From positions 1 through 55,777 of the forward strand of contig CALRBT010000005.1 in NCBI GenBank assembly GCA_943354475.1: a stretch of 55,777 nucleotides of DNA, in the 5' to 3' direction. This document shows positions 1-55,777 of the stretch, piece by piece. The position numbers and the translations under genes are program-made. Numbering within the stretch: the stretch's first letter is position 1; each line of letters opens with the position of its first letter. The notes beneath the pieces were generated by a model. That model saw only the letters and a list, made by a program, of their open reading frames with translations. It did no database searches and was not told the origin of the DNA. Source of the stretch: Parcubacteria group bacterium. GTDB lineage: Bacteria > Patescibacteriota > Minisyncoccia > Phycocordibacterales > CALRBT01.

Positions 1-507
1 ACCCCCTATCCAACACAAAGACCTTATTTCTTCTTGGTCTTTTGTTAAAAGAGAATATTTACGACCTAAACAGGACTTCTTCCCTATTTCAAAGGGATGC
101 CGGTTGTCTACGGTGAACAAAAAGACTATAACACCTAGAGACCATCGAAGTCAAACTTTCAATTAAGTCACTGTGTGGTAGTTTACTTTGGCTATTTTAC
201 AAAAAAACTGAAGACAAAAGCGGCCACTGACCCAACAGATCCAGTATTAGTTTCATCATAATATGAGTAAGCGCTCACGGAAACAACAAGAACGAAACTT
301 ATCAGTATGATTGCGACAAATCCTACAAGAAAACTGAAGAAAGATTTATTGAATAATTTAAACATAATTCCGTTTTCTTAGAAGTTTACAAAAAATTAGT
401 TAAAGTTTAAGTTTACAGACGATATAGTAAAACCTTATAGAGATATTGTAATACAGTATGCTGTGAAAAGCGATTAGGGCGATCTCGAGGACATCCTTAT
501 AAAAACA

Positions 508-543
508 CAAAAACCCCAATCTCTTTCGAGATTGGGGTTTTTG
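508..543. terminator. Intrinsic (likely bidirectional) terminator downstream of the large surface-protein gene
   Basis: Perfect inverted repeat caaaaaccccaatctc-tttc-gagattggggtttttg with A/T tails. Confidence 0.85.
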
Positions 544-586
544 CTAACCCTCCCTTAGCCTAAGCTAGTGGAGCACAAGTGGTCTA

Positions 587-3500
587 TTAGATGGTGACAG
601 AAAGGGTCTGAGAATCCGTTGGGAGTTCTTTTACCTTGTAGTCATTCAACCAGTCAGCTGTAGTTTCGCTATGGCTGTTAGCTGAACGATCTGACCATAC
701 AAATGAAGGTGTTTGTGTTCCTGCGGCACCAGCAATTACAGAATAGATATCTGGAGTTGCGATACTTGATGTAGGAGCTGCAACACTGACGCTTAGGTAG
801 GTAAGACCTGACCATGTTCCGCCAATAGTGCTCTTCAAGCTGTATGTCTCTGATGAAGAAACTTGCTGTTCAGAATCAGCTACGAAGCTAATGGTTCCAC
901 TCGTTAGAGTAGTTCCGAGAGCGTCGAGGCCTCCAGCCACAGAAGCTGTTGAAGTAGCGAATGTACCAGAAATCACGTTGTTATTGCTATCAACCAATTG
1001 CATAGTACTTGTCGCACCAACAGTAACTGCTGCTGTCTTTGTGATTGTGAACACTATTTTCTTCCATCCAATCTGGTTAGCGGCGTCGGCATCAACTTTA
1101 ACCTTCGCAAGAACCTTTCCAGATCCAGGTGAAAGAATGCTAGATGCCTGAGCAACCATGTTTACGGTAGGCTTACTCTTGACTACGTACATGTTGCTTG
1201 CTGCTTGGTCTGTGGCATATTCTGCCTCAGTTCCACCAGTCCATGGCTGATACTTGAAGCCTTCGAGTGTTACCTTAACATTTGCTGTTGAGGTAGCTGA
1301 ACCAGAAGAAACGGTGTTGAGGTCAAGATAGACATCAACCAATGCTCCTGCTGAATCGTTTGAAGGAATCTTCAAAGCTAGGCCTGTTGTAGTACCGGTA
1401 AATACTGAGTTGAAGGAACTAATTGTTCCAATTTCTGTACTACCATTCTTAAGTACTGCTCGTACGATGGCACCTGAAGAGTTTGCGTTCGTTACCTTAA
1501 GTGCAATATCAGTAACTTTGAAGTCCTGATTAACTGCAGTAAGTCTAAATGAAGCAACTTTCTTTCCTGTGTTTCCACCAACAAGTAATGTTGTTGCTAC
1601 TGATGAATCAGTAAGCGCGGTAGCTGCAACGCTTCCGGCAGCAGCGGTGATTGTCTGGCCTACAACTGCACCTGTTGATACAGATGAGTTACTTGCTGAC
1701 GTACCAGCGACTGTTAGAGAAGGAATTGTTGTGCTTCCAGTAAGGAAGGTTGAACTAAGTGTTCCGTACACTTCAAATGCCATAGTTGCACCTGCAGCCA
1801 AAGGCTCGCTGATGTTCCATGATTGTGAAGATGCACCTGTTGCTTTTACACTGGTTGTCTTTGTGCCGTATTTGACATAAAGATCAGTTGTAGAAGCAGC
1901 TACAGAATCTCCTCCAAGAGCGAGGGTGATTGTGTTGAGATTTACAGACTCAGCTGAGTTTGCAGTTACTCGGAAATCACCAATCTTGTAGGCGGTCTGA
2001 GGAACAACAACTGACTGACTACCGTATGCGCTGTACTTAGAACCAGTAACTGCTCCGACTGAAACTGTTCGAGTATTACCTGAAACAGCTGAGTTTGAGA
2101 AGTAAGTAAGGGCACTTGTTCGTTGTAAGTTACTTGATCCAGCAACGATTGTTGCGGTGATAGTATCACCAGAAACAATTGTGTGCTGAGTTACATCGTT
2201 GTCGTAGATATCAGCTTTTACTTCCAAAGTAACAGGTGTTCCTGGAGTTACTTTCAAAGCAGAACCTAGACTAAATGCAGTTCCGGCAATGGCACCAGAA
2301 ATGTTCTGGGTACTACCAACCTGTACTCCATTAGCAAAGAGTGTTCCGTTTCGGAGACTTACTGTCTGTCCTGCGACAGTTGTTTTTACAGTAAGAGTCT
2401 CTACCTTGATAGCTTCACCAGCTGCCTTAAGCTCAAATGTAGCAAGAACTACGTTTGAAGCATCAGGATTGATGTTACCTGAAGGTGAATCGGTCTTCTT
2501 TGTAATTGTAAGGGTTCCTGCGCTAATTGTCTGAACTCCTGATGTTTGTGCAGAGAATGTTCCGGCAGTTATCGTAGATAGAATTGGCTGTTTAAGTTCA
2601 CTATCAACAAGCATCACATCTGAAGCCTGTCGTAGAGAGAAGCTAAATGTTCGGGTAGAACCACCAACAATGTCAGCCATAAGCTTAATTGTTCGTGAAC
2701 CTGTAGCTAATCGTACCGGACTTGCGCTGAGATCGAATGATACGTATCCATTTGAATCAAGTGAAGCAACAGTGTTTCCAACCTTTACGCTATCGATAAA
2801 TAGCTCAAAGTTTTGAAGATCACTTGTTGTAACTGATCCAATTTGTCGGAAAGTAATGTTCTTAAGATCAAGAGCTCGTGTTCCCACGCTCAATTGTTCC
2901 TCCCATACTTTATAATCATCCTGAGGGTCAACATCCGCTGTTGTAGGAGCAAGTCCTGCAGTAACGAATACACCCGTAGCAAGTGTTGCAGCTGCAACAG
3001 ATTGAGTTCCTCCCATTATTGGGAATGTTCCTGATGCAGGAACACTTGACTCAACTGAAGTAAGCTGTACTCCAACAATCTGTCCAGCAGTTGAATCGAG
3101 GATGTCAGCTTTTACTGAAATCACAACAGAAGCTCCTGCAGGAACCATGAAGAGTCCTGATGGGTCATTGAAAGTAATAACTCCACTTGAAACTGTTGCA
3201 GAGTCAGCTGCTCGCTTTGAACCATTGAACAAGTTCACATTAACAAGTACTGAATCGTTTGAGATTCCAATTCGATTCAAGACAACTTTCGTTACCTTAG
3301 CCTCGGCACTTGTAGTGTTTGTGAAGGTGAAGTGTGCCAAGTCAGCAAGAGCTTGTCCTTGGATGATTGCACCGTTTGAAGGTGAATCAGGTGAAAGTGA
3401 AACCATAACTGTTGTTCCTGTTGGAACTACAGTTGTAGTACAAGGCTTTCCAGTAGTTGAGCTGTATGCAGCTCCTCCTGTACAACCTGTATCAACTACA

Positions 3501-3964
3501 GGTGTAACAACTACTACTCCGCCCATGGTGTTAAGCTTTGCTCTGGTAACTGGACCAACATAGCCCGCTACTGGAGAAATTCCGTGCTTTGACTGAAATT
3601 TCATAACAGCGGCCTTTGTGGCAGGACCAAAGTAACTTGTTTCATTACCAGGTGAGCCTGCTCCTGTTGAAGCAACCTTTGTATCAGCACTCATATTGAG
3701 TACTTTCTGAAGGTTCATTACATCAACCCCGGTTGAACCGACTGTAAGGTTCTTAGAGAAAGTGTAACTACTTGTTGAAGTCGTTGATGATGACCCCTGA
3801 AGCGCAGCTAGCTGCGTAGTCAGTTGTGCAATCTGTGCTTGTAGGTCAGATAACGCGTCAGCATGCGCAGGGGCCACTGAGGCTCCGAGAAACATGCTCA
3901 CTGCGAAAACAATTCCTACAAAACCAGCAACTACCTTCGTAGTGTTTGATTTTAATAACAACAT
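587..3964 (-). CDS. Large secreted surface/S-layer-like protein with N-terminal peptidoglycan-binding-like domain
   Basis: Signal peptide (..VAPAHA|D), short coiled coil, PG_binding_1-like segment (LTVGSTGVDVMNLQKVLN..YFGPATKAAVMKFQSKHGI..GYVGPVTRAKLN), then Ser/Thr/Val-rich beta repeats; start trimmed to ATG 3964 (MLLLKS). Confidence 0.8.
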   Translation of the reverse strand: MLLLKSNTTKVVAGFVGIVFAVSMFLGASVAPAHADALSDLQAQIAQLTTQLAALQGSSSTTSTSSYTFSKNLTVGSTGVDVMNLQKVLNMSADTKVASTGAGSPGNETSYFGPATKAAVMKFQSKHGISPVAGYVGPVTRAKLNTMGGVVVVTPVVDTGCTGGAAYSSTTGKPCTTTVVPTGTTVMVSLSPDSPSNGAIIQGQALADLAHFTFTNTTSAEAKVTKVVLNRIGISNDSVLVNVNLFNGSKRAADSATVSSGVITFNDPSGLFMVPAGASVVISVKADILDSTAGQIVGVQLTSVESSVPASGTFPIMGGTQSVAAATLATGVFVTAGLAPTTADVDPQDDYKVWEEQLSVGTRALDLKNITFRQIGSVTTSDLQNFELFIDSVKVGNTVASLDSNGYVSFDLSASPVRLATGSRTIKLMADIVGGSTRTFSFSLRQASDVMLVDSELKQPILSTITAGTFSAQTSGVQTISAGTLTITKKTDSPSGNINPDASNVVLATFELKAAGEAIKVETLTVKTTVAGQTVSLRNGTLFANGVQVGSTQNISGAIAGTAFSLGSALKVTPGTPVTLEVKADIYDNDVTQHTIVSGDTITATIVAGSSNLQRTSALTYFSNSAVSGNTRTVSVGAVTGSKYSAYGSQSVVVPQTAYKIGDFRVTANSAESVNLNTITLALGGDSVAASTTDLYVKYGTKTTSVKATGASSQSWNISEPLAAGATMAFEVYGTLSSTFLTGSTTIPSLTVAGTSASNSSVSTGAVVGQTITAAAGSVAATALTDSSVATTLLVGGNTGKKVASFRLTAVNQDFKVTDIALKVTNANSSGAIVRAVLKNGSTEIGTISSFNSVFTGTTTGLALKIPSNDSAGALVDVYLDLNTVSSGSATSTANVKVTLEGFKYQPWTGGTEAEYATDQAASNMYVVKSKPTVNMVAQASSILSPGSGKVLAKVKVDADAANQIGWKKIVFTITKTAAVTVGATSTMQLVDSNNNVISGTFATSTASVAGGLDALGTTLTSGTISFVADSEQQVSSSETYSLKSTIGGTWSGLTYLSVSVAAPTSSIATPDIYSVIAGAAGTQTPSFVWSDRSANSHSETTADWLNDYKVKELPTDSQTLSVTI

Positions 3965-4685
3965 AATTTGTTTTCTTTTTATAATTTGTCTTTCAAGTCC
4001 TCCCCTCTTTTTAAAGATGAGTTGGACCAAAAAACGGGAACTTGAAGTTATTATTTTTCGACTAAAAAAATAATAGTACCTCAAGGATAAACTACTAACA
4101 TGAAACAAAACATGATTCTTTTCTGTTTCAGATATTAAGAGACCATGCTTTGCATCCTCATACTATTCTTTATCACTCCTTATGATTTTCGACACAGGGT
4201 AATAAAGATAGTGGACAATGTTTTAGGGAAATTCTTTCATTAAACTTACCGCAACAGAAAAAGGAATGCTGAAATTTCCGCCTTAAATTCATTAAGCCGA
4301 AAATATTTTTTGGTGATCGTTTTAAGATCATTAAAGAAACTTTTTTCTATTCAATTTTCAAAGATCTTTCGTTCTTTTTCTCGTGTAGAGATTACTACAC
4401 TTTTCAGTCTCTCTGTCGATTTACAGTTACTTTAAATGTACATCGTTTTACGTACATTTATAATCTGTAAAGTAGATTATAGTATTTCGAAGAGAGGCCT
4501 GCAAAAAATAAATTGTGGATAACTAAAATAAGGGTTTTTTGGAACCTCTCATAGAGCACATCCACAAACCAAAAGTAACCTTTTTGGACAAAAAAGTCAA
4601 CTAAATCCACCCTCAGTAATAATATGGAAAAGTAGCAGGAAAAAGGTCGTTTGGGTCTTGAATTTTGAATGGTCTAAATATCTAT

Positions 4686-5531
4686 CTATTTATCTGTACG
4701 GAGCGAATATCGACTCCATCTACGCTCCCCTTCTTTCTTTAGGACATTCTCATCAACCATTGCTAAAAGCTCCCGTTGGAGCGTCTTCTCACTACAGTCC
4801 TTTATAAAGACTGATATGTCCTTTATAGAAACCTCCCCACTTTTTTGAATAGCGCTTATTATAAGATTTCTTCTATTTTTTTTATTAACTCCGCCAGAAG
4901 ATTCACCTCCAGTGAAAGTGGCTTTTTTCTCATTCCCAGCCCCTGATATATGTCCTTTATAAGAAATGTCTTTTATGCCACGGAGAGGTTTCTTGTCGCC
5001 AAGTACCTTATAGTAACTTCCCTTATCGTCGTTACTCCTGTTTATTAACTCCGAAAAAATTGAGTTTTGATTTAACTTATTAAGGAAAAAACCCTCGTCA
5101 AAATACTGACTTTTTTGTACTGAATCTGGCTTAGGAACAAGATCGAGTAGGGCTTCTATTTCAACCAAGAGAACCTTTTGGTTCATTGGTGAAAGCATCC
5201 CCGCAACAGAAAGAATTTCTAGTAGAGATTTTATATCAACAAATACCTTATTTAGTTCTAGAAGAAGTGTTTTTTGCTTTTCTGTAATTAGACTAAAGGA
5301 CAGCATCCCTGAGGTTCTTACAAGATCAATGGATAACGATCTGATACGCCATTTAACTGGTTCTTGTGAGTCGAATAAATTGGATACTAAGTGTATGGCA
5401 GCTGCTATTCTTTCTGTTTTTTTTAGAAAAAAATCTAGAAGATCCTGGTTTCCAAAAAAACCTTGTGTATCAAGGTTATTCCACGCCTTATCAATTAAAT
5501 TGTCCTTTATATTTCCAGCTTCCTCTTTCAT
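4686..5531 (-). CDS. Conserved hypothetical protein: N-terminal helical bundle plus C-terminal DeoR-like winged HTH
   Basis: C-terminus SIKDIS..CSEKTLQRELLAMVDENVLKKEGERRWSRY resembles a DeoR-type wHTH. Confidence 0.65.
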   Translation of the reverse strand: MKEEAGNIKDNLIDKAWNNLDTQGFFGNQDLLDFFLKKTERIAAAIHLVSNLFDSQEPVKWRIRSLSIDLVRTSGMLSFSLITEKQKTLLLELNKVFVDIKSLLEILSVAGMLSPMNQKVLLVEIEALLDLVPKPDSVQKSQYFDEGFFLNKLNQNSIFSELINRSNDDKGSYYKVLGDKKPLRGIKDISYKGHISGAGNEKKATFTGGESSGGVNKKNRRNLIISAIQKSGEVSIKDISVFIKDCSEKTLQRELLAMVDENVLKKEGERRWSRYSLRTDK

Positions 5532-5600
5532 TGTCTTTTATATTATATGTTGTGTCTTTTACTGAATTTTTATCAAATTTTGTCCATTATATAAAGGACT
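4796..5600. repeat. Clustered short motif TGTC(C/T)TTTAT(A), about 9 copies in and upstream of the wHTH gene
   Basis: Copies or near-copies at 4796, 4817, 4951, 4967, 5501, 5532, 5553, 5581 and inverted at 5590-5600. Confidence 0.6.
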
Positions 5601-5880
5601 TGCTTTAAGGTAAAGCTCTTCTATATTGGTCAGCCGTGAATACCTTGTCAGCGTGGCTAGCGAGGAATAGGCATAAAACCTGTTTTATTATCGGCGACTT
5701 TTCAAGCTTATCGCCCTTTTTTTGTTATCTATCAACACATTCACCTGATAGATTACGATAATTTTCTAAATCAAATCAATGACGTTGTTTTAGTACATAG
5801 CTACTTTAAAAACTTCTCAGCAACAATAAGGATATCTGCAGTATTCTATGTTAAAATGAATCTGAAATTTTTAAACAAAT

Positions 5881-8175
5881 ATGGCCAAAAAAGATTCTGA
5901 GGACTCAAAAGAGAAGGGTGATAAAAAAAAGAAATCCGCCAAAGAACCTGAGAGTAGTTTCTTAGGGAAATTACCCGAGAAAACTTTGCGTGGAGTTTTT
6001 GCGGTGCTCTTGTTCATCGTTGCGACATTCTTCATACTCTCTCCTTTTGGAATAGCAGGGCCTGCCGGAAATAAGTTATTCGAGCTCGTCACACTACTTC
6101 TGGGTTACGGTTACTATCTTCTACCGATCCTTAGTCTCATGCTCGCAGTTTCATTTTTACAGGAAAAGGAGCGGCACTTTGCTATAGTAAAAACGATTGG
6201 ATCAATTTTATTTTTCCTATCAGGGATTGGTATCATCACCTTAGCATTACCTGAACACGGAGGAATTGTTGGAGGAATTATCACCTCTCCTCTTATTGCA
6301 CTTTTTGACATCTACATACCATGGATCATATTGACCGGACTCCTTACTATTTCTTTCCTTGTTATGTTTGAAGCAGAACTAAAAATCGGAAACATCCTCT
6401 TCCCTATCCGCCTATACAAGCAATGGAAGGAACGTAAGAATGCTCTAAATACAGTACCAGTTATTGGAAACCCTTCTCAAACACTAACCACTCAGGAGGA
6501 GAAGAAAATGGATGAAAAAATAGAAGAGAGCGAGATCGCTTCAAAAGCCAAGGGGGATGGCGCAAAGGATTCTGGAGACAGGAGATCAGAAAAAGAAGTG
6601 GCGAAAGGAGGTGAAGCTGACGCAGGATTTTTAACCAACTTTGTTAGCTCTACCCCGTTTACCCCACCACCCCTATCTTTACTTGAGGGTGATCGTGGCA
6701 AGCCAGGAGTTGGCGATATCAAGGCAAATGCTAATCTCATTAAAAGAACATTTCAAAACTTTGGAATTGACGTTGAGATGGATGAGATCTCAATAGGTCC
6801 ATCAATTACCAGGTATTCATTGAAACCTGCTGAAGGAGTCAAGCTTTCCCGAATCGTTGCCCTTCAGAGCAACCTTGAGCTAGCCTTAGCTGCGCACCCC
6901 ATCCGTATCGAAGCCCCTATTCCAGGTAAATCATTGGTGGGTATTGAAATTCCCAATACCACCAAAACGACAGTTGGACTCGGCACACTACTTTCAAGTG
7001 AGGAGTACCAGAACTCACCGAAACCACTTCTTGTTTCTCTTGGTAAAGGAATTTCTGGAAAATCTTATTTTGCCGACATTGCAAAGATGCCACATCTCCT
7101 CATTGCAGGAGCAACAGGTTCTGGAAAATCAGTCACCGTACATGCAATTGTAAACTCTCTCCTCTATCGAAACTCACCGGAACAACTTCGCCTCATCATG
7201 ATTGACCCAAAACGTGTAGAGCTTACCCTCTATAATAAAATTCCGCACCTCTTAACTCCTGTTATTACCGATGCAAAAAAGACTATTATGGCCTTGAAAT
7301 GGGCAGCAAAAGAAATGGACCGACGATACAATATCCTTGAAGCTGAAGCTGTCCGGGATATCGACTCGTACCACAAAAACGTTGTTGTCCCTGCCTACAA
7401 TAAATCAAAGAAAGAACCTGGCAACGACGGCGCCCCCGCAACACTGCCAGAAGCAATGCCTTACATCGTGATCATTATCGATGAACTAGCGGATATTATG
7501 CAAGCGTACCCAAGAGAGCTCGAGAGTTCAATTGTTCGACTAGCTCAAATGAGTCGCGCAGTTGGAATTCACCTCATTCTATCAACACAGAGACCATCAG
7601 TTAATGTCATTACAGGTCTTATCAAAGCAAACGTGCCATCGAGAATTGCTCTCCAGGTTGCTTCCCAAATTGATTCCAGAACCATTCTCGATACTAGTGG
7701 GGCTGAGAAACTTCTTGGTGCTGGAGATATGCTCTATCTTTCAGGAGACATGTCTAAACCACAACGTATCCAGTCGGCATTTATTACAGAAACCGAGACC
7801 AAAAATGTGGTAAAATTCCTTGTTGACGCATACAAAGATGAGATTCCTCAAACAATTGAATTTGCTCAGAATAACGGAATTGAGATTGAAAAGAATAGCA
7901 TTTTCGACGCAATGGATAGCAGTGATGGAGACATGGATGAAGACGACCTTTACGAAGAAGCGCGGCAAATTGTTGTTGATTCAGGAATTGCTGCAACTTC
8001 ATACTTACAAAGAAAGCTTCGTGTTGGGTATGCCAGAGCAGCGAGACTTATGGATATTCTTGAAGAACGCGGCGTTATTGGACCAGCTGACGGTTCGAAA
8101 CGACGTGAAGTAATTGGTGCAAAACCAAAAGAGGATCCCCAGGAAGAGCTCTCTGGCACAGCCCCTACGTTTTAA
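5881..8175 (+). CDS. ftsK: DNA translocase FtsK/SpoIIIE
   Basis: N-terminal TM helices, Walker A GATGSGKS, IIIDELAD, STQRPS, C-terminal gamma domain LQRKLRVGYARAARLMD. Confidence 0.97.
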   Translation: MAKKDSEDSKEKGDKKKKSAKEPESSFLGKLPEKTLRGVFAVLLFIVATFFILSPFGIAGPAGNKLFELVTLLLGYGYYLLPILSLMLAVSFLQEKERHFAIVKTIGSILFFLSGIGIITLALPEHGGIVGGIITSPLIALFDIYIPWIILTGLLTISFLVMFEAELKIGNILFPIRLYKQWKERKNALNTVPVIGNPSQTLTTQEEKKMDEKIEESEIASKAKGDGAKDSGDRRSEKEVAKGGEADAGFLTNFVSSTPFTPPPLSLLEGDRGKPGVGDIKANANLIKRTFQNFGIDVEMDEISIGPSITRYSLKPAEGVKLSRIVALQSNLELALAAHPIRIEAPIPGKSLVGIEIPNTTKTTVGLGTLLSSEEYQNSPKPLLVSLGKGISGKSYFADIAKMPHLLIAGATGSGKSVTVHAIVNSLLYRNSPEQLRLIMIDPKRVELTLYNKIPHLLTPVITDAKKTIMALKWAAKEMDRRYNILEAEAVRDIDSYHKNVVVPAYNKSKKEPGNDGAPATLPEAMPYIVIIIDELADIMQAYPRELESSIVRLAQMSRAVGIHLILSTQRPSVNVITGLIKANVPSRIALQVASQIDSRTILDTSGAEKLLGAGDMLYLSGDMSKPQRIQSAFITETETKNVVKFLVDAYKDEIPQTIEFAQNNGIEIEKNSIFDAMDSSDGDMDEDDLYEEARQIVVDSGIAATSYLQRKLRVGYARAARLMDILEERGVIGPADGSKRREVIGAKPKEDPQEELSGTAPTF

Positions 8176-8211
8176 AACAAGAGTGCGCTACAATACAAGA
8201 ATAAAATCTAC

Positions 8212-8643
8212 ATGACATCCGACATAAAACACTACATTACCTATATTTCACTTATTGTAATTTTCTTAACCATCGGAGGATATACATTGTTTCAATTTCG
8301 CCACATCATCGATGGTCCAAGTATTAGTATCAACAATCAAAAAGGTAGCCTTGTACACAGCGCAGTCTTCCCTCTTGAGGGGGAGGTACGTAATGTAAAA
8401 GAGATGCAAATTGATGGACGACACGCCTTCACTGATGAATCTGGTAAGTTTTATGACATTATACTCCTCTCAGAGGGTTACAACGTCATCACATTAATTG
8501 GTAAAGACAAATTCAACCGAAAAGTTGAGCAGAGAGTTGAGATCGTTTATAAAAAACCGGAATCTGAAACAGCAACCGCCACGAGCACCAAAAAGGTTGC
8601 GGCAACAAACAATAAAGCTGTCGAAAAAATGATAAATTATTAA
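8212..8643 (+). CDS. Membrane-anchored hypothetical protein with Ig-like domain
   Basis: N-terminal TM helix, then LSEGYNVITLIGKDKFNR-type beta motif; lies between ftsK and recA. Confidence 0.65.
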   Translation: MTSDIKHYITYISLIVIFLTIGGYTLFQFRHIIDGPSISINNQKGSLVHSAVFPLEGEVRNVKEMQIDGRHAFTDESGKFYDIILLSEGYNVITLIGKDKFNRKVEQRVEIVYKKPESETATATSTKKVAATNNKAVEKMINY

Positions 8644-8658
8644 GATAACAACTACAGT

Positions 8659-9747
8659 ATGCAAAAAGGGAAAAAGGTGGAGAAAGAAAAGAAAGTGATA
8701 GGTGAGAAAGGAAGCAAGGAGGATAACAAGGCTGGTATTGAAGATACGCTACGGGCAATTCGAACAAAATTTGGGGAAGACTCCATCATGAAGCTTGGCG
8801 ATCAACCGAAGGTTGATATCAACGCAATCTCTACTGGATCAATTAGTCTAGACATGGCACTTGGTGTTGGTGGGCTCCCCCGTGGACGTATTGTTGAAAT
8901 ATTTGGACCAGAGTCTTCCGGCAAGACGACGTTAACCCTACATGTGATTGCAGAGGCTCAAAAAGCTGGTGGTATTGCGGCCTTTGTTGATGCTGAGCAT
9001 GCAATGGATCCTGAATACGCTAAGAAGCTTGGAGTAAACATTAATGAACTACTCATTTCTCAACCAGACACTGGTGAACAGGCTCTCGAGATTGTTGAAA
9101 GTCTTGTGCGCTCAGGAAAGATTGATGTTGTAGTCATCGACTCAGTGGCGGCACTTACCCCGAAGGATGAAATCGAGGGTGACATGGGGGCATATCATGT
9201 TGGAAAACAAGCGCGTCTAATGTCACAAGCCCTTCGAAAACTCACTGCCATTGTTGCTAAAAGCAAGACCATTGTGGTATTTATCAACCAAATCAGAATG
9301 CAGATTGGGGTGATGTTTGGAAACCCCGAGACAACACCAGGTGGTAAAGCATTAAAATTTTATACCTCCGTTCGTATCGATATTAGAAAAATCGCCCAAA
9401 TTAAAAAAGGAGAAGAGGTTATCGGCTTTAGAACAAGGGCAAAGGTGGTTAAGAACAAGGTTGCGGCACCTTTTAGAGCAGGTGAGTTTGACCTGATGTA
9501 CAATGAAGGAATTTCGAGAGAAGCAGAGCTTATCACCTTGGGTGAGAAAACAGGAGTAGTTACAAAAAGTGGTTCCTCGTATGCTTATGGAGACATTAAA
9601 ATGGGACGTGGCTATGATTCGACTCGCCTATTCCTACGAGAAAACAAGAGGGTTGCAAATGAAATTGAAAAAGTAATTAGAAAGAAAATTGAAGCAGGAG
9701 TTGTCTCTCTTGAGAGCAAGGGATCTGGAGATGATGCAGGAGAGTAA
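8659..9747 (+). CDS. recA: Recombinase RecA
   Basis: [41 protein letters not shown]. Confidence 0.99.
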
Positions 9748-9765
9748 TTTCGATACATCAAAGTT

Positions 9766-9805
9766 ACAAACACCCGGGTTTGCGAAAGCAAACCCGGGTG
9801 TTTGT
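9766..9805. terminator. Bidirectional terminator between convergent recA and the ECF sigma operon
   Basis: Perfect hairpin acaaacacccgggtttgc-gaaa-gcaaacccgggtgtttgt. Confidence 0.9.
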
Positions 9806-9831
9806 TTATACACTTACTCCCAAAAGAATCT

Positions 9832-10164
9832 TTAAAGGTTTTGTCCACTAAGTGTGGTTGTCCCAGCTACTATTTTTCTCATAACATCTCTCAAGAGCCA
9901 TAACGCAAGGAGCGCTAGACTTCCTATGAGGACCTTGACTCCGAGCTCGGTATTACTGAAAGCTGCGATATTAAATTGGTACCATGCACCAAAGTCGGTA
10001 ACGGTTGGCATGTTAGCTATTACATGCGAAATGGAGACTGAAGTTGAGAGTATGATAGTAAAAATAGCGGCGACATAAAGCTTGAGTGTCACTGGATTAA
10101 CTAGGGTATGCCAAATGTACACTGCATATACACGGCGCATGATTCTTTTGTTTAGTTGAGACAT
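9832..10164 (-). CDS. Small two-TM membrane protein, possible anti-sigma or partner of the ECF sigma
   Basis: Two hydrophobic segments; directly downstream of the ECF sigma gene. Confidence 0.6.
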   Translation of the reverse strand: MSQLNKRIMRRVYAVYIWHTLVNPVTLKLYVAAIFTIILSTSVSISHVIANMPTVTDFGAWYQFNIAAFSNTELGVKVLIGSLALLALWLLRDVMRKIVAGTTTLSGQNL

Positions 10165-10217
10165 GTATATTTTTGTTTAATTTTATTTTTGTTAAAACGT
10201 TAAAACAGTGGGTTTAT

Positions 10218-10805
10218 TTAAAATGGGCTGCTCGCCTTACGAAAGGCTTCCTTGCCTCTATGCACCCTTGTCTTTACTGCAGCGATTGTAATCCCCTCTT
10301 CATCGGCTATCTCTTTTTGACTGAGACCATCGATAAAGTGTCGTCTAAGCATACGCGCAAGATCGGTTGGAACTTTGGAAAGAATCCTAATGACGTAATC
10401 ACTTATCTCCTTTTCAGGCAACCCTTCAACTTTGGCGTCACGTAAAACATCTTCGAGTTCATCACTTAACGGGACTGTTGCAGCCTTATCTTTCTTTCGC
10501 TTTTGATAAAGAGTAATGGATGTATTAATGAGGATACGATATCCCCAGGATTTGAAACTAGCTCCCTCTACGGCTTGAAAACGTGGGGCGTAGTAATAAA
10601 TTTTAGTGAAAGTCTCTTGAACGACATCTTCAGCGTCTTCCTGATTGCGAAGAACACTAAGCGCCTTTCGAATAAACGCGTCCTCGTAACGGGTGATAAG
10701 AATGGAAAATAAGCTTGGATTCTTAATAGAGAGTGCCAAAATTTCTTCATCTTTTCGCTCGTCGAGCGTTATTTCCTTTTCTGTTTCTTCTAAAAATGAG
10801 CTCAT
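10218..10805 (-). CDS. ECF-type RNA polymerase sigma-70 family factor
   Basis: Region 2 DAEDVVQETFTKIY..FKSWGYRILIN; region 4 GLSQKEIADEEGITIAAVKTRVHRG. Confidence 0.92.
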   Translation of the reverse strand: MSSFLEETEKEITLDERKDEEILALSIKNPSLFSILITRYEDAFIRKALSVLRNQEDAEDVVQETFTKIYYYAPRFQAVEGASFKSWGYRILINTSITLYQKRKKDKAATVPLSDELEDVLRDAKVEGLPEKEISDYVIRILSKVPTDLARMLRRHFIDGLSQKEIADEEGITIAAVKTRVHRGKEAFRKASSPF

Positions 10806-11065
10806 AATGCCAGCTTACCTTAGAGTACCCAAGCGAGCAACGCTTGTAACATTAGAGTGGAGAGATTGTCGGCTTGATGACAAAAATTTGTATATCAATC
10901 GACAACCTCTCAGTTTGGCTAATAATTGTTTCGACCTTCTCTATTGGTAATAACGTCCTCGGGGCTAAAAAAGTTTCAGTCGCTCATGTGTCAAAAATCC
11001 AGAACTTCACATATTCCTTAAGTTACGTTAGAATAACCCTCGTTACTCACTTTTATACTGAATAT

Positions 11066-11638
11066 ATGTTGGAATATAATGAAATAACCCTACGAAAAGT
11101 AATTGTCCTCGATGGAGAACCTTGTGAAGTCCTCGCTTCACACGTTTTCCGTAAACAGATGCGAAAACCAGTCAATCAAACCAAGCTTAAAAACCTAATT
11201 TCAGGGAAGGTTATCGAGAAAGCTTTCCATGCAATGGAGAAGGCTGAGGAGGCCGATATTACTGAGCGAAATGTCAAATACCTCTACAGTGCTAAGGGTG
11301 ACGTGTGGTTTTGTGAAGAAAATGATCCTAGTAAGCGTTTCGCGATTAAAGAGGACGTCATCGGTGAGCAAATCCGCTGGATGAAAACTAATAGCATTAT
11401 TAAAGCAATTAGCTTTGATGAGAAGGTTATTAGCGTACGTATTCCCGTTAAAGTTGAGCTCAAAGTGACCGAAGCGATGGGGGCAGTTAAGGGAAATACG
11501 GTACAGGGTGGTAGCAAAGAGGTGACCCTTGAAAATGGAACGAGAATCCAAGTACCCATGTTTATTAACGAAGGCGACGTACTCCGTATCAATACCGAGA
11601 CGGGTGAGTATGTGGAACGAGCAGATAAACAAAAATAG
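11066..11638 (+). CDS. efp: Elongation factor P
   Basis: C-terminal LENGTRIQVPMFINEGDVLRINTETGEYVER; start trimmed to ATG 11066. Confidence 0.95.
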   Translation: MLEYNEITLRKVIVLDGEPCEVLASHVFRKQMRKPVNQTKLKNLISGKVIEKAFHAMEKAEEADITERNVKYLYSAKGDVWFCEENDPSKRFAIKEDVIGEQIRWMKTNSIIKAISFDEKVISVRIPVKVELKVTEAMGAVKGNTVQGGSKEVTLENGTRIQVPMFINEGDVLRINTETGEYVERADKQK

Positions 11639-11668
11639 GATTTAAAAAGTAGGAATTGGAAATTAAAA

Positions 11669-11699
11669 GAACCCCTGCAAACATAGCTTGCGGGGGTTC
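11669..11699. terminator. Hairpin terminator between efp and the convergent orphan gene
   Basis: gaacccctgcaa..ttgcgggggttc inverted repeat. Confidence 0.7.
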
Positions 11700-11718
11700 A
11701 AAGTGTCTGAACTTAACC

Positions 11719-11979
11719 CTATTTGGGAGGACAAGGCCTCCATCCATCCCTACCTAAACCTTTATGGTAAACTACTTGTTCCCTTGTGCCGTCCGACTTT
11801 TCTCGCCAACCAATGATATCTGGGTACTCCGGAATCAAGGTGTCGTTATCACCATCCTCTTCTTCCCAAACCCAACGATTGATCTCTGTGCCGACAGATT
11901 GTAGGTAAACAACATCGAGCTTGATGACACCTCTTGCCAGTGCAGAGCGAAGCATCCACTTGGGTGAATCGTTGTGCAT
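11719..11979 (-). CDS. Small orphan hypothetical protein
   Basis: ORF from ATG 11979 (MHNDSPK) with upstream GAGGGGAG SD-like sequence; flanked by hairpins at 11669 and 12013-12049. Confidence 0.5.
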   Translation of the reverse strand: MHNDSPKWMLRSALARGVIKLDVVYLQSVGTEINRWVWEEEDGDNDTLIPEYPDIIGWREKSDGTREQVVYHKGLGRDGWRPCPPK

Positions 11980-12219
11980 AACATAATCTCCCCTCGTTGT
12001 ACTGGGACAACGTAAACCCCCTCGTAGAATCATCATACGAGGGGGTTTATTTGATAAAAATTAGAAATAGAAATATCAACTCAATCCTCTTGCATGAGAT
12101 ATTGAGCTCATATGTGTATTTAAAGTAAAAGTAGGTTGATACATATTAGCTGGTACTATGTACGCAGAAATCTGGAGAGTGATCTCCAGATTTCAAAGTG
12201 GGAACAATATTTGAAAATA

Positions 12220-12429
12220 TTATCTGGAAACGTATGGAAGGAGGCCCATGAATCGTGCTCGTTTGATAGCCTCTGAGAGTGCTCGCTGATGCTTGGCACT
12301 TACCCCTGTCTTCTTGGGTGAAAGAATTCGAGCGTGCGGATTGAGGAACTTCTTCAGCGTCTCGACATCCTTATAGTCGATATGTTTGATATTATTTTGG
12401 GTGAAATAGCACTGTTTTAGATTTTTCAT
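12220..12429 (-). CDS. rpsR: 30S ribosomal protein S18
   Basis: [39 protein letters not shown]. Confidence 0.97.
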
Positions 12430-12494
12430 AATGTGGGCTTCAGATTAGCAGAAAGTGGTAATTTTGACAAGTTCTGATTAACTAAAGTTCGTTA

Positions 12495-12617
12495 AGGGTT
12501 TGGATAGGTGGATGCAATTCTAGGAGCAAGGAGGCTGATTTCTGTAGACGTACTAAACGTACGGCGGAGGAGATCAACGACGCAGCGACAAAGAAGTGCG
12601 CCTCCTATACGAGCCCT
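12495..12617 (-). repeat. Structured intergenic repeat family A, copy 1 (after the ssb stop)
   Basis: Core similar to copies at 45563 and 48915 (..tgatttctgtagacgtac-loop-gtacggcgga..acgacgcagcgacaaagaa), enclosed in an imperfect outer stem. Confidence 0.8.
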
Positions 12618-13106
12618 CTAAAAAGGGATATCGTCGGGGTTGATATCCTCTTCTGGATACTCAATAGTGTCCAATGCCGCCGACTCTTGAGGTGCAGGAG
12701 CCTTAGATTTGCTTCCTGAACTCGCTGAAGCTGGGGCAGATGAATCCTGTCCAAAGCTTCCACCAGTCCCTCCTGTGCTCGCTCTAGGGCCAAATTGGAG
12801 ACGGTCACAGATGATTTCAGTCCGGTACTTCTTGGTGCCATCTGGAGCATCCCAACTCCTTGTGCTCATCCTGCCTTGTACCAAGACAGAGCTTCCTTTC
12901 TTTAGATAAGAAGAGACCAGGTCAGCCTGTTTTCCAAACACAACAACATTGTGATACTCGACACTCTCCTGTTTAGCTCCTTTGGTATCCTTCCAGACAC
13001 GATTGGTAGCAAGTGAGAAACTGGCCACATTATTACCATTTGGCATCGCACGAATCTCAGGATCACGGGTCAAATTACCAAAAACAAAAGCAATGTTTAA
13101 ATACAT
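12618..13106 (-). CDS. ssb: Single-stranded DNA-binding protein
   Basis: GNLTRDPE OB-fold start, acidic tail DDIPF. Confidence 0.98.
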   Translation of the reverse strand: MYLNIAFVFGNLTRDPEIRAMPNGNNVASFSLATNRVWKDTKGAKQESVEYHNVVVFGKQADLVSSYLKKGSSVLVQGRMSTRSWDAPDGTKKYRTEIICDRLQFGPRASTGGTGGSFGQDSSAPASASSGSKSKAPAPQESAALDTIEYPEEDINPDDIPF

Positions 13107-13147
13107 TCAAATTTTAAATTAGCTATTAAAAACTTTGGAACGTTTTA

Positions 13148-13672
13148 TTAGGCAATAACCAAATCCTCAATAGTCTTATCAAGTTCAGCTTCAGTGATTA
13201 CTGGTTTGTCCACCACCTCTTCATCAACCGTCTTTGTGTCTTTGATGTCTCCTAATACCGGAATAGATTTAAGAACAACTGGTTTCTTAGCAGGCATCGT
13301 GCTCTCTCGAACGGTGTTAATAAGGAGAAATCGAACAAGGTGAGGAAATGCATCAAGGAATTTCTTTAGCTCTAGAGCCTTGCTTCGATCAAGATCAAAC
13401 TTTACCCAAGAGAAATGCGCCTGAGTAACACTCTGTTTCTTACCACCAAGGAGGTACGACATTGGGTAAGCAAGTGGGACCACTGCTACATCACCGGAAG
13501 CGATAAAGTTACCTCCAAATTCTGTAATTTTGGCCTTAATTTTTTCGATTTCACCAGCCACTTCAGAGGCAGGGACGGCAGGAGAAAGGTGGAAGCCAAG
13601 CTCATAAACCTTGCTTTCGCCTGGTTCTAGCTCTACTTCGACGACTTTCTTTGAGATTTTCTTCTTTTCCAT
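13148..13672 (-). CDS. rpsF: 30S ribosomal protein S6 with N- and C-terminal extensions
   Basis: YELGFHLSP, LAYPM, LVRFLLI motifs; rpsF-ssb-rpsR synteny; start trimmed to ATG 13672. Confidence 0.88.
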   Translation of the reverse strand: MEKKKISKKVVEVELEPGESKVYELGFHLSPAVPASEVAGEIEKIKAKITEFGGNFIASGDVAVVPLAYPMSYLLGGKKQSVTQAHFSWVKFDLDRSKALELKKFLDAFPHLVRFLLINTVRESTMPAKKPVVLKSIPVLGDIKDTKTVDEEVVDKPVITEAELDKTIEDLVIA

Positions 13673-13726
13673 AGACTGCAATTTAACACAATGGGCAACC
13701 CCTTGCAACCTACTTACCCCGGACAA

Positions 13727-14536
13727 CTACCTTATATCAAAAACCCTCATGGCATTTGAAACCATGGCCATTTTAACCACCTCAACGTTGTCCCCTTTTA
13801 GTTGAGCAATCCGCTTTACCACCTCCTCAACATAGATTGACTCATTGCGCACTCCTCGGTGAGGTACGGGGGTTACGTAGGGACAGTCGGTCTCACTCAT
13901 AATCATCTCAAGTGGCACTGCCTTAATAACTTCATCATAATCTGAAGTAAAAGTAATCACCCCAGTAAAGGAGAGTGTAAAACCTAAGGTCAGGAACTGT
14001 TTGGCAATGTCGACATTACCAGCAAAGAAGTGGATGTTGCCACGGAGCTTAGATTTGTTGGTCTTACCATATGAAGTAAGAATTTCAAGAATATCCTCGT
14101 AGGCATCCATGGTTCGAGGAGAAGGTCTACCATGGATCATGAGCGGTTTGTCGAATTCAAGCGCAAGTTCAATTTGTTTTTTAAAGAGTGGAACTTGTCG
14201 TTCCTTTTCTTTAATTTTCATCTCAGCGTCCTTAATCCTAAAGTAGTCTATTCCACACTCCCCTACTGCCACCACCCGTTTATTAGATAAAAGAGCACGG
14301 TAAAAGTCAGCGTCAAATGCCTCCGCGCGATTGTCCGCTGGATGCTGTCCAATGCAAGCAAATACTTCCTCATAAAGTTCTGATGTATCGACTGCTTTTT
14401 GCGATGTTTCTCTGTCACAACCAACCGTTATCGTCCAGACATTCCTCTCTTTCATCCGAGCAATCACCTCCGCTCGGTCAGTGTCAAAACCTTCGAAACT
14501 TATGTGTGAATGTGCATCAAAGTATTCTGGTCTCAT
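13727..14536 (-). CDS. tatD: TatD family hydrolase/nuclease
   Basis: DAHSH, GECGIDY, ETDCPY motifs. Confidence 0.95.
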   Translation of the reverse strand: MRPEYFDAHSHISFEGFDTDRAEVIARMKERNVWTITVGCDRETSQKAVDTSELYEEVFACIGQHPADNRAEAFDADFYRALLSNKRVVAVGECGIDYFRIKDAEMKIKEKERQVPLFKKQIELALEFDKPLMIHGRPSPRTMDAYEDILEILTSYGKTNKSKLRGNIHFFAGNVDIAKQFLTLGFTLSFTGVITFTSDYDEVIKAVPLEMIMSETDCPYVTPVPHRGVRNESIYVEEVVKRIAQLKGDNVEVVKMAMVSNAMRVFDIR

Positions 14537-14584
14537 TGGATAGGCGTTAGGTTATAGCTTTTAGGTGATGGGGAGACCAAGATT

Positions 14585-16033
14585 TCAGTCCTTGCGAGGA
14601 AATAAATTTTCTGGTTTTTTGTTAATTCTAGTTGCGTTGATAATTAAATCGGCCGTTTCTGGCAAAAAAGGTTGGAGCATGCAACCAACGCGATATAGAT
14701 TTAATACAAGGTTTACAATAATTTCTTTAGCAGTCTCTGGGCTTTCTTTTAGTAAGGAGAATGGTCTCTTTTCCGTAATTTCTCTATCAAGATCTCCTAT
14801 CTTTGACCATATGTACTCCATGGCCATATTAATTTTATATTCACTCAGAGATTCGTCTATGTAGCCATCTTGAAATGTATACCCATAGTTATCGACCTTA
14901 ACAGGCTCATCGAGATTATCTTGGGCCATTTTCATAATGCGAGCAGAAAGATTACCTAAACCGTTGGCAAGATTTGCATTATAGACCTCTTTAAATTTCT
15001 CCATCGTAAAATCACCGTCGTCGAAGGGAGATATGTGGCGTGCCATATAGTAACGAAATGCGTCTGCACCATATTCGTCAATAACTACATTTGGATCAAT
15101 AACATTACCTATAGTCTTCGACATCTTCTGTCCACCGACGGTAATATAGCCATGAACAAATACTTTTGACGGCAACCTAACACCAGTAGAGAGAAGCATT
15201 GCGGGCCAATAAATCGTGTGGAAACGACTAATCCCCTTACCAATTACATGGACTCTCTCATTAGATTCCTTCCAAAACTTTTCATAATCAGCACCGTCAT
15301 CAGAATATCCAAGTGCGGTTATATAGTTTGAAAGCGCATCAAACCAAACATACATTGTTTGTGTCTCGTCATCAGGAACAGGAATTCCCCACCCCTTAGT
15401 TCTAGCTACGGAACGAGAGATGCTGAAGTCTTCGAGACCTGAGTTAATAAAGCTGAGCACTTCGTTCTTTCTGGTTTGTGGAATTATTTGTAACTCATCT
15501 GATTCAACAAGATTCTTTAGTTTACTTTGATAGTTTGATAGCTTGAAAAAATAATTTTCTTCTTCAACCTCCTCTAACTTTTTTCCTGGATGCTCTGGAC
15601 ACTCACCGTTTACCAAATCTGCTTCTGTCTTGAATTCTTCACAACCAAGACAATACATTCCCTTATAACTTTTTTTATAAATATCTTCTGGTTTACAAGC
15701 TCTCCATAGTTTTTGCGCACCGTCACGATGTCTGGGGTCTACAGAGGTTTGTATAAAATAATCATTTGAGATGTTTAATCTTTTTTCAAGGTCAATAAAC
15801 TCTTTCGCATGCTTATTAACATAATCAGCAACAGGAATCCCTGCCGATTCTGCCGCCTGAACATTTTTCTGGGCATTATCATCAGTGCCACTTAGAAAAA
15901 ACACTGTGTCATCCATCAAACGCCTGTAACGAGCAATGATGTCTGCTTCAATAAATTCCTGTGCATGCCCTAAGTGTGGCTCCGCATTAACATATGGAAT
16001 CGAGCTTGAGATAAAAAATTTTTTTTCTTTCAT
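14585..16033 (-). CDS. metG: Methionine--tRNA ligase (short form, no C-terminal tRNA-binding domain)
   Basis: PYVNAEPHLGH (HIGH-like), YVWFDAL, KMSKT. Confidence 0.96.
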   Translation of the reverse strand: MKEKKFFISSSIPYVNAEPHLGHAQEFIEADIIARYRRLMDDTVFFLSGTDDNAQKNVQAAESAGIPVADYVNKHAKEFIDLEKRLNISNDYFIQTSVDPRHRDGAQKLWRACKPEDIYKKSYKGMYCLGCEEFKTEADLVNGECPEHPGKKLEEVEEENYFFKLSNYQSKLKNLVESDELQIIPQTRKNEVLSFINSGLEDFSISRSVARTKGWGIPVPDDETQTMYVWFDALSNYITALGYSDDGADYEKFWKESNERVHVIGKGISRFHTIYWPAMLLSTGVRLPSKVFVHGYITVGGQKMSKTIGNVIDPNVVIDEYGADAFRYYMARHISPFDDGDFTMEKFKEVYNANLANGLGNLSARIMKMAQDNLDEPVKVDNYGYTFQDGYIDESLSEYKINMAMEYIWSKIGDLDREITEKRPFSLLKESPETAKEIIVNLVLNLYRVGCMLQPFLPETADLIINATRINKKPENLFPRKD

Positions 16034-16043
16034 TGTTTCTTTA

Positions 16044-17108
16044 CTAACTGAGTAATCCTCCGAGACTTTGTCTGTGTTTTTTCACATCATCTACGAACTC
16101 CTGAATAGCAGCCGCGATTGGTACCGACAGAAGTATCCCCAGGAATCCTGCCAGCTTGGCACCAATAATAAGCGCAAGAATGACCAGAATTGCCGGAACC
16201 CCTACCACCTTCTTTACAACCAGCGGATAGAGGAGGTGGTTTTCAAACTGGTGAATGATGAGGTAGATTAATCCTACAATAACCCCAAGATGGACGCCAC
16301 CATCGGTGAGCCCTATGGCAACCCCTGGGATTGCTGCCAAAATCGGTCCAAAAAGTGGAATTAGCTCACAGAAGGCTGCGAAAATCGCCAAGAGAAATGC
16401 GTAGCGAATACCAAAAATCGTCAGCACTAGATAAAGAAAAATACCGACAATAAATCCAAGAAGTAATTGTCCTTGCATCCAAAGCCCTATTTTCATCTGA
16501 GAGCGTCTCCAAAGATCGAGCACATATTTTTGATGTTTCGGTGGAGTGATGAGCTCAAGAAAGTCATCTATTCCGGTTTCTTGCACCGCAAAATAAAAAG
16601 AAAGAACAAAAATCATAACGAAGCTAAAAATGCCACCAAAGACCACATTCACGGTATGCCAAAAACTTGACCCAAGACCAGTTAGTGCGTTTTGAAATTG
16701 TCCAACAGCCTCCCCAATCGGCAGACTGTTGGTTAAATTCTGAATAGTCTGCTCAGAAACCGGCAAGATACTGACCGTTTGGATTGTCTCACTGTTAAGG
16801 TATTGGGGAAGGAGTGCGAGGAAACCTGAAACTTCCTCAAGGAGGGGTGGGACGAAGAAGTACAGGATACCAACGAGTGAAGAAACGATTACTGAATATA
16901 TCAGGATAACTGATGGCACCCTTGGGATTTTATAGACTGCCAGCTTTTTGATAGCAGGCTCAATTGATGAAGCGATAACCACTGCAGTGAGCACAATAAG
17001 CACAATGTCTCGGATATAGTAGAGGACGCCCAAGAGAAGCACAAAAAGAATAGTTTTTATGATCGTACCCGAAGTAATCTCAATGGTAGTATGGGTACCG
17101 ACAGTCAT
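16044..17108 (-). CDS. AI-2E family (PerM-like) transporter
   Basis: Multi-TM; IPLFGPIL, QFENHLLYP, GFLGILLSVPIAA. Confidence 0.9.
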   Translation of the reverse strand: MTVGTHTTIEITSGTIIKTILFVLLLGVLYYIRDIVLIVLTAVVIASSIEPAIKKLAVYKIPRVPSVILIYSVIVSSLVGILYFFVPPLLEEVSGFLALLPQYLNSETIQTVSILPVSEQTIQNLTNSLPIGEAVGQFQNALTGLGSSFWHTVNVVFGGIFSFVMIFVLSFYFAVQETGIDDFLELITPPKHQKYVLDLWRRSQMKIGLWMQGQLLLGFIVGIFLYLVLTIFGIRYAFLLAIFAAFCELIPLFGPILAAIPGVAIGLTDGGVHLGVIVGLIYLIIHQFENHLLYPLVVKKVVGVPAILVILALIIGAKLAGFLGILLSVPIAAAIQEFVDDVKKHRQSLGGLLS

Positions 17109-17148
17109 AGAGGCATCATAGCATCAAACCTAGGCAGACCAAAGAGAG

Positions 17149-18489
17149 TTACTTGATGGAAGATTTGATATGGTCAACTAATTCAGAAACAGGCATCCGC
17201 TTCTGCTCTCCACTGTCACGATCGCGGATAGTCACCGTGTCTTTCATTTCTAGATTCTCACCAAGGGTGTCGAAGTCAATGGTGATACAAAATGGTGTAC
17301 CAATTTCATCTTGTCTTCGGTAGCGTTTACCAATATTTCCATTGTCATCAAAAACAACTTGAGGAATTTCTTTTTTGATCAGCTTGTAGACTTCCCGTGC
17401 TTTGGCGACAAGTTCTGGTTTGTTTTTAAGGAGTGGAAAAATGGCTGCCTTAACTGGAGCAATGCTTGCTGGTAATGCGAGGTACGTCCGCGTCTCGCCA
17501 CCCATTTCATCTTCACGGAAAGCAGAGACTAGCACTGCAAGCAATGTTCTGCCGTGACCAAAAGTTGGCTCAATAACGTGAGGAATAAATTTCTCTTTAG
17601 ATTTTTCATCAAAATAAGATAAGTCTACGCCAGAGCTAGCTGAATGATTCTTTAAGTCATGGTCAGTGCGGTAGGCTAAACCATAGAGCTCTTTCCTTCC
17701 AAAAGGATAATCGAACTCAAAGTCAACGGTGCGCTTGGAGTAATGCGCTCTATCCTCAGGGGCAACCTCCAGTTCGTGAACCATATCTCGTTTAATACCA
17801 ACACGCTCAATCCATCTCCACATTTCCTCTTTCCACATTTGGAAATACTTCTCCCAATCTTCCTCACGGATAAAATATTCGAATTCCATCAGATCAAATT
17901 CCCGAACTCTAAAAAGAAAATCTCTTGGAGCAATCTCATTTCTATATGCCTTACCAATCTGTGCTAAACCAAATGGTAGCTCTGGATGCATCGTATCGAG
18001 AATATTTTTAAAATTAACAAACATTCCTTGAGCAATTTCCCCTCTCAAGTAAGCGATGTCTGTACTACTACTTCCCATACCAACAGGAAACATCAGGTTG
18101 AATGTTTTTTCTTCGCCAAGCTCGCCTCCACAATCTGGACAACTATTTTTCTTTTTGTTTTCTTCGGCAAGGTGGTCAGCCCTAAAACGATGATGGCACT
18201 TTTTGCATTCAATCACTGGGTCCGTAAAACCAGAAAGATGTCCGCTCGCTTTCCACACCGCCTCTGACATAATTGTCGCACTTGAGATACCGAAAATATT
18301 TTCCTGTTCGGAAATAAAATGCTTCCACCATAACTCTTTGATGTTATGAGCGAGTTCTGATCCGTAAGGTCCATAGTCCCACGTACCAGCGAGGCCTCCG
18401 TAAATTTCAGAGCCCTGAAACACAAATCCACGCCTCTTACAGAGTGAGACTATTTTTTCCATTACATTTTCTTTGTTTTCTTTTTCCAT
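17149..18489 (-). CDS. glyQS: Glycine--tRNA ligase (dimeric type)
   Basis: LCKRRGF, AQIGKAYRNEIAP, IGKRYRRQDEIGTP. Confidence 0.97.
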   Translation of the reverse strand: MEKENKENVMEKIVSLCKRRGFVFQGSEIYGGLAGTWDYGPYGSELAHNIKELWWKHFISEQENIFGISSATIMSEAVWKASGHLSGFTDPVIECKKCHHRFRADHLAEENKKKNSCPDCGGELGEEKTFNLMFPVGMGSSSTDIAYLRGEIAQGMFVNFKNILDTMHPELPFGLAQIGKAYRNEIAPRDFLFRVREFDLMEFEYFIREEDWEKYFQMWKEEMWRWIERVGIKRDMVHELEVAPEDRAHYSKRTVDFEFDYPFGRKELYGLAYRTDHDLKNHSASSGVDLSYFDEKSKEKFIPHVIEPTFGHGRTLLAVLVSAFREDEMGGETRTYLALPASIAPVKAAIFPLLKNKPELVAKAREVYKLIKKEIPQVVFDDNGNIGKRYRRQDEIGTPFCITIDFDTLGENLEMKDTVTIRDRDSGEQKRMPVSELVDHIKSSIK

Positions 18490-18510
18490 ATTGGTCTTGA
18501 GTTGAGTTTG

Positions 18511-20445
18511 TTAAGGGGTTACGTTTCCGTCAAATGTCTGTGCACCAACGTCTCCTGTGGTAGTAGTTAGTGTCTGTCCAAAGCCTTGAAGTTTTATCTT
18601 AGTAAACTGGTCTTCTCCAGTTACGACAGGATTCTTGATTACTTCAGGGGAACTCCCAATCTGACTAACACTTGGCAATATGGAAACCTGGAAAGCTGCC
18701 ACCCTCCCAACACTTCCCGTTTGCCTTAAGTCTCCGATATTCCACGTAACTGTTTTTGAATTCTGATCAAACGAGATGTCTTCACCTGCTGGATTTTTAA
18801 CCCCGAGCCATTTCACATAGTTTGGGAGTTGTGCTTCCACCCTAGTGCCTCGCACTATATTTGATGAATTGAGAACTGTAAAGTACACCGTGTACGTTGT
18901 CTCTTTTTCCGCCTTTGGAGGTATCGGACCGGTGTTGGTAAACGGTACGTTGAGGTGAGAAATCCTGGTGTTAAGCAAGAGCTGTGAAGAGAATTTGACT
19001 GTCTTTGAAGCGGTAGCGTTAATTTCCTCCGGTGCGTTCGTATCTCCTACTCGTCTTCCTTTGGCGCTAAGCGCAAGGGAAATTGAGGCATTCTTTAGTC
19101 CAGAAGAGCTCAGTGTCTGTATCGGAAGTGTTGCAAAGTTGAATGTCGCCCTTCCACTCTCTCCTGGTTCAATACGGGCAAGATTTGGAATATTGCTCTT
19201 GTCCCAAATGATTGAGTTACTGAGAGATTGATAGAAACCTTGGTTTGCCTCAACAGAGGCCTTATCAAGAGATGCTCCTGAAAAAGCGACTTGGATGGAT
19301 GCATCCAGAATTGGAGTTGGAAGATTATTACTCCAAGTGATTTCTCCGCGAATCATTTTACCAAAACTAGAAGCGTGTTCTGCCGCACCGTCGCCATCGA
19401 TAGTTAGGTCAACACCAAGAAAAGGTTTTTTAATGATAATTGATCTAGAAAGAGCAGTGAAGGTAGTTTCTAAATTCTTTTCGTTATCTTGACTTTGGAG
19501 TCCAGAAGAGAATTTGAAAATCCTCTCTTCTTCATCCTGGCCTTGGAGCGTCCCCACGAGGCGAATCGTCTTTGTCGTCCCTGGAGCAATGTCTCCAAGT
19601 GTCCAAATATTGTTATCAAAAGCTGGTTTTGGCGTCGCCTCCTTAAACTGGAAACCAAATGGATACTCTGCTTTAAGCAAAACGTTTTGCACAACAGATG
19701 TTGAGTTTGAGGTGATCGTAAAAGTAAAATCAAAAATCTGTCCTGCTGAAATTTCTGTAATAGAGTCGACTGCCACCCGTATCGGTGAAGCATTCATCAG
19801 AATGTCGTAATTAGCGGATTTTGAAAATGTTGCATTTGATCCACTCACTCGGTACTCAAGAAGAAGTCGTATCGTCCTCTTGTCGTTCTCTTCACCAAAA
19901 AGGACCGCTTTTTCGGTTCGTTGGATAATCGCCCCTGATGCCAAGTCACCAATCGTCTCAATACTGCGAGGAAGTGGTGTGGCAAGATTGGTGACACTAC
20001 GTGTGCCGTCTGGATATTCAACAGTCAGCTTTGCACCAAGGAGCGGTATACTATTTTTATTACGAAGCGTTACCGTGAAAGAGAGTGGTTCCCCTCCTCC
20101 AATTGAAATAGGTCCAGTAACACCAAGTTCGATTTTTTCGGCAGAAATTGTGTTTCCTTTTCCATAAAAAAGAAATCCTGAAAAGCCAAGTGCACCAACA
20201 AAAAAAATAACTGAAACAAATAGTAATTTTTGCATAAAGGTAAAGCGAGATGTCGTTGAGGGTTTCTCTGGTAATACCAGTTCCTCACGTCGCCATTCTT
20301 CGGCAACTCCATAACTCTTCTCGTGTAATTCTTCCGCATCAAATCTATCTCTCTCTACCCCTTTCTGTGAGTAGAGTCGTTTTTTCAGCTCTTCAATACG
20401 GCTTTTATCCTCATTTTGATTGGTGCGTCCAGGATTAGGTTCCAT
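18511..20445 (-). CDS. Membrane-anchored Ig-like repeat protein (DUF11-like)
   Basis: Single TM helix, then repeated W-x-(L/I)-G-D-(I/L) beta-sandwich modules. Confidence 0.65.
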   Translation of the reverse strand: MEPNPGRTNQNEDKSRIEELKKRLYSQKGVERDRFDAEELHEKSYGVAEEWRREELVLPEKPSTTSRFTFMQKLLFVSVIFFVGALGFSGFLFYGKGNTISAEKIELGVTGPISIGGGEPLSFTVTLRNKNSIPLLGAKLTVEYPDGTRSVTNLATPLPRSIETIGDLASGAIIQRTEKAVLFGEENDKRTIRLLLEYRVSGSNATFSKSANYDILMNASPIRVAVDSITEISAGQIFDFTFTITSNSTSVVQNVLLKAEYPFGFQFKEATPKPAFDNNIWTLGDIAPGTTKTIRLVGTLQGQDEEERIFKFSSGLQSQDNEKNLETTFTALSRSIIIKKPFLGVDLTIDGDGAAEHASSFGKMIRGEITWSNNLPTPILDASIQVAFSGASLDKASVEANQGFYQSLSNSIIWDKSNIPNLARIEPGESGRATFNFATLPIQTLSSSGLKNASISLALSAKGRRVGDTNAPEEINATASKTVKFSSQLLLNTRISHLNVPFTNTGPIPPKAEKETTYTVYFTVLNSSNIVRGTRVEAQLPNYVKWLGVKNPAGEDISFDQNSKTVTWNIGDLRQTGSVGRVAAFQVSILPSVSQIGSSPEVIKNPVVTGEDQFTKIKLQGFGQTLTTTTGDVGAQTFDGNVTP

Positions 20446-20573
20446 GGAGAAAAGTATACCACAGGAGACAGAGGTTTTAGGGGATAGGTTATGGATATTA
20501 GAGCAAAGCCCAAAGGTAAACCACGTTTTAGTATTTTGGTTTTTGGTTCCAAACCTATACCCTATAGCCTAAT

Positions 20574-21167
20574 TTACAGATGACTCTCACGTAATGACTG
20601 ATTGATTTCAAAAAGCGCCTTCTCGTGACAAGTATTCATTTCATCAATAAGTATCCGATTAAAATGAGTAGCCTGTACGAATCGATCTAGCTCATTATTT
20701 GGCGCAAAGTAACCTAGATGATACAGAATCTTCATAATCATAATGTATTCAAAATTTCGCAATTCATCTTTTGAAAACATCTCTAGACTTAAAAAATCCA
20801 AACTACTTTCAAGGAGTGCGTACAGTTCAATCTGAGGTTCTTCTCCGTGAAGTAAACGTCGGAGTAGCGTAAAAAAGCGAACGATGAGCAGCCGCTCCTC
20901 TCGCCTTGTCTCAAAATTCTTCCAGACACTATCTGGATTACCTGCATTAATTAAGCGCCAGATTTCCTTGCCTCGGACCAATGAGACATCACTCTGACAA
21001 TAGTCCTGCAGAGAAAATCTCAGTTTTGATTTCAGATGTCTCGCTCCGGTCGCTTGGGCACTAAGAAGGCCGAACTCTTTGGTAAAGATGGTGAGAAAAC
21101 GATTTGCTTCGCCGGAGTTGGTTCCTGAGAGGATAAATGCCTTGGTATGGTAAATATGCCTGGACAT
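20574..21167 (-). CDS. recO: DNA repair protein RecO (short)
   Basis: GEANRFLTIFTKEFGLLSAQATGARHLKSKL OB-fold N-terminus. Confidence 0.88.
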   Translation of the reverse strand: MSRHIYHTKAFILSGTNSGEANRFLTIFTKEFGLLSAQATGARHLKSKLRFSLQDYCQSDVSLVRGKEIWRLINAGNPDSVWKNFETRREERLLIVRFFTLLRRLLHGEEPQIELYALLESSLDFLSLEMFSKDELRNFEYIMIMKILYHLGYFAPNNELDRFVQATHFNRILIDEMNTCHEKALFEINQSLRESHL

Positions 21168-24100
21168 TACATCAATGTAACTTTGAACACGAAATCTCCA
21201 ACAAGAATTTCCCCACCGTCATTATCCCCATACTCAACAGCACTTGCTAATACCGTCCTTTTAATCTGTTCTTCAAATTTTTTCAACAATAATTGTCCCT
21301 CTTCTGTAGTGACAATTAACAACTTAACTTTATCATTTGGATTTAATCCTTTCTGCTTTCGCAATTCCTGAATTCCTCGAGTGAATTCACGGACATCTCC
21401 TTCCTCTTTAAGCTCTGGGGTAATTGTTACATCTAAGAAAACTGTGCGGTCTAATCCCTCACCACCAAAGGAAATATGTTTAACATTTAACTCATCTTTT
21501 ATTAACTCTAGCAATGCTTCATTTCCTTTTAGCGCTTGATTGTAGATCGTTAATTCCCCGAGTGGCTGCCTGACAACAATCTTTGCTCGCGATCTCGCCT
21601 CAAGTCCCAGTGTTACTAACTCTCTGACTTGCTTCATTTCATCAACAATATCAATCTTAAGATTTAATTTTGACTCTGGCCAACTAGCTAAGTGCACACT
21701 CTCGACCTCATCTTCAGTCTTAAGCTCAAGATAAAGATACTCAGCAAAGAATGGCATAGACGGTGCCATCAATTTTGCATACTCCTTGAGCACAAATTGT
21801 AGCGTACTCAAGGCTTTCTGTTTGTCCGCCAAATCATCGCCCTTGAGTCGATCCCTTGATCTGCGCAAATACCACACCGAAAGATCATCAACGAAAGCCA
21901 TCAGTGGTCTTGTCGCCCTATCTAGTTCATAAACCTCCATACCAGAGGTGACTTCGAGAATGAGTTGGTTGAGTCTTACTAATATCCAACGATCAAGGAC
22001 ATTATCTGATGTGTCTGAGGCGTCAACTGAAGCATCTTTGTAGAGCTTGTAAAACGAGAGAACGTTATCGAGCTTGCCAATAACCTTGTTAGCGGCTTCG
22101 GCAACCCCCTTCTCAAAGAAGTTAAGGTCTTCTGATTTCATCAATTGAGACGAGAGAAGATAATACCTCATCGCGTCAACTCCATATTTATCAAAAAGAA
22201 GTTGTGGATCAGGAAAATTATTTTTAGACTTAGACATTTTCTGACCATCTTCAGCAAGAATTGTTCCTGTAGTTACCACATTCTTAAACGACACCTTATC
22301 GAAAAGTAGTACAGAGAGGGTGTGTAGGTAATAGAACCACGTGCGTGTTTGTGCTATATACTCCGCGATAAAGTCAGCTGGGAAGTTATCATGGAACCAT
22401 TCCTTCCTCTCGAACGGATAATGATTGGCGGCAAATGGCATTGCACCCGACTCAAACCAACAATCAAAGACTTCTGGAGTTCTCGTCATGTCGCCTCCAC
22501 AGTCACAGCTAAGTGATACCTCATCGATATAAGGTCGGTGAAGATCTAGCTCATAATTTCCATTGTGTGGACGCACAGTAAATGACAGCAGTTGAATTTC
22601 ACCATTCTTGATAAAGTCACCATCTTTGCCCCACAACTCTATTGCCTTTTGAGCATCAAGTGCAGCTGCAACAGCCTGTATAAGCCAGCCAACGTATTCG
22701 TGTCCAACAATTAAAATATTTTTGTTTTTGTACTTTGTGTCTATTTCATAAAGAAATTCTCCGAGTCGCTTTTTCATTTGGAGAAGATTCTCTCCTCCTT
22801 CTGGTACTTTTGTAAATCGCTCCTCGTAATCTTTGAAGAAATTATGGTACTCGTCAACTGACTTTCCATCAAACTCACCGGTATTGATTTCACTCAAACG
22901 ACTATCGGTAACGACAGAGTCAGTCTCCAGACCTAATTCTCTTGCAACAATTTCTGCCGTCTCTTGGGTGCGCAAAAACGGAGAGACAAAAACCATATCA
23001 ATCTTTTTCTCTTTGAGAAGAGCGCTTGATTCGAGCACTTGTTCCTTCCCTTTTTCTGTAAGATGAGCGACTCCGGGAGTTTTTGAATCAACGACTTTTT
23101 TTACATTACTTTCAGCTTCGCCATGTCGCATTACAAAATATTGATTACCAGTCTTCCTAGTCAGGTCTCCGAGTTCATCAACAGAGGCGACGAATATTTG
23201 TTTGTGACAGGATGCACACCTCCAAATTGGTAATGGGGATGCCCAATAACGATTTCTTGAAATATTCCAGTCAGGTGCTCCTTGAACAATATTTTTAAAA
23301 CGCCCCTCCTTTAGATGTCCTGGTACCCAGTTTATCTTTTCATTAAGTCCTACTATGTTTTCCTTCTTCTTATTTACAGCCACAAACCATGCTGGAATTG
23401 CATAGTAATAAAGCGGTGTCTCACACCTAAAACAGTGTGGATATGAGTGAATGATCTTTTCTTTTGCAAAAAGATATCCTCGATGCGCAAGACTTTTTAT
23501 TATCTCAATATCAGTTCTCTGATGATCATCCTTGGGTTTAATCAGTAATCCTTTAAAATCAACAACTTCGTCTTTGAAACGTCCATCGTCCCCGACATGC
23601 CAAACAATGGGAATGTTTTTTTCCTTTGCAAGTTCCATATCTTCTTCCCCGTATGCTGGAGCTAGGTGCACAATTCCTGTCCCACTATCATCTGCAACAT
23701 ACGGAGCACTGTACACCTTCCAGGCATTTTCTTTATTTGGAAAGTTCTTGTCTAGAAAATAATCAAAAACTGGCTTGTACGATTTTCCTACGATCTCTTT
23801 ACCCTTGAATGTACTGACAATATTTGCGCCGTCAGGAAACACTTTATCAAGTAGTTTCTTACCAACAATGTACATTCCACCATCAGCTGAGACTTTCACA
23901 TATTCAATTTCTTCACCAACAGCGGCCGCCATATTTCCTGGAAGTGTCCACGGAGTAGTCGTCCACGCCAAGAGATAGGTTCCTGGTTCATCAACCAATT
24001 CAAATTTAACGGTTACTGAAATATCTGTAATATCCTTATAACTATTATCCATAGCAATTTCAGAATTTGCTATAGGTGTTTCGCAACGAGGGCAGTATGG

Positions 24101-24652
24101 CAATACTCTTGTTCCTTCATAGACTAGTCCTTTTTTGTTTAGCTCGCCAAGAGCATACCAAACTGACTCTATATACGAGTTATCCATTGTTTTGTATGAG
24201 CCATCAAAATCAACCCATCTACCCATTCTGTCAACGGTTTTTTTCCAATCGTGAACAAAGGTTAACACCTTACTTCGAGCGTAATCATTAAACTTTCCAA
24301 TGCCATAAGCTTCAATTTCTTTTTTCCCAGAAATTTTTAAATCTTTCTCAACAATATTTTCTATAGGTAGCCCGTGGCAATCCCATCCCCAACGACGTTC
24401 GACATATTTACCTCGCATTGTTTGATAACGTGGAACGGCATCTTTAATAGTACTGGCCAGAATGTGTCCATAGTGAGGCAACCCTGTAGCGAATGGTGGA
24501 CCATCATAAAAAACGTAAGAATTCTGAGGATCATTTTTCTTAAGCGACTTTTCAAAAATCTTGTTATCATCCCAAAATTTCAAAATCTCCTCCTCCCGCA
24601 GAGCGCCAGCGCTTTTCTCCACTTTTTCTGTTTGGTCTTTATTTTGAGCCAT
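21167..24652 (-). CDS. ileS: Isoleucine--tRNA ligase (type 2) with inserted histidine-phosphatase domain
   Basis: DGPPFATGLPHYGH, GWDCHGLP, WTTTPWTLP, DWNISRNRYW, QTRTWFY, KMSKS; insertion carries RHGE..SPFLRTQETA..GH. Confidence 0.96.
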   Translation of the reverse strand: MAQNKDQTEKVEKSAGALREEEILKFWDDNKIFEKSLKKNDPQNSYVFYDGPPFATGLPHYGHILASTIKDAVPRYQTMRGKYVERRWGWDCHGLPIENIVEKDLKISGKKEIEAYGIGKFNDYARSKVLTFVHDWKKTVDRMGRWVDFDGSYKTMDNSYIESVWYALGELNKKGLVYEGTRVLPYCPRCETPIANSEIAMDNSYKDITDISVTVKFELVDEPGTYLLAWTTTPWTLPGNMAAAVGEEIEYVKVSADGGMYIVGKKLLDKVFPDGANIVSTFKGKEIVGKSYKPVFDYFLDKNFPNKENAWKVYSAPYVADDSGTGIVHLAPAYGEEDMELAKEKNIPIVWHVGDDGRFKDEVVDFKGLLIKPKDDHQRTDIEIIKSLAHRGYLFAKEKIIHSYPHCFRCETPLYYYAIPAWFVAVNKKKENIVGLNEKINWVPGHLKEGRFKNIVQGAPDWNISRNRYWASPLPIWRCASCHKQIFVASVDELGDLTRKTGNQYFVMRHGEAESNVKKVVDSKTPGVAHLTEKGKEQVLESSALLKEKKIDMVFVSPFLRTQETAEIVARELGLETDSVVTDSRLSEINTGEFDGKSVDEYHNFFKDYEERFTKVPEGGENLLQMKKRLGEFLYEIDTKYKNKNILIVGHEYVGWLIQAVAAALDAQKAIELWGKDGDFIKNGEIQLLSFTVRPHNGNYELDLHRPYIDEVSLSCDCGGDMTRTPEVFDCWFESGAMPFAANHYPFERKEWFHDNFPADFIAEYIAQTRTWFYYLHTLSVLLFDKVSFKNVVTTGTILAEDGQKMSKSKNNFPDPQLLFDKYGVDAMRYYLLSSQLMKSEDLNFFEKGVAEAANKVIGKLDNVLSFYKLYKDASVDASDTSDNVLDRWILVRLNQLILEVTSGMEVYELDRATRPLMAFVDDLSVWYLRRSRDRLKGDDLADKQKALSTLQFVLKEYAKLMAPSMPFFAEYLYLELKTEDEVESVHLASWPESKLNLKIDIVDEMKQVRELVTLGLEARSRAKIVVRQPLGELTIYNQALKGNEALLELIKDELNVKHISFGGEGLDRTVFLDVTITPELKEEGDVREFTRGIQELRKQKGLNPNDKVKLLIVTTEEGQLLLKKFEEQIKRTVLASAVEYGDNDGGEILVGDFVFKVTLM

Positions 24653-24702
24653 AAGTAATCCTCATACTATCACTTTTGTCCTTACACGCAAAAAGATCGC
24701 CC

Positions 24703-24993
24703 TCACGGGCGATCCCCCACAAAAAAATCCGTGGTTACCGAAAGACTTCCTGTATGGCTAGCTTCCAGGAGTACTTCAAGTTCGGCCAGTATAGGGTCTC
24801 CTTCAACAAGAGGGTTCCGAATAGTCACCGGCTCTGTGTTTAGAGCACAATCTGCCCAAACCAAGACTGGAAGTCTCCTCGGGGATAAGAATCCGTCCAA
24901 ACGACCTATTGCCTCAATAAGTCCGGTGATTGAAGTAACGGGGCGATATAAGACGTCTACCCTTTTACCATTTGGCACGATGTAACCCTCCAT
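24703..24993 (-). CDS. Small orphan hypothetical protein
   Basis: 96-aa ATG ORF, co-oriented between dut and ileS; no recognised motif. Confidence 0.5.
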   Translation of the reverse strand: MEGYIVPNGKRVDVLYRPVTSITGLIEAIGRLDGFLSPRRLPVLVWADCALNTEPVTIRNPLVEGDPILAELEVLLEASHTGSLSVTTDFFVGDRP

Positions 24994-25046
24994 TCACGGT
25001 GATCAATTTTACCTGTTCCCCATATTACTTATTTTTAAAATATTTA

Positions 25047-25475
25047 CTACTTCCCCGAACTTCCAAATCCTCGCTCACCACGAACACTCTCTTCAAGTTC
25101 CAAGACTTCTACAATCTCTACTTCTTCAGATTTTTGAATAATCATTTGTGCCACCTTTTCTCCTTTTTTGAATGTATGGGTAACTTTTGAAAGATTAATA
25201 ATCCCTACCAACACCTCACCTCGATATCCGGAATCAACCACACCCCCAAGCGTCTTTAGTCCATTCTTGATTGCAAGTCCGCTCTTATCCCAAATAAGTC
25301 CCACATATCCAAAGGGAACTTCCACCGCCAAACCGGTGGCAATCCCCTTGCGCTCGCCTGGCTCTATGACCACATCTTCACGACTTAGCAAATCAAATGC
25401 GGCATCTCCTATATAAGCATAGGTCGGTAGTGGCAACTCTTTATCTAACCTTTTTATTTTTAAAACCAGATTCAT
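25047..25475 (-). CDS. dut: dUTP diphosphatase (trimeric)
   Basis: AAFDL, KSGLA, GVVDSGYRGE, AQMI, RGERGFGSSG. Confidence 0.97.
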   Translation of the reverse strand: MNLVLKIKRLDKELPLPTYAYIGDAAFDLLSREDVVIEPGERKGIATGLAVEVPFGYVGLIWDKSGLAIKNGLKTLGGVVDSGYRGEVLVGIINLSKVTHTFKKGEKVAQMIIQKSEEVEIVEVLELEESVRGERGFGSSGK

Positions 25476-26665
25476 TATTTTTTCTTACTCATTTCTTTTC
25501 GCAAAATCACGTCAATCTTCTCCGCAATCTTTTTCATATCCTTTTCTTTCTTCCCACGAGTTGTCTCAGCAGGAGTTCCAATTCTGATTCCTGAAGGATC
25601 CATCGGGCTACGGGTATCAAAGGGAATCGTGTTTTTATTGACAATAATGTCGTTTTTCTCTAACACATCCGTTGCGTCCTTACCGCCAATCCCCTTTCCA
25701 TCCATCCAAGTATCAACCAAGATCAAGTGACTGTCCGTCCCCCCTGAGACAATACGCCAGCCGAGTCCTGCCAAGCTCGCTGACAGTTCTTTGGCATTGG
25801 CAATAATCTGCTTTGCATAAATCTTAAATGCTGGAGTTGCTGCTTCTCCGAGCGCGACTGCGACCGCTGCAATCTGATTTAAATGTGGACCACCCTGCAT
25901 ACCAGGGAAAATTGCTTTATCAATCAAGATATCGATATTCCTTGAATCTTTCTTTGAGAAAATTAGGGCACTGCGTGGACCGCGCAATGTCTTGTGTACG
26001 GTAGTCATCACCACATCAGCGTATGGAAACGGCGATGGATAAACACCACCTGCAACCAAACCACCCAAGTGCGACATATCAACGAGTAGGTATGCTCCCA
26101 CTGAATCTGCAATTTCTCTAAATTTTTTAAAATCAATCTTGCGTGGATAGGCAGTAAATCCTGCGACAATGATATCTGGTTTATGCTCAAGAGCTATTTT
26201 CGAAATCTCCTCGTAATTAATTACTTCTGTTTTTTTATCGACACCGTAAGGAACCTGCTTCCAGAATTTACCCGTTATTGAAACCTTGTGTCCGTGCGTA
26301 AGATGCCCGCCGTGATCGAGACTCATTCCCATAATCTTGCCGCCAGTCGGCACGAGTGCGAGATAAACTGCGACGTTTGCAGGAGAGCCAGAGAGTGCTT
26401 GTACGTTAACCGCCCAACTGTTCGGAGAGAGCTTAAAGAGTTTCAGAGCTCTCGCCTTTGCCAAGTCCTCCACTTTGTCCGTCACGGAGTTGCCCGCATA
26501 GTAACGTTTGTGCGGATAGCCTTCAGCATATTTGTTGGTAAGCTCGGAGCCAAGAGCTTGAAGTACATCTCTCGAGACGTAATTCTCTGACGCAATGAGA
26601 TTAATCACCTTCTTTGAGCGAGCTGATTCTTCTTTGATTAATTTTTCGATTTGTTTGTCTTTCAT
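25475..26665 (-). CDS. glyA: Serine hydroxymethyltransferase
   Basis: LIASEN, NKYAEGYP, GGHLTHG, TTVHKTLRGPR; start trimmed to ATG 26665. Confidence 0.98.
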   Translation of the reverse strand: MKDKQIEKLIKEESARSKKVINLIASENYVSRDVLQALGSELTNKYAEGYPHKRYYAGNSVTDKVEDLAKARALKLFKLSPNSWAVNVQALSGSPANVAVYLALVPTGGKIMGMSLDHGGHLTHGHKVSITGKFWKQVPYGVDKKTEVINYEEISKIALEHKPDIIVAGFTAYPRKIDFKKFREIADSVGAYLLVDMSHLGGLVAGGVYPSPFPYADVVMTTVHKTLRGPRSALIFSKKDSRNIDILIDKAIFPGMQGGPHLNQIAAVAVALGEAATPAFKIYAKQIIANAKELSASLAGLGWRIVSGGTDSHLILVDTWMDGKGIGGKDATDVLEKNDIIVNKNTIPFDTRSPMDPSGIRIGTPAETTRGKKEKDMKKIAEKIDVILRKEMSKKK

Positions 26666-26710
26666 GGGAAATTTCGTTAGCCTTGATTGGCTAGATAATA
26701 CCATAAAATT

Positions 26711-26740
26711 GGAAAAGCCCGGCGAAAGCTAGGCTTTCCC
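26711..26740 (-). terminator. Probable terminator after the ClpX zinc-finger gene
   Basis: Imperfect hairpin ggaaaagcccggc-gaaa-gctaggctttcc. Confidence 0.55.
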
Positions 26741-26766
26741 GGACCTTTTATGTATTTTGACTAAAA

Positions 26767-27183
26767 CTAGGTTGTTGTTTCAGAATCCAGTCCGAGGTCT
26801 TTTTCGAGTGCGATGAGCTCGGATACGGTCTCTGCCAAACGATCATTCAGATTAGCTGCTTCGGCTTCAAGTTCTGACTTTTGTCTTAGTAGTTCCATAT
26901 GTCTGTTCAACTTAACCGTGCGTTCTTTGCGCAAATTACGACTAGCTCCTCGTAGAGCCTTAATCCAATCTGATGCGAGACCGTCAGGAGGACACTCCCG
27001 CAAAAGATCTTCCGCCGATAAAGTGTTTTCTTCTGTTTTTGGAACTTCGTCGCAAGCATCCATTGCGAACTCGACGCACTCATTACAAATAAAGACCGTC
27101 GGCCCAGCGATGAGTTTACTCACTTTTTCCCCGGACTTGTCACAGAATGAGCAATGCAGTGTATCCTTGGCGAAGTGTGCCAT
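26767..27183 (-). CDS. Stand-alone ClpX C4-type zinc-finger protein with coiled-coil tail
   Basis: [22 protein letters not shown] matches the ClpX ZBD; no AAA+ domain; GGAGGA SD upstream. Confidence 0.85.
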
Positions 27184-27292
27184 TTCTTAGTCCTCCATTC
27201 CCATGATTGGCATTCTAATTCACAGAATGGTGTAAAATAGCGAGTCTGTCAAGCCTACGATTCCTCTCTAAAAAACGGTATAGTTTACTCAA

Positions 27293-28195
27293 ATGAAGCA
27301 CGACCTCAAACTCAAAAATGTCCTCTCAATGAAAGAGTTGGAAAAAAGTATGCGTAATATTGTGTTTCGAGGACTCTATAACAAAGCGGGTGAGAAAATA
27401 AAGCCCTATGAAAACGCTACATTTAGTCTAGCCAAAGTCCACCCACCCAAAGCCATCGGTATACCTGCCGAGGTACGCATTGGTTCAAAGCGAGAGTTTC
27501 TCTTTACCCCACAGCCGACGGTCTATCAAAACCAAATCGAAATAATGGAGACTGTTGACGATTTTCTTAAAACAAAAGGGATGACGCTCACCAACCTTAA
27601 AGGAGCGGTTGAATATTCATGGGAGGGACGAGGAGATTTTCACATCCTTCCACCAATCATTGAAAAACATACTTACGATCTCAAGGAAGGCTTTATTAAC
27701 CTTGAGAAGCTCTCTTCTCGTTTTGGCGGAATGTACGTTCGTGATGCACGAGGAAACATGCACCATCTCTCGGACAGGGAGTTACATGGATTCTATATTG
27801 ATGAAGTAAGCAACCTCAGCTCACTTGAGGTATTTAACTCCAACGCACCACTCATCAACTACGGACTGCCTTATAGCGGAGAACATGACTTCTATATCAT
27901 TTGTGATGGAACACACCGCATTGACTACGCACTTGAGAAGTTAAACAAACCAATCACCGTCATCTTGGTTGAACCAAAAGTAAAATCAAAGCCTCTCATC
28001 CCCTACTACGCGTTCCCCGTACCCCTTCGTCCCACCATCAGACTCTCGAGTAAAAAAGCAGAGAAAATGTTTTACCGACTTGAACGGGACAAAATCCATT
28101 TACTCAACGATTACATTAAAAAGACACTTCACTATGATTGGGAAATTGTAGGGTTACAGGTTAGTAAGTTACGAAGCAATGTCGAAATTTTTTAA
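27293..28195 (+). CDS. Hypothetical protein with ParB/sulfiredoxin-like catalytic motif
   Basis: ILPPIIE...YIICDGTHRIDYA resembles the ParB/Srx DGxHR motif. Confidence 0.6.
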   Translation: MKHDLKLKNVLSMKELEKSMRNIVFRGLYNKAGEKIKPYENATFSLAKVHPPKAIGIPAEVRIGSKREFLFTPQPTVYQNQIEIMETVDDFLKTKGMTLTNLKGAVEYSWEGRGDFHILPPIIEKHTYDLKEGFINLEKLSSRFGGMYVRDARGNMHHLSDRELHGFYIDEVSNLSSLEVFNSNAPLINYGLPYSGEHDFYIICDGTHRIDYALEKLNKPITVILVEPKVKSKPLIPYYAFPVPLRPTIRLSSKKAEKMFYRLERDKIHLLNDYIKKTLHYDWEIVGLQVSKLRSNVEIF

Positions 28196-28377
28196 ATTCG
28201 TACATTTGGCGCATTTCTTTCAGCAGAAAGACCTCATTGAGCACAATGACCTACTGGGTACTTGGTCGTGTCGCTTCACTCATTTGCTCCCGCAGAGTAG
28301 ATTCACCTACACTTTGGTCGCAAGCTTCGTTCACTCCTCTTTTAGCAAAAAGACCTACCCGGTAGAACTGCATCCAA

Positions 28378-29268
28378 ATGAACAAATTTAATGAACAAAT
28401 TTTGCAGAAATTACAAAAAGGTTTGTCTCTTTCTGTAGTTAAAAAAGCAAACGCTCAAAATAACAGCGTTTCAATTGCAATCTCTACATCAGGTAAATCG
28501 TACCTCGGAGGTAAGATTGAATCAGACACCAACCTTCTCGACATTAGTTCGGAACATTCTGCTTTAGCACTGGCTCTAGCCCATCGTGATTATAAGATTG
28601 AACAAGTAATCACCTTGGTCGAAAATGATAGCGTTATCATTTCTCCTCTCATACTGAAGATACTCGTGGACTTTGGTATCCGAACCAAAAAACCTGTACG
28701 ATATATCGTACAAAATAAAAGCGGGCAAATTTTATTTAAGACAAATGATTCGCAAAAAGAAATTCCTTTTTATAAACCAGTCAAACAGATACTAACACTG
28801 TCCAACAAAAAGCTTGTTCATAATTTTAAACAAATTGATCCAAAACTTAGTAAAAAAATACTAGTCGATGAGTTAAGGAAGTTAGCTCTCGTAGGACTCG
28901 AAAGCGCCTTCACCACTAAAGATGGTTCCAGTCGCTACGGCGTCGCCGTAGCGACTGGAAGTGGCAAGGTCTATTTTGCCGGACAATACTCTTCACCTGA
29001 TAAAAGACTTGGACTCCATGGTGAGGTTTCTGCCACACTCACCGCCCTAATGAAGGGTGAGCGAGCAATTACCCATATTGCAATTGTTTCTGACAAGTTT
29101 CCAGACACACCAGCATTGATATGTGGTTGTTGCAGACAATGGCTCAGTGAATTAGCTCTGAAATTCAAATGGAATCTCCATATAATTTGTTTTGCAAAAA
29201 TGAACTCTAGTTATACTATGGATACTATAGAATCATTGCTCCCAAGGGCATGGTCAAGTAAAACATAG
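28378..29268 (+). CDS. Tandem cytidine-deaminase-fold protein (N-terminal domain degenerate, C-terminal domain with Zn ligands)
   Basis: C-terminal GVAVATGSGKVYFAG..LHGE..ICGCCRQWLSE; N-terminal repeat has SSEHSA..ISPLILK in place of the Zn ligands. Confidence 0.85.
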   Translation: MNKFNEQILQKLQKGLSLSVVKKANAQNNSVSIAISTSGKSYLGGKIESDTNLLDISSEHSALALALAHRDYKIEQVITLVENDSVIISPLILKILVDFGIRTKKPVRYIVQNKSGQILFKTNDSQKEIPFYKPVKQILTLSNKKLVHNFKQIDPKLSKKILVDELRKLALVGLESAFTTKDGSSRYGVAVATGSGKVYFAGQYSSPDKRLGLHGEVSATLTALMKGERAITHIAIVSDKFPDTPALICGCCRQWLSELALKFKWNLHIICFAKMNSSYTMDTIESLLPRAWSSKT

Positions 29269-31701
29269 ATGCCAAATAACACACTTCCATTTCCAATCGT
29301 CGACGCTCTCCTTCTGACTCCAAAAGAGGCCGATTCTGGAGCACTTGGTATCTGTACTAATACTTCAGCACCTGGACAAGTCTACAATGAGATCGAAGAA
29401 GAACAACGACCTTTTGTCTCGGTCATTGGTTCACTGATCGTTAGCCGCGATGGAACCGAGCGTATGATCTTAAACACACTAGCTCACCCATCGGTGCGCT
29501 ATATCATCCTCTTCTCCGAAGAGTCCCTCACTTTCTCACCAAGTACCAACCTCCTGTTAGCTCTCCAAAATGGTGTCAATTTCGAAGCTTCCGGAAACTA
29601 CATCAAAGACGGTAAGGCTGCCTCAGCACATTATCCAAATCTTTCGGCAAAAATCATTGATGCGTTTCGCGAGAATATTACCGTCATTCCACTCTTTATG
29701 TATCGAAATGATTATTCAAGACCTGTTGTACTTGAGTACTTAGAGTGGTTACGGCCAAAAATTAATGACGAGATTTACGAATTCCTCAAAGAAACCACGA
29801 CCAAAAAATCAATCTACTATGATAGTTTGAATGCACTAATTGCGCTCCTTAGTAAACTACCAAAAAAAGATAAGCCTTTTATCGACCTCGACCCCAAAGA
29901 ATTCCAGCATCTACAACCACCAAAAATAGAACTGTCAGCGGAAGATTTGACGGTGTCTGTACCATTTAAAGTTTCAAAAGAAAAAGAATTAATCCGTCTT
30001 GATATCGCTATCGAAGACAAAACATACTATCTCAAAGGTAAAAGTGAGTTCTTGATGGAATACTCTTTAATGAAATTTATTGGTGATGATAAAAAATTTA
30101 TCTCCCCACTCGAGCAACTACTTCTCGGCGCCGAACTTGCACGAGTCGATACCGAAATCAAAAACAAGATAGAAATAAAAACAAGGGTCCATTATGCTGA
30201 TATAACTGGGGCAATTGAAATTCCTCTTGAATCAAACACATCACTGATTACCGACAAACGCTTTTACTATAAAGTTAGTGTGCGGGAGCAAGATATCTCT
30301 GTTATGTGTTTAGCCTTTGATGTCTGCGAGGAGGTATTTGAATTACGCTCTCCAACAAACGGCGCGATATTCAACTGGCTCGCGGAGAAAAATCGGTTTG
30401 AGGAGTATGAAATGGATATACTCCATAGAATGGACGTTGGTGGGCAAATAGGAAGGGCTGGGATTGCAGCCAAACTTGGCTTTGCCTTTATTCAAGATTT
30501 TTCGAGTATCTTCAGGATTAACACCGAGGAGCTTCCCTTACTCATATCACAAGGTGATAGTTTTCTTGAAATACATAAAAATATTTTGATGAAAATTTAT
30601 ACCGAAGGACTGACCGAAGAACATGGGGATAAGCAGAAAGGGTTGGCACGAACTGGTATCGCTCTTGCTATCTATCGAGATTCGAAAAATGCGCTCGCTT
30701 CACTACCCGCCTTCTACAAACAAGGTGATCAAAGTACTGAAGAGATGCGCCTTAATTACAAAAAACAGCTCCTTCGTTTTGATCACGATGGTGACTACAG
30801 TTATGGACAACGTACCCGGGCACATTTTGGATTCGACCAACTACCAAAGACAATTGAAATACTAAAGAGTAATCCTAACCACGCTACCGTTATTCAACGA
30901 TTTGATCCAACCGTTGATATGGGAAGTCATATTGTTCCAGAGACTGGTAAACTCAAATATACCCATGACCCATGCCTCACTCATGATATTTTTATTGTCC
31001 ATGGTGGGAAACTTCATTCGTTCCATATTGCCCGTGCACACAATACCGTCAACGCCTATCCTGAAAATATTTTTGGCCTCTTCGATGCTTATGTTACAAC
31101 CATTCGAGAAGAGTTGGGTGTAAAGAGTGGAGATATGTATATGCTTTCAAACCGTGCCAACATCCTCCTTCTAACTGAAGAGCAACGCACCAAGAAAATA
31201 CTAACCGAGCCATCAAAGCCTTCGGATGATATGGATACCGCAAGTGGTCCGTATGAGGTAGGAGAGGATCTGGAGAAAGTTGACGTTGAAGGAGTTGTCG
31301 CCTACAGATTTATAGAGTTACAAGAGAGGCTTGAGAAACCAACAAGCGAATCAGGAAAAAAGATTATTAGTCGATTAGAAAATTTTGAAGGGATAGATAC
31401 AATTGAGCGTGCTGTTAGCTACTACGAGAGTAAGGGAGTGATGCATAACAATCCAGTACTCACCGAATACCAAGCAGGACAACATAGTACTCAGAATAAT
31501 CCCCAAGCTGATCAACTAATCTTTTTCCAAGCAAACACTATGGGAGGAAAACTTCACGCAACTGCAGTATTCGCAAACCGTTCACTAAAAAACATAAATG
31601 ACGATACCGAAACAATAAACTACCTCTCTACCCTCTTTAGTAAACGCCTGAAAGTACCTCTTGGGCACCTATCTCTATTCTACGTAGGCTATACTAAGTA
31701 A
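29269..31701 (+). CDS. MtrA-like / DUF4346 x2 / thymidylate-synthase-like multidomain protein
   Basis: GTERMILNTLAHPSVRYIILFSEE (MtrA-like); HRMDVGGQIGRAGIAAKLGFAFIQD (DUF4346-like); YSYGQR..FDQL..DPCL..RAHN..YPEN (TS fold). Confidence 0.8.
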   Translation: MPNNTLPFPIVDALLLTPKEADSGALGICTNTSAPGQVYNEIEEEQRPFVSVIGSLIVSRDGTERMILNTLAHPSVRYIILFSEESLTFSPSTNLLLALQNGVNFEASGNYIKDGKAASAHYPNLSAKIIDAFRENITVIPLFMYRNDYSRPVVLEYLEWLRPKINDEIYEFLKETTTKKSIYYDSLNALIALLSKLPKKDKPFIDLDPKEFQHLQPPKIELSAEDLTVSVPFKVSKEKELIRLDIAIEDKTYYLKGKSEFLMEYSLMKFIGDDKKFISPLEQLLLGAELARVDTEIKNKIEIKTRVHYADITGAIEIPLESNTSLITDKRFYYKVSVREQDISVMCLAFDVCEEVFELRSPTNGAIFNWLAEKNRFEEYEMDILHRMDVGGQIGRAGIAAKLGFAFIQDFSSIFRINTEELPLLISQGDSFLEIHKNILMKIYTEGLTEEHGDKQKGLARTGIALAIYRDSKNALASLPAFYKQGDQSTEEMRLNYKKQLLRFDHDGDYSYGQRTRAHFGFDQLPKTIEILKSNPNHATVIQRFDPTVDMGSHIVPETGKLKYTHDPCLTHDIFIVHGGKLHSFHIARAHNTVNAYPENIFGLFDAYVTTIREELGVKSGDMYMLSNRANILLLTEEQRTKKILTEPSKPSDDMDTASGPYEVGEDLEKVDVEGVVAYRFIELQERLEKPTSESGKKIISRLENFEGIDTIERAVSYYESKGVMHNNPVLTEYQAGQHSTQNNPQADQLIFFQANTMGGKLHATAVFANRSLKNINDDTETINYLSTLFSKRLKVPLGHLSLFYVGYTK

Positions 31702-31702
31702 T

Positions 31703-32359
31703 ATGTTTGATTTTACGGAAATTAAAGTCATCGGGTTTGATCTCGATCAAACCCTCTACGAGAAGTCGCACGAAGTGGATGCTGAAATTCAAAGCTATAT
31801 CTATGAGAAAATTTCCACACAAAAAAAATGTTCTCTTGAAGAGGCTGAGCTTCTTTTCTCTGGTTTATATAAAAACGGTCGTGGTTTAAGTGGTAGCAAA
31901 ACTCTAGAAACCTTGGGAGTTCCAAACGCAGGTGAGGTAGTGCAAGAAGCCCTCGAATTTGCAAACATTGCTTCAGTTTTAGTTCCAAATAAGGCAACGA
32001 TTTCTCTGCTAAAAAATATAAAAGAAACCTATAAAAATATTGACCTGCTTACTGGTTCAAATGACTCAAATGCATCTATAAAACTTGCGAAGCTAAATAT
32101 TGGTAAAGAAATCTTTGGTACAATCTTTACCGCAGACAATGCTTCAAAATCAGATGGTTCGATGTATAAACTTTGGTTGGATACCTATGATTTTCCAGCA
32201 GAGAAATTCCTCTATATTGGTGACCGTCCAATGAGTGACTATGAGATTCCAAAAAAATACGGGATTAAAAGTATTTTAGTAAATGTTAAGGAGCAAGACC
32301 CTTCGATTGATTGTTTACAGTTAAAAAATCTATCTGACTTAAATCAGTATCTCCTCTAA
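31703..32359 (+). CDS. HAD-superfamily hydrolase (nucleotidase-like)
   Basis: GFDLDQTLY motif I, LLTGS motif II, YIGDRPMSD motif IV. Confidence 0.92.
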   Translation: MFDFTEIKVIGFDLDQTLYEKSHEVDAEIQSYIYEKISTQKKCSLEEAELLFSGLYKNGRGLSGSKTLETLGVPNAGEVVQEALEFANIASVLVPNKATISLLKNIKETYKNIDLLTGSNDSNASIKLAKLNIGKEIFGTIFTADNASKSDGSMYKLWLDTYDFPAEKFLYIGDRPMSDYEIPKKYGIKSILVNVKEQDPSIDCLQLKNLSDLNQYLL

Positions 32360-32366
32360 AACACCT

Positions 32367-32394
32367 ACGGCCGAACCTTACTTGGTTCGGCCGT
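32367..32394. terminator. Hairpin ending the deaminase/TS-like operon
   Basis: acggccgaacc-ttactt-ggttcggccgt. Confidence 0.8.
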
Positions 32395-32399
32395 TACTA

Positions 32400-32789
32400 C
32401 TACCCCTCTGCAGTCATCCGAGATGGAGTTGCCCACACAAAGTGGCGAGCAACGCAGTTTTCTTTTTGGAAATAACAAGGTAAACAAGTCTCTGCTGGTA
32501 AAACAACCTCGAAATCATAGTGGTCACGAACGAGATGAAGATAAGTTCGTTCACCAATAAGTACACCCTTTAAAACAGCTTTTTCAACTATACAAAGTGG
32601 CAAATTATATTCTTCACAAAGTCTTGTAAGAGCCTCATTTCGCATCTCCCCTTCCTGAAGATGTGTCTCTAACGAAGAGACGCCTTTGTATGGCTGGGAA
32701 CCTTGGGGGTTAGTTGGCAGACCTTCCAAATACTGCCATAGAATCCCCGTAGTATCTCTTTTGTAGATAAATAAGCGGAGTATCGACAT
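32400..32789 (-). CDS. Orphan hypothetical protein
   Basis: 129-aa ATG ORF with GGAGGA SD upstream. Confidence 0.55.
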   Translation of the reverse strand: MSILRLFIYKRDTTGILWQYLEGLPTNPQGSQPYKGVSSLETHLQEGEMRNEALTRLCEEYNLPLCIVEKAVLKGVLIGERTYLHLVRDHYDFEVVLPAETCLPCYFQKENCVARHFVWATPSRMTAEG

Positions 32790-32850
32790 GACATCCTCCA
32801 GTTTCTTTATTTGTTCATTACTGATGCAAGTGTATACCTTACTGTACTAA

Positions 32851-32885
32851 TAACAACACCCCCACCTTTGGTGGGGGTGTTGTTA
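32851..32885 (-). terminator. Terminator immediately after rplK
   Basis: taacaacacccccacc-ttt-ggtgggggtgttgtta. Confidence 0.88.
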
Positions 32886-32910
32886 ACTCTAAGTAGTTTT
32901 CGATTGAATA

Positions 32911-33336
32911 CTATCCCTTTACTTCAACACCCATTGAACGCGCGGTTCCGGCAATGATATTCATCGCTGCATCAATATCATTTGCATTGAGGTCAACCAT
33001 CTTTTTTTCTGCAATCTCTTTGAGCTGTGCTTTACTGATTGAACCAATCTTGGCAGTAGTATTTTTTCCTGACCCCTTCTCTTTGTTCATAGATTTAAGA
33101 ATGAGGCGAGATGCTGGAGGAGTCTTGAGTTCAAAGGTAAAACTCCTGTCTTCGTAAACAGTAATGATTACGGGAATAATATCCCCCATCATGGTGGCGG
33201 TTGCGGCATTAAACTTGGAAACAAAGTCACCGATGTTAACCCCTGCCTGACCGAGTGCGGGACCCACAGGAGGTGCTGGATTAGCCTTTCCACCAGGAAT
33301 CTGTAATTTAAGTTTTTTGGTAATTTTCTTTGCCAT
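32911..33336 (-). CDS. rplK: 50S ribosomal protein L11
   Basis: [26 protein letters not shown]. Confidence 0.99.
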
Positions 33337-33393
33337 ATAAGTTAGGTTAGAATACTGGATTATGTATAAAAGTCAATCGTACGCTTCCTTTGA

Positions 33394-33939
33394 CTAAGCT
33401 CTGCGAATTTGCAAGAAGTCGAGCTCAACAGGTGTTTCGCGACCGAACATTGAGACCAAGACCTTCACCTTACCGCGACTCTCGTCAACTTCACTCACCC
33501 GCCCCTCAAGATCCTTGAACGGACCGTCACTGATAATAATCAGGTCATCAGTTTGAAGGTCGATTGCATGCTTCGGTGTATCTGCTTTCATTCGCTTAAA
33601 GAGCGTTTCAATCTCTTTGTCATCGAGAGGTACTGGCTGAACACCGGAGCCGACGAAGCCTGTAACACGAGGCGTGTTACGTACCACGTACCATGAGTCG
33701 TCATTAACCACCATGTCAACGAGCACGTATCCTGGGTAGATTTTCTCCTCTTCTTCAATTCGTTTGCCGGCCTTGATCTTGATTTTCTTCTCAGTTGGAA
33801 CAATCACATTAAAGATACGATCCCCCATACCGAGTGATTCAATACGTTGTTTGAGATTTCGCACAACCGCATTCTCGTATCCGGCATAGGTATGTATTGC
33901 GTACCAATTACGTTCACCACTTATTTGCTGTTTAGACAT
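33394..33939 (-). CDS. nusG: Transcription termination/antitermination factor NusG
   Basis: WYAIHTYAGYE, YPGYVLV, VSMFGRETPVELDF. Confidence 0.99.
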   Translation of the reverse strand: MSKQQISGERNWYAIHTYAGYENAVVRNLKQRIESLGMGDRIFNVIVPTEKKIKIKAGKRIEEEEKIYPGYVLVDMVVNDDSWYVVRNTPRVTGFVGSGVQPVPLDDKEIETLFKRMKADTPKHAIDLQTDDLIIISDGPFKDLEGRVSEVDESRGKVKVLVSMFGRETPVELDFLQIRRA

Positions 33940-33953
33940 ACAGATATGTTATG

Positions 33954-34136
33954 TTAACGAATAAAAGTAGCTAGACCCTTAAGAAACAGAAAATCAAACA
34001 GACCGAGAAAAAAGGCGACCCCAAGTGAAATTAAAATCACCACGATAGTAAAAACCACTGTTTGTTGCTTTGTTGGCCAACGAACATGTTTCAATTCTCC
34101 TTTTGTTTCCTTTAAGTATTCGATGAATGATGACAT
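33954..34136 (-). CDS. secE: Preprotein translocase subunit SecE
   Basis: ELKHVRWPT plus one TM helix; secE-nusG-rplK synteny. Confidence 0.96.
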   Translation of the reverse strand: MSSFIEYLKETKGELKHVRWPTKQQTVVFTIVVILISLGVAFFLGLFDFLFLKGLATFIR

Positions 34137-34344
34137 AAATTTAGGTTATAGTGATTAGGTTTATAGTCTTGCTTCGCGACATAAGTGTTCACCTTGTTCC
34201 CTTAGGTGTTAGGTTAGAACCAAGAACACAGAAACCAGTGAATAAATAATATTTGAAAAAAACGCTATCTTAAATTAAACTCCCCGATATTAAAAAACAC
34301 CCCGCGGGGCTCTAATACATACTACTTTGTTTACTAAAAAAGTC

Positions 34345-34392
34345 AATACCAACACGTAAACCTCCGTTTCCGGAGGTTTACGTGTTGGTATT
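34345..34392. terminator. Long hairpin terminator after the SIMPL gene
   Basis: aataccaacacgtaaacctccg-tttc-cggaggtttacgtgttggtatt. Confidence 0.85.
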
Positions 34393-34419
34393 TCGACCAC
34401 TTCACTTATTTCACTACTT

Positions 34420-35214
34420 CTACCTAATCTCGTAGACAATACTTACGTTCGACACAATCTTATTTTCTCCAACTGGAACAGATGGTGCCACTGCCGCAGC
34501 TTGCATCATAACGTCTCCCCCCATCCCCTTACCATAATACATTTGATTACCATTATTTTCAGAGTAACTAACGATGCGTACCAAGCGAACACCGAGATCA
34601 CTTGCCAATTGTTTTGCTTTCTCTTTTGCTTTCGTAATTGCCTGTTCACGTGCCTGTCGGTTAATCTCATCTGGATTATCAACAGTGAAATTGAGGCTAC
34701 TTATATTTGATGCGCCAGTTGATCCAACTAAACTAAGGAGCTCTCCTGCTTTTTCAAGGTCGCGAACCTTAATCTCAATACTCTGACTGACCTCATAGCC
34801 AATTATTCGCTGAGCACCTCCAACAGGACAATATGCTGCGGTACAGACAATCCGCTCATATTCATATTTTGGGTAAACATTATATCCGGTAGTTTTGATA
34901 TCCTTTTCAGCAACACCGGCTTTTTTTAGAGCGTCAATACCAGCATTTGTTTTTGTTGTTGCTGATTTTTGAGCTTCGCCAACTGTCTTTGCACTTTCAG
35001 TTACCGAAAAAGAGAATGTTGCTAAGTCTGGCTTGATATATGCTTCACCTTCACCTGAGACTGAAATAACGTTTGAGGCAGGTGCTGGGGCAATCGTGCC
35101 ATAGGTTTTTATCTCATTGGCAGTTAGTGCCAATAGATATAGAGATAAAATAACCCCAAGAAAAGTGGCGATCATCCACGCCCGTCGTTTTTGTACTACT
35201 ATTTGTTCATCCAT
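34420..35214 (-). CDS. SIMPL (DUF541) domain protein
   Basis: ISVSGEGEAYIKPDLA..AREQAITKAKEKAKQLASDLGVRL. Confidence 0.92.
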   Translation of the reverse strand: MDEQIVVQKRRAWMIATFLGVILSLYLLALTANEIKTYGTIAPAPASNVISVSGEGEAYIKPDLATFSFSVTESAKTVGEAQKSATTKTNAGIDALKKAGVAEKDIKTTGYNVYPKYEYERIVCTAAYCPVGGAQRIIGYEVSQSIEIKVRDLEKAGELLSLVGSTGASNISSLNFTVDNPDEINRQAREQAITKAKEKAKQLASDLGVRLVRIVSYSENNGNQMYYGKGMGGDVMMQAAAVAPSVPVGENKIVSNVSIVYEIR

Positions 35215-35268
35215 ACTTTAATTTTGATTAATTAACAAAAACACCCAATAAGTAGTCATTATATCACA

Positions 35269-35745
35269 CTAGTCCACAGCACCTTGTGAATGCACCCTCC
35301 TCCAAATCTGACCACCCCCTTTTGATTCTTCACTAAGGGTGAGTGTTGTACTGCTTATCGCAAGGATGTTATAAGAGAAACTAAGTCCTGGCACCCCTTC
35401 ATCTGGGCAGTAAATGCTAACCGAATTCTTCTCAAGATTCCATGAACAGCTTACGTGATTTGGTTGGCTGTGTAAGAACGAGCTAAATACACGCACCCCA
35501 TCGGCAACAACAAAGTCAATTTCCTCACTATCGTTAGGAAAACAGACCTCATCAGGTTGTGCTTTTTTGCACCCTGGATCGTTTGGGTTTGAAAGATCAA
35601 ATGTCCATGCGCCAATAATATCTTTTTCACTGAAGGTGGCGACGTTCTCTCGATCCTCAGGAGCAGAGAGAGTGCCCGCATAAAATATCGCACCAACAAC
35701 AATTACTACCGCTATCACTAATCCTATTATAATTTTGGTGCGCAT
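35269..35745 (-). CDS. Secreted or membrane-anchored hypothetical protein (lipocalin-like beta fold possible)
   Basis: N-terminal hydrophobic helix, IIGAWTF, four Cys. Confidence 0.6.
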   Translation of the reverse strand: MRTKIIIGLVIAVVIVVGAIFYAGTLSAPEDRENVATFSEKDIIGAWTFDLSNPNDPGCKKAQPDEVCFPNDSEEIDFVVADGVRVFSSFLHSQPNHVSCSWNLEKNSVSIYCPDEGVPGLSFSYNILAISSTTLTLSEESKGGGQIWRRVHSQGAVD

Positions 35746-35872
35746 ATTATTTTTTATTAAACACAGCGAAGTTTATAATTTAAGGCACCGGAACTAATGA
35801 ATGGTTGTATTTTAGCATAAAGAAAGGCGTGTTATTATTCATATACTTTATAGACATTAAAATAATAACTAA

Positions 35873-37057
35873 ATGGAACCAACCACCATCTTTCAGAATG
35901 TGCGCCGACACAAATCAATCGTCATTGATATCTCAGTTCTTTTGATAACACTTGCGACTATTGGAGGGTTATTATTCTTTTTCTCTTCAAAAAAATCTTC
36001 CATAGAAACAAACCTCCTTGGTGCATGGGCAAAGACTGCCGTTACATACAATGACCACCGAGAAGTAGTGCCTCAAGAAGAAACTGAATATTGGGGTTTT
36101 GTAAAAGAACCCATGGATAAAGGGTTCCGTGAATACTACGGGACCAGCACCCAATCCTTAGGTTCTCTCGGATCGTGGAAGGTGCGCACTGTTGGCGGTA
36201 CCAAAATACTTGATTCTTTTTTTTACGGAGACACTTCAAAGAGTGATTCTTACAAAATACAAACCTTAACGAAAGATACTTTAGTACTTGCAAGATTGGG
36301 TGAAAATGATATTCCTGATAACTATACACTGGAGTTTGTACGTGTCCGAACTCCAGAGGAGGAGTCTGCCATTGTCTTGAGTACCACAGGCGAAGAGAGC
36401 GTTACTATTTGTAACAAGCTAAGTAAGGAAGAAAATGTTGATGGACAAGTTATCCTCCCCATAACCTGCACTAGAGAAATTGGGAAAGAAGAGCGTGCTG
36501 ACTTTACCTACAAACCAGACGGCTCACTTATTGTAAGTAGAGAAGGAAAAACTATTTTTGCACTTGAAGCTGACAATGGAGAAGAAGGTGGTAACTTTGT
36601 CTCCCTTACCAACGGTATAGGCCCGTTTCTTTGGAGTGGTTCACTTTCTCTAAAGGATATAACTTTTGATGGCTATAGCGACCTACAAGTACTGGTTTAT
36701 GCTGGAGCATACAATTACTCCTATAGTTTTTACAGATACAATCCTCAAACACACACCTTTGATAAAGAGCCTCTGCTAAAGGATGTCGTCAATCCAGACA
36801 TCGACCTCAAGACAAAAACTATTTCTTACTTTAACAAAGGTCGTGGGCTCGGTGATCTCCACACATTTGGAACATATCGTTTTGAAAATGGAAGATATAT
36901 TCTTGTTCACGAAGAAAATCAGGATATCGCTCCTGGATCGGAGTTTGACAGCGATGACATGAAATATATTCGTACCGTGCGCGAGCTCCAGAATGGAGTG
37001 ATGATGGTAACAAAAACAGAAACTCTGACAAGAAAAGAGGTCTTTGGAGAAAACTAG
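35873..37057 (+). CDS. Membrane-anchored hypothetical protein with DxxFDGYxD repeat-like domain
   Basis: TM helix, LLGAWAK lipocalin-like start, DITFDGYSDLQV motif. Confidence 0.65.
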   Translation: MEPTTIFQNVRRHKSIVIDISVLLITLATIGGLLFFFSSKKSSIETNLLGAWAKTAVTYNDHREVVPQEETEYWGFVKEPMDKGFREYYGTSTQSLGSLGSWKVRTVGGTKILDSFFYGDTSKSDSYKIQTLTKDTLVLARLGENDIPDNYTLEFVRVRTPEEESAIVLSTTGEESVTICNKLSKEENVDGQVILPITCTREIGKEERADFTYKPDGSLIVSREGKTIFALEADNGEEGGNFVSLTNGIGPFLWSGSLSLKDITFDGYSDLQVLVYAGAYNYSYSFYRYNPQTHTFDKEPLLKDVVNPDIDLKTKTISYFNKGRGLGDLHTFGTYRFENGRYILVHEENQDIAPGSEFDSDDMKYIRTVRELQNGVMMVTKTETLTRKEVFGEN

Positions 37058-37944
37058 AAAGCACTCCAGCGTGCAAAAATTCCACAAGGAAGTAGTCTCC
37101 CTCCTTCACTTGATTCTCTTAAAGTTAATTCTCCCGACTCCAAAACCCCATTAAACTTTTGAACCAAAGGTTTTAAGTTATTCTCATAAGCGATAGATGA
37201 GTATCCTGCTGAGTAGCCATTCAGTATAAAGAATAGTGGTTTGTCACTAAGTAGTTTCATCGCTGTCTCAATAAGAGGAGTTAGATCTTCCTCTATTTTC
37301 CAAAGCTCTCCTTTTGCGCCGTGTCCAAACGCAGGAGGATCCATGATAATTGCGTCATACTTGTTTCCACGCCTAATTTCACGATCTACAAACTTCTTTG
37401 CGTCATCAATAATCCATCGAACAGGCTTATCTGAAAGTTTTGATAATGTGGCGTTTTCCTTTGCTAGAGCAATAGCAGTCTTTGAGCCATCAACATGAAC
37501 AACCTGAGCTCCAGCAGAAAGGGCTGCGAGTGTAGCCCCTCCGGTATATCCAAAAAGGTTGAGTACTGAAGTTGGTCGATCTGTTGCCTTAATTTTATCA
37601 ATAATCCATTGCCAGTTGGCGTACTGTTCTGGAAAAAGCCCGATATGTTTAAATGGTGCGAGCACTATCTTAAAGACGAGTCCGAGTTCGGTAAAAGTAA
37701 TCTGCCAACTTTTTGGTACTCCCATAGACACTTTCCAGGAACCACTCTTACCTCCTTCGCCTGGCTTAAAGATTACATTGGCATCCTGCCACCTTTTTTT
37801 ATCTAAGTGCTTTAACCAAAGCGCCTGAGGATCAGGTCGAGCAAGTATCACCTTACCCAACCGTTCAAGCTTTTCCCCATCCCCACTATCAAGAAGCTCG
37901 TAGTCAGAGGAGGTTTCGGTAATGAGTATACTGCGATGTTCCAT
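37054..37944 (-). CDS. Class I SAM-dependent methyltransferase (RlmI/RlmK-like)
   Basis: VLNLFGYTGG, HVDGSK, IIMDPPAFG. Confidence 0.9.
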   Translation of the reverse strand: MEHRSILITETSSDYELLDSGDGEKLERLGKVILARPDPQALWLKHLDKKRWQDANVIFKPGEGGKSGSWKVSMGVPKSWQITFTELGLVFKIVLAPFKHIGLFPEQYANWQWIIDKIKATDRPTSVLNLFGYTGGATLAALSAGAQVVHVDGSKTAIALAKENATLSKLSDKPVRWIIDDAKKFVDREIRRGNKYDAIIMDPPAFGHGAKGELWKIEEDLTPLIETAMKLLSDKPLFFILNGYSAGYSSIAYENNLKPLVQKFNGVLESGELTLRESSEGGRLLPCGIFARWSAF

Positions 37945-37961
37945 GGAAGAATTTTTTACAA

Positions 37962-38462
37962 TTATTTCTTTAACTTTCCGATGTCTGAAGCGAGCTGGGC
38001 AAGATTTGCTTGGATCTTCTCAAGAGTTATCTGTTCGTTTTTTTCTTCTTCAACTTCCAACTTGTCTTCTTCAGTAATCTCGTCGACATCTTCTTGGATT
38101 TCATCGATATCCTTTTGGATCTCGTCGACGTCTTCTTGAATCTCGACAACATCTTCCGCAATTTCATCAATTCCCTCTTCAATTTCATCAAGATTTTCTT
38201 CAACGTCACGCAAACTTTCTGTGTTTCGATTCACCGACATTTGAATAAAAATTGAAAGATATATAGCTTCGAGGGAAACGATAGTTGTGAGCACGAGAAG
38301 AACTCTATCCCAAGGAACTCCTGCTATACCAAGAATGAAGGCGGAAGCAAAAAATAGTGTATGGACCACAAGTGAAGCGGGAGATCCAATCCATTTAGTA
38401 AAGGTTGCTCCTATCCCCCTCTCTTCAATTTTTATTTTTTTCTGAGTATTATTTTTTTCCAT
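37962..38462 (-). CDS. DUF1003-like membrane protein with acidic heptad-repeat tail
   Basis: LTTIVSLEAIYLSIFIQMSVNR followed by (EDVDEIQ)n. Confidence 0.8.
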   Translation of the reverse strand: MEKNNTQKKIKIEERGIGATFTKWIGSPASLVVHTLFFASAFILGIAGVPWDRVLLVLTTIVSLEAIYLSIFIQMSVNRNTESLRDVEENLDEIEEGIDEIAEDVVEIQEDVDEIQKDIDEIQEDVDEITEEDKLEVEEEKNEQITLEKIQANLAQLASDIGKLKK

Positions 38463-38486
38463 GATAACTACTGTTACATACCAGTT

Positions 38487-39461
38487 CTACCTTGCTCTTT
38501 TTGAAGAGAGGTATGAGAAGAAAATAAAAATAAGGCCAATCAAACCAGTAATAACTTCTGGAACATGGACAACGAGCCCAACAAACATTGAAGCGGCAAG
38601 ACCAAAAATTGCCCAGTGAGCGCCGTGCTCTAAATAAATCAATGTATCGAGCGTTTTTTTACGAACAAAATGAAGTGTCAGTGTTCGAACAAAAAGTGCA
38701 CCGATACCGAGCCCAACTGCAATAATCAGAATTGAGGATGTTAAAGCAAACGCGCCGACAACACCATCGAGCGAGAATGCTGAGTCAATCACATTGAGAT
38801 ACAGGAATAACGCCAAACCACCAGACGCAATGTTCTTTATACCGCGATTAAAGGAGTTGGCAACACCTTCAACAAGTACGAAGAGTACAATTCCAATAAT
38901 TCCTGCAATAAGAATTGATGACGCAATAGCTGGTAGTACGAAACTAAATATCAACAGAACGATGAGAGCGAGGGCTATTTCTAGTGCCTCAATTCTTCCC
39001 AATCTTGAGAGATATTTCTCAATAACCTCAATCCAATGAACATCCTTTGCTTCATTAAAAAAATATTTTAGTGAAACCATCAACAAAAAACTTCCTCCGA
39101 AAGCACTGATTGCTGGATGAACTGATTCAAGAAGATGTCCGTACTCTGCGGCGTTATAAATCGCCAAGTGTGCTATAAAAAACGGCGATGTCCACAGAGC
39201 AACACTCACAATCACAACAGGAAGAACGACTCTTGTCCCAAAAACTGCAATCAATATACCCCAAGTTAAAAATCGTTTTTGCCAAACCTTATCCATCTTA
39301 GCAAGAATTTTTGCGTTGATGACCGCATTATCAAACGAAAGTGTTACTTCCAAAACACAGAGAATCATTGTAAGGAACAGTGCGGCAACACCACTCCATA
39401 AATAAACAGCAGTGAGTGCGACTATAGAAATAATAAATGGTGGAATAAATGCTCTATTCAT
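38487..39461 (-). CDS. DUF475 / TerC-like integral membrane protein
   Basis: LEVTLSFDNAVINA, FSLDGVVGAFA, YLEHGAHWAI; start trimmed to ATG 39461. Confidence 0.9.
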   Translation of the reverse strand: MNRAFIPPFIISIVALTAVYLWSGVAALFLTMILCVLEVTLSFDNAVINAKILAKMDKVWQKRFLTWGILIAVFGTRVVLPVVIVSVALWTSPFFIAHLAIYNAAEYGHLLESVHPAISAFGGSFLLMVSLKYFFNEAKDVHWIEVIEKYLSRLGRIEALEIALALIVLLIFSFVLPAIASSILIAGIIGIVLFVLVEGVANSFNRGIKNIASGGLALFLYLNVIDSAFSLDGVVGAFALTSSILIIAVGLGIGALFVRTLTLHFVRKKTLDTLIYLEHGAHWAIFGLAASMFVGLVVHVPEVITGLIGLIFIFFSYLSSKRAR

Positions 39462-39530
39462 AATAATGACCTTACGGTGGCAAGCACCTCTTTTAATAGC
39501 ACACGATGAAACCAAACTAACGAAAAAAAC

Positions 39531-41183
39531 CTACATTGTCGAGTGATGTGACATTAAACGTTTTATATCCTCCCGAGTCCCTCCTACTTTTTTGCCAGGA
39601 TTTAAAACATTCAAAGGATCAAAGATATGCTTCACTTCCGTGAATAAATCGCAGACTTCTTTCCCATACATCATTTCAAGATATGGTGTACGGATAATAC
39701 CATCATTATGCTCACCTGTAATTGATCCGTGGTACTTGGCAATCAATATATACACCTTTTCAGAAAGTTCAAGGATAATGTTTCTTGATTTTTCTGAAGA
39801 GAGGTCCATGAGTGGGATAATATGAAAATTGCCATTTCCAATGTGTCCTGCAATTGTATAGATGATATCGTACTGACCAAGAAGCGCATTGAGTTCCGGT
39901 AAAAATTTTGGGTACACATCTGGATCAACAACAAAGTCATCTATGAATGCTGAGGCATAAAGCCCACGGGAACTTTTGCGTAGAAGGGAAAAACTTTCTC
40001 GCCTAACGATCCAATACTTATTCGCTTCCCTTTCGTTCTTAGCGATCCGAGTCTTAAGATTCATGTCCTTCAGTGATTCCTCCGCAAGCTTACAAACTCG
40101 CAAAGCTTCCCCACTTGTATCCTCCGCAAATTCTGCCATTAAGATTAGTTTTGGAACACCACCAGTCATGACCATTGAAACTTCTGGTAAAAACGAAAGC
40201 CCTAAAGAAACCGCTCCAGTGACACCTAGTTTACTAATCATTTGTGGTAAGAATCGAACGGCGAGTTTGAAGGTGTGGTCATCGTAAGACTCAAATGATT
40301 CTGGGTTAAATCTAAGAACCCTGCGCACTATCTCTGGCAGTGTATCAAGATTCTTGAGAAAAATAATGAGCATTGCTCGATGTTCTTTTGGTGTCACCAG
40401 AGAAATCTTGGCGGAAGTCATCAGCGCTAAAGTCCCCTGTGCTCCCGTTAATAACTTTGCAAGATTAAATGTCCCCTTTTCTTCATCAACAACACTCCAC
40501 AGTGCGTATCCTGCTGAGTTCTTAGAAACTTTTGGCTTAGCATTCGCGATAAGCTCCTTATTGTGAGAAATAAGCTCTGATATTTTACGATAAATATCCC
40601 CCTCAAGGGTTTGTTCAATTTTTTTCTTTTCTAACTCCTCATTGTTTAACTCTTTAAAGTTAGCGATGCTGCCGTCCGATAGAACTGCGTTTATTTCTTC
40701 AACATACTTTTCTGTCTTTCCGTAGCGAAGTGAACGCTCACCGCCTGAGTTGTTGTTCACTATTCCGCCCATCGCAGCAAGTCCACGAGAAGCTGGGTAG
40801 CTGGGCAACAGCAGGTTCCTTTTTAACGTCTCTTTTTCAAAATCACGGTAGTACATTCCTGGTTCGACCAAGGCGTCCTTATCTGTGAGTTCGAGGAGCT
40901 GATTCATATGCTTCGTAAAACCCATAGCAATAGATGAGGTGAGGGGGCCACCACTCATACAAGTGCCAGCTGATCGTGCTGTAACGGATACATTAGTCCC
41001 CTTTTCCCGCTCACCGTGAACATAAGAAAGGACTGCTGAAACGTCTGCCACATTTTTCGGAAAAATGACGAGTGTTGGCCTCTCTTCAAAAACCGAAGTG
41101 TCACGACTAAACTCTGTTAACGTTTTTGAATCAGTGACAATCTCTCCTTGTATTATTTTTTGTAGTTCTTCTTTTTGAGACAT
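39531..41183 (-). CDS. FAD-binding oxidoreductase (GlcD/D-lactate dehydrogenase-like)
   Basis: ARSAGTCMSGG, GGIVNNNSGG, GHIGNGNFH, ITGEHNDG, FDPLNVLNPGK; start trimmed to ATG 41183. Confidence 0.92.
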   Translation of the reverse strand: MSQKEELQKIIQGEIVTDSKTLTEFSRDTSVFEERPTLVIFPKNVADVSAVLSYVHGEREKGTNVSVTARSAGTCMSGGPLTSSIAMGFTKHMNQLLELTDKDALVEPGMYYRDFEKETLKRNLLLPSYPASRGLAAMGGIVNNNSGGERSLRYGKTEKYVEEINAVLSDGSIANFKELNNEELEKKKIEQTLEGDIYRKISELISHNKELIANAKPKVSKNSAGYALWSVVDEEKGTFNLAKLLTGAQGTLALMTSAKISLVTPKEHRAMLIIFLKNLDTLPEIVRRVLRFNPESFESYDDHTFKLAVRFLPQMISKLGVTGAVSLGLSFLPEVSMVMTGGVPKLILMAEFAEDTSGEALRVCKLAEESLKDMNLKTRIAKNEREANKYWIVRRESFSLLRKSSRGLYASAFIDDFVVDPDVYPKFLPELNALLGQYDIIYTIAGHIGNGNFHIIPLMDLSSEKSRNIILELSEKVYILIAKYHGSITGEHNDGIIRTPYLEMMYGKEVCDLFTEVKHIFDPLNVLNPGKKVGGTREDIKRLMSHHSTM

Positions 41184-41184
41184 T

Positions 41185-41892
41185 TTATTTCTTTTCCAAC
41201 AGTTTTCGGATATGGTGCATCGAGCTGTTACGGTGGACCAGCTCATCATTTCTGATTGAGAGGAAAAGTTCGTATTCATTTCTCACATGTCGTCCATAAA
41301 AGTCGAGATATTCACTCGAGACAGGTTTTTTCTTCAACTTATCTCCCTGTTGTTTAAGAAAAAGATCATACTCACGAAAAGCGTGGTCTTCAAAAAGATA
41401 GTTGAGTTCGAGTGCTCGACGTGGACTAAAGAAATAGAGTATAAAGACTGCCCAAAAATAAAAGAGTGAGAAAAGAACGGGAATAAGTGTGTGCATAAAA
41501 AAATTGGCGCCATGTTCCTTTTGGACAATGTGACTGATAACTACCACATGCATCGTCTCATTATCTTGCGCCATACGACTAAAGGCTGAAGTCTTTGCAA
41601 GTTCAATGGCTTTTTTTTCGTTACCATGGAAGGCTGACAGAAAGACGTAGCTTGCCACTTCCCACGACTGGTACGGAATACGAGCAATCACTTCTATCGC
41701 CTTGAATTTCTGATAGCTTGGCTTTTTTCCATAAAACAGGGTACCGAGGGAAACGAGAATATTTCCAAGTACTCGAGAAGTGAAAGAAACCTTACAATTA
41801 TCACACTCCTCTTTGTACGCACGAAAGGAGTCTTCGTCACAAAGTTTCTCTGCCAAGAGTTCATGCTCTGCCTTATCAAGTTCTGGAACCAT
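41185..41892 (-). CDS. Alternative oxidase / PTOX-family di-iron protein
   Basis: EVIARIPY, NETMH, FEDHA..Y, IRNDELVH supply the E, ExxH, E, ExxH ligand set. Confidence 0.85.
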   Translation of the reverse strand: MVPELDKAEHELLAEKLCDEDSFRAYKEECDNCKVSFTSRVLGNILVSLGTLFYGKKPSYQKFKAIEVIARIPYQSWEVASYVFLSAFHGNEKKAIELAKTSAFSRMAQDNETMHVVVISHIVQKEHGANFFMHTLIPVLFSLFYFWAVFILYFFSPRRALELNYLFEDHAFREYDLFLKQQGDKLKKKPVSSEYLDFYGRHVRNEYELFLSIRNDELVHRNSSMHHIRKLLEKK

Positions 41893-41956
41893 GCCTTTAT
41901 TTTACCCTATCGTGAGATTATTCAGAAGGGCTTAAATTAAATTCGTGCTGATATTT

Positions 41957-42400
41957 CTATCCAATATATCTAACCTCATCTGAAAGAATCGTTCCAGCTT
42001 TAAGATCAGTTTGAATCGGCTGAGGTAAAATATTTACCTCATCATCTTTATCTACCCATTTTATATCAAAGAGTTCGTGCTTATGTGTCCCTTCAAATTT
42101 TGAAATATCTAAATAATCTATTGGATTTGTGACCTCAAAAAAGAATTCAACTGTTTGGACCTCTTCTTTTTCTGTAACTGCCTTCATGTTGTGAACGTAC
42201 AGCAACCTTCCAATCTCTGGTTTAATACCAAGCTCTTCAATAATTTCCCGAACTAAACATTCTTTTATTCCTTCTCCCCACTCTAAATGTCCCCCAGGAA
42301 GTGCAAAGCCTGCTGAGGTCGGCCTATGCTGTACCACGAGCAACTTACCTTCGTGGTAAATAATCGCTCGACACCTGATGGTTAATTTTTTCTCTGACAT
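41957..42400 (-). CDS. NUDIX hydrolase
   Basis: Nudix box GGHLEWGEGIKECLVREIIEELG. Confidence 0.93.
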   Translation of the reverse strand: MSEKKLTIRCRAIIYHEGKLLVVQHRPTSAGFALPGGHLEWGEGIKECLVREIIEELGIKPEIGRLLYVHNMKAVTEKEEVQTVEFFFEVTNPIDYLDISKFEGTHKHELFDIKWVDKDDEVNILPQPIQTDLKAGTILSDEVRYIG

Positions 42401-42403
42401 ACT

Positions 42404-43321
42404 CTACACTGATGTTAAAAAATCTAAATATTTTTCTTCTTCCCCATGCATCACTCGCCAATGAATTTCTTTGATTCGCTTAGTGATTGGACCAATCTTA
42501 CCATCCCCTATCATACGCGCATCAACTTCTTTGATTGGTGCAATGAATGCGGATGTACCTGATGCAAAAATTTCATCAGCAACATAGAGCTCGGTGAGGT
42601 CAATCCCCCGTTCCTGTACCTGAATCCCCATATCGCGGGCAACCTCTAGCACCGTACGTCGGTTGATACCCTCAAGAAGGTCACTGGTAGTGTCGGGAGT
42701 TATCAACACATTGTCTCTGACCATAAAAATGTTGGCGGCGGAGAGTTCACAAACGTGTCCATGAACATCAAGGAAAATGCAGTCGTCATACCCACTATCA
42801 ATGGCGTCCTGTTTACCAAGTACCGAGTTGACGTAGGCGCCATTTACTTTGGCACGAGATGGAATCGAGAAATCAGGAACGCGACGCCAAACACTCGTTT
42901 TTAGTCGCGCACCATCTTGAGGAACGATTGGTTTTGCTTCGTAGATAAACATACTCACCGTGTTTGAGAGTCCACGGGAGCGTGTTCCAGCGACCAGATC
43001 TGGAACGTGGACGGTGGCACGGACGAACACATCTTCGATAGGAGTATTTGCAGAGACAAGTTCTTTGACTGCACCGACAAATTTCTCATAATTCCACTCC
43101 TTTTCAAAGGTATCCATCCCAATAATTCGAGCTGAATTAATTAACCTCCGGTAGTGTAGGAGTAAACGAAACGCCATGAGTCCATTCTTTGTCACTGATA
43201 CTTGAAACACAGTGTAAACACTAAGTCCATACAATACAGAAGAACTCGCAACACTGAGGTGTGCGTCGGCAATCGGAACAATCTTATCGCCAAAGTATGC
43301 TTTTTCATATATTCGAGCCAT
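42404..43321 (-). CDS. Class IV PLP aminotransferase (IlvE/PabC-like)
   Basis: AKVNGAY (PLP Lys), ELSAANIF, LLEGINR, ADEIFASGT. Confidence 0.92.
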   Translation of the reverse strand: MARIYEKAYFGDKIVPIADAHLSVASSSVLYGLSVYTVFQVSVTKNGLMAFRLLLHYRRLINSARIIGMDTFEKEWNYEKFVGAVKELVSANTPIEDVFVRATVHVPDLVAGTRSRGLSNTVSMFIYEAKPIVPQDGARLKTSVWRRVPDFSIPSRAKVNGAYVNSVLGKQDAIDSGYDDCIFLDVHGHVCELSAANIFMVRDNVLITPDTTSDLLEGINRRTVLEVARDMGIQVQERGIDLTELYVADEIFASGTSAFIAPIKEVDARMIGDGKIGPITKRIKEIHWRVMHGEEEKYLDFLTSV

Positions 43322-43449
43322 CACTTACAGTATACCGCCATTTTTATAAAATGTTGCTACGGCTTCTCTGATAAGTAGTACCAACTCCCTAACAAAATCT
43401 ATCAATATAAAACAAAAAAAACAGCTTTCGCTGATTTACTTAGGTTACT

Positions 43450-43562
43450 ATAAAAAAGAAGAAGGGCAACTGGATACGGGGAATCGTACCAGCTGCCTTT
43501 CCGATAGTCCGCGGGGCCAACGCGGGGAGAGCAGCAAGGGTCAGTTGCAGGTGACCCATACC
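43450..43562 (-). ncRNA. Putative structured small RNA or attenuator leader upstream of the aminotransferase
   Basis: Sigma70-like promoter (TTGACT-17-TAGCTT at 43598-43570), two GC hairpins, terminator ggcagctggtacg..cgtatccagttgcc followed by a U-rich tract. Confidence 0.45.
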
Positions 43563-43681
43563 TAAGATAAAGCTATCATGGGAGCAAAATAAAGTCAAGG
43601 GGTAGTCGGTGAGTGGCTGCAACCCCACTCACCGACCCCGGCAGACTGCTACCTCACAGCCCTACCGATGCAACATCAGGT

Positions 43682-43807
43682 CTACTTCCGGTCGAGACAT
43701 CGACCGGATGACGAGCACCAATTGTCGCATTTCTCGGCGTAGGCTGGTTTGGCAAGTGCGAGGCAAAGCCCCACAACTGCCATGAGGCACAGTACTGTGT
43801 GTCGCAT
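43682..43807 (-). CDS. 41-aa putative secreted Cys-containing peptide (below the ORF-track cutoff)
   Basis: MRHTVLCLMAVVGLCLALAKPAYA|EKCDNWCSSSGRCLDRK; GAAGGGA SD-like sequence upstream; hairpin 43599-43639 downstream. Confidence 0.5.
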   Translation of the reverse strand: MRHTVLCLMAVVGLCLALAKPAYAEKCDNWCSSSGRCLDRK

Positions 43808-43969
43808 GAAATTTCCCTTCACGCAGACCTTGGGAACTACTCCGCCCCCCACCTCTCTCCCGATAGGTGTACAAAGAACGGATTAGACCCAGAAGCACCC
43901 TACTACCTCTGAGTGGATAGGTCAAGACATGAGTGTCCAAGAACCCTCATTAAGATTAATTTACACAGC

Positions 43970-44524
43970 TCATCCATTAGAATTACTTCGTTGATAAATT
44001 TGAATATCGTACCCCTTTGTTTCTTCATCACTTCTCGACAGCCCCAATAATTCAAGTTTAGTAAAGAGTTCTTCCTTCACCTCTTCTGGACTAACATCAT
44101 CATCTACTAATCTTTCAAGTTCAACAAAGGTGCCAAGTTGCTCTACCTGGTCTAAACAAATCTCACATTCTCCAAGTTTACCCTTTCTTCGTATTTTTTT
44201 AACCTCAAGTACAGGCGACCACCCAAGAGTGGTGAGTATCAAATGGGTTGCTTTTGGATCCACAACTTCTGTTTCGTACTCTATGTTATCCATCTCTCCA
44301 GAGCGTTGTTTTTTAAGGTTGAGTTGGGCAGTGTTTTTCAAATAACGTATGCGTATAAATACATCACCTTCTTTGGAGTTAGCCAACCCTTTGGTACTAC
44401 CTCCCAAAGAATAGATAACATCTCGTTGACTTATTGGTTCAGAGAGAACACAACTCTTCTCCTTAAGACGAGTCTCGAGCTCTTCGAAATTATTCACCTT
44501 TAATTTTACTTCTATTTCGCGCAT
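43970..44524 (-). CDS. CYTH domain protein (class IV adenylate cyclase-like)
   Basis: EIEVK, IRIR, EYET, KKIR, LGTFVELE; start trimmed to ATG 44524. Confidence 0.92.
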   Translation of the reverse strand: MREIEVKLKVNNFEELETRLKEKSCVLSEPISQRDVIYSLGGSTKGLANSKEGDVFIRIRYLKNTAQLNLKKQRSGEMDNIEYETEVVDPKATHLILTTLGWSPVLEVKKIRRKGKLGECEICLDQVEQLGTFVELERLVDDDVSPEEVKEELFTKLELLGLSRSDEETKGYDIQIYQRSNSNG

Positions 44525-44531
44525 ATATCGT

Positions 44532-44666
44532 GGATAGCTAGAGAGAATCGGGGTCAAGTTTCTAAGTTCGCAAGCTCACTAAGAACTTCCTCCCCGGACT
44601 CGCCGACAAGCACTCACTTTGTTCGTCTTGTATACCGGCTCCGTCTTTCAATACTCTCTAGCTCAC
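44532..44666 (-). repeat. tRNA-end-bracketed module (family B1) associated with tRNA-His
   Basis: Ends resemble the tRNA-His 3' end (gctagagagaatcg) in direct and inverted orientation; core closely similar to 51226-51347. Confidence 0.8.
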
Positions 44667-44807
44667 GCCAAAAATATAATCGCTAAACGCTCCGCTTTTT
44701 TCTCATTATTTTTGGGTGCCGTAGTCGAGGACGTTAGAACTGTGTTTGAGCGATTGGATGATGCGAGCATCTACATTCCTGACCTACATCCAGTGGGGTT
44801 GGTGTAG

Positions 44808-45326
44808 TCATTGATGCACAACGGACTGCGGCTTGTTGGGTTTACTTAATTCTTCCGTTGCAATATCAATAAATACTTTGTGAATGGCGCGGAATTCAGT
44901 TGTCATCTCGTTGTATGACTGAGATATAACTTTCTTTTCTCCTGACAGCATCGTTACGGAAATCTTAGCAGAACTTTCATCTGGAAGTCCCTTGATAGCT
45001 ATGTTTTTTATGTCCTCAAATTTGTTTTCGCTGAGAGAACGCACCAATCTTTCAAAGTTCGCCTGATTTCCCTTTTCTTCATAGGAAATTGTTCCCTGAA
45101 ATATTTTTCTTACGGATGTATCGCCAGCAGAATTAACCGAAACCTCATAACCTCCGTATAGACCACTCACATCAGACATTTCAATTTGCGCAATATCCTG
45201 ACCCAAACTCCCTGTGGTTGGTGTAGATTTGATTTGCGTTGCCTGTTTTTGAGATATCCCAAAATAATATCCAAGCAAAAGTAACACAGCGACGACCCCG
45301 ACGATATAGATTACTTTGTTCTTCAT
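44808..45326 (-). CDS. Membrane-anchored hypothetical protein
   Basis: ATG 45326 (MKNKVIYIVGVVAVLLLLGYYF), N-terminal TM helix; lies between tRNA-His and its duplicated end. Confidence 0.65.
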   Translation of the reverse strand: MKNKVIYIVGVVAVLLLLGYYFGISQKQATQIKSTPTTGSLGQDIAQIEMSDVSGLYGGYEVSVNSAGDTSVRKIFQGTISYEEKGNQANFERLVRSLSENKFEDIKNIAIKGLPDESSAKISVTMLSGEKKVISQSYNEMTTEFRAIHKVFIDIATEELSKPNKPQSVVHQ

Positions 45327-45397
45327 CCCAAAAGTATACCAAGTTCGAACTGATTTTACAACCTTGTTGGTGCGTATTATCTCTTCAATTCCCGTTA

Positions 45398-45470
45398 GGG
45401 TGGCTAGAGAGAATCGAACTCTCGATACCAGTTCCACAAACTGGAGTTTTACCACTAAACTATAGCCACC
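45398..45470 (-). tRNA. tRNA-His(GTG)
   Basis: Cloverleaf ggtggctatag..ccagt-ttGTGga-actgg..gttcgattc..tagccacc, with encoded G-1. Confidence 0.96.
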
Positions 45471-45562
45471 ATATAAACCAGAGGTGTTAGGTTATAGGAA
45501 ATAGGTTTTGGTAAAACCTACATTGATCTAAAACCTAACATCTATCACCAAACCTGTTTCCG

Positions 45563-45688
45563 GTAGGTCGCCTGTAGTGGATACAATTCGAGGCGCGAGG
45601 AAGTCGATTTCTGCAGACGTACTTAAACGTACGACGAAAGAAATCGACAACGAAGCAACAAAGAAGTGTACCGCTACAGGCGACCTAC
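45563..45688 (-). repeat. Structured intergenic repeat family A, copy 2 (overlapping the PduO-type gene stop)
   Basis: Outer stem gtaggtcgcctgtagtgg/ccgctacaggcgacctac around the shared core. Confidence 0.88.
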
Positions 45689-46242
45689 TTATAGTCAGGT
45701 GACTGCTCTGTTATACCAGATTTATGGTTAGAAAGTCGAGCAAGTGCATATAGGATGCTCGAGAGTCGATTGAGGTAAGCCAAAGTAAAAGCTCCTACTT
45801 TTATATTCCCCTCCTCTGAAACTGCAACCACGCGACGCTCTGCTCGACGTGCCAAGGTGCGCGCGAAGTCAAAATATGATGAGAGTTCGCCTCCTCCCGA
45901 TATAAAGAATGAGTGAATCGGTGGCAACTCTTTTTCAATTTCTGCGATTACCTTTTCAACCTCACGAACCTTTTCTTCTTCTACTGTCATTGGTGTCCCC
46001 GCAAGCTCTGCTTGAATAATAAAAAGTGTTTTTTGGATATCGTGAACTAGGTCAGAAAACAAAACGCCCTCAGTACCGACCCTGAAACCAGCATCCTTTG
46101 ATTTAAGTTTTGCAAAACCTAAAAATGAATTAACTTCGTCCATGGAACCCAACGCCTCTGATATTACTGAGCTCTTCGAGATACGTTGATTACAACCAAA
46201 TAATCCAGTATCCCCCTTGTCCCCTTTTCCTGTGTAGAGCAT
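45685..46242 (-). CDS. ATP:cob(I)alamin adenosyltransferase (PduO-type)
   Basis: YTGKGDKGDTGL, ARTLARRAER, YLNRLSS; start trimmed to ATG 46242. Confidence 0.92.
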   Translation of the reverse strand: MLYTGKGDKGDTGLFGCNQRISKSSVISEALGSMDEVNSFLGFAKLKSKDAGFRVGTEGVLFSDLVHDIQKTLFIIQAELAGTPMTVEEEKVREVEKVIAEIEKELPPIHSFFISGGGELSSYFDFARTLARRAERRVVAVSEEGNIKVGAFTLAYLNRLSSILYALARLSNHKSGITEQSPDYK

Positions 46243-46253
46243 ATTTTTGTTAA

Positions 46254-46577
46254 TTATTTCCAAACTCGTTTTTTATTTTCTTCTTCCTTTTCTCTAAACG
46301 CCTTCTCCAAATCAATGTCATAGTGATTGCAAATGTCGAGGAGATATATAAAAACATCAGAAGCTTCTTTACCAACATCAAAACTATCTGAACCAATATC
46401 CACCTTCATCTTTGAAGCCTTCCTGCCAGCTTTTGCCAATTCCCCACACTCCTCCAAAAATAGCATGAATATTTCCGAAATCTGCCCTCCTTCAAACCCA
46501 CGCTCAACTATCATCTCTTTGATGTACTGCTGATAATCAGCAAGGGTTGGATTTTGTTTTAAGTGCAAGTTGCTCAC
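46254..46577 (-). CDS. MazG-like nucleotide pyrophosphohydrolase
   Basis: EECGELAKA..KEASDVFIYL..AFREKEEENKKRVW. Confidence 0.88.
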   Translation of the reverse strand: MSNLHLKQNPTLADYQQYIKEMIVERGFEGGQISEIFMLFLEECGELAKAGRKASKMKVDIGSDSFDVGKEASDVFIYLLDICNHYDIDLEKAFREKEEENKKRVWK

Positions 46578-46597
46578 CGTTTATTTGTTAAGTGTAC

Positions 46598-47428
46598 TTA
46601 TAAGTTGTGGGTTAAGTCACCGATTGGAGCAAGGCTCATTCGATCAAGTTTTGGAGCGAGTTGTTTCAAAAAACCTTTCAAATTTTCTATTTCCTGCTCG
46701 AGCTTTTTAGCTCCAGTAATCGATTTTTCACTAAAAATAAAAAGCTTTTGATTAACAAGTTCTAAATCGTGCTCCCAACTATTATTTAGCAGGTGTGAGA
46801 GAATATCTGGAGTAAAAATCTCAAATACCTCAATCTCATACTCTTTGGGTACATAAAGCTTAAACATTTTTTCAAATTCAGTAGGTAGTGAAATATTTGG
46901 TAGAAAAAACTGTTTGATGCCGGATAGGTTTTTGTTATGAATATTGTTCAAATATAAATGTGGGAAACTTCCCAAGAAAGTAGTCTCAAACACGGTATAA
47001 AAATGACTTCGAGAGTTTTTACCTGTACCGGTAATGTAGGAGTATTCAAAGATACGAAAATTGTGGTTATCGAGCTTTCCACTCATTCCATGTCCAACGG
47101 TACCAGCACTACCTTCTCGGAACATTAGGGCGGATTTTTCAATTGAAAAGTTGTGTGTGTATTGATAACCAAATTTTTGTGCAATTTCCCGCCAGAGTAG
47201 CTCCTTAAGTTTTGCGGCACGCTTGACGAAAAGGACGATTTGGAATACCCCCAGAAAACTAATCGTAAGGATTCCAACAAAAAGCAAAAGATATGGAGCA
47301 TCTCCTTTTCCATATACATACCAAAGGGATACCAGAGATATAATCACAATTTCAACCCCAGCAACACCGATCATAAGGAACCGGATCTGCTCTAGTGCTT
47401 TTTTACTTTTCTCTTCCATTGAGTTCAT
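46598..47428 (-). CDS. Two-TM membrane hypothetical protein
   Basis: 276-aa ORF with two N-terminal hydrophobic helices. Confidence 0.7.
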   Translation of the reverse strand: MNSMEEKSKKALEQIRFLMIGVAGVEIVIISLVSLWYVYGKGDAPYLLLFVGILTISFLGVFQIVLFVKRAAKLKELLWREIAQKFGYQYTHNFSIEKSALMFREGSAGTVGHGMSGKLDNHNFRIFEYSYITGTGKNSRSHFYTVFETTFLGSFPHLYLNNIHNKNLSGIKQFFLPNISLPTEFEKMFKLYVPKEYEIEVFEIFTPDILSHLLNNSWEHDLELVNQKLFIFSEKSITGAKKLEQEIENLKGFLKQLAPKLDRMSLAPIGDLTHNL

Positions 47429-47506
47429 TTTAAATTTATGGAAAGGTCTTTCATGCGAGCAGAGAATTTGCTCGCATTGGACATCCTCAATTCACTTCAT
47501 TCATTT

Positions 47507-47593
47507 TGGTGCCCGAGAGAGGACTTGAACCTCCACACCCGTAAGGGCACATCCACCTCAAGGATGCTTGTCTACCAATTTCAACACCCGGGC
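47507..47593 (-). tRNA. tRNA-Leu(GAG)
   Basis: gcccggg..catcc-ttGAGgt-ggatg, long variable arm, ggttcaagtcc, encoded CCA. Confidence 0.96.
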
Positions 47594-47657
47594 AATCACA
47601 CAGCGTTACTATACCAAACCTCATAAAAAACAAAAGAGGACTTTCGTCCCCTTTTGT

Positions 47658-48110
47658 TTACTCTTCTGTTTTTTCAACCACCTCCTCTGGAGCTTCTTCT
47701 GGCTCTACGGCCTCAACAACATTGTTTGCTTTGCGTGAGTGCTTCATATGCTTTTTAACCTCTTTGGCCGCTTTATCGCGGATGTAGTAGAGCTTTGAGC
47801 GACGAACTTGTGCGGTACGAACAATCTCAATCTTATCAATCATTGGGGAATAGAGTGGAAAGATCTTCTCAACACCGACACCGCTGGCAATCTTGCGAAC
47901 TGTAAAGGTTCCGCCTGCTTCACTGCCGTGTTTACAAGCAAGAACAAGTCCTTCAAAGGCCTGGAGGCGTACCTTTTCCTTCTTTTCCTTATCTTTCATA
48001 TCTCGCTCAACAATCCGCTGGGTAACACGCACGGTGTCCCCCGCTTTAATGCCAAGTTTCTTGCGACTTTCCATATTAACTGGAGATGTTTTGATGGTAG
48101 TTGTATTCAT
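47658..48110 (-). CDS. rplS: 50S ribosomal protein L19
   Basis: [40 protein letters not shown]; start trimmed to ATG 48110. Confidence 0.98.
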
Positions 48111-48144
48111 ATCTTGTAGACGATAATCTAACACACCGTGCCTA

Positions 48145-48876
48145 TTACTGCAAATTATTGAACTCCTCTAGTGCTGCTAGAAAATCTGGCGGGTACGGAG
48201 CCTCCACTGTAGTTGGTTTACCTGCAACATTCAGGAAAGTAATCTCCCTAGCGTGGAGTGCTGTCCGCTCAAAACCAAGCATCTTCGGCTGATTTTCAGC
48301 ATAGAGTTTGTCGCAGATAACTGGATGATGAATTGCCTTAAAATGGACCCTGATCTGGTGAGTACGCCCTGTCTTTGGCTCTACTTCAACAAAGGTTAGC
48401 CCCTTAGTCCGTCCAAGGACACGATAGAGCGTCTGTGCTTCACGAAGCTCTCCTCTTGCGCCCGGTTGAGCTGACCAGCGTCTAAAATCCTTGCTACTCT
48501 TCCCTATTGGTCGGTTAATTTCACCTTCGTCGTCTTTGAGGTTGCCATAGACAAATGTGTGGTACTTTTTTCCCACCACCCTATCTTGAAATTGTTGTTT
48601 GAGGTGAAGGAATGCGTTTTGATTCTTTGCCAAAATAAGGACACCCGATGTCTCCCGATCAAGCCGGTGAACAATACCGGGGCGAGTAATAGCCTCACCA
48701 TTTGCCAATACCAACGGCTCTCCAACCTCCTTCATCTCTGGATGCTTTACCAACACCCAAGAAGCTACTGACTCCTCTATAGTGCGTCCATCTGCATGTA
48801 CCACAAGTCCTGCAGGCTTATTAATGACGATATAATCGCCGTCTTCAAAAAGAATGGGAATTTCTAAACTACTCAT
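48145..48876 (-). CDS. RluA family pseudouridine synthase
   Basis: [31 protein letters not shown]; real start ATG 48876 (the upstream extension runs through repeat A copy 3). Confidence 0.95.
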
Positions 48877-48914
48877 CCGCCTAGTATACAAAGAAAACGA
48901 GATTTCACTAACAT

Positions 48915-49037
48915 GGCACCTGCAAATTTGGATGAAGTTCGAGGCGCGAGGAAACTGATTTCTGCAGACGTACTCAAGGTACGACGGAAGAAATCGGCGA
49001 CGAAGCAACGAAGAAATTCGCCAAATTTGCAGGTGCT
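48915..49037 (-). repeat. Structured intergenic repeat family A, copy 3 (overlapping the uppS stop)
   Basis: Outer stem gcacctgcaaatttgg/ccaaatttgcaggtgc around the shared core. Confidence 0.88.
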
Positions 49038-49722
49038 ACTTTCCGTGTCGTCGGTCGCGTTCACTATATTCTTCCAAAATTTTTAAAAATTCTTCTTTGC
49101 TAAAATCTGGCCAAAGAGTGTCACAGAAGAAAAGTTCACTATAAGCGATTTGCCACAGAAGAAAGTTTGAGAGTCGTTTCTCTCCGCCCGTTCGAATTAC
49201 CAAGTCAGGGTCAGGAACTCCTGCGGTCCAAAGAAACTGTCCGAAGTTACCTTCATCTACACCCTCCTGAACCTCTTTTGGTGCTTGCGCAAAGCGTTTT
49301 GCCGCTTCAACGATTTCAGCACGTCCTCCATAGGAAATAGCAATGACCAGTAAGAAACCGTCTCGCTCTTTTGTCTCCTCTTCAACTTCTTTCAAGTAAC
49401 CTTGAAGGTCTTCGGGTAGTCGCTCGATTTGCCCAGCGAATTTAATTTTTATATTTTCATCCTTCCAAAAATCTTTTTCTTGATGGAAAGCGATGCGAAT
49501 CAGGTCAAAAAGATAGCTCACCTCTTCTTCGGCTCGTTTCCAATTTTCTGTTGAAAAAACGTACACTACGGCTGATTTCACACCAGCTTCTTTAGCCCAA
49601 AGGACACAGTCCTTGAGCCTATCCTTGCCAGCCTTATGACCCTCAATTGAAGAAAGTCCTTTGCCCTTTGCCCATCTACGATTACCATCGATAATTACTC
49701 CGATCGAATTTGGAACTTTCAT
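49036..49722 (-). CDS. uppS: Undecaprenyl/polyprenyl diphosphate synthase
   Basis: IIDGNRRWA, FSTENWKR, IRTGGEKRLSNFLLWQ. Confidence 0.97.
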   Translation of the reverse strand: MKVPNSIGVIIDGNRRWAKGKGLSSIEGHKAGKDRLKDCVLWAKEAGVKSAVVYVFSTENWKRAEEEVSYLFDLIRIAFHQEKDFWKDENIKIKFAGQIERLPEDLQGYLKEVEEETKERDGFLLVIAISYGGRAEIVEAAKRFAQAPKEVQEGVDEGNFGQFLWTAGVPDPDLVIRTGGEKRLSNFLLWQIAYSELFFCDTLWPDFSKEEFLKILEEYSERDRRHGK

Positions 49723-49731
49723 TTCTTTAAA

Positions 49732-50007
49732 TTAATAGACAATATTAAAGCCAGTAAAGCTGAGATTTGGATTATCCCACGTAACTTCCACATTTTCAAC
49801 AGAAGACAAAAGAGATCCTCGGTGGAGATAACTGATTAGTTGCACAAGAAGTTCCTTCTCTCCTTGAGCAACAACCCACACGGATCCGTCAACAAGATTC
49901 TTTACTGTACCGACAAGCCCCAATTTTCGTGCTCGTCGCTTTACAAAATCTCGATACATAACCATCTGGACACGGCCACTGACCCTTACCTCTATTTGAG
50001 CGTTCAT
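49732..50007 (-). CDS. acyP: Acylphosphatase
   Basis: VSGRVQMVMYR..GTVKNLVDGSV. Confidence 0.93.
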   Translation of the reverse strand: MNAQIEVRVSGRVQMVMYRDFVKRRARKLGLVGTVKNLVDGSVWVVAQGEKELLVQLISYLHRGSLLSSVENVEVTWDNPNLSFTGFNIVY

Positions 50008-50123
50008 TAAAAAATTTTAACATAAACCCACAAAAACGAGCAGCGCAACAAATTGTCAGGCGTCGATTAACATATTGCGTAAATATCGATATACTTTAGA
50101 AACTAGCATTAACTCATTACATC

Positions 50124-51068
50124 ATGGATTTCCTTCGTCGAATTGGGCTTTCGCTTACCACTGGTTATATTTTTTTCTTTTTTGGTGAACGTATTTTTTG
50201 GTCACTTCCTAACAATCCCGAACTGAACACACCGATTGACCTCATGGCAACATGGCTTGTTTACTCATTTTTTGCCTACCTCTGCTTCATCATAATCAAG
50301 CAGTGCCGTGTCCGTTCGGTGTGGGCAGTGTTTTTAGTTGCCGCACTTTATGGTTGGCTTATTGAAGGGGTCTTCTCTTTAACCACCTTTGGTATTGGCA
50401 GTATGCCGTTCCCTTATTCAATTGTTTGGACAGCTCTGGCGTGGCACGCGCTCTGTGTTATGGGTGGCTGGTATTGGATGCTACAACTACTACAAACTTC
50501 AACAAAAAAAGTACTGATAGGTTCCATGCTCCTTGGTATCTTTTGGGGAGTTTGGTCACTCTACTGGCCAACTACTGGTTTGGTGTCGACACCTGTAAAC
50601 TATCTTGTGTATACACTTTTCTGGACAGCTCTCTATATCCTTGCACTTCATAGTTACCACTGGCTAAGCAGTGAGATATTTTCTGCAACAAAAACAGAGA
50701 AGGTAATATTAGGACTTATCACTCTTGCTTGGTACTGCGGTTTTACGGTGACACAAGGAGGCTTCTTACTTCCCCTTACTGTACTTCCCATCCTCTTTGG
50801 AATAATTTATTTTGCTTTACAAAAAAACAAACGGAAAGAGACCTCGCCTGACGTCCTCACTTCTATCAATAAAAGAATCTCTTTCAAACGATCCGTCTTT
50901 ATTCTCCTCGCCCCTCTTCTTGCCACAGCCATCTTTAGCTCTGGATTTTATTTTCCGACCAACATTCCTTACCTAGTGACACTGAGCACTCTCGGCATAG
51001 GAATGTTTGTAGTGAGTTTGTATAACGTATTTAGAACCAAGAAGTCTTCCCAGGGAATTGATAAATAA
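50124..51068 (+). CDS. Polytopic membrane hypothetical protein
   Basis: Many TM helices; ALYGWLIEG..LAWHAL motif. Confidence 0.75.
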   Translation: MDFLRRIGLSLTTGYIFFFFGERIFWSLPNNPELNTPIDLMATWLVYSFFAYLCFIIIKQCRVRSVWAVFLVAALYGWLIEGVFSLTTFGIGSMPFPYSIVWTALAWHALCVMGGWYWMLQLLQTSTKKVLIGSMLLGIFWGVWSLYWPTTGLVSTPVNYLVYTLFWTALYILALHSYHWLSSEIFSATKTEKVILGLITLAWYCGFTVTQGGFLLPLTVLPILFGIIYFALQKNKRKETSPDVLTSINKRISFKRSVFILLAPLLATAIFSSGFYFPTNIPYLVTLSTLGIGMFVVSLYNVFRTKKSSQGIDK

Positions 51069-51101
51069 TCCATTTTAGTTATACTGTATCCGTCCTTAAA
51101 A

Positions 51102-51174
51102 GGGCGATTAGCTCAGTTGGTAGAGCAACTCATTTACACTGAGAAGGTCGGGGGTTCAAGTCCCTCATCGCCCA
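51102..51174 (+). tRNA. tRNA-Val(TAC)
   Basis: gggcgattagctcagttggtagagc..ttTACac..ggttcaagtccctcatcgccca; TTGATA/TATACT promoter-like boxes at 51058-51085. Confidence 0.96.
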
Positions 51175-51225
51175 CTAAACAAAAGAGACAATGTATCACA
51201 TTGGTGATTATTGTTTATGAGGCAA

Positions 51226-51347
51226 GATGAGGGACTTGAAAGACGGAGGCGATATACAAGACGAGCTTTGCGAGGACTTGTCGCCGAGTCGGGGTCGAGA
51301 AAATTTTGTTTACAAAATTATTCGTGACCAAGTCCCTCATCGCCCAC
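51226..51347 (+). repeat. tRNA-end-bracketed module (family B1) after tRNA-Val
   Basis: Starts with an inverted copy (gatgagggacttgaa) and ends with an exact 19-bp direct copy (caagtccctcatcgcccac) of the tRNA-Val 3' end. Confidence 0.88.
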
Positions 51348-51400
51348 AAAAACTTAAAAACCCTAAGTGAGCTTAGGGTTTTTAAGTTTTTGTGGGCGAT
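51339..51400. repeat. Perfect inverted repeat with 29-bp arms
   Basis: atcgcccacaaaaacttaaaaaccctaag-tgag-cttagggtttttaagtttttgtgggcgat. Confidence 0.92.
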
Positions 51401-51427
51401 AGTAAGCAACCTGCCTTGCTTACGTGA

Positions 51428-51627
51428 AGGACTTGAAGAGTTTGAACGTATCGCGCGCAACGCAGTGAGCACGATATGTAAGGGAACACTTATACTCTTG
51501 AGTAAAAACCGTACAGAATCTGTAAGATTCAAGTCCTACTGACTTGAAAAGGTTCTCCCACATTTTTGAGGATATGTGTATCCGAAAAAATGGGAAACCT
51601 GAACTGAACCTGTAAGGTTCTAGTCCC
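51428..51627 (+). repeat. Two further T-arm-bracketed modules (family B2) after tRNA-Val
   Basis: 51428-51537 aggacttgaa..ttcaagtcct; 51541-51627 gacttgaa..ttctagtccc; both have a hairpin ending ctgtaag near the 3' end. Confidence 0.75.
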
Positions 51628-51671
51628 AAATGTTTTACTCGAGGTTTACCCCCCCCAGTAAAACAGTAAAA

Positions 51672-51839
51672 CAGGAGTCTCCCCCAACGGGGGCGGGTAT
51701 CTTTCTCGTTTTGCTTCGCAAAACATAGAAGGGTCTTTCGAGACCTACACAGTAGGAATCTTTCCCTACGGGAACGGTACAGGCTTCATATCGTACTCGC
51801 TTTGCTCCGTGCGATATATTCAGCCTTTTCGATTCCTAC
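51672..51839 (-). repeat. Two T-arm-bracketed modules (family B2-like) downstream of tRNA-Arg
   Basis: 51752-51839 gtaggaatcgaa..gattcctac and 51672-51748 gtaggtctcgaa..gactcctg (minus strand) copy the tRNA-Arg T-stem. Confidence 0.72.
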
Positions 51840-51888
51840 ACGCTCGTGCATTGGCACGAGCTCGGGGGGACACTCACTACGTTCGTTG

Positions 51889-51960
51889 TCCCCCCGGTAG
51901 GAATCGAACCTACATCAAGAGCTTAGAAGTCTCTTGTTCTATCCATTGAACTACGGGGAG
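51889..51960 (-). tRNA. tRNA-Arg(TCT)
   Basis: ctccccgtagttcaatggatagaac..ctTCTaa..gtaggttcgattcctaccgggggga. Confidence 0.94.
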
Positions 51961-52089
51961 AAAAACTAGTTGTTAGGTTATAACTTACAGATACTAGCTT
52001 GGACACAAAAACCTAAAACAATATAGGCACACTAGCACAAAAGTAAGGTCAGATAAAGCCTGTTTTTTGTTCTTAGTTCTTGATTCTTA

Positions 52090-52422
52090 TTAGATGCCGG
52101 GGTCAGCGATTTCAGGTTCACTTATTCGGTACATCTCGAAAGTTCGAGCTCTATTTTGAAAAAATGAAAGTGTCTCTTCGAGGGCTTTGTTGTCAAGTGC
52201 TATAACTGACTTAGTAGCACTTATTACCCTTGGTTCAGAGATGCCACGATTAACTTGAAGAAATAAATATCCATCAAGTGCCAACACCAGCAACACAGTC
52301 AATATCAAAAAACTGACGTTAATCTTCCAGTCTCGATTACGATGATGTTCCAGTGTCGAGACTTTGCTACGAACGAAATATTTTTTAAATTTTAACAAAA
52401 CAGGCCTAAGTGAAATGTTCAT
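52090..52422 (-). CDS. Single-TM hypothetical protein at the end of the pilMNO cluster
   Basis: One TM helix; co-oriented after the PilO-like gene; start trimmed to ATG 52422. Confidence 0.65.
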   Translation of the reverse strand: MNISLRPVLLKFKKYFVRSKVSTLEHHRNRDWKINVSFLILTVLLVLALDGYLFLQVNRGISEPRVISATKSVIALDNKALEETLSFFQNRARTFEMYRISEPEIADPGI

Positions 52423-52427
52423 AAGAA

Positions 52428-53051
52428 TTATTTGTTTTTTAACACATTGAGTGAAAATACCCCACTCCAACGTCTCACCTTACCTTTAAGGTCAGTATCT
52501 GGAACCACAGTAAGGTTTGCTTGAGTAAAATTGACTTGGTACGGCATCGTTTCAACTAACGCAATAAACTGCATGACATCAGCCCACCTCCCATCAACCC
52601 TAACTTGCAAATGAAGTATTTCCCACTTACTTAAATCAGATGGTTGTATTGCTTCATTTTTAAGAACAACAGGATCTTTTGATTTCGTTTCTGTGGTCGA
52701 TTTTGTTTTTCCCAAAAGAGGTGTGAAACTTGGGGTTTGAATTTCAAGAGTAAGATTATTGGTACTTGCGAGTTTCTCAAGTGAGACAAGAAATGCAACC
52801 GTATTCTCATCCTTTTGCCCGAGAAAATATGAGTTCAGAGTGTCTCTCTTTGTTGAAGTTTCATTAAACAACGTTTTATTCTCACTAAGGTGTTTTACTT
52901 TCTCCGCTTCATTTGCGATATCTTGGGCAAGTAAAGAAACTTCCATCTCTTTCTGTAAAATACTCCAGTATAGAAAGCTGTGTAGCGCTATTGCTACAAG
53001 GACCACTCCTGTCAGCATAGCGACAATTATTTTGGTTGGTAATGATTTCAT
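52428..53051 (-). CDS. PilO-like type IV pilus assembly protein
   Basis: TM helix plus coiled coil; VDGRWADVMQFIALVETMPY; position after PilN-like gene. Confidence 0.7.
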   Translation of the reverse strand: MKSLPTKIIVAMLTGVVLVAIALHSFLYWSILQKEMEVSLLAQDIANEAEKVKHLSENKTLFNETSTKRDTLNSYFLGQKDENTVAFLVSLEKLASTNNLTLEIQTPSFTPLLGKTKSTTETKSKDPVVLKNEAIQPSDLSKWEILHLQVRVDGRWADVMQFIALVETMPYQVNFTQANLTVVPDTDLKGKVRRWSGVFSLNVLKNK

Positions 53052-53053
53052 AT

Positions 53054-53590
53054 CTAAAAATTCCCTTTAATACTGAGCGTAAAATCTAAATTCTCAGCTT
53101 TTATTAAATCAGCGATGGAATGCTTAATTTCCGTGAATGATTTTTCATTCTGGAGGCTATTCTTAAAGTTAATGAGTGCATCTCTTGTTGTAGCGTGGCC
53201 GGTGAGTACTAAGGAGTTGCTACCTCCCGTAGTTGTGTAATCGATACTCTCAAGTTTGACTCCAGGTACCATTTGGTTAGTAATTTTGGTAACCATCGCG
53301 ATAAGGGTTGTATCGTCTCGTTCCTGGCGGAGTACGGAAATCTTATTGGTTATGTCTCCAAGGGCAGTAATATAATCCTCACCTTGAGTTGCTTTGATTG
53401 TACTAATCATTTCTTCTTTTATTTTCGTACGATCATCATGTTCAACTTTCAGTAAAACATATGTTGGTATAAGAAAAGCCAACCCAATGAGGAGTGCTGT
53501 TAGAGTGAAAACAAGGATGATTGAAGCTATGCGTAATCGATACTCCACCCTGATTTTCTTTTTACTATACTCTGGTAGTAGGTTTGGCAT
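53054..53590 (-). CDS. PilN-like type IV pilus assembly protein
   Basis: MPNLLP start (PilN NLLP motif), TM helix, LTGHATTRDALINFKNSL. Confidence 0.8.
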   Translation of the reverse strand: MPNLLPEYSKKKIRVEYRLRIASIILVFTLTALLIGLAFLIPTYVLLKVEHDDRTKIKEEMISTIKATQGEDYITALGDITNKISVLRQERDDTTLIAMVTKITNQMVPGVKLESIDYTTTGGSNSLVLTGHATTRDALINFKNSLQNEKSFTEIKHSIADLIKAENLDFTLSIKGNF

Positions 53591-53600
53591 TGTTTTTATT

Positions 53601-54722
53601 TTATGAAGTTCGAAGTGCCAAACCGACCGTCGTTGCGTAACGAAGGGAGTCAGCAAAATCAATTGGTGGAATGGTTTTTTCAAAATCAAGAACATTCGTC
53701 CAGACATTTCCCAACTCAACCGACATACGTAAACTACTAGAGAGATAGTCAACGAGACCAATCAAGTTGGCGTCCCCTCCGCAGAGAATGATTTTCTGAA
53801 TTTGGTCAGGAACCCTACCCTCTCGGTCTTTTGAGTTATGCCAGTAGATATAATGACGACTAATTTCATCACGAAGTACTGAAACCGGAGTCAGGAGTGC
53901 ATTGAACACTTCTTTATTTTCAAAGTTTTTTGAAAGTCCTTTTTCTTTCTTTATTTTTTCCGCCTCCTCTTCCCCTATTGAGAATATTTTCTGGAGTGCT
54001 GTACATAGTAGATTTCCACCAATATCAAGTGTTGAGGTATATCTAACTACTCCTTCACTCTTTATCGAAATACCACTTCTTGTTTTACCAAAATCGACAA
54101 TCATATACGTTCCCAAATCTCCAAATGGTACGAGTGAACGGGCTATCGCTTGTGCCTCAATTTCAAAAGAGAGGGGTATCAATCCGGAAGTTTCAACCAA
54201 TTCCGTATAGCTCTGCACAATAATCCCCGGCATGACGGATACGCTCACCTCTATATTTGTCGACTGTGCTTCATTTGCCTTTATGGGGTCAAAATCAAAA
54301 ATAACTTCAGCGGGAGAAAGGGGGACATTGTCCTCAAGACCAAATTCGATACTGCTTCGCATTTCTTCTTCACTCCCCCGAGGAATTGATGTTTTGAAGA
54401 GGTACACCTTTTCTTCAGGGAGTGAGACTCTAACGAAACGAAAACCAAACTTTTTTTTGAGATCCTTTAAGATTTCCCGAAGAACTTCTGGTTTTACTAA
54501 TTCTCCTGAAACCACAACTCCGTTGGGTATATCGAGATTACCAAATCTTCCGATTGTAAAACCCTCTTTTTTTGGAAGGAGTTCAAGAAACCGAACGGAT
54601 TGATATGATATATCAAGTCCGACCGATTGCATTTCCAAAAACTTTGGCACAGGAAACATTCGTAAAAATAAATCGTGATCGTGTTGATTCGCAATTGTCT
54701 TATTTATCAAAGTCGCTTTCAT
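53601..54722 (-). CDS. pilM: Type IV pilus assembly protein PilM
   Basis: GLDIS, IVDFGKTRS, IILCGGDANL, YATTVGLALR (actin-like fold). Confidence 0.92.
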   Translation of the reverse strand: MKATLINKTIANQHDHDLFLRMFPVPKFLEMQSVGLDISYQSVRFLELLPKKEGFTIGRFGNLDIPNGVVVSGELVKPEVLREILKDLKKKFGFRFVRVSLPEEKVYLFKTSIPRGSEEEMRSSIEFGLEDNVPLSPAEVIFDFDPIKANEAQSTNIEVSVSVMPGIIVQSYTELVETSGLIPLSFEIEAQAIARSLVPFGDLGTYMIVDFGKTRSGISIKSEGVVRYTSTLDIGGNLLCTALQKIFSIGEEEAEKIKKEKGLSKNFENKEVFNALLTPVSVLRDEISRHYIYWHNSKDREGRVPDQIQKIILCGGDANLIGLVDYLSSSLRMSVELGNVWTNVLDFEKTIPPIDFADSLRYATTVGLALRTS

Positions 54723-54849
54723 AATAACTAAATTATAGTGCGCAAACTTATTCGCATTACTATTAGTATATCGTGGACGAGATAAACAAAGAAGTGACTT
54801 GTTGACGAGGCTCGATGGTGATGAGTTATTTAAACTTAAAAACTAAATA

Positions 54850-55179
54850 TTATCGTACCTCACTACCTGCCGGCATAGTTGAAGAAACTTCCATTAGAGA
54901 AAAGTCATCTTTTTCGGATGAAGCGGCCATAATCATACCGTTACTTTCAAGCCCTTTTATAATCCTTGGTTCGAGGTTTGTAATAAACGGACAGAGCTTA
55001 CCAACCAATGTTTGAATGTCTTCAAAGTGAAGTGCAATACCTGAGATAATTTGCCTTGGTTTTTCTTCCCCAAAATCAACTTCAAGGCGTAGCAGTTTAT
55101 CAGTATCGGGAACCTTCTCGACACTGAGAATTTTACCAATCTTTATTTCTAATTTTTTAAAATCATCTATGGTTGCCAT
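54850..55179 (-). CDS. Free-standing tRNA-binding OB-fold protein (MetRS C-terminal/Trbp111/CsaA-like)
   Basis: IDDFKKLEIKIGKI..DKLLRLEVDFG..NLEPRIIKGLESNGM. Confidence 0.92.
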   Translation of the reverse strand: MATIDDFKKLEIKIGKILSVEKVPDTDKLLRLEVDFGEEKPRQIISGIALHFEDIQTLVGKLCPFITNLEPRIIKGLESNGMIMAASSEKDDFSLMEVSSTMPAGSEVR

Positions 55180-55183
55180 ATTT

Positions 55184-55576
55184 TTATTTGTTTTTAAACT
55201 TTTGTTTATCTAGATAGCTTTGTAAAATAATTGCAGCAGCAGAGGCGTCAAGCATATCGTTTTTACCTTGGATCATCTCAGCCTGCTGAGACGACATAAA
55301 CTCTGGTTCCAAGTGAATAGTGAGCTGCGTTATTTCCTCGAGTTCTCTTTTAAACTGATGCACCTGCTCCATAATACTATTCTCCCTCTGCTCGTAATCT
55401 CTCGATTCCCCAAGAACAATCTCTTCGACTCCTTCATCCAGACAAATCTTGGTTAGGGTTTCAATAAGATGGGTGTTGTTCTGCAAGACCATTTTCGGAA
55501 AAGCCATAGTCCCCATCTCATCTGAGAGCGCAACCCCTACTCTTTTACTACCATAGTCAATTCCCAAATAACGCAT
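55184..55576 (-). CDS. ruvX: YqgF/RuvX family pre-16S rRNA nuclease
   Basis: LGIDYGSKRVGVALSD..DASAAAIILQSYL. Confidence 0.94.
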   Translation of the reverse strand: MRYLGIDYGSKRVGVALSDEMGTMAFPKMVLQNNTHLIETLTKICLDEGVEEIVLGESRDYEQRENSIMEQVHQFKRELEEITQLTIHLEPEFMSSQQAEMIQGKNDMLDASAAAIILQSYLDKQKFKNK

Positions 55577-55678
55577 AGCGTCCAGTTTACCCCAAAACTA
55601 ATCAAAATCACATAACCCCATACAGTCTATTTGCTTGAGAAAAAATTAAAAATGGATATACTGGCTTAGTTACAGTAA

Positions 55679-55763
55679 GGAGGGGTCGCATAGTGGTTTA
55701 GTGCACCGGTCTTGAAAACCGGAGTACCGCAAGGTACCGAGAGTTCGAATCTCTCCCCCTCCG
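55679..55763 (+). tRNA. tRNA-Ser(TGA)
   Basis: ggaggggtcgc..ccggt-ctTGAaa-accgg, long variable arm, gttcgaatc..ccctccg; TTGAGA/TATACT boxes upstream. Confidence 0.96.
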
Positions 55764-55777
55764 CAAATTGAAACTTC

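What the first reader, a model, noticed from the sequence alone, without database searches (positions are those of the whole stretch)
27293..32394. Candidate novel nucleotide/pyrimidine-modification operon: ParB-like + tandem deaminase + MtrA/DUF4346/TS-like fusion + HAD
Seen: four + strand genes form an island in a minus-strand region. The last three abut (TAG-ATG at 29268/29269, TAA-t-ATG at 31701/31703) and a hairpin closes the unit. Established: thymidylate-synthase-fold enzymes, cytidine deaminases, HAD nucleotidases and ParB/Srx-like domains are recurrent parts of modified-base and nucleoside pathways. Inference: the set makes a modified pyrimidine nucleotide or nucleoside, or acts in nucleotide-pool defence, rather than ordinary dTMP synthesis. 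It is notable in a lineage with minimal nucleotide biosynthesis.
Basis: partly seen in the sequence, partly recalled or inferred. Interest (0 to 1): 0.88.

Follow-up and report, generated by a model that had tools for sequence, protein, structure and literature searches.

The report
Replacement thymidylate-synthesis operon in tiny microbes
Four conserved neighbouring genes in ultra-small bacteria and archaea sit exactly where relatives keep their normal thymidylate-making genes, so they are most likely an undescribed alternative way to make the DNA letter T.

Summary
Four + strand genes (27293-32359) encode a ParB/Srx-like protein, a tandem cytidine-deaminase-like protein, an 810-aa fusion and a HAD phosphatase. 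The fusion reads MtrA-like, PterinBD/DUF4346-like, thymidylate-synthase (TS) fold, then a second degenerate TS-like domain. The genes co-occur: 42 of 55 related loci hold all four, 41 in the same order, in CPR bacteria and DPANN archaea; 11 of the 13 incomplete loci stop at contig ends.

The set looks like the organism's thymidylate module rather than an accessory modification or defence system.
- The 98%-complete genome has no ThyA, ThyX, DHFR, Tmk, dCTP deaminase or dCMP deaminase.
- Only 1 of 48 carrier genomes has a canonical ThyA and 1 of 48 a ThyX. In a phylum sample, 215 of 250 genomes have a ThyA- or ThyX-family match.
- Two same-order relatives keep the L11/glyA synteny. The same slot holds DCD-DHFR-ThyA in one and DCD-ThyX-Tmk in the other.

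The TS domain keeps the catalytic Cys, Arg and uracil-type Asn but has lost four other ThyA residues. The roles of the ParB-like and HAD proteins are inferred, and a modified-base product (such as 5-hmU) is not excluded. I found nothing in print on this system.

The parts
27293..28195 (+). Gene 1: 300-aa ParB/Srx-fold (ParB-CE) protein with an invariant DGxHR motif (D205, G206, H208, R209). Predicted NTP-binding phosphotransferase or NTPase.
   Evidence: PF24392 E 2.4e-6, 28 bits against a cut-off of 23, covering residues 200-244 only. The alignment of 41 sequences shows the invariants. The model has pLDDT 89.4. Only 10 of 48161 chains reach Z>=2 and 9 of those are ParB/Srx proteins; the best is sulfiredoxin, Z 4.5, 84 residues aligned. 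The family has 230 members; the best 120 listed are all 280-317 aa, and every source name given is 'hypothetical protein'.
28378..29268 (+). Gene 2: 296-aa tandem cytidine-deaminase-fold protein. The N-half is a pseudo-domain (SSE in place of C/HAE, no CxxC). The C-half has a complete zinc site (H214, E216, C249, C252).
   Evidence: TIGR01354 E 2.8e-10, below its cut-off. PDB 1ux1 E 4.9e-7, residues 184-295. Invariant columns in 40 sequences. P0125 (1111 aa) is a natural fusion of this protein to gene 3's product.
29269..31701 (+). Gene 3: 810-aa fusion protein (whole gene).
   Evidence: 176 homologues, the best 120 listed at 50-67% identity, most covering 99-100% of the query. 55 loci in genome contigs, including DPANN archaea at 41-47% identity. 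Model pLDDT 85.
29281..29883 (+). Gene 3, residues 5-205: MtrA-fold domain without the corrinoid-ligand histidine.
   Evidence: 5laa_B Z 16.8, rmsd 2.1, 151 of 159 residues. PF04208 scores 21-23.7 bits, below its cut-off of 25. MtrA H84 aligns to the invariant F89. hhalign to the N-domain of the ~500-aa family gives probability 98.4.
30238..30507 (+). Gene 3, residues ~324-413: PterinBD-DUF4346-like domain. Residues 206-323 before it have no assigned fold.
   Evidence: hmmscan finds no direct hit in the window protein. hhalign to the PF14251-positive C-terminus of the ~500-aa family gives probability 95.4, E 1.7e-8. Relatives P0125, P0146, P0152, P0155 and P0170 match PF14251 at the equivalent position, with E-values from 4e-13 to 2e-3; only P0152 and P0155 score over the cut-off.
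30532..31218 (+). Gene 3, residues 422-650: catalytic thymidylate-synthase-fold domain (C569, R589, N600).
   Evidence: 9iqc Z 16.1, MilA 15.7, ThyA 3ix6 14.6, T4 dCMP hydroxymethylase 11.5. Foldseek top hits are 9iqu and 9iqc, E about 1e-9. TIGR03283 E 7e-15, below its cut-off. hhalign to canonical CPR ThyA gives probability 87.6 and maps the motifs. hhalign to the ~500-aa family gives probability 99.8.
31240..31698 (+). Gene 3, residues 658-810: second, degenerate TS-like domain. By eye it has no Cys or Arg at the catalytic positions. It probably acts as an in-cis pseudo-dimer partner.
   Evidence: Atlas structure search: TM 0.77 by query, 146 residues aligned to a cluster of 220-aa archaeal TS. 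hhalign of residues ~700-804 to the TS core of the ~500-aa family gives probability 96.8, E 2.3e-10.
31703..32359 (+). Gene 4: 218-aa HAD-IA phosphatase. Its nearest named models are pyrimidine 5'-nucleotidases.
   Evidence: HAD_2 E 1.2e-9, over its cut-off. TIGR01993 E 8.3e-11 and TIGR02254 E 2.3e-7, both far below their cut-offs. The DLDQT motif is visible in the translation. P0127 (981 aa) is a natural fusion of gene 3's product to a HAD domain.
32367..32394 (.). Hairpin between the convergent HAD gene and the 129-aa ORF.
   Evidence: 11-bp stem with 8 G-C pairs and a 6-nt loop. The scan scores it as a terminator on the minus strand only.
25047..26704 (-). Context genes dut (25047-25475) and glyA/SHMT (25475-26704). 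They would supply dUMP and methylene-tetrahydrofolate.
   Evidence: dUTPase E 2.3e-28 and SHMT E 9.8e-159. Of 43 bacterial loci, dut is adjacent in 18 and glyA in 15.

Best explanation
The four genes form a self-contained thymidylate-supply module. It has replaced the usual dCTP/dCMP deaminase, ThyA+DHFR (or ThyX) and, in many carriers, Tmk. Shown: the operon is conserved; carriers lack the standard enzymes; and the operon occupies the chromosomal slot where same-order relatives keep those enzymes. Inferred, step 1: the tandem CDA-like protein converts a deoxycytidine compound to the deoxyuridine form. It has one live zinc site, and its ribose-binding residues are changed, so the substrate may be a nucleotide. 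Inferred, step 2: the TS-fold domain of the 810-aa protein adds the C5 one-carbon unit through Cys569, using methylene-tetrahydrofolate made by the adjacent SHMT. Its second TS-like domain stands in for the partner subunit of a ThyA dimer. Inferred, step 3: the fused MtrA-like and PterinBD domains hold or re-reduce the pterin cofactor, so no separate DHFR is needed, as in DHFR-TS fusions or ThyX. Inferred, step 4: the ParB/Srx-fold protein uses its NTP site as a pyrimidine-nucleotide kinase (for example dTMP to dTDP, replacing Tmk) or as a dCTP-processing NTPase. Inferred, step 5: the HAD enzyme is a pyrimidine nucleotidase or phosphotransferase that balances or feeds the pool.
For: Conservation: 42 of 55 loci hold all four genes and 41 are colinear. 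11 of the 13 incomplete loci are cut by contig ends. ParB-like genes were found elsewhere in 5 of 5 genomes whose locus lacked one. Genes mostly overlap or abut. Natural fusions exist: CDA-like+fusion (P0125) and fusion+HAD (P0127). Own genome (98.23% complete): no ThyA, ThyX, DHFR, Tmk, PF00383 deaminase, dNK, class I/II or III RNR, and no TK over its cut-off. The only DCD-family hit is dut itself. FolD, glyA and dut are present. Carriers (48 of the 55 locus genomes): canonical ThyA in 1 of 48, a fragment at the end of a 5.3-kb contig; ThyX over its cut-off in 1 of 48; DHFR in 1 of 48; Tmk in 14 of 48. Phylum sample, leaving out the unpublished G154: 215 of 250 genomes have a ThyA- or ThyX-family hit, and 95 of 99 canonical-ThyA genomes have DHFR. 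Tmk is found in 70 of 101. The fusion is found in 2 of 251 (G000 and G027), and neither has ThyA, ThyX, DHFR or Tmk. In-situ displacement: same-order genomes G211 and G143 keep the order nusG-L11-[slot]-glyA-ileS, with dut detected in G211 only. The slot holds DCD, DHFR and ThyA in G211, and DCD-like, ThyX and Tmk in G143. Active site: hhalign maps ThyA PPCH to DPC569L, the R of YQRS to R589, and PFN to PEN600, all invariant. A related ~500-aa MtrA+TS+PterinBD family occurs in 19 of 250 sample genomes, only 1 of them with DHFR. Members sit next to Tmk or a dCMP deaminase, which ties this domain combination to thymidylate synthesis without DHFR.
Against: No biochemical data exist. The 810-aa family has A590, N592, N631 and L633 where ThyA and the ~500-aa family keep Ser, Asp, His and Tyr. 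From recall, those residues bind the dUMP phosphate, the folate and the 3'-OH, so the substrate form or the chemistry may differ. A nucleotidase has no obvious place in a simple dUMP-to-dTMP route. 35 of 250 sample genomes lack both ThyA and ThyX without carrying the operon, so absence alone is weak evidence, and related genomes are not independent. Completeness of the 48 carrier genomes is not given. 14 of 48 carriers keep Tmk, so the ParB-like protein is not simply a Tmk substitute. With no RNR found, the organism may salvage dTMP directly.
Confidence: 0.68

Rival explanations
1. The TS-like domain is a hydroxymethylase or other C5-modifying enzyme. The operon would then make a thymidine analogue such as 5-hydroxymethyl-dUMP, which partly or fully replaces T in the DNA of carriers. 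The deaminase would supply dUMP, the ParB-like enzyme would phosphorylate the modified nucleotide, and the HAD enzyme would remove dTMP. This mirrors the enzyme sets of hmU and hmC phages (recalled).
For: All four activities get a natural role. A hydroxymethylase needs no DHFR, which fits DHFR in only 1 of 48 carriers. Tmk is found in only 14 of 48 carriers against 70 of 101 in the phylum sample. Residues changed relative to ThyA and the ~500-aa family (A590, N592, N631, L633) allow different chemistry. The closest solved folds include non-methylating TS-fold enzymes: 9iqu/9iqc dCMP hydroxylase and MilA.
Against: The ~500-aa relatives also lack DHFR yet sit beside canonical Tmk, so DHFR loss does not require hydroxymethylation. 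14 of 48 carriers keep Tmk alongside the operon and have no other TS, which fits a dTMP product. The Z-scores for hydroxymethylases and ThyA differ by under 2. No phage relatives were found. Complete replacement of T in a cellular genome would be unprecedented for prokaryotes (recalled).
Confidence: 0.12
2. Only gene 3 makes thymidylate. The ParB-like, CDA-like and HAD proteins instead salvage or remodel its pterin or flavin cofactor by kinase, ring deaminase and phosphatase steps, as in the riboflavin and pterin pathways.
For: Gene 3 carries a domain that Pfam calls pterin-binding. CDA-superfamily deaminases and HAD phosphatases act in riboflavin synthesis (recalled); YigB is a weak HAD hit, E 0.0028. 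The CDA ribose-binding Asn/Glu are not kept. No folate biosynthesis or DHFR gene was found.
Against: The best matches of gene 2 are true cytidine deaminases, and those of gene 4 are pyrimidine nucleotidases. The displaced slot in relatives holds a C-to-U deaminase (DCD) and Tmk, not cofactor genes. The ~500-aa family works without these three partners.
Confidence: 0.08
3. The set is an accessory anti-phage or nucleotide-pool-depletion system.
For: ParB-CE domains and TS-like or deaminase enzymes occur in phage-host conflict systems. Atlas clusters of ParB-CE proteins are partly viral, which is a lead only. The operon is rare: 2 of 251 sampled genomes.
Against: It sits in a conserved housekeeping slot between L11-nusG and glyA-dut-ileS and replaces the thymidylate genes there. 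Carriers lack any other TS. Bacterial and archaeal copies split cleanly on one branch, SH-aLRT 100, unlike mobile defence islands. No viral relatives were found. No padloc search was run.
Confidence: 0.03

Closest known systems
ThyA with FolA, and the bifunctional DHFR-TS of protozoa and plants
   Same: TS fold (Z 14.6 to 3ix6; 13.8 to Arabidopsis DHFR-TS 8dae). Catalytic Cys, Arg166-equivalent and Asn177-equivalent are kept. It occupies the same chromosomal slot as folA-thyA in relative G211. As in DHFR-TS, TS is fused to extra cofactor-related domains.
   Different: No PF00303 hit. No DHFR domain; an MtrA-like domain and a PterinBD domain are present instead. A second degenerate TS-like domain lies in cis. 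The equivalents of Ser167, Asp169, His207 and Tyr209 are changed (numbering recalled). Three obligatory partner genes accompany it.
~500-aa MtrA + TS + PterinBD-DUF4346 proteins of CPR bacteria (and, per one Atlas cluster, cyanobacteria)
   Same: Same three domain families. hhalign probabilities are 98.4, 95.4 and 99.8. These proteins also occur without DHFR (1 of 19 genomes). Most also lack the MtrA cobalt-ligand His (14 of 15).
   Different: The domain order differs: PterinBD is C-terminal there and lies before TS here. They have no second TS-like domain. They keep the ThyA-type Ser, Asp, His and Tyr. They have no ParB-like, CDA-like or HAD neighbours and sit beside ordinary Tmk or dCMP deaminase. 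I found no paper on this family either.
ThyX (flavin-dependent thymidylate synthase)
   Same: Independent of DHFR. It occupies the same slot in relative G143. It is mutually exclusive with the operon: 1 of 48 carriers.
   Different: Unrelated fold. The operon's enzyme has the ThyA fold with a Cys nucleophile.
Phage deoxypyrimidine-modification sets (T4 dCMP hydroxymethylase, dCTPase, dNMP kinase and dCMP deaminase; hmU phages) - recalled, not searched
   Same: The same combination of activities: deaminase, TS-fold C5 enzyme, nucleotide phosphotransfer and nucleotidase. T4 dCMP hydroxymethylase matches at Z 11.5.
   Different: The context is cellular housekeeping with no viral relatives. The specificity position holds an Asn (uracil type), not an Asp (the role of this residue is recalled).
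Enzymatic ParB/Srx-fold proteins: sulfiredoxin and the free serine kinases SerK and SbnI
   Same: They are the weak but consistent structural neighbours and share the GxHR-type phosphate motif. PMC12704722 (passages read) states that these proteins use the fold as an ATP-binding module for enzymatic activity.
   Different: Z is only 3.5-4.5. Large beta-rich elaborations have no match, and Foldseek finds nothing at E<=1e-3. The substrate is unknown.

Membership tests
Thymidylate synthase ThyA (PF00303 / TIGR03283) | TS alpha/beta fold | tested here: met
   Residues 422-650: Z 14.6 (3ix6, 196 residues, rmsd 3.3), 16.1 (9iqc), 15.7 (MilA).
Thymidylate synthase ThyA (PF00303 / TIGR03283) | Score over the curated family cut-off | tested here: not met
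   No PF00303 hit at E<=0.1 or in the genome search. TIGR03283 scores 55 bits against a cut-off of 174.55.
Thymidylate synthase ThyA (PF00303 / TIGR03283) | Catalytic Cys in the P-C motif, the phosphate-binding Arg of the QRS motif, and the uracil-specifying Asn of the PFN motif (roles recalled) | tested here: met
   C569, R589 and N600 are invariant in 48 sequences and align to PPCH, YQRS and PFN of 8 canonical CPR ThyA (hhalign probability 87.6).
Thymidylate synthase ThyA (PF00303 / TIGR03283) | Equivalents of Ser167, Asp169, His207 and Tyr209 (E. coli numbering and roles recalled) | tested here: not met
   A590, N592, N631 and L633 occupy these positions in the hhalign alignment. The ~500-aa family keeps RS-D and AHiY.
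Thymidylate synthase ThyA (PF00303 / TIGR03283) | Makes dTMP from dUMP and methylene-tetrahydrofolate | not testable with these tools
   Only indirect support: carriers lack ThyA and ThyX, and the operon replaces them in the same slot.
MtrA (PF04208) | MtrA fold | tested here: met
   5laa_B Z 16.8, rmsd 2.1, 151 of 159 residues; the next unrelated row has Z 8.4.
MtrA (PF04208) | Score over the Pfam cut-off | tested here: not met
   21 and 23.7 bits against a cut-off of 25.
MtrA (PF04208) | Histidine ligand of the corrinoid cobalt (His84; role recalled) | tested here: not met
   H84 of 8q3v (counted from the printed alignment) aligns to the invariant F89.
PterinBD-DUF4346 (PF14251) | Match to the family profile | tested here: inconclusive
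   The window protein has no hit at E<=10. Residues ~324-413 align to the PF14251-positive region of the ~500-aa family (hhalign probability 95.4). Five relatives match PF14251 at the equivalent position, two of them over the cut-off.
Cytidine deaminase, tetrameric type (TIGR01354) | Zinc and catalytic motifs H/C-x-E and C-x-x-C | tested here: met
   H214, E216, C249 and C252 are invariant in the C-half. The N-half has S-S-E and no Cys pair, so it is a pseudo-domain.
Cytidine deaminase, tetrameric type (TIGR01354) | Score over the equivalog cut-off | tested here: not met
   40.5 bits against a cut-off of 113.65. PF00383 scores only E 0.098.
Cytidine deaminase, tetrameric type (TIGR01354) | Ribose-binding Asn/Glu of the N-x-E motif (role recalled) | tested here: not met
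   GCNIEN of B. subtilis CDA aligns to AGQYSS.
ParB/Srx superfamily (ParB-CE, PF24392) | Profile match over the cut-off | tested here: met
   28 bits against a cut-off of 23, but only profile positions 100-140 of 147 are matched.
ParB/Srx superfamily (ParB-CE, PF24392) | Phosphate-binding Gly-x-x-Arg type motif | tested here: met
   D205, G206, H208 and R209 are invariant in 41 sequences. The link between this motif and NTP binding is recalled.
ParB/Srx superfamily (ParB-CE, PF24392) | ParB/Srx core fold | tested here: inconclusive
   Best Z is 4.5, yet 9 of the only 10 chains with Z>=2 are ParB/Srx proteins. Foldseek gives no hit at E<=1e-3.
ParB/Srx superfamily (ParB-CE, PF24392) | HTH DNA-binding and dimerisation domains of chromosomal ParB | tested here: inconclusive
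   No such Pfam hit. No dedicated test was run.
HAD superfamily / pyrimidine 5'-nucleotidase | HAD profile over the cut-off and the DxDxT nucleophile motif | tested here: met
   HAD_2 scores 39 bits against a cut-off of 23.8. DLDQT is visible near the N-terminus of the translation.
HAD superfamily / pyrimidine 5'-nucleotidase | Equivalog score for pyrimidine 5'-nucleotidase (TIGR01993) or YjjG (TIGR02254) | tested here: not met
   42 bits against 142.9, and 30.5 bits against 159.9.

The most novel reading that the evidence does not exclude
The TS-like domain does not make dTMP. It makes a C5-modified deoxyuridylate such as 5-hydroxymethyl-dUMP. The ParB/Srx-fold enzyme is its dedicated kinase and the HAD enzyme removes dTMP. 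Carrier CPR bacteria and DPANN archaea would then replace thymine in their chromosomes, as hmU phages do. The evidence does not exclude this. Carriers lack ThyA, ThyX and DHFR, and most lack Tmk. The four ThyA residues that contact the sugar, the phosphate and the folate are changed.
Probability: 0.1. Interest if true: 0.97.

Novelty: new variant of a known kind. Interest (0 to 1): 0.78.

Why it matters
Thymidylate synthesis is described as having two solutions: ThyA+DHFR and ThyX. Here a conserved four-gene module built around a five-part TS-fold protein appears to replace both, in situ. It occurs in two groups of ultra-small symbionts from different domains of life.

If confirmed, it would add three things:
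- a DHFR-independent ThyA-fold system;
- a first metabolic role for the MtrA-like/PterinBD (DUF4346) domain pair;
- a new enzymatic use of the ParB/Srx fold in nucleotide metabolism.

It would also correct metabolic reconstructions that score these genomes as thymidylate auxotrophs. If the product is not dTMP, it would point to modified chromosomal DNA in cellular organisms.

Tried and rejected
- Direct Pfam search of the four pieces of gene 3 gave no DUF4346 or TS hit. The assignments rest on relatives and on hhalign.
- hhalign between the four domains of gene 3 showed no mutual similarity. The TS-like nature of the C-terminal domain came only from the Atlas structure search and from the ~500-aa family profile.
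- The profile search of PDB sequences with A1 hit only MtrA. phmmer of the ParB-like protein against PDB gave nothing at E<=10. Foldseek gave nothing for the ParB-like model.
- No fold was obtained for residues 206-323 of gene 3.
- Viral contig scans with A1 and A2 found no relatives. These scans use two peptide patterns each, so distant viral relatives could be missed.
- Complex prediction on the CDA-like and ParB-like proteins gave 'no answer', score 0.00. This is no evidence either way.
- I looked for the syntenic slot in the third same-order genome, G178, using the L11 protein as query. Nothing matched and I dropped it.
- The inserts between the CDA-like gene and the fusion gene in archaeal loci L037, L045 and L050 are unrelated minus-strand ORFs. 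They are not part of the system.
- The zf-ClpX ORF, the 129-aa ORF and the 96-aa ORF next to the operon have 0 of 55 matches in related loci. They are not part of the system.
- A corrinoid-dependent methyl transfer through the MtrA-like domain was considered and set aside because the His ligand is replaced by an invariant Phe.
- Literature searches found no description of this system. Searches run: thymidylate synthase + MtrA + Patescibacteria; DUF4346, 0 papers; ParB-CE, only unrelated uses; thymidylate synthase + DPANN + ThyX + ThyA; PterinBD / PF14251 / pterin-binding domain. Subscription journals and supplements were not searchable.
- Papers seen as passages only: PMC12455944, PMC11974145, PMC12704722. 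All others were seen as search listings only.
- The careful tree search did not finish. One search reports the quick tree (SH-aLRT only, midpoint root).

Full report
**What is there.** One search confirms four + strand ORFs at 27293-28195, 28378-29268, 29269-31701 and 31703-32359. They lie in a run of minus-strand genes: ileS, dut, glyA and a zf-ClpX-only ORF on one side; a 129-aa ORF, L11, nusG and secE on the other. Genes 2 and 3 abut, and genes 3 and 4 are one base apart. An 11-bp G+C-rich hairpin at 32367-32394 follows gene 4. GC content is not atypical.

**Gene 1.** It matches Pfam ParB-CE over its cut-off, though only across residues 200-244.
- An alignment of 41 orthologues shows an invariant D-G-x-H-R motif.
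- The AlphaFold model is confident (pLDDT 89.4). It has almost no structural neighbours: 10 of 48161 chains reach Z>=2.
- Nine of those ten are ParB/Srx proteins, among them sulfiredoxin, SbnI and the free serine kinase. The best Z is only 4.5, and Foldseek finds nothing.
- I read it as a strongly elaborated ParB/Srx-fold NTP-binding enzyme. Passages of PMC12704722 say that SerK, SbnI and Srx use this fold as an ATP-binding catalytic module.

**Gene 2.** It is a tandem cytidine-deaminase fold.
- The C-half matches tetrameric CDA (TIGR01354 E 2.8e-10; 1ux1 E 4.9e-7). H214, E216, C249 and C252 are invariant.
- The N-half has Ser in place of the zinc ligand and no Cys pair, so it is a pseudo-domain.
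- The ribose-binding N-x-E of B. subtilis CDA (role recalled) aligns to Q-Y-S. The substrate may therefore not be a plain nucleoside.

**Gene 3.** The 810-aa model has pLDDT 85. It has five parts.
- Residues 5-205 have the MtrA fold (Z 16.8). MtrA His84, which I recall as the cobalt ligand, aligns to an invariant Phe.
- Residues 206-323 have no assigned fold.
- Residues ~324-413 are PterinBD-DUF4346-like. hmmscan gives no direct hit, but hhalign gives probability 95.4 to the PF14251-positive region of a related family, and relatives hit PF14251 at the same position.
- Residues 422-650 have the TS fold: Z 16.1 to a flavin-binding phage dCMP hydroxylase, 15.7 to MilA, 14.6 to ThyA.
- Residues 658-810 are a second TS-like domain (Atlas TM 0.77; hhalign probability 96.8). 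By eye it lacks the catalytic residues.
- hhalign against eight canonical CPR ThyA sequences maps C569, R589 and N600 onto the ThyA nucleophile Cys, the Arg of the QRS motif and the Asn of the PFN motif. Residue roles and numbering are recalled.
- The same alignment places A590, N592, N631 and L633 where ThyA has Ser, Asp, His and Tyr.

**Gene 4.** It is a HAD-IA phosphatase. Its nearest named models are pyrimidine 5'-nucleotidases, far below their cut-offs.

**Co-occurrence.**
- Gene 3's product has 176 homologues. The best 120 listed are 50-67% identical, most covering 99-100% of the query. They carry CPR names or none, and are named 'hypothetical' or given automatic thymidylate synthase or MtrA names.
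- A scan of one genome per species found 55 loci, 12 of them from DPANN archaea.
- 42 loci hold all four genes and 41 keep the order and strand. L042 is a circular permutation.
- Of the 13 incomplete loci, 11 stop at a contig end. The two real exceptions are L054 and L014.
- In 5 of 5 genomes whose locus lacked the ParB-like gene, it lies on another contig.
- Genes mostly overlap or abut.
- The library of protein representatives holds a 1111-aa CDA-like+gene 3 fusion and a 981-aa gene 3+HAD fusion.
- A quick tree separates archaeal from bacterial copies on one branch with support 100.

**What it does.** Three lines of evidence point to thymidylate supply.

*First, the window's own genome.* It is 786 kb and 98% complete.
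- It has no ThyA, ThyX, DHFR, Tmk, PF00383 deaminase, dNK or ribonucleotide reductase, and no thymidine kinase over its cut-off.
- Its only DCD-family match is dut itself.
- FolD, SHMT and dUTPase are present.

*Second, the other carriers against the phylum background.*

| Feature | 48 carrier genomes | Phylum sample |
|---|---|---|
| Canonical ThyA | 1 of 48, a fragment at the end of a 5.3-kb contig | 99 of 250 |
| ThyX over cut-off | 1 of 48 | 95 of 250 |
| Any ThyA- or ThyX-family hit | not tallied | 215 of 250 |
| DHFR over cut-off | 1 of 48 | 95 of the 99 canonical-ThyA genomes |
| Tmk over cut-off | 14 of 48 | 70 of 101 |

- The 250-genome counts leave out the unpublished G154.
- The other three PF00303 hits among the carriers are not canonical ThyA. 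Two lie in ORFs of 814 and 822 aa and are, by inference, the fusion itself. One is a 416-aa TS-like plus SAM-methyltransferase protein.
- The fusion itself is rare: 2 of 251 sampled genomes. Neither of those two has ThyA, ThyX, DHFR or Tmk.

*Third, synteny, which I weigh most.* Two same-order relatives without the operon keep nusG-L11-[slot]-glyA-ileS; dut was detected in G211 only.
- In G211 the slot holds a dCTP deaminase, DHFR and ThyA.
- In G143 it holds a DCD-like gene, a tandem ThyX and Tmk.
- In the window the same slot holds the four-gene operon.
- This is non-orthologous displacement of the whole module that converts deoxycytidine to thymidine nucleotides.

**DHFR independence.** A related ~500-aa family, MtrA + TS + PterinBD, was confirmed in 4 of 4 loci checked.
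- It occurs in 19 of 250 sampled genomes, and only 1 of the 19 has DHFR.
- Members sit directly beside Tmk or a dCMP deaminase.
- The MtrA-like/PterinBD pair is therefore tied to thymidylate synthesis without DHFR.
- I infer that the pair binds or re-reduces the pterin cofactor. This is inference only.

**Open points and rivals.**
- The 810-aa family has changed four ThyA residues that the ~500-aa family keeps. A nucleotidase fits poorly into a simple route.
- The four activities match the enzyme sets of phages that replace T or C with hydroxymethyl bases (recalled). A modified product is therefore not excluded; I give it 0.12.
- Three things speak against it: 14 carriers keep Tmk, the ~500-aa relatives lack DHFR while sitting beside Tmk, and no viral relatives were found.
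- A cofactor-salvage role for genes 1, 2 and 4 gets 0.08.
- A defence role gets 0.03, given the housekeeping slot and the clean split between the two domains of life.

**Novelty.** My searches found no description of this operon, of DUF4346/PterinBD, or of MtrA-TS fusions. I rate it a new variant of a known kind: a ThyA-fold system with a new architecture and new partners.

Noticed in passing
window 21167-24652 (-): The isoleucyl-tRNA synthetase (1161 aa) carries an inserted histidine-phosphatase domain (His_Phos_1, residues 506-668, E 5.7e-29) inside the catalytic core.
   Followed up: partly
window 26767-27183 (-): A 138-aa protein consists of a ClpX-type C4 zinc finger (E 1.9e-14) plus a coiled tail, with no AAA+ domain. 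It has no counterpart in the 55 related loci.
   Followed up: partly
L059 5631-7064, L060 5169-6698, L061 5028-6596, L062 4441-5931: A family of ~480-520-aa MtrA + TS + PterinBD-DUF4346 proteins occurs in 19 of 250 sampled CPR genomes, nearly always without DHFR. Members sit beside Tmk or a dCMP deaminase. An Atlas cluster suggests cyanobacterial members. It appears to be undescribed.
   Followed up: partly
L074 810-2060 (-), genome G253: A 416-aa protein joins a partial TS-like domain to a SAM-dependent methyltransferase domain. Its neighbours are an HD-domain YfbR-like 5'-deoxynucleotidase and a CYTH protein. This may be another pyrimidine-modification set.
   Followed up: no
phylum sample, (e.g. 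G063:C1:331399-333597, G087:C8:21657-23834): Many CPR ThyX genes are tandem two-domain ORFs of 500-600 aa. Some ORFs of ~787 aa also carry a Tmk domain, giving Tmk-ThyX-ThyX fusions.
   Followed up: no
phylum sample: 35 of 250 sampled CPR genomes, most over 90% complete, show no ThyA, ThyX or DHFR match, and only two of them carry this operon. How the others obtain thymidylate is open.
   Followed up: no
L059 4268-5221 (+): A second, 317-aa TS-like gene (PF00303 E 2.2e-9, partial) lies next to the 477-aa MtrA-TS-PterinBD gene in G016.
   Followed up: no

What the first reader, a model, noticed from the sequence alone, without database searches (positions are those of the whole stretch)
30520..31701. 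Thymidylate-synthase-like domain with rewired active site and a second degenerate TS half
Seen: Cys569 (DPC), Arg589 and Asn600 have the same spacing as E. coli ThyA C146, R166 and N177. However, RSxD reads RAHN and the H-x-Y pair reads N-I-L. Established: in ThyA the Asp of RSxD and His207/Tyr209 contact the pyrimidine/folate and the deoxyribose 3'-OH, and Asn177 specifies uracil. The C-terminal ~150 aa repeats TS-like strands (DQLIFFQANTMGGKLHATAVFANRS) without the Cys. Inference: a single-chain pseudo-dimer acting on a uracil-type substrate other than free dUMP, or using a different C1 donor.
Basis: partly seen in the sequence, partly recalled or inferred. Interest (0 to 1): 0.78.

Follow-up and report, generated by a model that had tools for sequence, protein, structure and literature searches.

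The report
Single-chain pseudo-dimeric thymidylate-synthase-like enzyme
An 810-residue protein of a tiny lake-water bacterium joins a live thymidylate-synthase-like domain to a dead copy of itself, and may be this organism's only way to make the DNA base thymine or a substitute for it.

Summary
ORF 29269-31701 (+, 810 aa) contains a divergent thymidylate synthase (TS) domain at aa 420-646. It keeps Y94, C146, R166 and N177 (E. coli numbering) as Y512, C569, R589 and N600. It changes L143 to H566, S167 to A590, D169 to N592, H207 to N631 and Y209 to L633.

The last 164 aa form a second TS fold without the Cys: all 7 chains with VIA Z of 8 or more are TS-superfamily, and hhalign to the protein's own TS domain gives 95%. 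A complex prediction packs the two domains through equivalent strands (0.94 against 0.00 for controls).

Upstream lie an MtrA-fold domain, whose cobalt-ligand His is replaced by Phe, and a DUF4346-like region.

The gene sits in a conserved module: ParB-CE protein, tandem deaminase, this gene, HAD nucleotidase. dUTPase and SHMT lie beside it. The six genomes carrying it showed no canonical ThyA, ThyX, TK, Tmk or DHFR.

Best reading: a Cys-dependent C5-modifying enzyme acting on dUMP, probably the cell's thymidylate source, handling its cofactor differently from ThyA.

The D169N and L143H changes resemble flavin-dependent hydroxylating TS homologues and hydroxymethylases, so a non-methyl product remains a live rival.

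No description of the family was found in print.

The parts
29269..31701 (+). Whole ORF, 810 aa (P0001): MtrA-like domain, middle region with DUF4346-like part, catalytic TS-like domain, dead TS-like domain
   Evidence: Full-length homologues of about 790-836 aa at 50-67% identity. AF2 model: pLDDT 87.6, pTM 0.73.
29269..29880 (+). aa 1-204: MtrA-fold domain. The cobalt-ligand His84 of MtrA is replaced by Phe89, and Glu54 by Ser59.
   Evidence: VIA: 5laa_B Z 18.1, rmsd 1.9 A, 151 of 159 residues aligned. Pfam PF04208 E 2.9e-4, 21 bits against a cut-off of 25. NCBIfam NF002126 E 1.6e-7. phmmer alignment to 5laa. F89 is conserved in at least 97% of 129 members. The role of His84 is taken from PMC4915002 (passages read).
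30181..30483 (+). About aa 305-405: DUF4346-like (PF14251) region inside the aa 205-419 middle segment
   Evidence: P0001 itself has no Pfam hit here. Homologues do: P0027 aa 336-425, E 2.2e-7, 32 bits against a cut-off of 29.6; P0029 aa 305-395; P0008 aa 634-711. These were placed on P0001 through alignment A1. The boundaries are approximate.
30526..31206 (+). aa 420-646: catalytic TS-like domain
   Evidence: TIGR03283 E 7.1e-15, aa 434-630. hhalign to ThyA 97.3%. VIA: 9iqc_A Z 20.5, 5jnh_A Z 19.1, 3ix6_B Z 18.4. Foldseek hits.
30973..30975 (+). Cys569, the equivalent of the ThyA C146 nucleophile
   Evidence: Cys in 128 of 129 members.
30964..30966 (+). His566, at the ThyA L143 position (three residues before the Cys)
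   Evidence: H in 124, E in 2 and K in 2 of 129 members. Alignment.
31033..31044 (+). R589-A590-H591-N592, replacing ThyA R166-S167-C168-D169
   Evidence: R in 129 of 129. N592 in 124 of 129; the 5 sequences with Asp are the distant high-GC subgroup.
31066..31068 (+). Asn600, the equivalent of ThyA N177 (uracil-specifying)
   Evidence: N in 129 of 129 members.
31159..31167 (+). N631-I632-L633, replacing ThyA H207-L208-Y209
   Evidence: N631 in 128 of 129. L633 in 123 of 129, R in 5.
31207..31698 (+). aa 647-810: second, Cys-less TS-fold domain (the pseudo-subunit)
   Evidence: Model pLDDT 91.6. Foldseek and VIA. hhalign to the protein's own TS domain: 95%, E 4e-8. Predicted packing on the catalytic domain.
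31432..31452 (+). K722-G723-V-M-H726-N727-N728: conserved loop of the dead domain, at the position of ThyA R126'/R127'
   Evidence: Of 129 members: K or R in 126, G in 124, H in 123, N in 122, N in 125. Residues 721-722 and 725-732 are in the predicted interface, together with 589-590 of the catalytic domain.
27293..28195 (+). ParB-CE domain protein (300 aa), first gene of the module
   Evidence: PF24392 E 2.4e-6, 28 bits against a cut-off of 23. Upstream of the TS-like gene in 5 of 5 related loci. Found with this query in 0 of 150 other genomes of the class. A full ParB-CE domain lies directly upstream of the distant homologue in L038 (E 8.5e-40).
28378..29268 (+). Tandem cytidine/dCMP-deaminase-like protein (296 aa). 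Its stop codon abuts the start of the 810-aa ORF.
   Evidence: TIGR01354 E 2.8e-10, aa 188-294. Conserved in 5 of 5 related loci. Fused to the N terminus of homologue P0008.
31703..32359 (+). HAD hydrolase (218 aa), closest to pyrimidine 5'-nucleotidase models. It starts 1 nt after the 810-aa ORF ends.
   Evidence: PF13419 E 1.2e-9. TIGR01993 E 8.3e-11 and TIGR02254 E 2.3e-7, both below their cut-offs. Conserved in 5 of 5 related loci. Fused to the C terminus of homologue P0009.
25047..25475 (-). dUTPase, divergently placed upstream of the module
   Evidence: PF00692 E 2.2e-28. In the same position in 4 of 5 related loci.
25475..26704 (-). Serine hydroxymethyltransferase (SHMT)
   Evidence: PF00464 E 9.7e-159. 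Adjacent to dut here and in 1 of 5 related loci, L031.

Best explanation
The ORF encodes a four-part enzyme of an uncharacterised family (here called TS810), found mainly in Patescibacteria.

Shown by computation:
- aa 420-646 is a divergent thymidylate-synthase-fold domain. It keeps the nucleophile Cys569, Tyr512 (Y94), Arg589 (R166) and the uracil-specifying Asn600 (N177).
- aa 647-810 is a duplicated TS fold with no Cys.
- The two domains are predicted to pack back to back through their equivalent beta-strands. One chain would then imitate the obligate ThyA homodimer, but with a single active site.
- The dead domain's conserved K722/H726/N727/N728 loop lies where ThyA's partner subunit inserts Arg126'/Arg127'.

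Inferred:
- The enzyme attacks C6 of a uracil nucleotide with Cys569 and modifies C5.
- The substrate is most likely dUMP, supplied by the co-operonic deaminase and the adjacent dUTPase.
- Its product is most likely thymidylate. The carrier genomes show no ThyA, ThyX or thymidine kinase, whereas 126 of 150 sampled genomes of the same class carry a recognisable TS.
- Cofactor handling differs from ThyA. The pterin-contacting Asp169 is Asn, Leu143 is His, no DHFR is present, and an MtrA-fold domain (without the cobalt-ligand His) and a DUF4346-like region are fused upstream. The C1 unit is therefore probably delivered or reduced without net production of dihydrofolate.
- The ParB-CE partner is a candidate nucleotide kinase or activator, since no Tmk is detectable. 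The HAD protein is a candidate pyrimidine nucleotidase.
For: Fold and catalytic residues.

Dead TS domain.

Pseudo-dimer:
- ipSAE was 0.95, 0.94 and 0.94 in three runs; the best of 3 controls was 0.00.
- The runs agree in at least 87% of their contacts, and the partner's pLDDT is at least 86.
- In the tool's calibration, this mark was reached by 58 of 80 solved complexes and by 2 of 110 mismatched pairs. My own alignment was used, so these counts hold only roughly.
- Contacts alternate along the equivalent strands: 572/574/576, 585/587 and 624/626 against 751/752, 765/767/769 and 802/804/806.
- Residue 539 (the R127 position) touches 769/770 (the Q165/R166 position of the dead domain). This is the cross-subunit geometry expected of a ThyA dimer; the primed Arg roles are taken from PMC6005164 (passages read).

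Module:
- ParB-CE, deaminase, TS810 and HAD lie in the same order in 5 of 5 related loci, and dut lies upstream in 4 of 5.
- Fused forms exist: deaminase+TS810 (P0008) and TS810+HAD (P0009).
- The same parts lie beside distant high-GC homologues: ParB-CE in L038 and L044, HAD in L039, deaminase in L044.

Phyletic pattern in the 6 carrier genomes:
- ThyX 0 of 6.
- Tmk 0 of 6.
- TK 0 of 6.
- DHFR 0 of 6.
- PF00303: one weak hit in 1 of 6, which is a different TS-like/methyltransferase fusion.
- The window's own genome is 98.2% complete.

Class baseline, 150 other genomes:
- ThyA-type or ThyX found in 126.
- DHFR in 37 of 40 genomes with canonical ThyA, but in only 2 of 19 with divergent TS types.

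SHMT is present and adjacent.
Against: No activity data exist.

Several ThyA-defining residues are changed: L143H, S167A, D169N, H207N, Y209L, and R127' lost.
- In PMC13326640 (passages read), D169N is described as diagnostic of flavin-dependent 5-hydroxy-dCMP synthases.
- In the same paper, a non-bulky residue at L143 is linked to water access and hydroxymethylation.

The best structural match is the flavin-dependent dCMP monooxygenase 9iqc_A. Its Z of 20.5 is only 1.4 to 2.1 above MilA and ThyA.

The closest phage relatives by tblastn are PaMx11/Ab18-type enzymes. One record annotates its enzyme as deoxyuridylate hydroxymethyltransferase.

A nucleotidase in the operon is not needed for plain dTMP synthesis.

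The same module occurs in high-GC bacteria whose ThyA/ThyX status I could not determine. If they have a normal TS, the module does something else there.

Lack of a detectable Tmk is not specific to this family: 32 of 150 class genomes also lack it.

The six carrier genomes are probably related to each other, so the counts are not independent. Completeness is known only for G000.

The complex prediction may pass from memory of solved ThyA homodimers. It shows likeness, not binding.

The alignments of R21, E58, W80 and W83 are unreliable.
Confidence: 0.5

Rival explanations
1. The enzyme makes a non-methyl C5 derivative of dUMP instead of dTMP: either 5-hydroxymethyl-dUMP (folate-dependent hydration of the exocyclic methylene) or 5-hydroxy-dUMP (flavin and O2). 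The module would then resemble the enzyme sets of phages with modified thymine, and the product would end up in DNA or in a metabolite. In that scheme the deaminase and dUTPase feed dUMP, the TS homologue modifies it, a kinase activates the product, and a nucleotidase removes unwanted dTMP.
For: - D169N is present in 124 of 129 members, and L143 is His, Glu or Lys in 128 of 129.
- PMC13326640 (passages read) reports that every tested D169N homologue made 5-hydroxy-dC. It also reports that L143 excludes water in ThyA, whereas hydroxymethylases carry Asp or Glu there.
- The best structural match is 9iqc_A (Z 20.5, rmsd 2.5 A, 205 residues). 9iqu is the top Foldseek hit.
- The nearest phage hits are PaMx11-type enzymes, and PaMx11 gp51 has L143D.
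- Hydroxymethylases regenerate THF, and hydroxylases need no folate. Either would fit DHFR being found in 0 of 6 carrier genomes.
- The operon holds a nucleotidase-like HAD protein and a ParB-fold protein. ParB-fold proteins include kinases (PMC12704722) and an activator of a thymine dioxygenase (PMC13229309).
- The enzyme sets of hmU phages such as SPO1 are recalled from memory, not read.
Against: - A cell still needs dTTP, and no other source is visible in these genomes.
- The distant subgroup keeps Asp169 (5 of 5) yet has the same module.
- SHMT is adjacent, which would be pointless for a flavin-dependent hydroxylase.
- Short archaeal-type TS domains also lack a bulky residue at the L143 position, so that marker may not carry over to this clade.
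- The Z differences among the TS-superfamily hits are small.
- No glycosyltransferase or other DNA-hypermodification gene lies in the module.
Confidence: 0.25
2. The enzyme acts on a uracil-type compound other than dUMP: UMP, a nucleoside, a di- or triphosphate, or a 5-amino-6-ribitylamino-uracil-type intermediate. The module would then make a specialised pyrimidine metabolite or cofactor rather than a DNA precursor.
For: - The sugar 3'-OH ligands H207 and Y209 are replaced by N631 and L633 (or Arg in the distant subgroup), and the phosphate ligands S167 and R127' are lost. Their roles are taken from PMC6005164.
- New invariant residues R515 and R544 appear.
- The module of deaminase, HAD phosphatase and kinase-like protein is also typical of cofactor and nucleoside-antibiotic pathways (recalled). 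The HAD protein weakly matches YigB (E 0.0028).
- The module is also present in high-GC bacteria.
Against: - dUTPase is adjacent in 4 of 5 related loci and in the window.
- Genomes of about 0.5-0.8 Mb rarely keep secondary metabolism.
- The phyletic complementarity with ThyA/ThyX would be left unexplained.
- R166 and N177 are intact.
- An active Vibrio ThyA also lacks Arg127' (PMC6005164).
Confidence: 0.12
3. The TS-like domain no longer catalyses anything. The protein would be a nucleotide- or pterin-binding regulator or scaffold for the deaminase, ParB-CE and HAD partners.
For: - Many canonical residues are lost.
- One of the two TS domains is clearly dead.
- Pfam PF00303 does not recognise the protein.
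Against: Cys569, Tyr512, Arg589 and Asn600 are conserved in 128-129 of 129 members across roughly 45-67% overall identity. That is the pattern expected of a working active site.
Confidence: 0.03

Closest known systems
ThyA, folate-dependent thymidylate synthase (E. coli ThyA; Pfam PF00303)
   Same: - Same fold (VIA Z 18.4 to 3ix6_B).
- P-C nucleophile motif, Y94, R166 and N177 kept.
- Two TS folds packed back to back.
   Different: - One chain carries both folds, and only one has a Cys.
- L143H, H147L, S167A, D169N, H207N and Y209L; R127' lost; the W80/W83 region and the C-terminal closing segment have no counterpart in the alignment.
- No PF00303 hit.
- No DHFR in the carrier genomes.
- Extra MtrA-like and DUF4346-like domains.
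MtrA-TS-DUF4346 fusion proteins of about 470-500 aa in Patescibacteria and DPANN archaea, annotated 'thymidylate synthase' (for example P0042; TIGR03283-like short TS)
   Same: - MtrA-like N-terminal domain lacking the cobalt-ligand His in most members.
- Short TS core with H147L.
- DUF4346 module present.
- Their genomes mostly lack DHFR (2 of 19 have it).
   Different: - Domain order is MtrA-TS-DUF4346, not MtrA-DUF4346-TS-TS'.
- They keep R126/R127, S167, D169, H207 and Y209 and have no second TS domain.
- They often sit next to Tmk.
- No ParB-CE partner was seen in the class sample.
Flavin-dependent 5-hydroxy-dCMP synthases of phages (AfhB of phage HY126, PDB 9iqc/9iqu; RB69 gp48)
   Same: - Best structural match (Z 20.5, rmsd 2.5 A, 205 residues; Foldseek E 7.2e-9, TMt 0.74).
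- Asn at D169 and a non-bulky residue at L143.
- Compact TS core of about 220 residues.
   Different: - These enzymes carry N177D and act on dCMP; TS810 keeps Asn (uracil).
- They have no MtrA, DUF4346 or dead-TS domains.
- Flavin binding by TS810 is untested.
Pyrimidine hydroxymethylases of the TS superfamily (MilA CMP hydroxymethylase 5jnh; T4 dCMP hydroxymethylase 6l18; PaMx11 gp51-type phage enzymes)
   Same: - Strong structural matches (MilA Z 19.1, rmsd 1.8 A; T4 dCH Z 14.9).
- Nearest phage sequences at 25-28% identity, E about 1e-8.
- A polar residue at the L143 position.
   Different: PaMx11 gp51 keeps R21, E58, R126/R127, S167, D169, H207 and Y209 and has Asp at L143. TS810 has changed all of these.
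MtrA, the corrinoid-binding subunit of methyl-H4MPT:CoM methyltransferase (PDB 5laa)
   Same: The N-terminal 204 aa share the fold (Z 18.1, rmsd 1.9 A, 151 of 159 residues) and show weak sequence homology.
   Different: His84, the cobalt ligand, is Phe89 in at least 97% of members, and Glu54 is Ser59. The domain has no membrane anchor and is fused to a TS fold.

Membership tests
ThyA thymidylate synthase (PF00303 / EC 2.1.1.45) | TS alpha/beta fold | tested here: met
   VIA Z 18.4 to 3ix6_B and 17.8 to 6auj_A over aa 430-653. Foldseek probability 1.00.
ThyA thymidylate synthase (PF00303 / EC 2.1.1.45) | Profile score over the curated cut-off | tested here: not met
   No PF00303 hit at E up to 0.1. 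No hit in the six-frame genome search. TIGR03283 scored 55 bits against a cut-off of 174.55.
ThyA thymidylate synthase (PF00303 / EC 2.1.1.45) | Catalytic Cys146, Tyr94 and Asn177 | tested here: met
   C569, Y512 and N600, conserved in 128, 128 and 129 of 129 members.
ThyA thymidylate synthase (PF00303 / EC 2.1.1.45) | Four phosphate-binding Arg (R21, R126', R127', R166) plus S167 | tested here: not met
   Only R166 (R589) is kept. The R126 position is His here (R or K in 107 of 129), R127 is Ala, and S167 is Ala. The R21 alignment is unreliable; the invariant K457 lies nearby.
ThyA thymidylate synthase (PF00303 / EC 2.1.1.45) | Asp169 (pterin contact), and His207/Tyr209 (3'-OH contacts) | tested here: not met
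   N592, N631 and L633. The roles of His207 and Tyr209 are taken from PMC6005164; the Asp169 pterin contact is recalled, not read.
ThyA thymidylate synthase (PF00303 / EC 2.1.1.45) | Obligate homodimer with two active sites | tested here: not met
   Replaced by a predicted intramolecular pair of one live and one dead TS domain. Homodimerisation of the whole chain was not tested.
ThyA thymidylate synthase (PF00303 / EC 2.1.1.45) | Converts dUMP + CH2-THF into dTMP + DHF | not testable with these tools
   Needs an enzyme assay.
Flavin-dependent 5-hydroxypyrimidine-nucleotide synthases (AfhB / RB69 gp48 type) | Asn at the D169 position | tested here: met
   N592 in 124 of 129 members. The criterion is taken from PMC13326640.
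Flavin-dependent 5-hydroxypyrimidine-nucleotide synthases (AfhB / RB69 gp48 type) | Asp at N177 (dCMP substrate) and Glu at L143 | tested here: not met
   N600 is kept in 129 of 129. The L143 position is His in 124 and Glu in only 2 of 129.
Flavin-dependent 5-hydroxypyrimidine-nucleotide synthases (AfhB / RB69 gp48 type) | Bound flavin and O2-dependent hydroxylation | not testable with these tools
   Needs purified protein.
TS-superfamily hydroxymethylases (T4 gp42, MilA, PaMx11 gp51 type) | Acidic residue at the L143 position, with the remaining ThyA binding residues kept | tested here: not met
   His566 instead of Asp or Glu. S167, D169, H207 and Y209 are changed, whereas PaMx11 gp51 keeps them.
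MtrA corrinoid protein (PF04208) | MtrA fold | tested here: met
   5laa_B Z 18.1, rmsd 1.9 A, 151 of 159 residues aligned.
MtrA corrinoid protein (PF04208) | His84 cobalt ligand and Glu54 | tested here: not met
   F89 and S59 in the phmmer alignment to 5laa. F89 is conserved in at least 97% of 129 members. Roles are taken from PMC4915002.
MtrA corrinoid protein (PF04208) | Pfam score over the cut-off | tested here: not met
   21 bits against a cut-off of 25. Homologue P0009 reaches 31.3 bits.
PterinBD-DUF4346 (PF14251) | Pfam score over the cut-off | tested here: inconclusive
   No hit in P0001. Homologue P0027 scores 32 bits against a cut-off of 29.6. P0029 and P0008 fall below the cut-off.

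The most novel reading that the evidence does not exclude
These Patescibacteria, and some high-GC bacteria with the same module, may not make thymidylate by either known route.

One possibility is that TS810 is a third kind of thymidylate synthase: a ThyA fold that uses a flavin or another non-folate reductant and therefore needs no DHFR.

The bolder possibility is that the module of deaminase, dUTPase, TS homologue, ParB-fold kinase and nucleotidase is the cellular counterpart of the enzyme sets of phages with modified thymine. The chromosome of a free-standing cell would then carry 5-hydroxymethyl- or 5-hydroxy-uracil in place of thymine.
Probability: 0.1. Interest if true: 0.95.

Novelty: new variant of a known kind. 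Interest (0 to 1): 0.74.

Why it matters
Every cell must make dTTP, and only two thymidylate synthase types (ThyA and ThyX) are textbook.

This is a protein family of at least 176 clusters at 90% identity. It has a new architecture: a single-chain pseudo-dimer of one live and one dead TS fold, joined to MtrA-like and DUF4346-like domains. It comes with a fixed set of partner genes. The genomes that carry it show none of ThyA, ThyX, TK, Tmk or DHFR.

If the family makes dTMP, it fills a gap in the metabolic reconstruction of ultra-small bacteria. It would also show how an obligate homodimer enzyme can become a one-site pseudo-dimer.

If it makes 5-hydroxy- or 5-hydroxymethyl-dUMP, it would point to non-canonical DNA in cellular organisms.

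Either way, it gives a concrete and cheap experiment: thyA complementation plus LC-MS. It also gives a candidate non-orthologous dTMP kinase or activator, the ParB-CE protein.

Tried and rejected
Corrinoid-dependent methyl transfer through the MtrA-like domain. I considered it, then marked it down. The cobalt-ligand His84 is Phe89 in at least 97% of 129 members, and most TS-fused MtrA-like domains also lack the His.

An alternative register placing GDMYMLSN opposite the ThyA GDTHLYSN motif (recalled), which would give H207=Y624. I rejected it.

Literature. Searches (DUF4346: 0 papers) found no paper describing this family or a single-chain TS pseudo-dimer. PMC12455944 and PMC11974145 (passages read) mention only ordinary thyA.

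Phage relatives.
- Pattern scans of viral contigs with P0001 and with alignment A3 found none.
- tblastn against phage records found only single-domain TS homologues; 0 of 74 records covered 80% or more of the query.
- The ParB-CE protein had no phage tblastn hit. The ESM Atlas does list ParB-CE clusters that are partly viral.
- PHROGs gave only 'thymidylate synthase' and a generic HAD family.

ParB-CE protein. There was no sequence match to any solved structure. Its role as kinase or activator is inference only.

Taxonomy of the high-GC subgroup. A protein search with P0039 returned 3 proteins without organism names, and the cluster look-up gave none either. I therefore could not test whether those bacteria also have ThyA/ThyX.

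Sequencing runs. 5 runs hold the stretch or part of it, from 2 studies, all lake-water DNA kept as Logan contigs. 2 of them may be the source of the window. No RNA holder is listed and no raw reads are kept. Read laying was therefore not used, and neither expression nor base modification could be examined.

R21, E58, W80 and W83 could not be aligned reliably and are not used as evidence.

I first labelled ORF 21167-24652 'RNR-like' inside a script. Pfam shows it is a class I aminoacyl-tRNA synthetase, so that label was wrong.

Full report
WHAT IS THERE

The finding's span (30520-31701) is the C-terminal half of a single ORF, 29269-31701 on the + strand, 810 aa.

Pfam finds only a sub-threshold MtrA match at aa 50-143 (E 2.9e-4). 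NCBIfam finds the methanogen-type thymidylate synthase model TIGR03283 at aa 434-630 (E 7.1e-15, 55 bits against a cut-off of 174.55) and MtrA models at the N terminus.

THE FAMILY

An exhaustive profile-free search of 1.84 billion representatives gave 130 proteins at E of 0.001 or below. They fall into three groups:
- About nine full-length relatives at 45-56% identity, plus fragments.
- Six distant relatives of 811-906 aa.
- Many proteins of about 470-500 aa that match both the MtrA-like part and the TS part.

The word-indexed search gave 176 clusters. The best 120 listed are almost all 790-836 aa at 50-67% identity. NCBI names them 'hypothetical protein', from Candidatus Sungbacteria, Kaiserbacteria, Zambryskibacteria, Paceibacterota and Saccharimonadales. 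JGI names some 'thymidylate synthase'.

The proteins of about 480 aa have the Pfam architecture MtrA + Thymidylat_synt + PterinBD-DUF4346. In the 810-aa family, the DUF4346-like region lies before the TS domain instead.

THE CATALYTIC DOMAIN

The full-length AF2 model is confident (pLDDT 87.6, pTM 0.73). Foldseek returns only TS-superfamily chains. The VIA search of 48,161 chains aligns aa 422-646 as follows:
- Flavin-dependent dCMP monooxygenase 9iqc_A: Z 20.5, rmsd 2.5 A, 205 residues.
- MilA: Z 19.1.
- ThyA from Brucella: Z 18.4.
- T4 dCMP hydroxymethylase: Z 14.9.

hhalign of the family against canonical ThyA gives 97.3% probability.

Residue by residue, in E. coli numbering:
- Kept: Y94=Y512, C146=C569, R166=R589, N177=N600, in 128-129 of 129 members.
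- Changed: L143=H566 (His in 124 of 129), H147=L570, S167=A590, D169=N592 (Asn in 124 of 129; the 5 with Asp are the distant subgroup), H207=N631, Y209=L633.
- R126/R127 = H538/A539. The R126 position is Arg or Lys in 107 of 129 members; the R127 position is Ala in 106.

The short MtrA-TS-DUF4346 proteins keep R126/R127, S167, D169, H207 and Y209. The rewiring is therefore specific to the 810-aa family.

The roles of these residues are tabulated in PMC6005164 (passages read):
- Arg21, Arg126', Arg127' and Arg166 bind the dUMP phosphate; the primed residues come from the other subunit.
- His207 and Tyr209 bind the sugar hydroxyl.
- Asn177 sets base specificity.

THE SECOND TS DOMAIN AND THE PSEUDO-DIMER

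aa 647-810 were modelled alone (pLDDT 91.6, pTM 0.86).
- Foldseek: TS chains at the top (E 2.6e-5).
- VIA: the 7 chains with Z of 8 or more are all TS-superfamily (best Z 11.4, 141 of 164 residues aligned). The next chain has Z 4.7.
- hhalign: homologous to the protein's own TS domain (95%, E 4e-8), and more weakly to canonical ThyA (59%, E 9e-5).

This domain has no Cys at the C146 position. It does keep strongly conserved residues: K722, G723, H726, N727, N728, Q746, L750, F752, F753, Q754, N756 and N770.

The complex prediction for aa 420-646 with aa 647-810 scored 0.95, 0.94 and 0.94, against 0.00 for the best of three controls.
- The runs share at least 87% of their contacts, and the partner's pLDDT is at least 86.
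- In the tool's calibration, the mark was reached by 58 of 80 solved complexes and by 2 of 110 mismatched pairs. These counts hold only roughly here because my own alignment was used.
- The contacts run along the equivalent strands of the two domains.
- Residue 539 (the R127 position) touches 769/770 (the Q165/R166 position of the dead domain).
- The dead domain's 721-732 loop and the live domain's 589-590 are both in the interface.

This is the geometry of a ThyA homodimer, with one site deleted. The pass may come from the model's memory of solved ThyA dimers, so it shows likeness rather than proof.

THE N-TERMINAL HALF

aa 5-204 match MtrA with cobalamin (5laa_B: Z 18.1, rmsd 1.9 A, 151 of 159 residues). 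However, the cobalt ligand His84 and its partner Glu54 (PMC4915002, passages read) are Phe89 and Ser59. Phe89 is conserved in at least 97% of members. Most TS-fused MtrA-like domains also lack the His. A His-on corrinoid is therefore unlikely.

GENE CONTEXT

The deaminase gene's stop codon abuts the start of the 810-aa ORF, and the HAD gene starts 1 nt after its end.

In 5 of 5 related loci from species-representative genomes, the order ParB-CE, tandem deaminase, TS810, HAD is kept. dUTPase lies divergently upstream in 4 of 5, as it does in the window. SHMT lies beside dUTPase in the window and in 1 of the 5 loci.

One homologue carries the deaminase fused at its N terminus (P0008). Another carries the HAD domain fused at its C terminus (P0009).

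Sixteen metagenome loci encode the distant subgroup; the nine whose composition I computed have G+C 0.58-0.73. The neighbouring ORFs I scanned, in L038, L039 and L044, again show the same parts:
- A full ParB-CE gene directly upstream (L038, E 8.5e-40; also L044).
- A HAD-containing protein (L039).
- A dCMP-type deaminase (L044).

The four parts therefore form a module that is older than the Patescibacteria clade.

PHYLETIC PATTERN

The window's genome is 786 kb and 98.2% complete. Searches of this genome and the five other carriers gave:
- ThyX: 0 of 6.
- Tmk: 0 of 6.
- TK: 0 of 6.
- DHFR: 0 of 6.
- dNK: none in the window's own genome.
- PF00303: only one weak match (32.6 bits) in G152. It is a different 416-aa TS-like/methyltransferase fusion.

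In 150 other genomes of the same class:
- No full-length TS810 was found. Nine genomes matched only the TS core or the MtrA part, in ORFs of 280-562 aa.
- No ParB-CE relative was found.
- 59 genomes have a PF00303-type TS and 69 have ThyX. 126 have at least one of the two.
- DHFR accompanies canonical ThyA in 37 of 40 genomes, but the divergent TS types in only 2 of 19.
- Tmk was found in 118 of 150: 32 of 40 with canonical ThyA, 8 of 19 with divergent TS, and 78 of 91 with no PF00303 hit.

A TS is thus the norm in this class, and the carriers lack every known one. This favours a thymidylate role for TS810. The whole MtrA-fused clade appears to work without FolA-type DHFR.

The carriers are probably related to each other. 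The completeness of the five other carriers is unknown, so these counts are not independent tests.

WHICH CHEMISTRY

PMC13326640 (passages read) makes two relevant points:
- Asn at D169 marked every tested phage TS homologue that makes 5-hydroxy-dCMP with a flavin.
- Bulky L143 is thought to exclude water in ThyA, while hydroxymethylases carry Asp or Glu there.

TS810 has Asn592 and His566 at these positions but keeps the uracil-specifying Asn600.

Its nearest phage relatives by tblastn (74 records, 25-28% identity, E about 1e-8) are PaMx11/Ab18-type enzymes. One record annotates its enzyme as deoxyuridylate hydroxymethyltransferase. PaMx11 gp51 has L143D but otherwise canonical residues.

From memory, not read: PaMx11-like phages carry hypermodified thymidine derived from 5-hydroxymethyl-dUMP. 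Phages with hydroxymethyluracil DNA, such as SPO1, induce a dCMP deaminase, a dUMP hydroxymethylase, a dTMP nucleotidase and a dedicated kinase. That set resembles this module.

ParB-fold proteins include kinases (SerK, SbnI, sulfiredoxin; PMC12704722) and an activator of a phage thymine dioxygenase (PMC13229309).

These points keep a non-methyl product as a serious rival. Against it:
- The cell's need for dTTP.
- The adjacent SHMT.
- Asp169 kept in the distant subgroup, which has the same module.
- The lack of a bulky L143 in the short TS types as well.

VERDICT

The pseudo-dimer inference is supported by homology, fold and predicted packing.

The most likely function is Cys569-dependent C5 modification of dUMP, supplying thymidylate in genomes that lack ThyA and ThyX, with cofactor handling that does not need DHFR (confidence about 0.5). 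Hydroxymethylation or hydroxylation is the main alternative (about 0.25).

The family, its architecture and its module were not found in the literature searched.

It is a new variant within the TS superfamily, and of high interest because a simple complementation and LC-MS experiment would decide between an unrecognised route to thymidylate and a non-canonical DNA base in a cellular organism.

Noticed in passing
window 21167-24652 (-): An 1161-aa class I aminoacyl-tRNA synthetase (tRNA-synt_1, Anticodon_1, DUF5915) with a histidine-phosphatase domain (His_Phos_1, E 5.7e-29) inserted at aa 505-667. A relative at 51-54% identity lies near the module in 4 of 5 related loci.
   Followed up: partly
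window 28378-29268 (+): The deaminase is itself a tandem protein. Only the C-terminal half matches the deaminase models (aa 188-294) and shows the H-x-E and C-x-x-C zinc motifs by eye in the translation. The N-terminal half looks degenerate. This would be a second live-plus-dead duplication in the same operon.
   Followed up: partly
window 26767-27183 (-): A 138-aa protein with only a ClpX-type C4 zinc finger (E 1.8e-14) followed by a coiled-coil-like tail. It lies between SHMT and the module.
   Followed up: no
L052:1310-2560 (-), genome G152: A 416-aa protein that joins a short TS-like domain (PF00303, 32.6 bits; PC motif present) to what looks by eye like a SAM-methyltransferase glycine-rich motif. 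It occurs in a genome that also carries TS810.
   Followed up: partly
class sample, e.g. G104:C6:31683-32957, G130:C5:33114-34316, G141:C4:56476-57660: Many ThyX genes of this class are ORFs of 450-600 aa with two Thy1 matches in one frame, that is, tandem-duplicated ThyX. This is another single-chain doubling of a thymidylate synthase in Patescibacteria.
   Followed up: no
G042:C13, G107:C20, G069:C1: The short MtrA-TS-DUF4346 genes lie within about 1 kb of a thymidylate kinase gene in these genomes. A 90%-identity cluster of an Aenigmatarchaeota TS (P0042) also holds a 660-aa 'thymidylate synthase' and a fragment named dTMP kinase.
   Followed up: no
window 32400-32789 (-): A 129-aa ORF between the HAD gene and rplK with no Pfam, NCBIfam or PHROG match. 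Related loci have an unmatched ORF of 183-215 aa in the same place.
   Followed up: no

Follow-up and report, generated by a model that had tools for sequence, protein, structure and literature searches.

The window (the whole 55,777-nt stretch of Parcubacteria group bacterium DNA analyzed here) carries, downstream of a tRNA-His and a tRNA-Val gene, two members of a large and apparently undescribed family of small folded DNA elements found behind Patescibacteria tRNA genes. The fold is kept by compensatory changes, on the tRNA-sense strand only. Spacer and core pass from one tRNA gene to another of different identity, with the arms X' and X2 rewritten for each new tRNA, and orthologous sites show gain, loss, and swapping of cores. 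With confidence about evenly balanced against doubt, we read both sequences as copies of a mobile but non-autonomous cassette, folded as single-stranded DNA, whose arms are templated from the target. Such a cassette would lie immediately 3' of tRNA and tmRNA genes within one Patescibacteria order and would consist of X (the tRNA 3' part, from T-loop to discriminator), a spacer hairpin S (often terminator-like), X' (the reverse complement), a family-specific Y-shaped core with hairpins P2 and P3, and X2 (a direct copy). The features of the two loci are:

45398-45469, minus strand: tRNA-His(gtg) (ARAGORN and Rfam tRNA); its segment from T-loop to 3' end (X) is the source of the His arms
45361-45333, minus strand: promoter-like site of the cargo ORF
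44808-45326, minus strand: cargo ORF of 172 aa, assigned to no family, between tRNA-His and the His element
44714-44727, minus strand: X0, cgactacggcaccc, a putative decayed copy of the tRNA-His 3' end
44670-44713, minus strand: His-element spacer hairpin S (AAAAATAATGAG..GATTATATTTTT); a homologous spacer belongs to an Arg-linked copy (L025) from another genome
44654-44669, minus strand: His-element X', which copies the tRNA-His 3' end in inverted orientation, with an exact match of 9 nt (44662-44654)
44551-44653, minus strand: B-type core of the His element (junction, conserved hairpin P2, variable hairpin P3)
44537-44550, minus strand: X2 of the His element, a direct copy
51058-51085, plus strand: promoter-like site of tRNA-Val(tac)
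51102-51175, plus strand: tRNA-Val(tac) (ARAGORN and Rfam), with X at 51155-51175
51176-51225, plus strand: Val B spacer hairpin S, with a homologous spacer in the second Val copy (contig C2)
51226-51240, plus strand: X' of the Val B element
51241-51328, plus strand: B-type core of the Val element (P2 and P3)
51329-51347, plus strand: X2 of the Val B element

The core pattern TTGAAAGACGGAGNCGNTATACAAGACGA (29 nt) had two exact matches in the window, at 44623-44651 (minus strand) and 51236-51264 (plus strand), and was absent from all 100 dinucleotide shuffles; the original prediction that both elements share one structured core was thus borne out. When folded, both form the same three-way junction, or Y-shaped core (z-scores of the two elements, -5.3 and -2.9 as RNA and -5.2 and -3.2 as DNA), and covariance model R1 matched the His element at 44537-44662 (122 bits) and the Val B element at 51225-51342 (123.8 bits). 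The terminal stem had been described as an inverted plus a direct copy of the tRNA 3' end, and this holds at both loci. X' of the Val element, gatgagggacttgaa (51226-51240), is the exact reverse complement of 51155-51169 in tRNA-Val(tac), and X2, caagtccctcatcgcccac (51329-51347), is an exact copy of 51157-51175; for the His element, the tRNA-His 3' end is matched by gctagagag (44662-44654) in inverted and by cgattctctctagc (44550-44537) in direct orientation. These copies cover the T-loop, T-stem, and acceptor 3' strand of the local tRNA. Contrary to what had been supposed, the His element does not adjoin its tRNA: tRNA-His lies approximately 730 nt upstream, with the 172-aa ORF between them. 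X0 may be a decayed earlier copy of the tRNA-His 3' end, pushed away from the tRNA by the cargo.

When genomes of the candidate phyla radiation were scanned with a covariance model of the core, as had been suggested, matches turned up in 115 of the 151 genomes covered for the same order, with as many as 18 in a single genome; a phylum-wide sample of 151 genomes contained 6 carriers. Genomes in the carrier order measure 0.5-1.1 Mb; in 36 of the 151 from this order, several of them complete, no element was found. Approximately 15 of the 38 tRNA genes in the genome of the window (G000) carry an element, with at least four core types. Members of the family are found behind tmRNA as well. An 18-mer of the core had 83 matches in public genomes, 47 of them with a same-strand tRNA end no more than 120 nt upstream, mostly at 57-69 nt and representing 15 amino-acid identities. 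Across 78 family members, the inverted arm matched its own tRNA at 8.95 of 13 positions, compared with a mean of 5.34 (maximum, 5.86) over 200 shuffles of the tRNA assignment, as expected if the flanks match the nearest tRNA. X and X2, the direct repeat of the tRNA 3' part, were present in 76 of the 78 elements with a tRNA within 120 nt upstream. X' reverse-complements X exactly from T54; it always stops at that position and abuts the core. A core lying mostly away from tRNA genes, with flanks unrelated to them, had been named as evidence against a tRNA-targeting element; the cores lie mostly just behind tRNAs, and their flanks match locally. Membership of a known Rfam family had been named as well, and none appeared: at the gathering threshold, Rfam 15 returned only four tRNAs over the whole window, and local E-value scans of both elements and of 51340-51900 returned plant miRNA hairpin noise far below gathering. 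The phage, plasmid, and viral-contig collections gave no match to the element.

Between genomes, median core identity was 0.67 for copies behind the same tRNA (n = 107) and 0.66 for copies behind different tRNAs (n = 3697), and thus core identity is not tied to tRNA identity. The strongest evidence for the predicted non-autonomous, tRNA-targeting element with ends templated from the target comes from two congeners, G001 and G063. The copy behind tRNA-Leu(gag) in G001 and the copy behind tRNA-Ile(gat) in G063 differ at 2 of 113 core positions and have a common spacer, whereas the flanking genomes are only 82-87% identical; in both copies X, X', and X2 each match the local tRNA. At the orthologous Leu(gag) site of G063, S and X' are kept, and the core, P3, and most of X2 are missing. 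The Pro and Trp elements of G001 are represented by stumps in G063, and the two genomes have different core types at Gly(gcc). Stumps remain in these presence/absence cases, so that no clean empty site was seen, and the cases could be deletions rather than insertions.

The active form of the cassette would be single-stranded DNA of the tRNA-sense strand, either as lagging-strand template or as an excised or incoming single strand. In it, X' may pair with X or X2 to yield a duplex of the T-arm and acceptor segment of the target, and spread would occur at the universally conserved T-loop. Within the cassette reading, we tentatively consider hairpin-guided template switching (copy-choice) by ordinary replication enzymes; a trans-acting, hairpin-specific enzyme, such as a HUH or Xer-type protein, appears less probable. 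Many copies have a hairpin H inside X', exactly at the acceptor/T-stem junction, which sits awkwardly with simple fold-back copying. A possible but rather unlikely reading is a new class of mobile DNA, a folded single strand of approximately 150 nt that encodes no protein, targets the T-loop common to tRNA and tmRNA genes, has both arms rewritten per target, and spreads either by host-replication copy-choice or by retargeting a universal host enzyme (for example, the single Xer) with a target-mimic hairpin.

A search for a co-occurring recombinase, HUH enzyme, or reverse transcriptase had been suggested, and none was consistent across the genomes searched. Clustering of the ORFs lying within 2.5 kb of 117 loci showed recurrence of housekeeping families only, with no recurring integrase. 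The Y1 transposase (PF01797) had no match in G000, G001, or G063. Y1-family proteins were present in 91 of the 151 genomes of the order, with no association between Y1 and the element (72/43/19/17, P = 0.33). At ten Y1 loci no core flanked the Y1 gene, other repeats being found there instead; the only R1 match among these loci was behind a tRNA-Gly (L239). Each genome tested had a single, Xer-like tyrosine recombinase, that of G000 scoring 233 bits against NF040815 (cut-off, 220). Cas1 (PF01867), expected for casposon-like insertion at tRNA ends, was found in none of five genomes. Reverse transcriptases occurred in two of five element-rich genomes, and the only one in G000 is of the DGR type, with an Avd-like neighbor, on another contig; a reverse transcriptase beside the element or consistently co-occurring with it, as in a retroelement (retron, group II intron, or DGR), was not found. 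No free or circular form of the element was found.

The fold itself is strongly conserved. Among 115 distinct copies, 95% of pair cells were paired, and 29 of 33 pairs had changed on both sides. The covariation score was 0.509, compared with 0.150 in shuffles (0 of 500 reached 0.509) and at most 0.082 in slid controls. In P2 and P3, G:T pairs were more frequent than A:C pairs (50 vs. 19). At the P2 tip, most loops are 3-nt GNA closed by C:G inside GCGNAGC, a motif found 79 times in the sense and 0 times in the antisense orientation; tandem G.A motifs and GNRA-like loops also occur. The G:T over A:C asymmetry and the GNRA-like loops fit RNA as well as DNA, and it is possible, if unlikely, that the element is a structured RNA trailer, acting either in cis, as an antisense clamp on the 3' half of the tRNA, or as a tRNA-like small RNA (an acceptor/T minihelix in which the core replaces the T-loop, released by RNase P and RNase Z). 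Such an RNA would be in keeping with the strong covariation, the tRNA-sense orientation and narrow distance from the tRNA end, the tandem G.A motifs and GNRA-like loops, the presence of the family across the order, and the greater stability of the sense RNA folds (-49 vs. -40 and -46 vs. -39 kcal/mol for sense vs. antisense in the two window elements). It would also suit the position of H, which splits X' exactly where the tRNA body would emerge, and the A-type copies, which usually have no terminator between tRNA and element and are therefore probably co-transcribed with the tRNA. However, a terminator-like hairpin with a T run usually precedes the B-type copies. In both arms, X' and X2, the acceptor portion decays, and at changed X2 positions X' agrees with X in 165 cases and with X2 in 33; a full acceptor mimic is thus not under selection. 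PMC13037366 describes GCGNAGC as "mini-hairpin DNA," far more stable as DNA than as RNA, so that these loops would be weak in an RNA. Rapid turnover and core swapping at orthologous tRNAs are also unlike a fixed processing signal. The tRNA-mimic or antisense trailer offered in the original prediction is thus weakened, by the free decay of acceptor arm parts and the many copies behind a terminator-like hairpin, without losing all plausibility; if the element does act as RNA, it would represent a class of structured RNA linked to tRNAs that is both new and very widespread.

That 115 of 151 genomes as small as these have the element could reflect a host function instead. We consider it less probable than the RNA trailer that the element is a host-domesticated DNA structure, its sense-strand hairpins downstream of strongly transcribed tRNA genes serving, for example, as signals for single-strand priming or restart, or as terminator/insulator modules, with spread by ordinary recombination only. 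The proportion of tRNA genes occupied in G000, the conservation of the core and of the closing stem over its inner 8-10 bp, and the lack of a dedicated enzyme among those searched for agree with it, as do GCGNAGC mini-hairpins, known at primase-dependent, single-strand priming origins (PMC13037366). But the 36 genomes in which the element was not found, and the differences between congeners in which tRNAs bear it, speak against such a role, which would not require locally matching arms.

More improbable is a passive by-product, in which snap-back errors at T-arm and terminator palindromes yield direct-inverted-direct triplications with the cores as fillers. X, X', and X2 do have this arrangement, and each of the two junctions lies at a hairpin; perfect palindromes occur with arms as long as 36 bp (L016), as do forms with S and X' but no core, and no enzyme was found. 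Nevertheless, no tRNA of G000 has an inverted arm without a core, the cores form conserved families, with covariation seen across more than 100 genomes, and X' always ends at T54, against the core.

Direct repeats from the T-loop to the tRNA end are the classic sublocation of att sites, and both ends here carry the tRNA 3' part as a direct repeat (76 of 78), tmRNA is also targeted, cargo genes lie between tRNA and element at some loci, and G000 encodes three large serine recombinases, of which two neighbor tRNA genes; yet attL/attR scars of integrase-bearing prophages or islands are very improbable, since a simple att duplication, as had been argued, yields the direct repeat alone and leaves X' and the conserved folded core over, no integrase recurs inside the element or beside it at the 117 loci, the units are 140-180 nt and tandemly repeated, and phage, plasmid, and viral collections hold no match.

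The cassette reading has partial parallels in several known systems. Like integron attC sites and cassettes, the elements are strand-specific structured modules with a stem from inverted core sequences, empty or ORF-carrying, arrayed at a fixed entry site, and with the fold kept in variable arms; they differ in entering at the tRNA/tmRNA T-loop rather than attI, in the stem rewritten per target, and in the sequence-conserved Y core. The integron core sites R''/R' are RYYYAAC and GTTRRRY closing the hairpin, whereas the stem ends here are the T-loop TTCRA and its complement; G000 has no IntI, its sole tyrosine recombinase scoring 128.9 bits against the integron integrase model TIGR02249 (cut-off, 265). 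In IMEX of the CTX-phi type, a folded single-stranded attP mimics the chromosomal target of the host Xer. The likeness lies in a single-stranded hairpin reproducing the target duplex, the lack of an own recombinase, tandem arrays, and a single host Xer; here the target is the tRNA 3' end rather than dif, the units are gene-less, and use of the host Xer by the element is pure conjecture. REPIN/REP sequences with RAYT and IS200/IS605 miniatures, on whose single-stranded hairpins HUH Y1 transposases act, are likewise short, non-autonomous, intergenic hairpin repeats with strand-specific folding, but REPINs lack target-derived arms and any tie to tRNAs; a REPIN or IS200/IS605 miniature was rejected on the Y1 results above. 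In IS110/IS1111 bridge RNA, a conserved scaffold likewise carries short segments matching the target on both strands; the matching segments of the element pair together and are 10-20 nt long. No DEDD recombinase (PF01548) exceeded the cut-off in G000, the only hit scoring 20.4 bits (cut-off, 29) inside a 538-aa frame. MITEs have terminal inverted repeats, a short target-site duplication, and a related autonomous transposon; here the closing stem is an inverted repeat and X/X2 a direct repeat, but both are target-derived and 10-20 nt long, and no autonomous relative was found around the 117 loci or in the phage, plasmid, and viral collections.

If the cassette reading is true, folded cassettes, selfish or domesticated and apparently undescribed, occupy approximately 40% of the tRNA genes of these minimal genomes, and their arms, unlike those of MITEs, REPINs, attC sites, and att scars, are regenerated from the target. 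The cassette would then be a natural example of programmable targeting, protein-free or driven by a host enzyme, of the T-loop as a universal sequence, and would account for assemblies breaking at tRNA loci in these organisms; R1 would be a usable marker for one Patescibacteria order.

tRNA-targeting integrative elements and their derivatives without an integrase (CIMEs and tycheposon satellites) share the insertion from T-loop to 3' end, the use of tRNA and tmRNA, the direct repeat, and the stacking of successive insertions behind one tRNA; the present elements differ in the additional inverted target copy, the conserved folded core, one core family at 15 or more tRNA identities, and the lack of an integrase in cis or, consistently, in trans. 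Tandem arrays of elements were seen, with units of 140-180 nt, and two Val loci have the same modules in the order B-A in one and A-B in the other. In the window, 51176-51887 holds five densely packed modules, the Val B element being followed by:

51348-51536, plus strand: A-type element (spacer hairpin, X'a gtgggcgat at 51392-51400, hairpin H at 51401-51423, X'b aaggacttgaa at 51427-51437, A core, X2 ttcaagtcc at 51528-51536)
51541-51600, plus strand: E-like module (X' gacttgaa, core AAGGTTCTCCCACATTT..)
51672-51748, minus strand: D-like module (X' gtaggtctcgaa, core AGACCCTTCTATGTTTTGCGAAGCAAAACGAGAAAG..)
51752-51887, minus strand: A-type element behind tRNA-Arg(tct) (loop, X'a at 51871-51863, H at 51862-51842, X'b at 51839-51828, A core, X2 gattcctac at 51760-51752)
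51888-51960, minus strand: tRNA-Arg(tct) (ARAGORN and Rfam)

The arms of the Arg(tct) element match the tRNA at 12 of 12 (X'b) and 7 of 7 (X'a) positions. The E-like and D-like modules, like X0, were read directly from the sequence; the E-like core resembles that of the element behind tRNA-Trp (contig C9), and the D-like core is nearly identical to that behind tRNA-Arg(gcg) (contig C7).

The 29-nt core pattern had exactly two matches in the window, at 44623-44651 (minus strand) and 51236-51264 (plus strand), and none in 100 shuffles. Each match belongs to an element built of the same parts: a spacer hairpin (S), an inverted copy (X') of the tRNA 3′ part X (T-loop to discriminator), a core, and a direct copy of X (X2).

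51102-51175, plus strand: tRNA-Val(tac)
51176-51225: S of the Val element, a 50-nt spacer hairpin directly behind tRNA-Val(tac)
51226-51240: X' of the Val element, gatgagggacttgaa, exact reverse complement of tRNA positions 51155-51169
between X' and X2, 88 nt: core of the Val element
51329-51347: X2 of the Val element, caagtccctcatcgcccac, exact copy of 51157-51175
44713-44670, minus strand: S of the His element
44669-44654, minus strand: X' of the His element
44653-44551, minus strand: core of the His element
44550-44537, minus strand: X2 of the His element

Both elements had the same three-way junction fold, in which X' pairs with X2 to form the closing stem P1, hairpin P2 is conserved and hairpin P3 is variable. 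The original prediction of one core in two elements was thus confirmed. Its second claim, that the ends match the neighboring tRNA, held for the Val element, whose arms are exact, and for the arms of the His element, but tRNA-His is not an immediate neighbor: it lies approximately 730 nt upstream, separated from the element by a promoter-like site, a 172-aa ORF that belongs to no known family and an older, decayed copy of the tRNA 3′ end. Five tRNAs were predicted in the window (ARAGORN). The intergenic region 51176-51887 was full of five modules, namely, B, A and E-like types on the plus strand and, from tRNA-Arg(tct), A and D-like types on the minus strand. The order of modules differed between the two Val loci (B-A vs. 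A-B). A perfect long palindrome, cgcccacaaaaacttaaaaaccctaag tgag cttagggtttttaagtttttgtgggcg, occupies 51339-51400 and takes in the copy of the tRNA-Val end; it resulted in spurious plant miRNA matches in Rfam E-value scans. At the other margin (55679-55777), the contig stops 13 nt past tRNA-Ser(tga), and the few trailer bases behind this gene, AAATTGAAACTTC, are similar to those that open a Ser-linked element of a different genome (L115).

In the genome containing the window (G000; 786 kb, 16 contigs), a third strong core copy followed tRNA-Val(gac), on contig C2. A covariance model of the B-type core (R1), built from 25 copies (alignment A2), added four weaker copies. The scan of further genomes proposed with the original prediction found R1 at E ≤ 1e-6 in 115 of 151 genomes of the order (103 of 134 among those of high quality), and a single genome had as many as 18 copies. 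In one family, R1 was present in 24 of 26 genomes. In a phylum-wide sample R1 was present in 6 of 151 genomes, four of them outside the order. The core pattern itself was found in 18 of 61 related genomes, and the pattern of a second core with the same plan (A type) in 31 of 61. Named records matching the core 18-mer were Patescibacteria MAGs, including Nomura-, Kaiser-, Yonath-, Vogel-, Campbell-, Taylor- and Zambryskibacteria and Paceibacteria, as well as MAGs labelled Saccharibacteria. Five matches in non-Patescibacteria MAGs (L081, L097, L098, L134 and L146) were rejected as chance, the rest of the core being missing. The core 18-mer had no match in viral contigs, the Val element none in phage and plasmid records, and a 31-mer of the tRNA-Val leader, used in the search for close strains, none in metagenome contigs. 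No Rfam family matched the element, so that a known family, which would have spoken against the original prediction, was not found. A full-text search of part of the literature returned no description of such elements; an earlier description may exist.

Structure statistics were calculated from 115 distinct copies (alignment A4). Because this alignment was fitted to the model, its values are biased in favor of structure: 95% of pair cells were paired, 29 of 33 pairs showed changes on both sides, and the covariation score was 0.509, compared with 0.150 in shuffles (0 of 500 reached the observed score) and at most 0.082 in slid controls. Pairs such as 20/157 (AU 50, GC 32, CG 26) leave little doubt about the structure despite the fitting. 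In P2 and P3, G:T pairs were more frequent than A:C pairs (50 vs. 19). The most frequent P2 tip loop was GAA (31), followed by GGA (11), GTA (5), AAA (5) and TTT (4), and all 79 occurrences of the heptamer GCGNAGC were in sense orientation. The 450-nt zones that follow tRNAs make up 2.2% of G000 and hold 14 of its 208 GCGNAGC occurrences, 12 of them sense and two antisense. PMC13037366 describes GCGNAGC and GCGNNAGC as "mini-hairpin DNA", much less stable as RNA than as DNA, and places such hairpins at primase origins of phages G4, St-1 and alpha3, at ssiA and at N4 hairpin promoters. The motif suggests that the tRNA-sense strand folds as single-stranded DNA, and folding as RNA would also be compatible with it.

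A same-strand tRNA ended at most 120 nt upstream of 47 of 83 core 18-mer matches, mostly at 57-69 nt, and lay within 400 nt, a range that covers arrays, for 56 of 83. These tRNAs represented 15 amino-acid identities. In the congeneric genomes G001 and G063, two units were located behind the tmRNA. X' always started at the complement of T54. The flanks had been expected to match the nearest tRNA, and X' did so for its own tRNA: on average 8.95 of the 13 positions compared (61-73) matched, vs. 5.34 when assignments were shuffled. An inverted copy of the tRNA's own T arm within 140 nt downstream scored at least 10 of 12 for 13 of 39 tRNAs in G000 and at most 9 of 12 for the remainder. For seven tRNAs the script set the wrong anchor or the contig ended too soon. 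Inspection by eye showed elements behind two of these seven, tRNA-Pro(tgg) on C8 and tRNA-Met at C1:24477; the total is thus approximately 15 of 38 tRNAs.

ARAGORN found 39 tRNAs and no tmRNA in G000, which is 98% complete, and relatives have tmRNA genes with elements; a weak core match at C15:9589-9721, behind an end reading ..GGGGTCCACC, could mark a tmRNA or tRNA-Ala remnant. Another kind of tRNA-end duplication was observed at C1:34455-34640 and C9:31991-32200: a second copy of the last 29 nt of tRNA-Gln(ctg) begins 41 nt later, followed by the trailer CCATATGCTAAGTCAGG.. that also stands behind tRNA-Gln(ttg), a gene adjoining a large serine recombinase gene. A LAGLIDADG-like ORF (C1:24930-25540) lies directly upstream of a split tRNA-like gene (approximately 25540-25840), whose halves are approximately 250 nt apart, possibly because of a group I intron in the anticodon loop. 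Two weaker core copies follow its 3′ half (C1:25917-26032 and C1:26113-26224).

Core identity was independent of tRNA identity. One copy behind tRNA-Leu(gag) in G001 and two tandem copies behind tRNA-Ile(gat) in G063 had the spacer in common and differed at 2 of 113 core positions, whereas X, X' and X2 were wholly unlike and each fitted the local tRNA, as anticipated for a non-autonomous tRNA-targeting element with ends templated from its target. Flanking genes of the two genomes were 82-87% identical. At the orthologous Leu(gag) site of G063, S differed by a single additional A. The X' behind it was degenerate and was followed directly by the final four bases of X2 and the common flank, so this site lacks the core, P3 and the greater part of X2. 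The Pro and Trp sites had elements in G001 and stumps in G063, Gly(gcc) and tmRNA unit 1 had unlike core types behind the same spacer, and Leu(caa) orthologues had one unit vs. two. Identical units formed tandem arrays (L023, L026/L030 and L043). Ectopic copies without a tRNA were found at L225 and at L231:7306, which begins inside the S loop, and one copy stood at the end of a protein gene (L148), where we read all three X/X2 differences as synonymous. Contigs of four DNA runs yielded no empty site and no informative joint; they broke at tRNAs and cores. Many core matches elsewhere were at contig starts or ends, and the element repeats probably fragment assemblies.

The three arms agreed at positions 56-63 in 61-72 of 76 copies, and agreement dropped steadily toward position 73; conservation of the closing stem is thus limited to its inner 8-10 bp. 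Where X2 differed from X, X' sided with X at 165 positions, compared with 33 at which it sided with X2. X' was the only deviating arm at 254 positions, in part because bulges shift the register. The acceptor part of the arms appears to record either their origin or an occasional fresh copy taken from the tRNA. The idea that mature tRNA binds X' as a primer was discarded, the complement to CCA being absent.

The conserved strand-specific fold, the strict tie to tRNA and tmRNA 3′ ends, the relocation to tRNAs of other identity, with arms rewritten, and the gain and loss between congeners together fit a non-autonomous mobile cassette. The route we favor would pass through single-stranded DNA: X' would pair with X or X2 and thereby copy the duplex of the target, and the conserved T-loop would anchor the events. 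Imprecise P3/X2 joints, the variable reach of X' and the absent enzyme incline us towards hairpin-guided template switching; counting against it are the order-wide persistence of the family and a family-conserved hairpin (H), which in the A type divides X' exactly between the acceptor and T-stem complements. The element may instead act as RNA, above all in its A-type copies, which lack a preceding terminator. Hairpin, hammerhead and other self-cleaving ribozymes were dropped, the Rfam signal being absent.

At G001 loci L218, L223, L224 and L217 (2880-3000), a nested repeat of approximately 55 nt, "module C" (TAATTTTTACGACC..GGAAGTACYCTTGTGG), was observed. Several elements contain it within P3, flanked by a CGACC direct repeat, and it was also found directly after X2 in opposite orientation; it seems to be a small mobile insert in its own right. 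A CCA after X2 was dropped as a mark of native copies, as this CCA is the start of another nested repeat.

The co-occurring recombinase, HUH nuclease or reverse transcriptase envisaged in the original prediction did not emerge: among the few protein families searched, none was linked to the element. G000 had one tyrosine recombinase, Xer-like (each of five other genomes also had a single one), three large serine recombinases without linkage to cores, and one reverse transcriptase, probably of DGR type; two of five element-rich genomes had a reverse transcriptase. TnpB and IS110 gave only sub-threshold matches in G000, Y1 transposase gave none there, and Cas1 was found in 0 of 5 genomes. Clustering of ORFs around 117 loci showed nothing recurrent but housekeeping genes. 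Y1-family proteins, many in frames of about 220-260 aa, were present in 91 of the 151 genomes of the order without correlation to the element, and the Y1 loci examined bear other repeats. At L239 (G264 contig C5), two identical 200-aa Y1 (HUH) RAYT-like genes stand in tandem (11926-12528 and 12796-13398), 136 nt behind tRNA-Pro(ggg) and with their own repeat, CAAAGGTGTCAGGAACCTTTG, on the flanks. The G000 reverse transcriptase (349 aa, motif IGNLTSQ) lies at C9:36144-37193 (L041 1291-2340, minus strand) and adjoins a 137-aa four-helix-bundle-like ORF (L041 2280-2693, plus strand); judging by its motifs, the pair is a putative diversity-generating retroelement (reverse transcriptase plus Avd).

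Follow-up and report, generated by a model that had tools for sequence, protein, structure and literature searches.

A family of small folded modules found behind tRNA genes in a Patescibacteria genome

What fills the gap between two convergent tRNA genes, and how did the repeated segments in it come to carry copies of the tRNA next to them? The locus lies in a 55,777-nt stretch (the window) of a Parcubacteria group bacterium (contig CALRBT010000005.1, positions 1 to 55,777, assembly GCA_943354475.1). A sequence-only reading had described three modules behind tRNA-Val and two behind tRNA-Arg on the opposite strand, each bracketed by T-arm sequence. It had inferred polarised, sequential accretion of modules at tRNA 3' ends, that is, an array-like record of insertions. 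Our analysis confirms what was observed: three modules follow tRNA-Val(tac) and two follow tRNA-Arg(tct). Each is predicted to form a three-way junction closed by a stem made of an inverted and a direct copy of the neighbouring tRNA's T-loop, T-stem and acceptor 3' strand. The proposed record of insertions is only partly borne out. The modules belong to a large family, and a literature search, limited to listings and the openings of abstracts, found no description of such elements.

Five modules between tRNA-Val and tRNA-Arg

The tRNA genes were identified with ARAGORN and confirmed with Rfam covariance models. Modules were delimited by a search for inverted and direct repeats, by folding, and by a covariance model of the core (model R1). 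Features are collected in Table 1.

Table 1. Features of the convergent module arrays and of a further module in the window. The tRNA tail (X) is the segment copied in the brackets; z-scores compare folding with shuffled sequence.
Coordinates	Strand	Feature	Description	Evidence
51102..51175	+	tRNA-Val(tac)	T-loop 3' part, T-stem 3' strand and acceptor 3' strand (X, about 51157-51175) are the sequence copied in the Val modules	ARAGORN; Rfam tRNA 70.6 bits; promoter-like site at 51058-51085
51176..51225	+	Spacer (centre 1)	Between the tRNA and module V1, with an imperfect hairpin	Sequence; fold
51226..51347	+	Module V1	A-type core; inverted tail copy 51226-51240, core 51241-51328, direct tail copy 51329-51347 (19/19 identical to the tRNA)	Repeats; z -5.25; A-type consensus structure, 15 of 29 pairs with compensatory changes in 6 copies; other copies in the genome
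51339..51400	+	Palindrome (centre 2)	Perfect, 29 bp; outer 9 bp are the acceptor 3' strand of the V1 tail copy and its complement (51392-51400, the first bracket piece of V2); terminator-like, with T runs	Inverted repeat, 100% over 29 nt; z -13.25
51401..51424	+	Arm hairpin of V2	Conserved; sits where the acceptor and T helices of a tRNA would meet	Fold; same arm at the same place in other modules
51425..51539	+	Module V2	B-type core with nested 26-nt hairpin at about 51478-51503; inverted T-arm copy 51425-51437, direct copy 51528-51539	Model R1 84.1 bits; repeats; nested hairpin motif
51541..51629	+	Module V3	Short C-type core; decayed brackets at 51541-51548 and about 51617-51629	Model R1 56.3 bits; closest copy behind tRNA-Trp on contig C9; z -3.67
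51631..51665	.	Hairpin	Meeting point of the two convergent arrays	Repeat
51671..51751	-	Module A2	Distal Arg module; core 92-98% identical to the first module behind tRNA-Arg(gcg) on contig C7; decayed brackets	Sequence comparison; model R1 21.8 bits
51752..51842	-	Module A1	Proximal Arg module; B-type core without the nested hairpin; brackets match the Arg T-arm, 12/12 inverted and 9 nt direct	Model R1 102.7 bits, the best hit; repeat; z -3.81
51843..51887	-	Left part of the A1 unit	16-nt spacer with a motif shared by other units, complement of the Arg acceptor 3' strand (51863-51871), arm hairpin	Repeat; comparison of units
51888..51960	-	tRNA-Arg(tct)		ARAGORN; Rfam 62.6 bits
44537..44662	-	A-type module behind tRNA-His	tRNA-His-specific brackets; about 740 nt behind tRNA-His (45398-45469, -), with a 172-aa ORF (45326-44808) in between; same layout with a cargo gene	nhmmer E 6.9e-8 to V1; sequence; ORFs; no family for the ORF

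The inverted copy in V1 is 15/15 complementary to 51155-51169, and the direct copy extends to 51351, with 96% identity over 23 nt to 51157-51179. In V2, 51428-51437 pairs with 51528-51537 (10/10), and in A1, 51828-51839 is 12/12 complementary to 51897-51908. The sequence-only reading had also proposed a second core shared by a Val and an Arg module. This is real: 51423-51478 and 51787-51842 are 73% complementary over 56 nt, i.e. in the same orientation relative to each tRNA, and both modules are hits of model R1. All five modules fold better than shuffled sequences, with z from -2.3 to -5.25.

The tail copies are more than chance. Exact copies of at least 9 of the 13 tRNA-specific tail bases occur downstream of 9/39 (direct) and 7/39 (inverted) tRNAs of the genome, whereas with other tRNAs' tails on the same regions the rates are 0.6% and 0.5%. 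Direct copies of at least 11 nt lie downstream of 9 tRNAs and upstream of none, within up to 25 kb each way. The claim that bracket similarity falls with distance from the tRNA holds in these arrays: the Val direct-copy match is 19, then 9-12, then about 8 nt, and the Arg match is 9 nt, then a mismatched copy. However, it does not hold for every array in the genome. At tRNA-Arg(gcg) the distal copy matches better (9 against 6 nt).

A large family linked to tRNA genes

To determine whether the locus is a local oddity, we searched this 786-kb genome with model R1. The model finds 20 copies, of which 18 lie 27-359 nt downstream of a same-strand tRNA; the other 2 are near contig ends. It also finds 1-34 copies in 26 of 40 genomes of the same order. 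In the fetched loci of these relatives, 28 of 35 copies have a same-strand tRNA 31-579 nt upstream, covering 19 anticodons, compared to 14 anticodons in this genome. In relatives the longest exact direct match to the 17-nt tail averages 11.7 nt, against 4.8 nt for other tRNAs, and is at least 9 nt in 19 of 28 copies. A phylum-wide scan with stricter filters found no copy in 150 genomes, but only 1 of these was of the same order and 5 of the same class. This limits this core type to the order among the genomes searched, and says nothing about other core types.

The core appears to be a structure under selection. In the alignment, 88% of cells are paired, against 71% in shuffles (0 of 500 shuffles reach it) and at most 48% when the partner is slid. 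All 5 pairs of helix P3 covary, and in 51 copies P3 is Watson-Crick in 245 of 255 cells. The counts of G-T and A-C mismatches were 15 against 10 (p = 0.42), and so give no sign of sense-strand RNA selection.

Near-identical cores sit at different tRNAs. The nearest-neighbour core sits at a different tRNA in 33 of 38 cases, and the Arg(tcg) and Pro(tgg) cores are 94% identical while their arms and brackets differ. The nested hairpin of V2 is lineage-specific, being shared by modules at Val, Pro, Leu and Cys and found in 0 of 40 relatives. The three Val modules in the window carry three different core types and the two Arg modules two types, and each type has closer copies at other tRNAs, so the modules are separate acquisitions rather than tandem duplicates. 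While these patterns suggest mobility or exchange, recent identity between copies at different tRNAs covers only the core, not the arm or spacer. This fits exchange of cores between existing scaffolds as well as it fits movement of whole units.

Ordinary attL/attR scars of large integrase-borne islands or prophages, mostly deleted since, were considered as a source of the repeats. Direct repeats of a tRNA 3' end are the classic mark of such elements, two loci keep a gene between the tRNA and the module (tRNA-His and tRNA-Glu(ttc)), and a large serine recombinase gene lies next to the tRNA cluster on contig C9. However, one conserved, structured core of about 90 nt recurs behind many different tRNAs, and the inverted tail copy and the arm are not features of att scars. 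Apart from the His case, no tail copy lies further than 390 nt downstream, the genome has only one tyrosine recombinase, of Xer type, and serine recombinases are absent from the module-richest genomes. We therefore regard this reading as very unlikely and close to refuted.

Module content in relatives and in lake metagenomes

The sequence-only reading was to fail if module content were invariant across relatives. At tRNA-Val(tac), module presence and type vary among 17 same-order genomes: 10 have one or more modules and 7 have none. In one relative (G022), a distal tail copy keeps the older acceptor sequence while the tRNA itself has since changed on both strands, showing that a distal copy can be a frozen record. 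The layout also fits insertion at the tRNA-proximal end. In contrast, another relative (G030) has identical tandem units, which show that unequal crossing-over also builds arrays. Since polarity is not universal, and since no insertion or excision event was seen, the record of insertions remains partly supported; a comparison with a purposeful, CRISPR-like record has no support.

The relatives compared share the order but not the family with this genome. A metagenome scan with the 314-aa upstream ORF gave 12 loci at 38-50% identity, none with tRNA-Val next to the gene. Contigs of four lake metagenome runs (X1, X4, X5 and X6) from three studies carry the same module content wherever they cover it, with 0-1 differences, although rare variants would be missed in contigs at such low depth. 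The single joint skipping 335 nt, in X1, comes from a record with 11 other letters in 77, which is another organism's tRNA-Val. No circle, hairpin intermediate, empty/filled allele pair or excision joint was seen in these data, and no run on record as RNA held more than 0.06 of the sampled words.

We next asked whether the modules could be working RNAs, made by read-through from the tRNA promoter. In this view they would be tRNA-like minihelices (acceptor plus T helix), cut out by RNase P and RNase Z, acting as decoys, processing signals or regulators tied to their tRNA. Where a tRNA was assigned, the modules lie on its strand and downstream of it, the units fold into an acceptor-like helix, an arm and a T-like helix, helices covary and junction bases are strongly conserved. 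Cores are up to 91% identical between genomes of different families, and no promoter-like site of their own was found. However, distal copies decay and lose their acceptor part, module number, type and presence vary at the same tRNA, and the G022 tail copy did not follow its tRNA's change. Terminator hairpins often stand between the tRNA and the module. Over positions 49000-54000, Rfam models matched only the two tRNAs, plus chance microRNA-hairpin matches at E up to 1; they gave no match at the gathering score in the two further loci L062 and L073. A hammerhead-like reading of the junction, judged by eye, does not fit either. An RNA function is thus possible but unlikely.

Search for an enzyme or a vehicle

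No dedicated enzyme was found. Serine recombinases can be rejected, as the module-richest genomes, G025 (34 copies) and G017 (25 copies), have 0 hits. Y1 HUH transposases show no association, being found in 4 of 5 module-rich genomes, 2 of 5 module-free genomes and not in this genome, where no Y1, IS110 or TnpB gene scores above cut-off. An origin by tRNA-primed reverse transcription (PBS-like) is rejected because the tail copies lack CCA where the gene lacks it, and because a reverse transcriptase is present in only 1 of 5 module-rich genomes. A core inserted into the T-loop of a tRNA copy is also rejected, since the 5' bracket is the complement of the T-stem 3' strand and of the loop, not the T-stem 5' strand. 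One pattern hit in viral contigs, examined as possible phage vehicles, had no model match and no tRNA, and so is chance. A tyrosine recombinase is present in 38 of 40 relatives, in most as a single copy of Xer-like size, but only the copy of this genome, at 13560-14075 on contig C8, was typed as Xer-like.

A model of insertion at the T-loop

We propose that the five modules are copies of a family of small (about 80-130 nt), non-coding, structured insertion elements that settle at the 3' end of tRNA genes in this order of Patescibacteria. The sequence itself shows the unit: the tRNA with its own tail X (T-loop position about 54-57 to the 3' end); a spacer, which is a short conserved motif, a terminator hairpin or occasionally a gene; the complement of the acceptor 3' strand; a conserved arm hairpin; the complement of the T-stem and T-loop; a conserved core of about 70-90 nt; and X again. 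The mechanism, including any catalysis by a host recombinase, is inferred. In this model the element exists as a small circle or folded single strand in which X and its complement pair, and that stem reproduces the double-stranded tRNA-gene segment, as a folded integron attC site or the CTX-phage attP(+) hairpin reproduces its target. It would recombine with the tRNA gene at the T-loop, leaving the element's X to complete the tRNA and pushing the old X behind the core. Repeated events would put the newest unit next to the tRNA, giving arrays whose inner palindromes are later trimmed. The leading guess is that the single Xer-like recombinase is hijacked, a tyrosine recombinase being the only site-specific recombinase common to module-bearing genomes. 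The cargo cases, the frequent terminators in spacers, the direct repeat that usually ends at the tRNA end and the fossil tail copy in G022 are as expected from T-loop integration.

We consider this model about as likely as not. Insertion at the T-loop of a different tRNA would give a chimeric, broken tRNA, so the model does not by itself explain how one core family serves 14 or more tRNAs in one genome, nor why the tRNA-specific pieces lie inside the conserved scaffold. Hairpin-templated correction (quasi-palindrome template switching) after a mis-targeted insertion is one possible route by which the brackets could become matched. In two relatives the direct repeat runs 17-25 nt past the tRNA end, which a fixed recombination site does not predict. 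Finally, where orientation could be assigned, the core has that of the tRNA, which together with the conserved junction bases would also fit an RNA function.

It is also possible, though we think it unlikely, that no dedicated recombination system exists. The tail copies could arise locally by replication template switching at the hairpin-prone tRNA 3' end (inverted duplication or triplication), with cores spreading between such scaffolds by short-patch gene conversion or homologous recombination, helped by DNA uptake from relatives and with the conserved tRNA gene as the homology arm. High identity between copies at different tRNAs is confined to the core, which is bounded by T-loop-derived bases common to many tRNAs, and the direct repeat varies in length from 9 to 36 nt or more. 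The spacer palindromes are perfect although paralogues differ in sequence, as templated correction would give. The tandem units in G030, the lack of an enzyme that co-occurs with the modules and the type IV pilus genes in the window are also in keeping with this view. However, the inner boundaries are fixed for each core type, the direct copy starting at about position 56 (A-type), 57 (B-type) or 54 (C-type). Orientation is strictly one-way in 18 of 18 copies in this genome; in relatives only a same-strand upstream tRNA was looked for, and found for the 28 of 35 copies given above. Together with the conserved arm and spacer motifs and the three-way-junction core, this points to a specific recognised structure rather than replication accidents. 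Nor does local template switching explain how the first scaffold at a new tRNA acquires arm and core.

A more speculative reading, which we consider improbable but not excluded, is that the modules are a new kind of mobile element whose target-matching segments (two complementary to the tRNA's acceptor and T strands and one identical to them) are embedded in a conserved scaffold and re-templated from each new target. In effect this would be a nucleic-acid-matched, re-programmable insertion system that needs no element-encoded protein and uses a host enzyme (the Xer-like recombinase, or replication and repair functions) on a folded strand that mimics the tRNA gene or the tRNA top half.

If the insertion model holds, tRNA genes of these ultra-small bacteria are landing pads for a protein-less class of structured mini-cassettes that can also carry genes. 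That would be a route of genome change and gene capture in a lineage thought to be poor in classical mobile elements. One conserved core with brackets tailored to more than twenty different tRNAs is a concrete puzzle about target recognition, and solving it could reveal a new way of directing DNA insertion. In practical terms, the family breaks assemblies, since several copies sit at contig ends, and can mislead tRNA and non-coding RNA annotation in Patescibacteria.

Comparison with known systems

One of the closest parallels is integration of CTX phage, a Xer-exploiting element (IMEX), by XerCD at dif, and the tandem arrays that it builds. In the attP(+) hairpin, two inverted copies of a target-like sequence separated by about 90 nt can fold in a single strand into a copy of the double-stranded target, and the integrated form has the order target copy, element, inverted copy, about 90 nt, target copy. 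This genome has only a Xer-like recombinase to offer. Here, however, the target is a tRNA T-loop and 3' end, not dif, and it differs from locus to locus. The elements are about 100-200 nt and mostly without genes, and neither a phage nor a single-stranded form was shown.

Integron attC sites are likewise structure-defined imperfect inverted repeats of similar size (about 60-140 nt, a range that the predicted module folds satisfy), at the 3' end of each unit of an array next to a fixed insertion point. The newest unit is proximal, and the outermost bases of the site are exchanged with the target. However, the single tyrosine recombinase of this genome scores 128.9 bits against a cut-off of 265 for the integron-integrase model TIGR02249, its best models being XerD, XerC and XerA. 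There is no attI or Pc and no conserved R-box motif, most cassettes are empty, and the stem sequence is that of the local tRNA.

Islands and prophages integrated by tyrosine integrases of the T-loop sublocation class share the direct repeat running from the T-loop to the tRNA's 3' end at both borders, an element that supplies a new 3' end and often a terminator, and tandem accretion. The modules differ in carrying no integrase, in their size of 100-200 nt, in the added inverted tail copy, arm and conserved folded core, and in that one family serves many tRNAs. The two cargo cases hold the 172-aa ORF without a family and, behind tRNA-Glu(ttc), an ORF of roughly 80 aa, estimated by eye.

Bacterial MITEs and REP/BIME-type hairpin repeats (Correia, RUP, ERIC; RAYT-mobilised REPs) are also small, non-coding, hairpin-forming, dispersed, present in many copies per small genome, and nest within each other. 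In the modules the terminal inverted repeats are not the element's own but those of the neighbouring tRNA. There is no fixed-length target duplication, as the direct repeat has a fixed inner edge and a variable outer edge. Insertion is behind tRNA genes and in one orientation wherever a tRNA was assigned, and no matching transposase was found among the Y1, IS110 and TnpB families.

Lastly, transposing non-canonical tRNA introns of Thermoproteales are small structured insertions associated with tRNA loops, including the T-loop, that spread among different tRNA genes. The modules, in bacteria, lie behind the gene, and the upstream tRNA gene is intact and needs no splicing.

Structured modules between convergent tRNA genes

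The window is contig C5 of a 786-kb, 16-contig Patescibacteria genome that is 98% complete. Its tRNA-Val(tac) and tRNA-Arg(tct) genes converge on a gap of 712 nt. The sequence-only reading had described three modules behind tRNA-Val and two behind tRNA-Arg, each bracketed by T-arm sequence, and this observation is confirmed. A repeat search recovered the brackets of both arrays, together with a core shared by the second Val module and the first Arg module in the same orientation relative to each tRNA. All five modules fold better than shuffled controls, with z from -2.3 to -5.25. Positions are listed in the table.

Coordinates of the repeats, modules and associated features (window positions unless a contig is named; this genome unless a relative is named)
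Location	Strand	Feature	Observation
51102-51175	+	tRNA-Val(tac)	
51226-51240		Inverted copy of the Val T-loop, T-stem and first acceptor bases	15/15
51329-51351		Direct copy of the Val tail	23 nt, 96%
51339-51400		Perfect 29-bp palindrome	Outer 9 bp are the acceptor 3' strand and its complement
51428-51437 / 51528-51537		Further bracket pair	
51528-51548		Short palindrome between successive modules	
51828-51839 against 51897-51908		Arg bracket pair	
51888-51960	-	tRNA-Arg(tct)	
		Core shared by the second Val and first Arg modules	56 nt
44537-44662	-	A-type module with tRNA-His brackets	About 740 nt behind tRNA-His
44808-45326	-	ORF between tRNA-His and its module	172 aa
43970-44557	-	Gene just behind the His module	Class IV adenylate cyclase (CyaB) homologue
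51478-51498; C8:19777; C9:2276; C9:2559; C2:23203; C1:145974; C1:65004; C2:39931; C2:76953; C2:91857; C8:3889		Small hairpin repeat	About 26 nt, 11 places
C2:153-307; C15 end (about 10013-10164)		Repeat shared by two contig ends	155 nt, 86% identical
C9:1-1600 (locus L055)	-	Large serine recombinase gene	526 aa, starts about 220 nt behind tRNA-Leu(tag)
C1:34528-34600		tRNA-Gln(ctg)	26-nt exact copy of its own T-arm and acceptor 3' strand at +46
Relative G030, contig C28 (locus L029), 1150-1510		Two identical tandem units behind tRNA-Val(tac)	182 nt each
Relative G027, contig C21 (locus L078), about 1455-1625		Module behind tRNA-Lys(ttt)	Direct repeat of 36 nt, 17 nt beyond the tRNA end
C9:1560-1620; relative G017, locus L103, 1625-1680		Further shared hairpin motif	Behind tRNA-Leu(tag) and behind the tRNA-Tyr module of G017

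A recurring layout behind tRNA genes

The gap sequence has many partial copies elsewhere in the genome, and nearly all of them lie just behind tRNA genes. Marking each tRNA's tail and its complement in the downstream DNA revealed one recurring layout. The tRNA is followed by a spacer, which is either a conserved motif of 14-16 nt or a terminator-like hairpin, then by the complement of the acceptor 3' strand, a conserved arm hairpin, the complement of the T-stem 3' strand and T-loop, and a conserved core. The T-loop 3' part, the T-stem 3' strand and often the whole acceptor 3' strand then appear again. The predicted folds give an acceptor-like helix, the arm, and a T-like helix that closes a three-way junction.

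To test the specificity of the brackets, we used only the 13 tail bases that are specific to each tRNA. Exact copies of at least 9 nt occur behind 9 (direct) and 7 (inverted) of 39 tRNAs, compared to rates of 0.6% and 0.5% when the tails of other tRNAs were searched for in the same regions. Direct copies of at least 11 nt lie downstream of 9 tRNAs, at 55-390 nt, while none lies upstream within up to 25 kb. tRNA-Gln(ctg) is followed at +46 by a 26-nt exact copy of its own T-arm and acceptor 3' strand, preceded by tRNA-like sequence; this is a partial tRNA duplicate without a module core. Most tRNA genes of the genome do not encode CCA but have a C after the discriminator base followed by A-rich sequence, and a minority encode the full CCA.

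Eleven copies align well and support the helices we assigned. In this alignment 88.1% of cells are paired, compared to 71.3% in column shuffles (0 of 500 shuffles reach the observed value) and at most 48% when the partner was slid. Of 25 pairs, 15 change on both sides, and all five pairs of the small hairpin P3 covary. In 51 copies from 24 genomes, P3 is Watson-Crick in 245 of 255 cells, helix P2a in 180 of 193 and the bracket stem P1 in 270 of 309. The bases at the junction are nearly invariant. The A-type core, carried by the first Val module (V1), has its own three-way junction, in which 15 of 29 predicted pairs show compensatory changes in six copies. One rival explanation is that the modules are working tRNA-like RNAs. 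A count of G-T against A-C mismatches gave 15 against 10 outside the poorly aligned helix (p = 0.42), which does not show which strand folds or whether the selection acts on RNA. No Rfam family matches.

Distribution in this genome and in relatives

A covariance model of the core (R1) finds 20 copies in this genome. Of these, 18 lie 27-359 nt behind a same-strand tRNA, covering 14 different anticodons. The other two are near contig ends, with no tRNA in the 218-406 nt available upstream. Two contig ends, on C2 and C15, share a repeat upstream of orphan modules. The module on C15 has brackets matching tRNA-Ala(tgc), which sits at the end of contig C10, and the assembly probably breaks in this repeat.

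Among same-order genomes, each from a different family, 26 of 40 have 1-34 copies. None of 150 genomes sampled across the phylum matched under stricter filters, although that sample held only six genomes of the same class. In loci fetched from relatives, 28 of 35 copies have a same-strand tRNA 31-579 nt upstream, covering 19 anticodons, and at least three of the seven without one sit at contig ends. The direct bracket of these copies matches the 17-nt tail of the local tRNA over 11.7 nt on average, compared to 4.8 nt for other tRNAs. The match is at least 9 nt in 19 of 28 copies and complete in 10.

Modules move or are exchanged

Core sequences do not follow tRNA identity. The nearest-neighbour core sits at a different tRNA in 33 of 38 cases, 18 in the same genome and 15 in another, although the sample is uneven because 20 of the 51 copies are from this genome. 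The cores behind tRNA-Arg(tcg) and tRNA-Pro(tgg) are 94% identical, but their arms, spacers and brackets differ, and the identity stops at the T-loop-derived bases. The same holds for the distal Arg module of the window and the first module behind tRNA-Arg(gcg). Local template switching combined with exchange of cores is a rival explanation.

A 21-nt piece of a nested small hairpin sits at the same position in the modules behind Val, Pro, Leu(taa) and Cys. This second, smaller hairpin repeat occurs at 11 places in this genome, partly in tandem clusters, and in 0 of 40 same-order relatives; four copies are nested inside tRNA modules. That variant therefore spread among four tRNAs within this lineage. 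A further shared hairpin motif lies behind tRNA-Leu(tag) in this genome and behind the tRNA-Tyr module of the relative G017, where it is followed by an HNH-like ORF of 126 aa.

Module content was also compared at tRNA-Val(tac). Of 17 same-order genomes with downstream sequence, 10 have modules, one of them truncated, and these modules are of different types and numbers. The remaining seven genomes have only a terminator or a gene. In the relative G030, each of the two identical tandem units consists of tail, terminator, inverted tail, arm and core, showing that unequal crossing-over between tail copies also occurs.

Arrays in the window

The three Val modules carry an A-type core, a B-type core with the nested hairpin, and a short C-type core, while the two Arg modules carry a B-type core and a fourth type. 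The arrays are therefore independent acquisitions. The first unit behind each tRNA has the best brackets. Between successive modules, only a short palindrome is left of the tail copy, spacer and inverted copy, as seen within the Val array and at the junction of the two Arg modules. We read this as trimming of unstable palindromes. By our reading, the proximal module has the equal or better tail copy in five of six arrays of the genome, the exception being tRNA-Arg(gcg).

The sequence-only reading had inferred polarised, sequential accretion of modules at tRNA 3' ends, that is, an array-like record of insertions. Our data support this interpretation only in part. No insertion polymorphism was seen, as contigs of four lake metagenome runs from three studies carry the same content wherever they cover it, with 0-1 differences.

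Cargo genes and a frozen tail copy

Two loci have an ORF between the tRNA and the module sequence. The ORF between tRNA-His and its A-type module encodes a probable membrane or secreted protein with no NCBIfam family, and the CyaB homologue just behind the module scores 77.1 bits against a cut-off of 57.95. Behind tRNA-Glu(ttc), a 17-nt tail copy, preceded by the end of a module, lies 388 nt downstream with a small ORF in between.

In the relative G022, the tRNA-Val acceptor has changed on both strands. The tail copy behind its module keeps the older sequence, which is still found in the tRNA of the relative G006. The copy is therefore a frozen record and is not kept matched to the tRNA.

Candidate enzymes and inferred mechanism

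We next asked which enzymes could act on the modules. This genome has one tyrosine recombinase, of Xer type, three large serine recombinases and one reverse transcriptase. It has no Y1 transposase, and no IS110 or TnpB gene scores above cut-off. One large serine recombinase gene lies at the end of a cluster of four tRNAs packed with modules on contig C9, and a second (429 aa) lies about 900 nt behind tRNA-Gln(ttg). Among relatives, serine recombinases are missing from the module-richest genomes. A reverse transcriptase is present in 1 of 5 module-rich genomes, and Y1-like genes are in 4 of 5 module-rich and 2 of 5 module-free genomes. A tyrosine recombinase, usually one and of Xer-like size, is in 38 of 40 relatives. 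It is the only candidate left among those tested, although this is presence and not evidence of action.

The layout, the tRNA linkage, the matched brackets and the covarying helices are established by the sequence comparisons, whereas the mechanism is inferred, and any role of a Xer-like recombinase in it is a guess. The order of tail (X), spacer or cargo, inverted X, core and X is what integration of a circle [X, spacer, inverted X, core] would give after a crossover at the inner edge of X in the T-loop. In this view, the element's X and terminator complete the tRNA gene, and the old X ends up behind the core. Ordinary att scars are nearly excluded as an alternative. It should also be noted that this model explains neither target matching nor the enzyme. 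The tRNA-specific pieces lie inside the conserved scaffold, insertion into a different tRNA would break that tRNA, and recent identity covers only the core. In addition, the direct repeat runs 17-25 nt beyond the tRNA end in two relatives. In one of these, G027, the arm of the tRNA-Lys(ttt) module is formed by that flank and its complement.

Full-text literature searches, judged from listings and the opening of abstracts, returned nothing on such elements. We regard the family as a form of hairpin-site integrative element in which the paired arms are those of the neighbouring tRNA. In a single strand, X and its complement would pair and reproduce the duplex of the tRNA gene, with the core of about 70-90 nt lying between the two arms. 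This is the geometry of folded integron attC sites and of the CTX-phage attP(+) hairpin.
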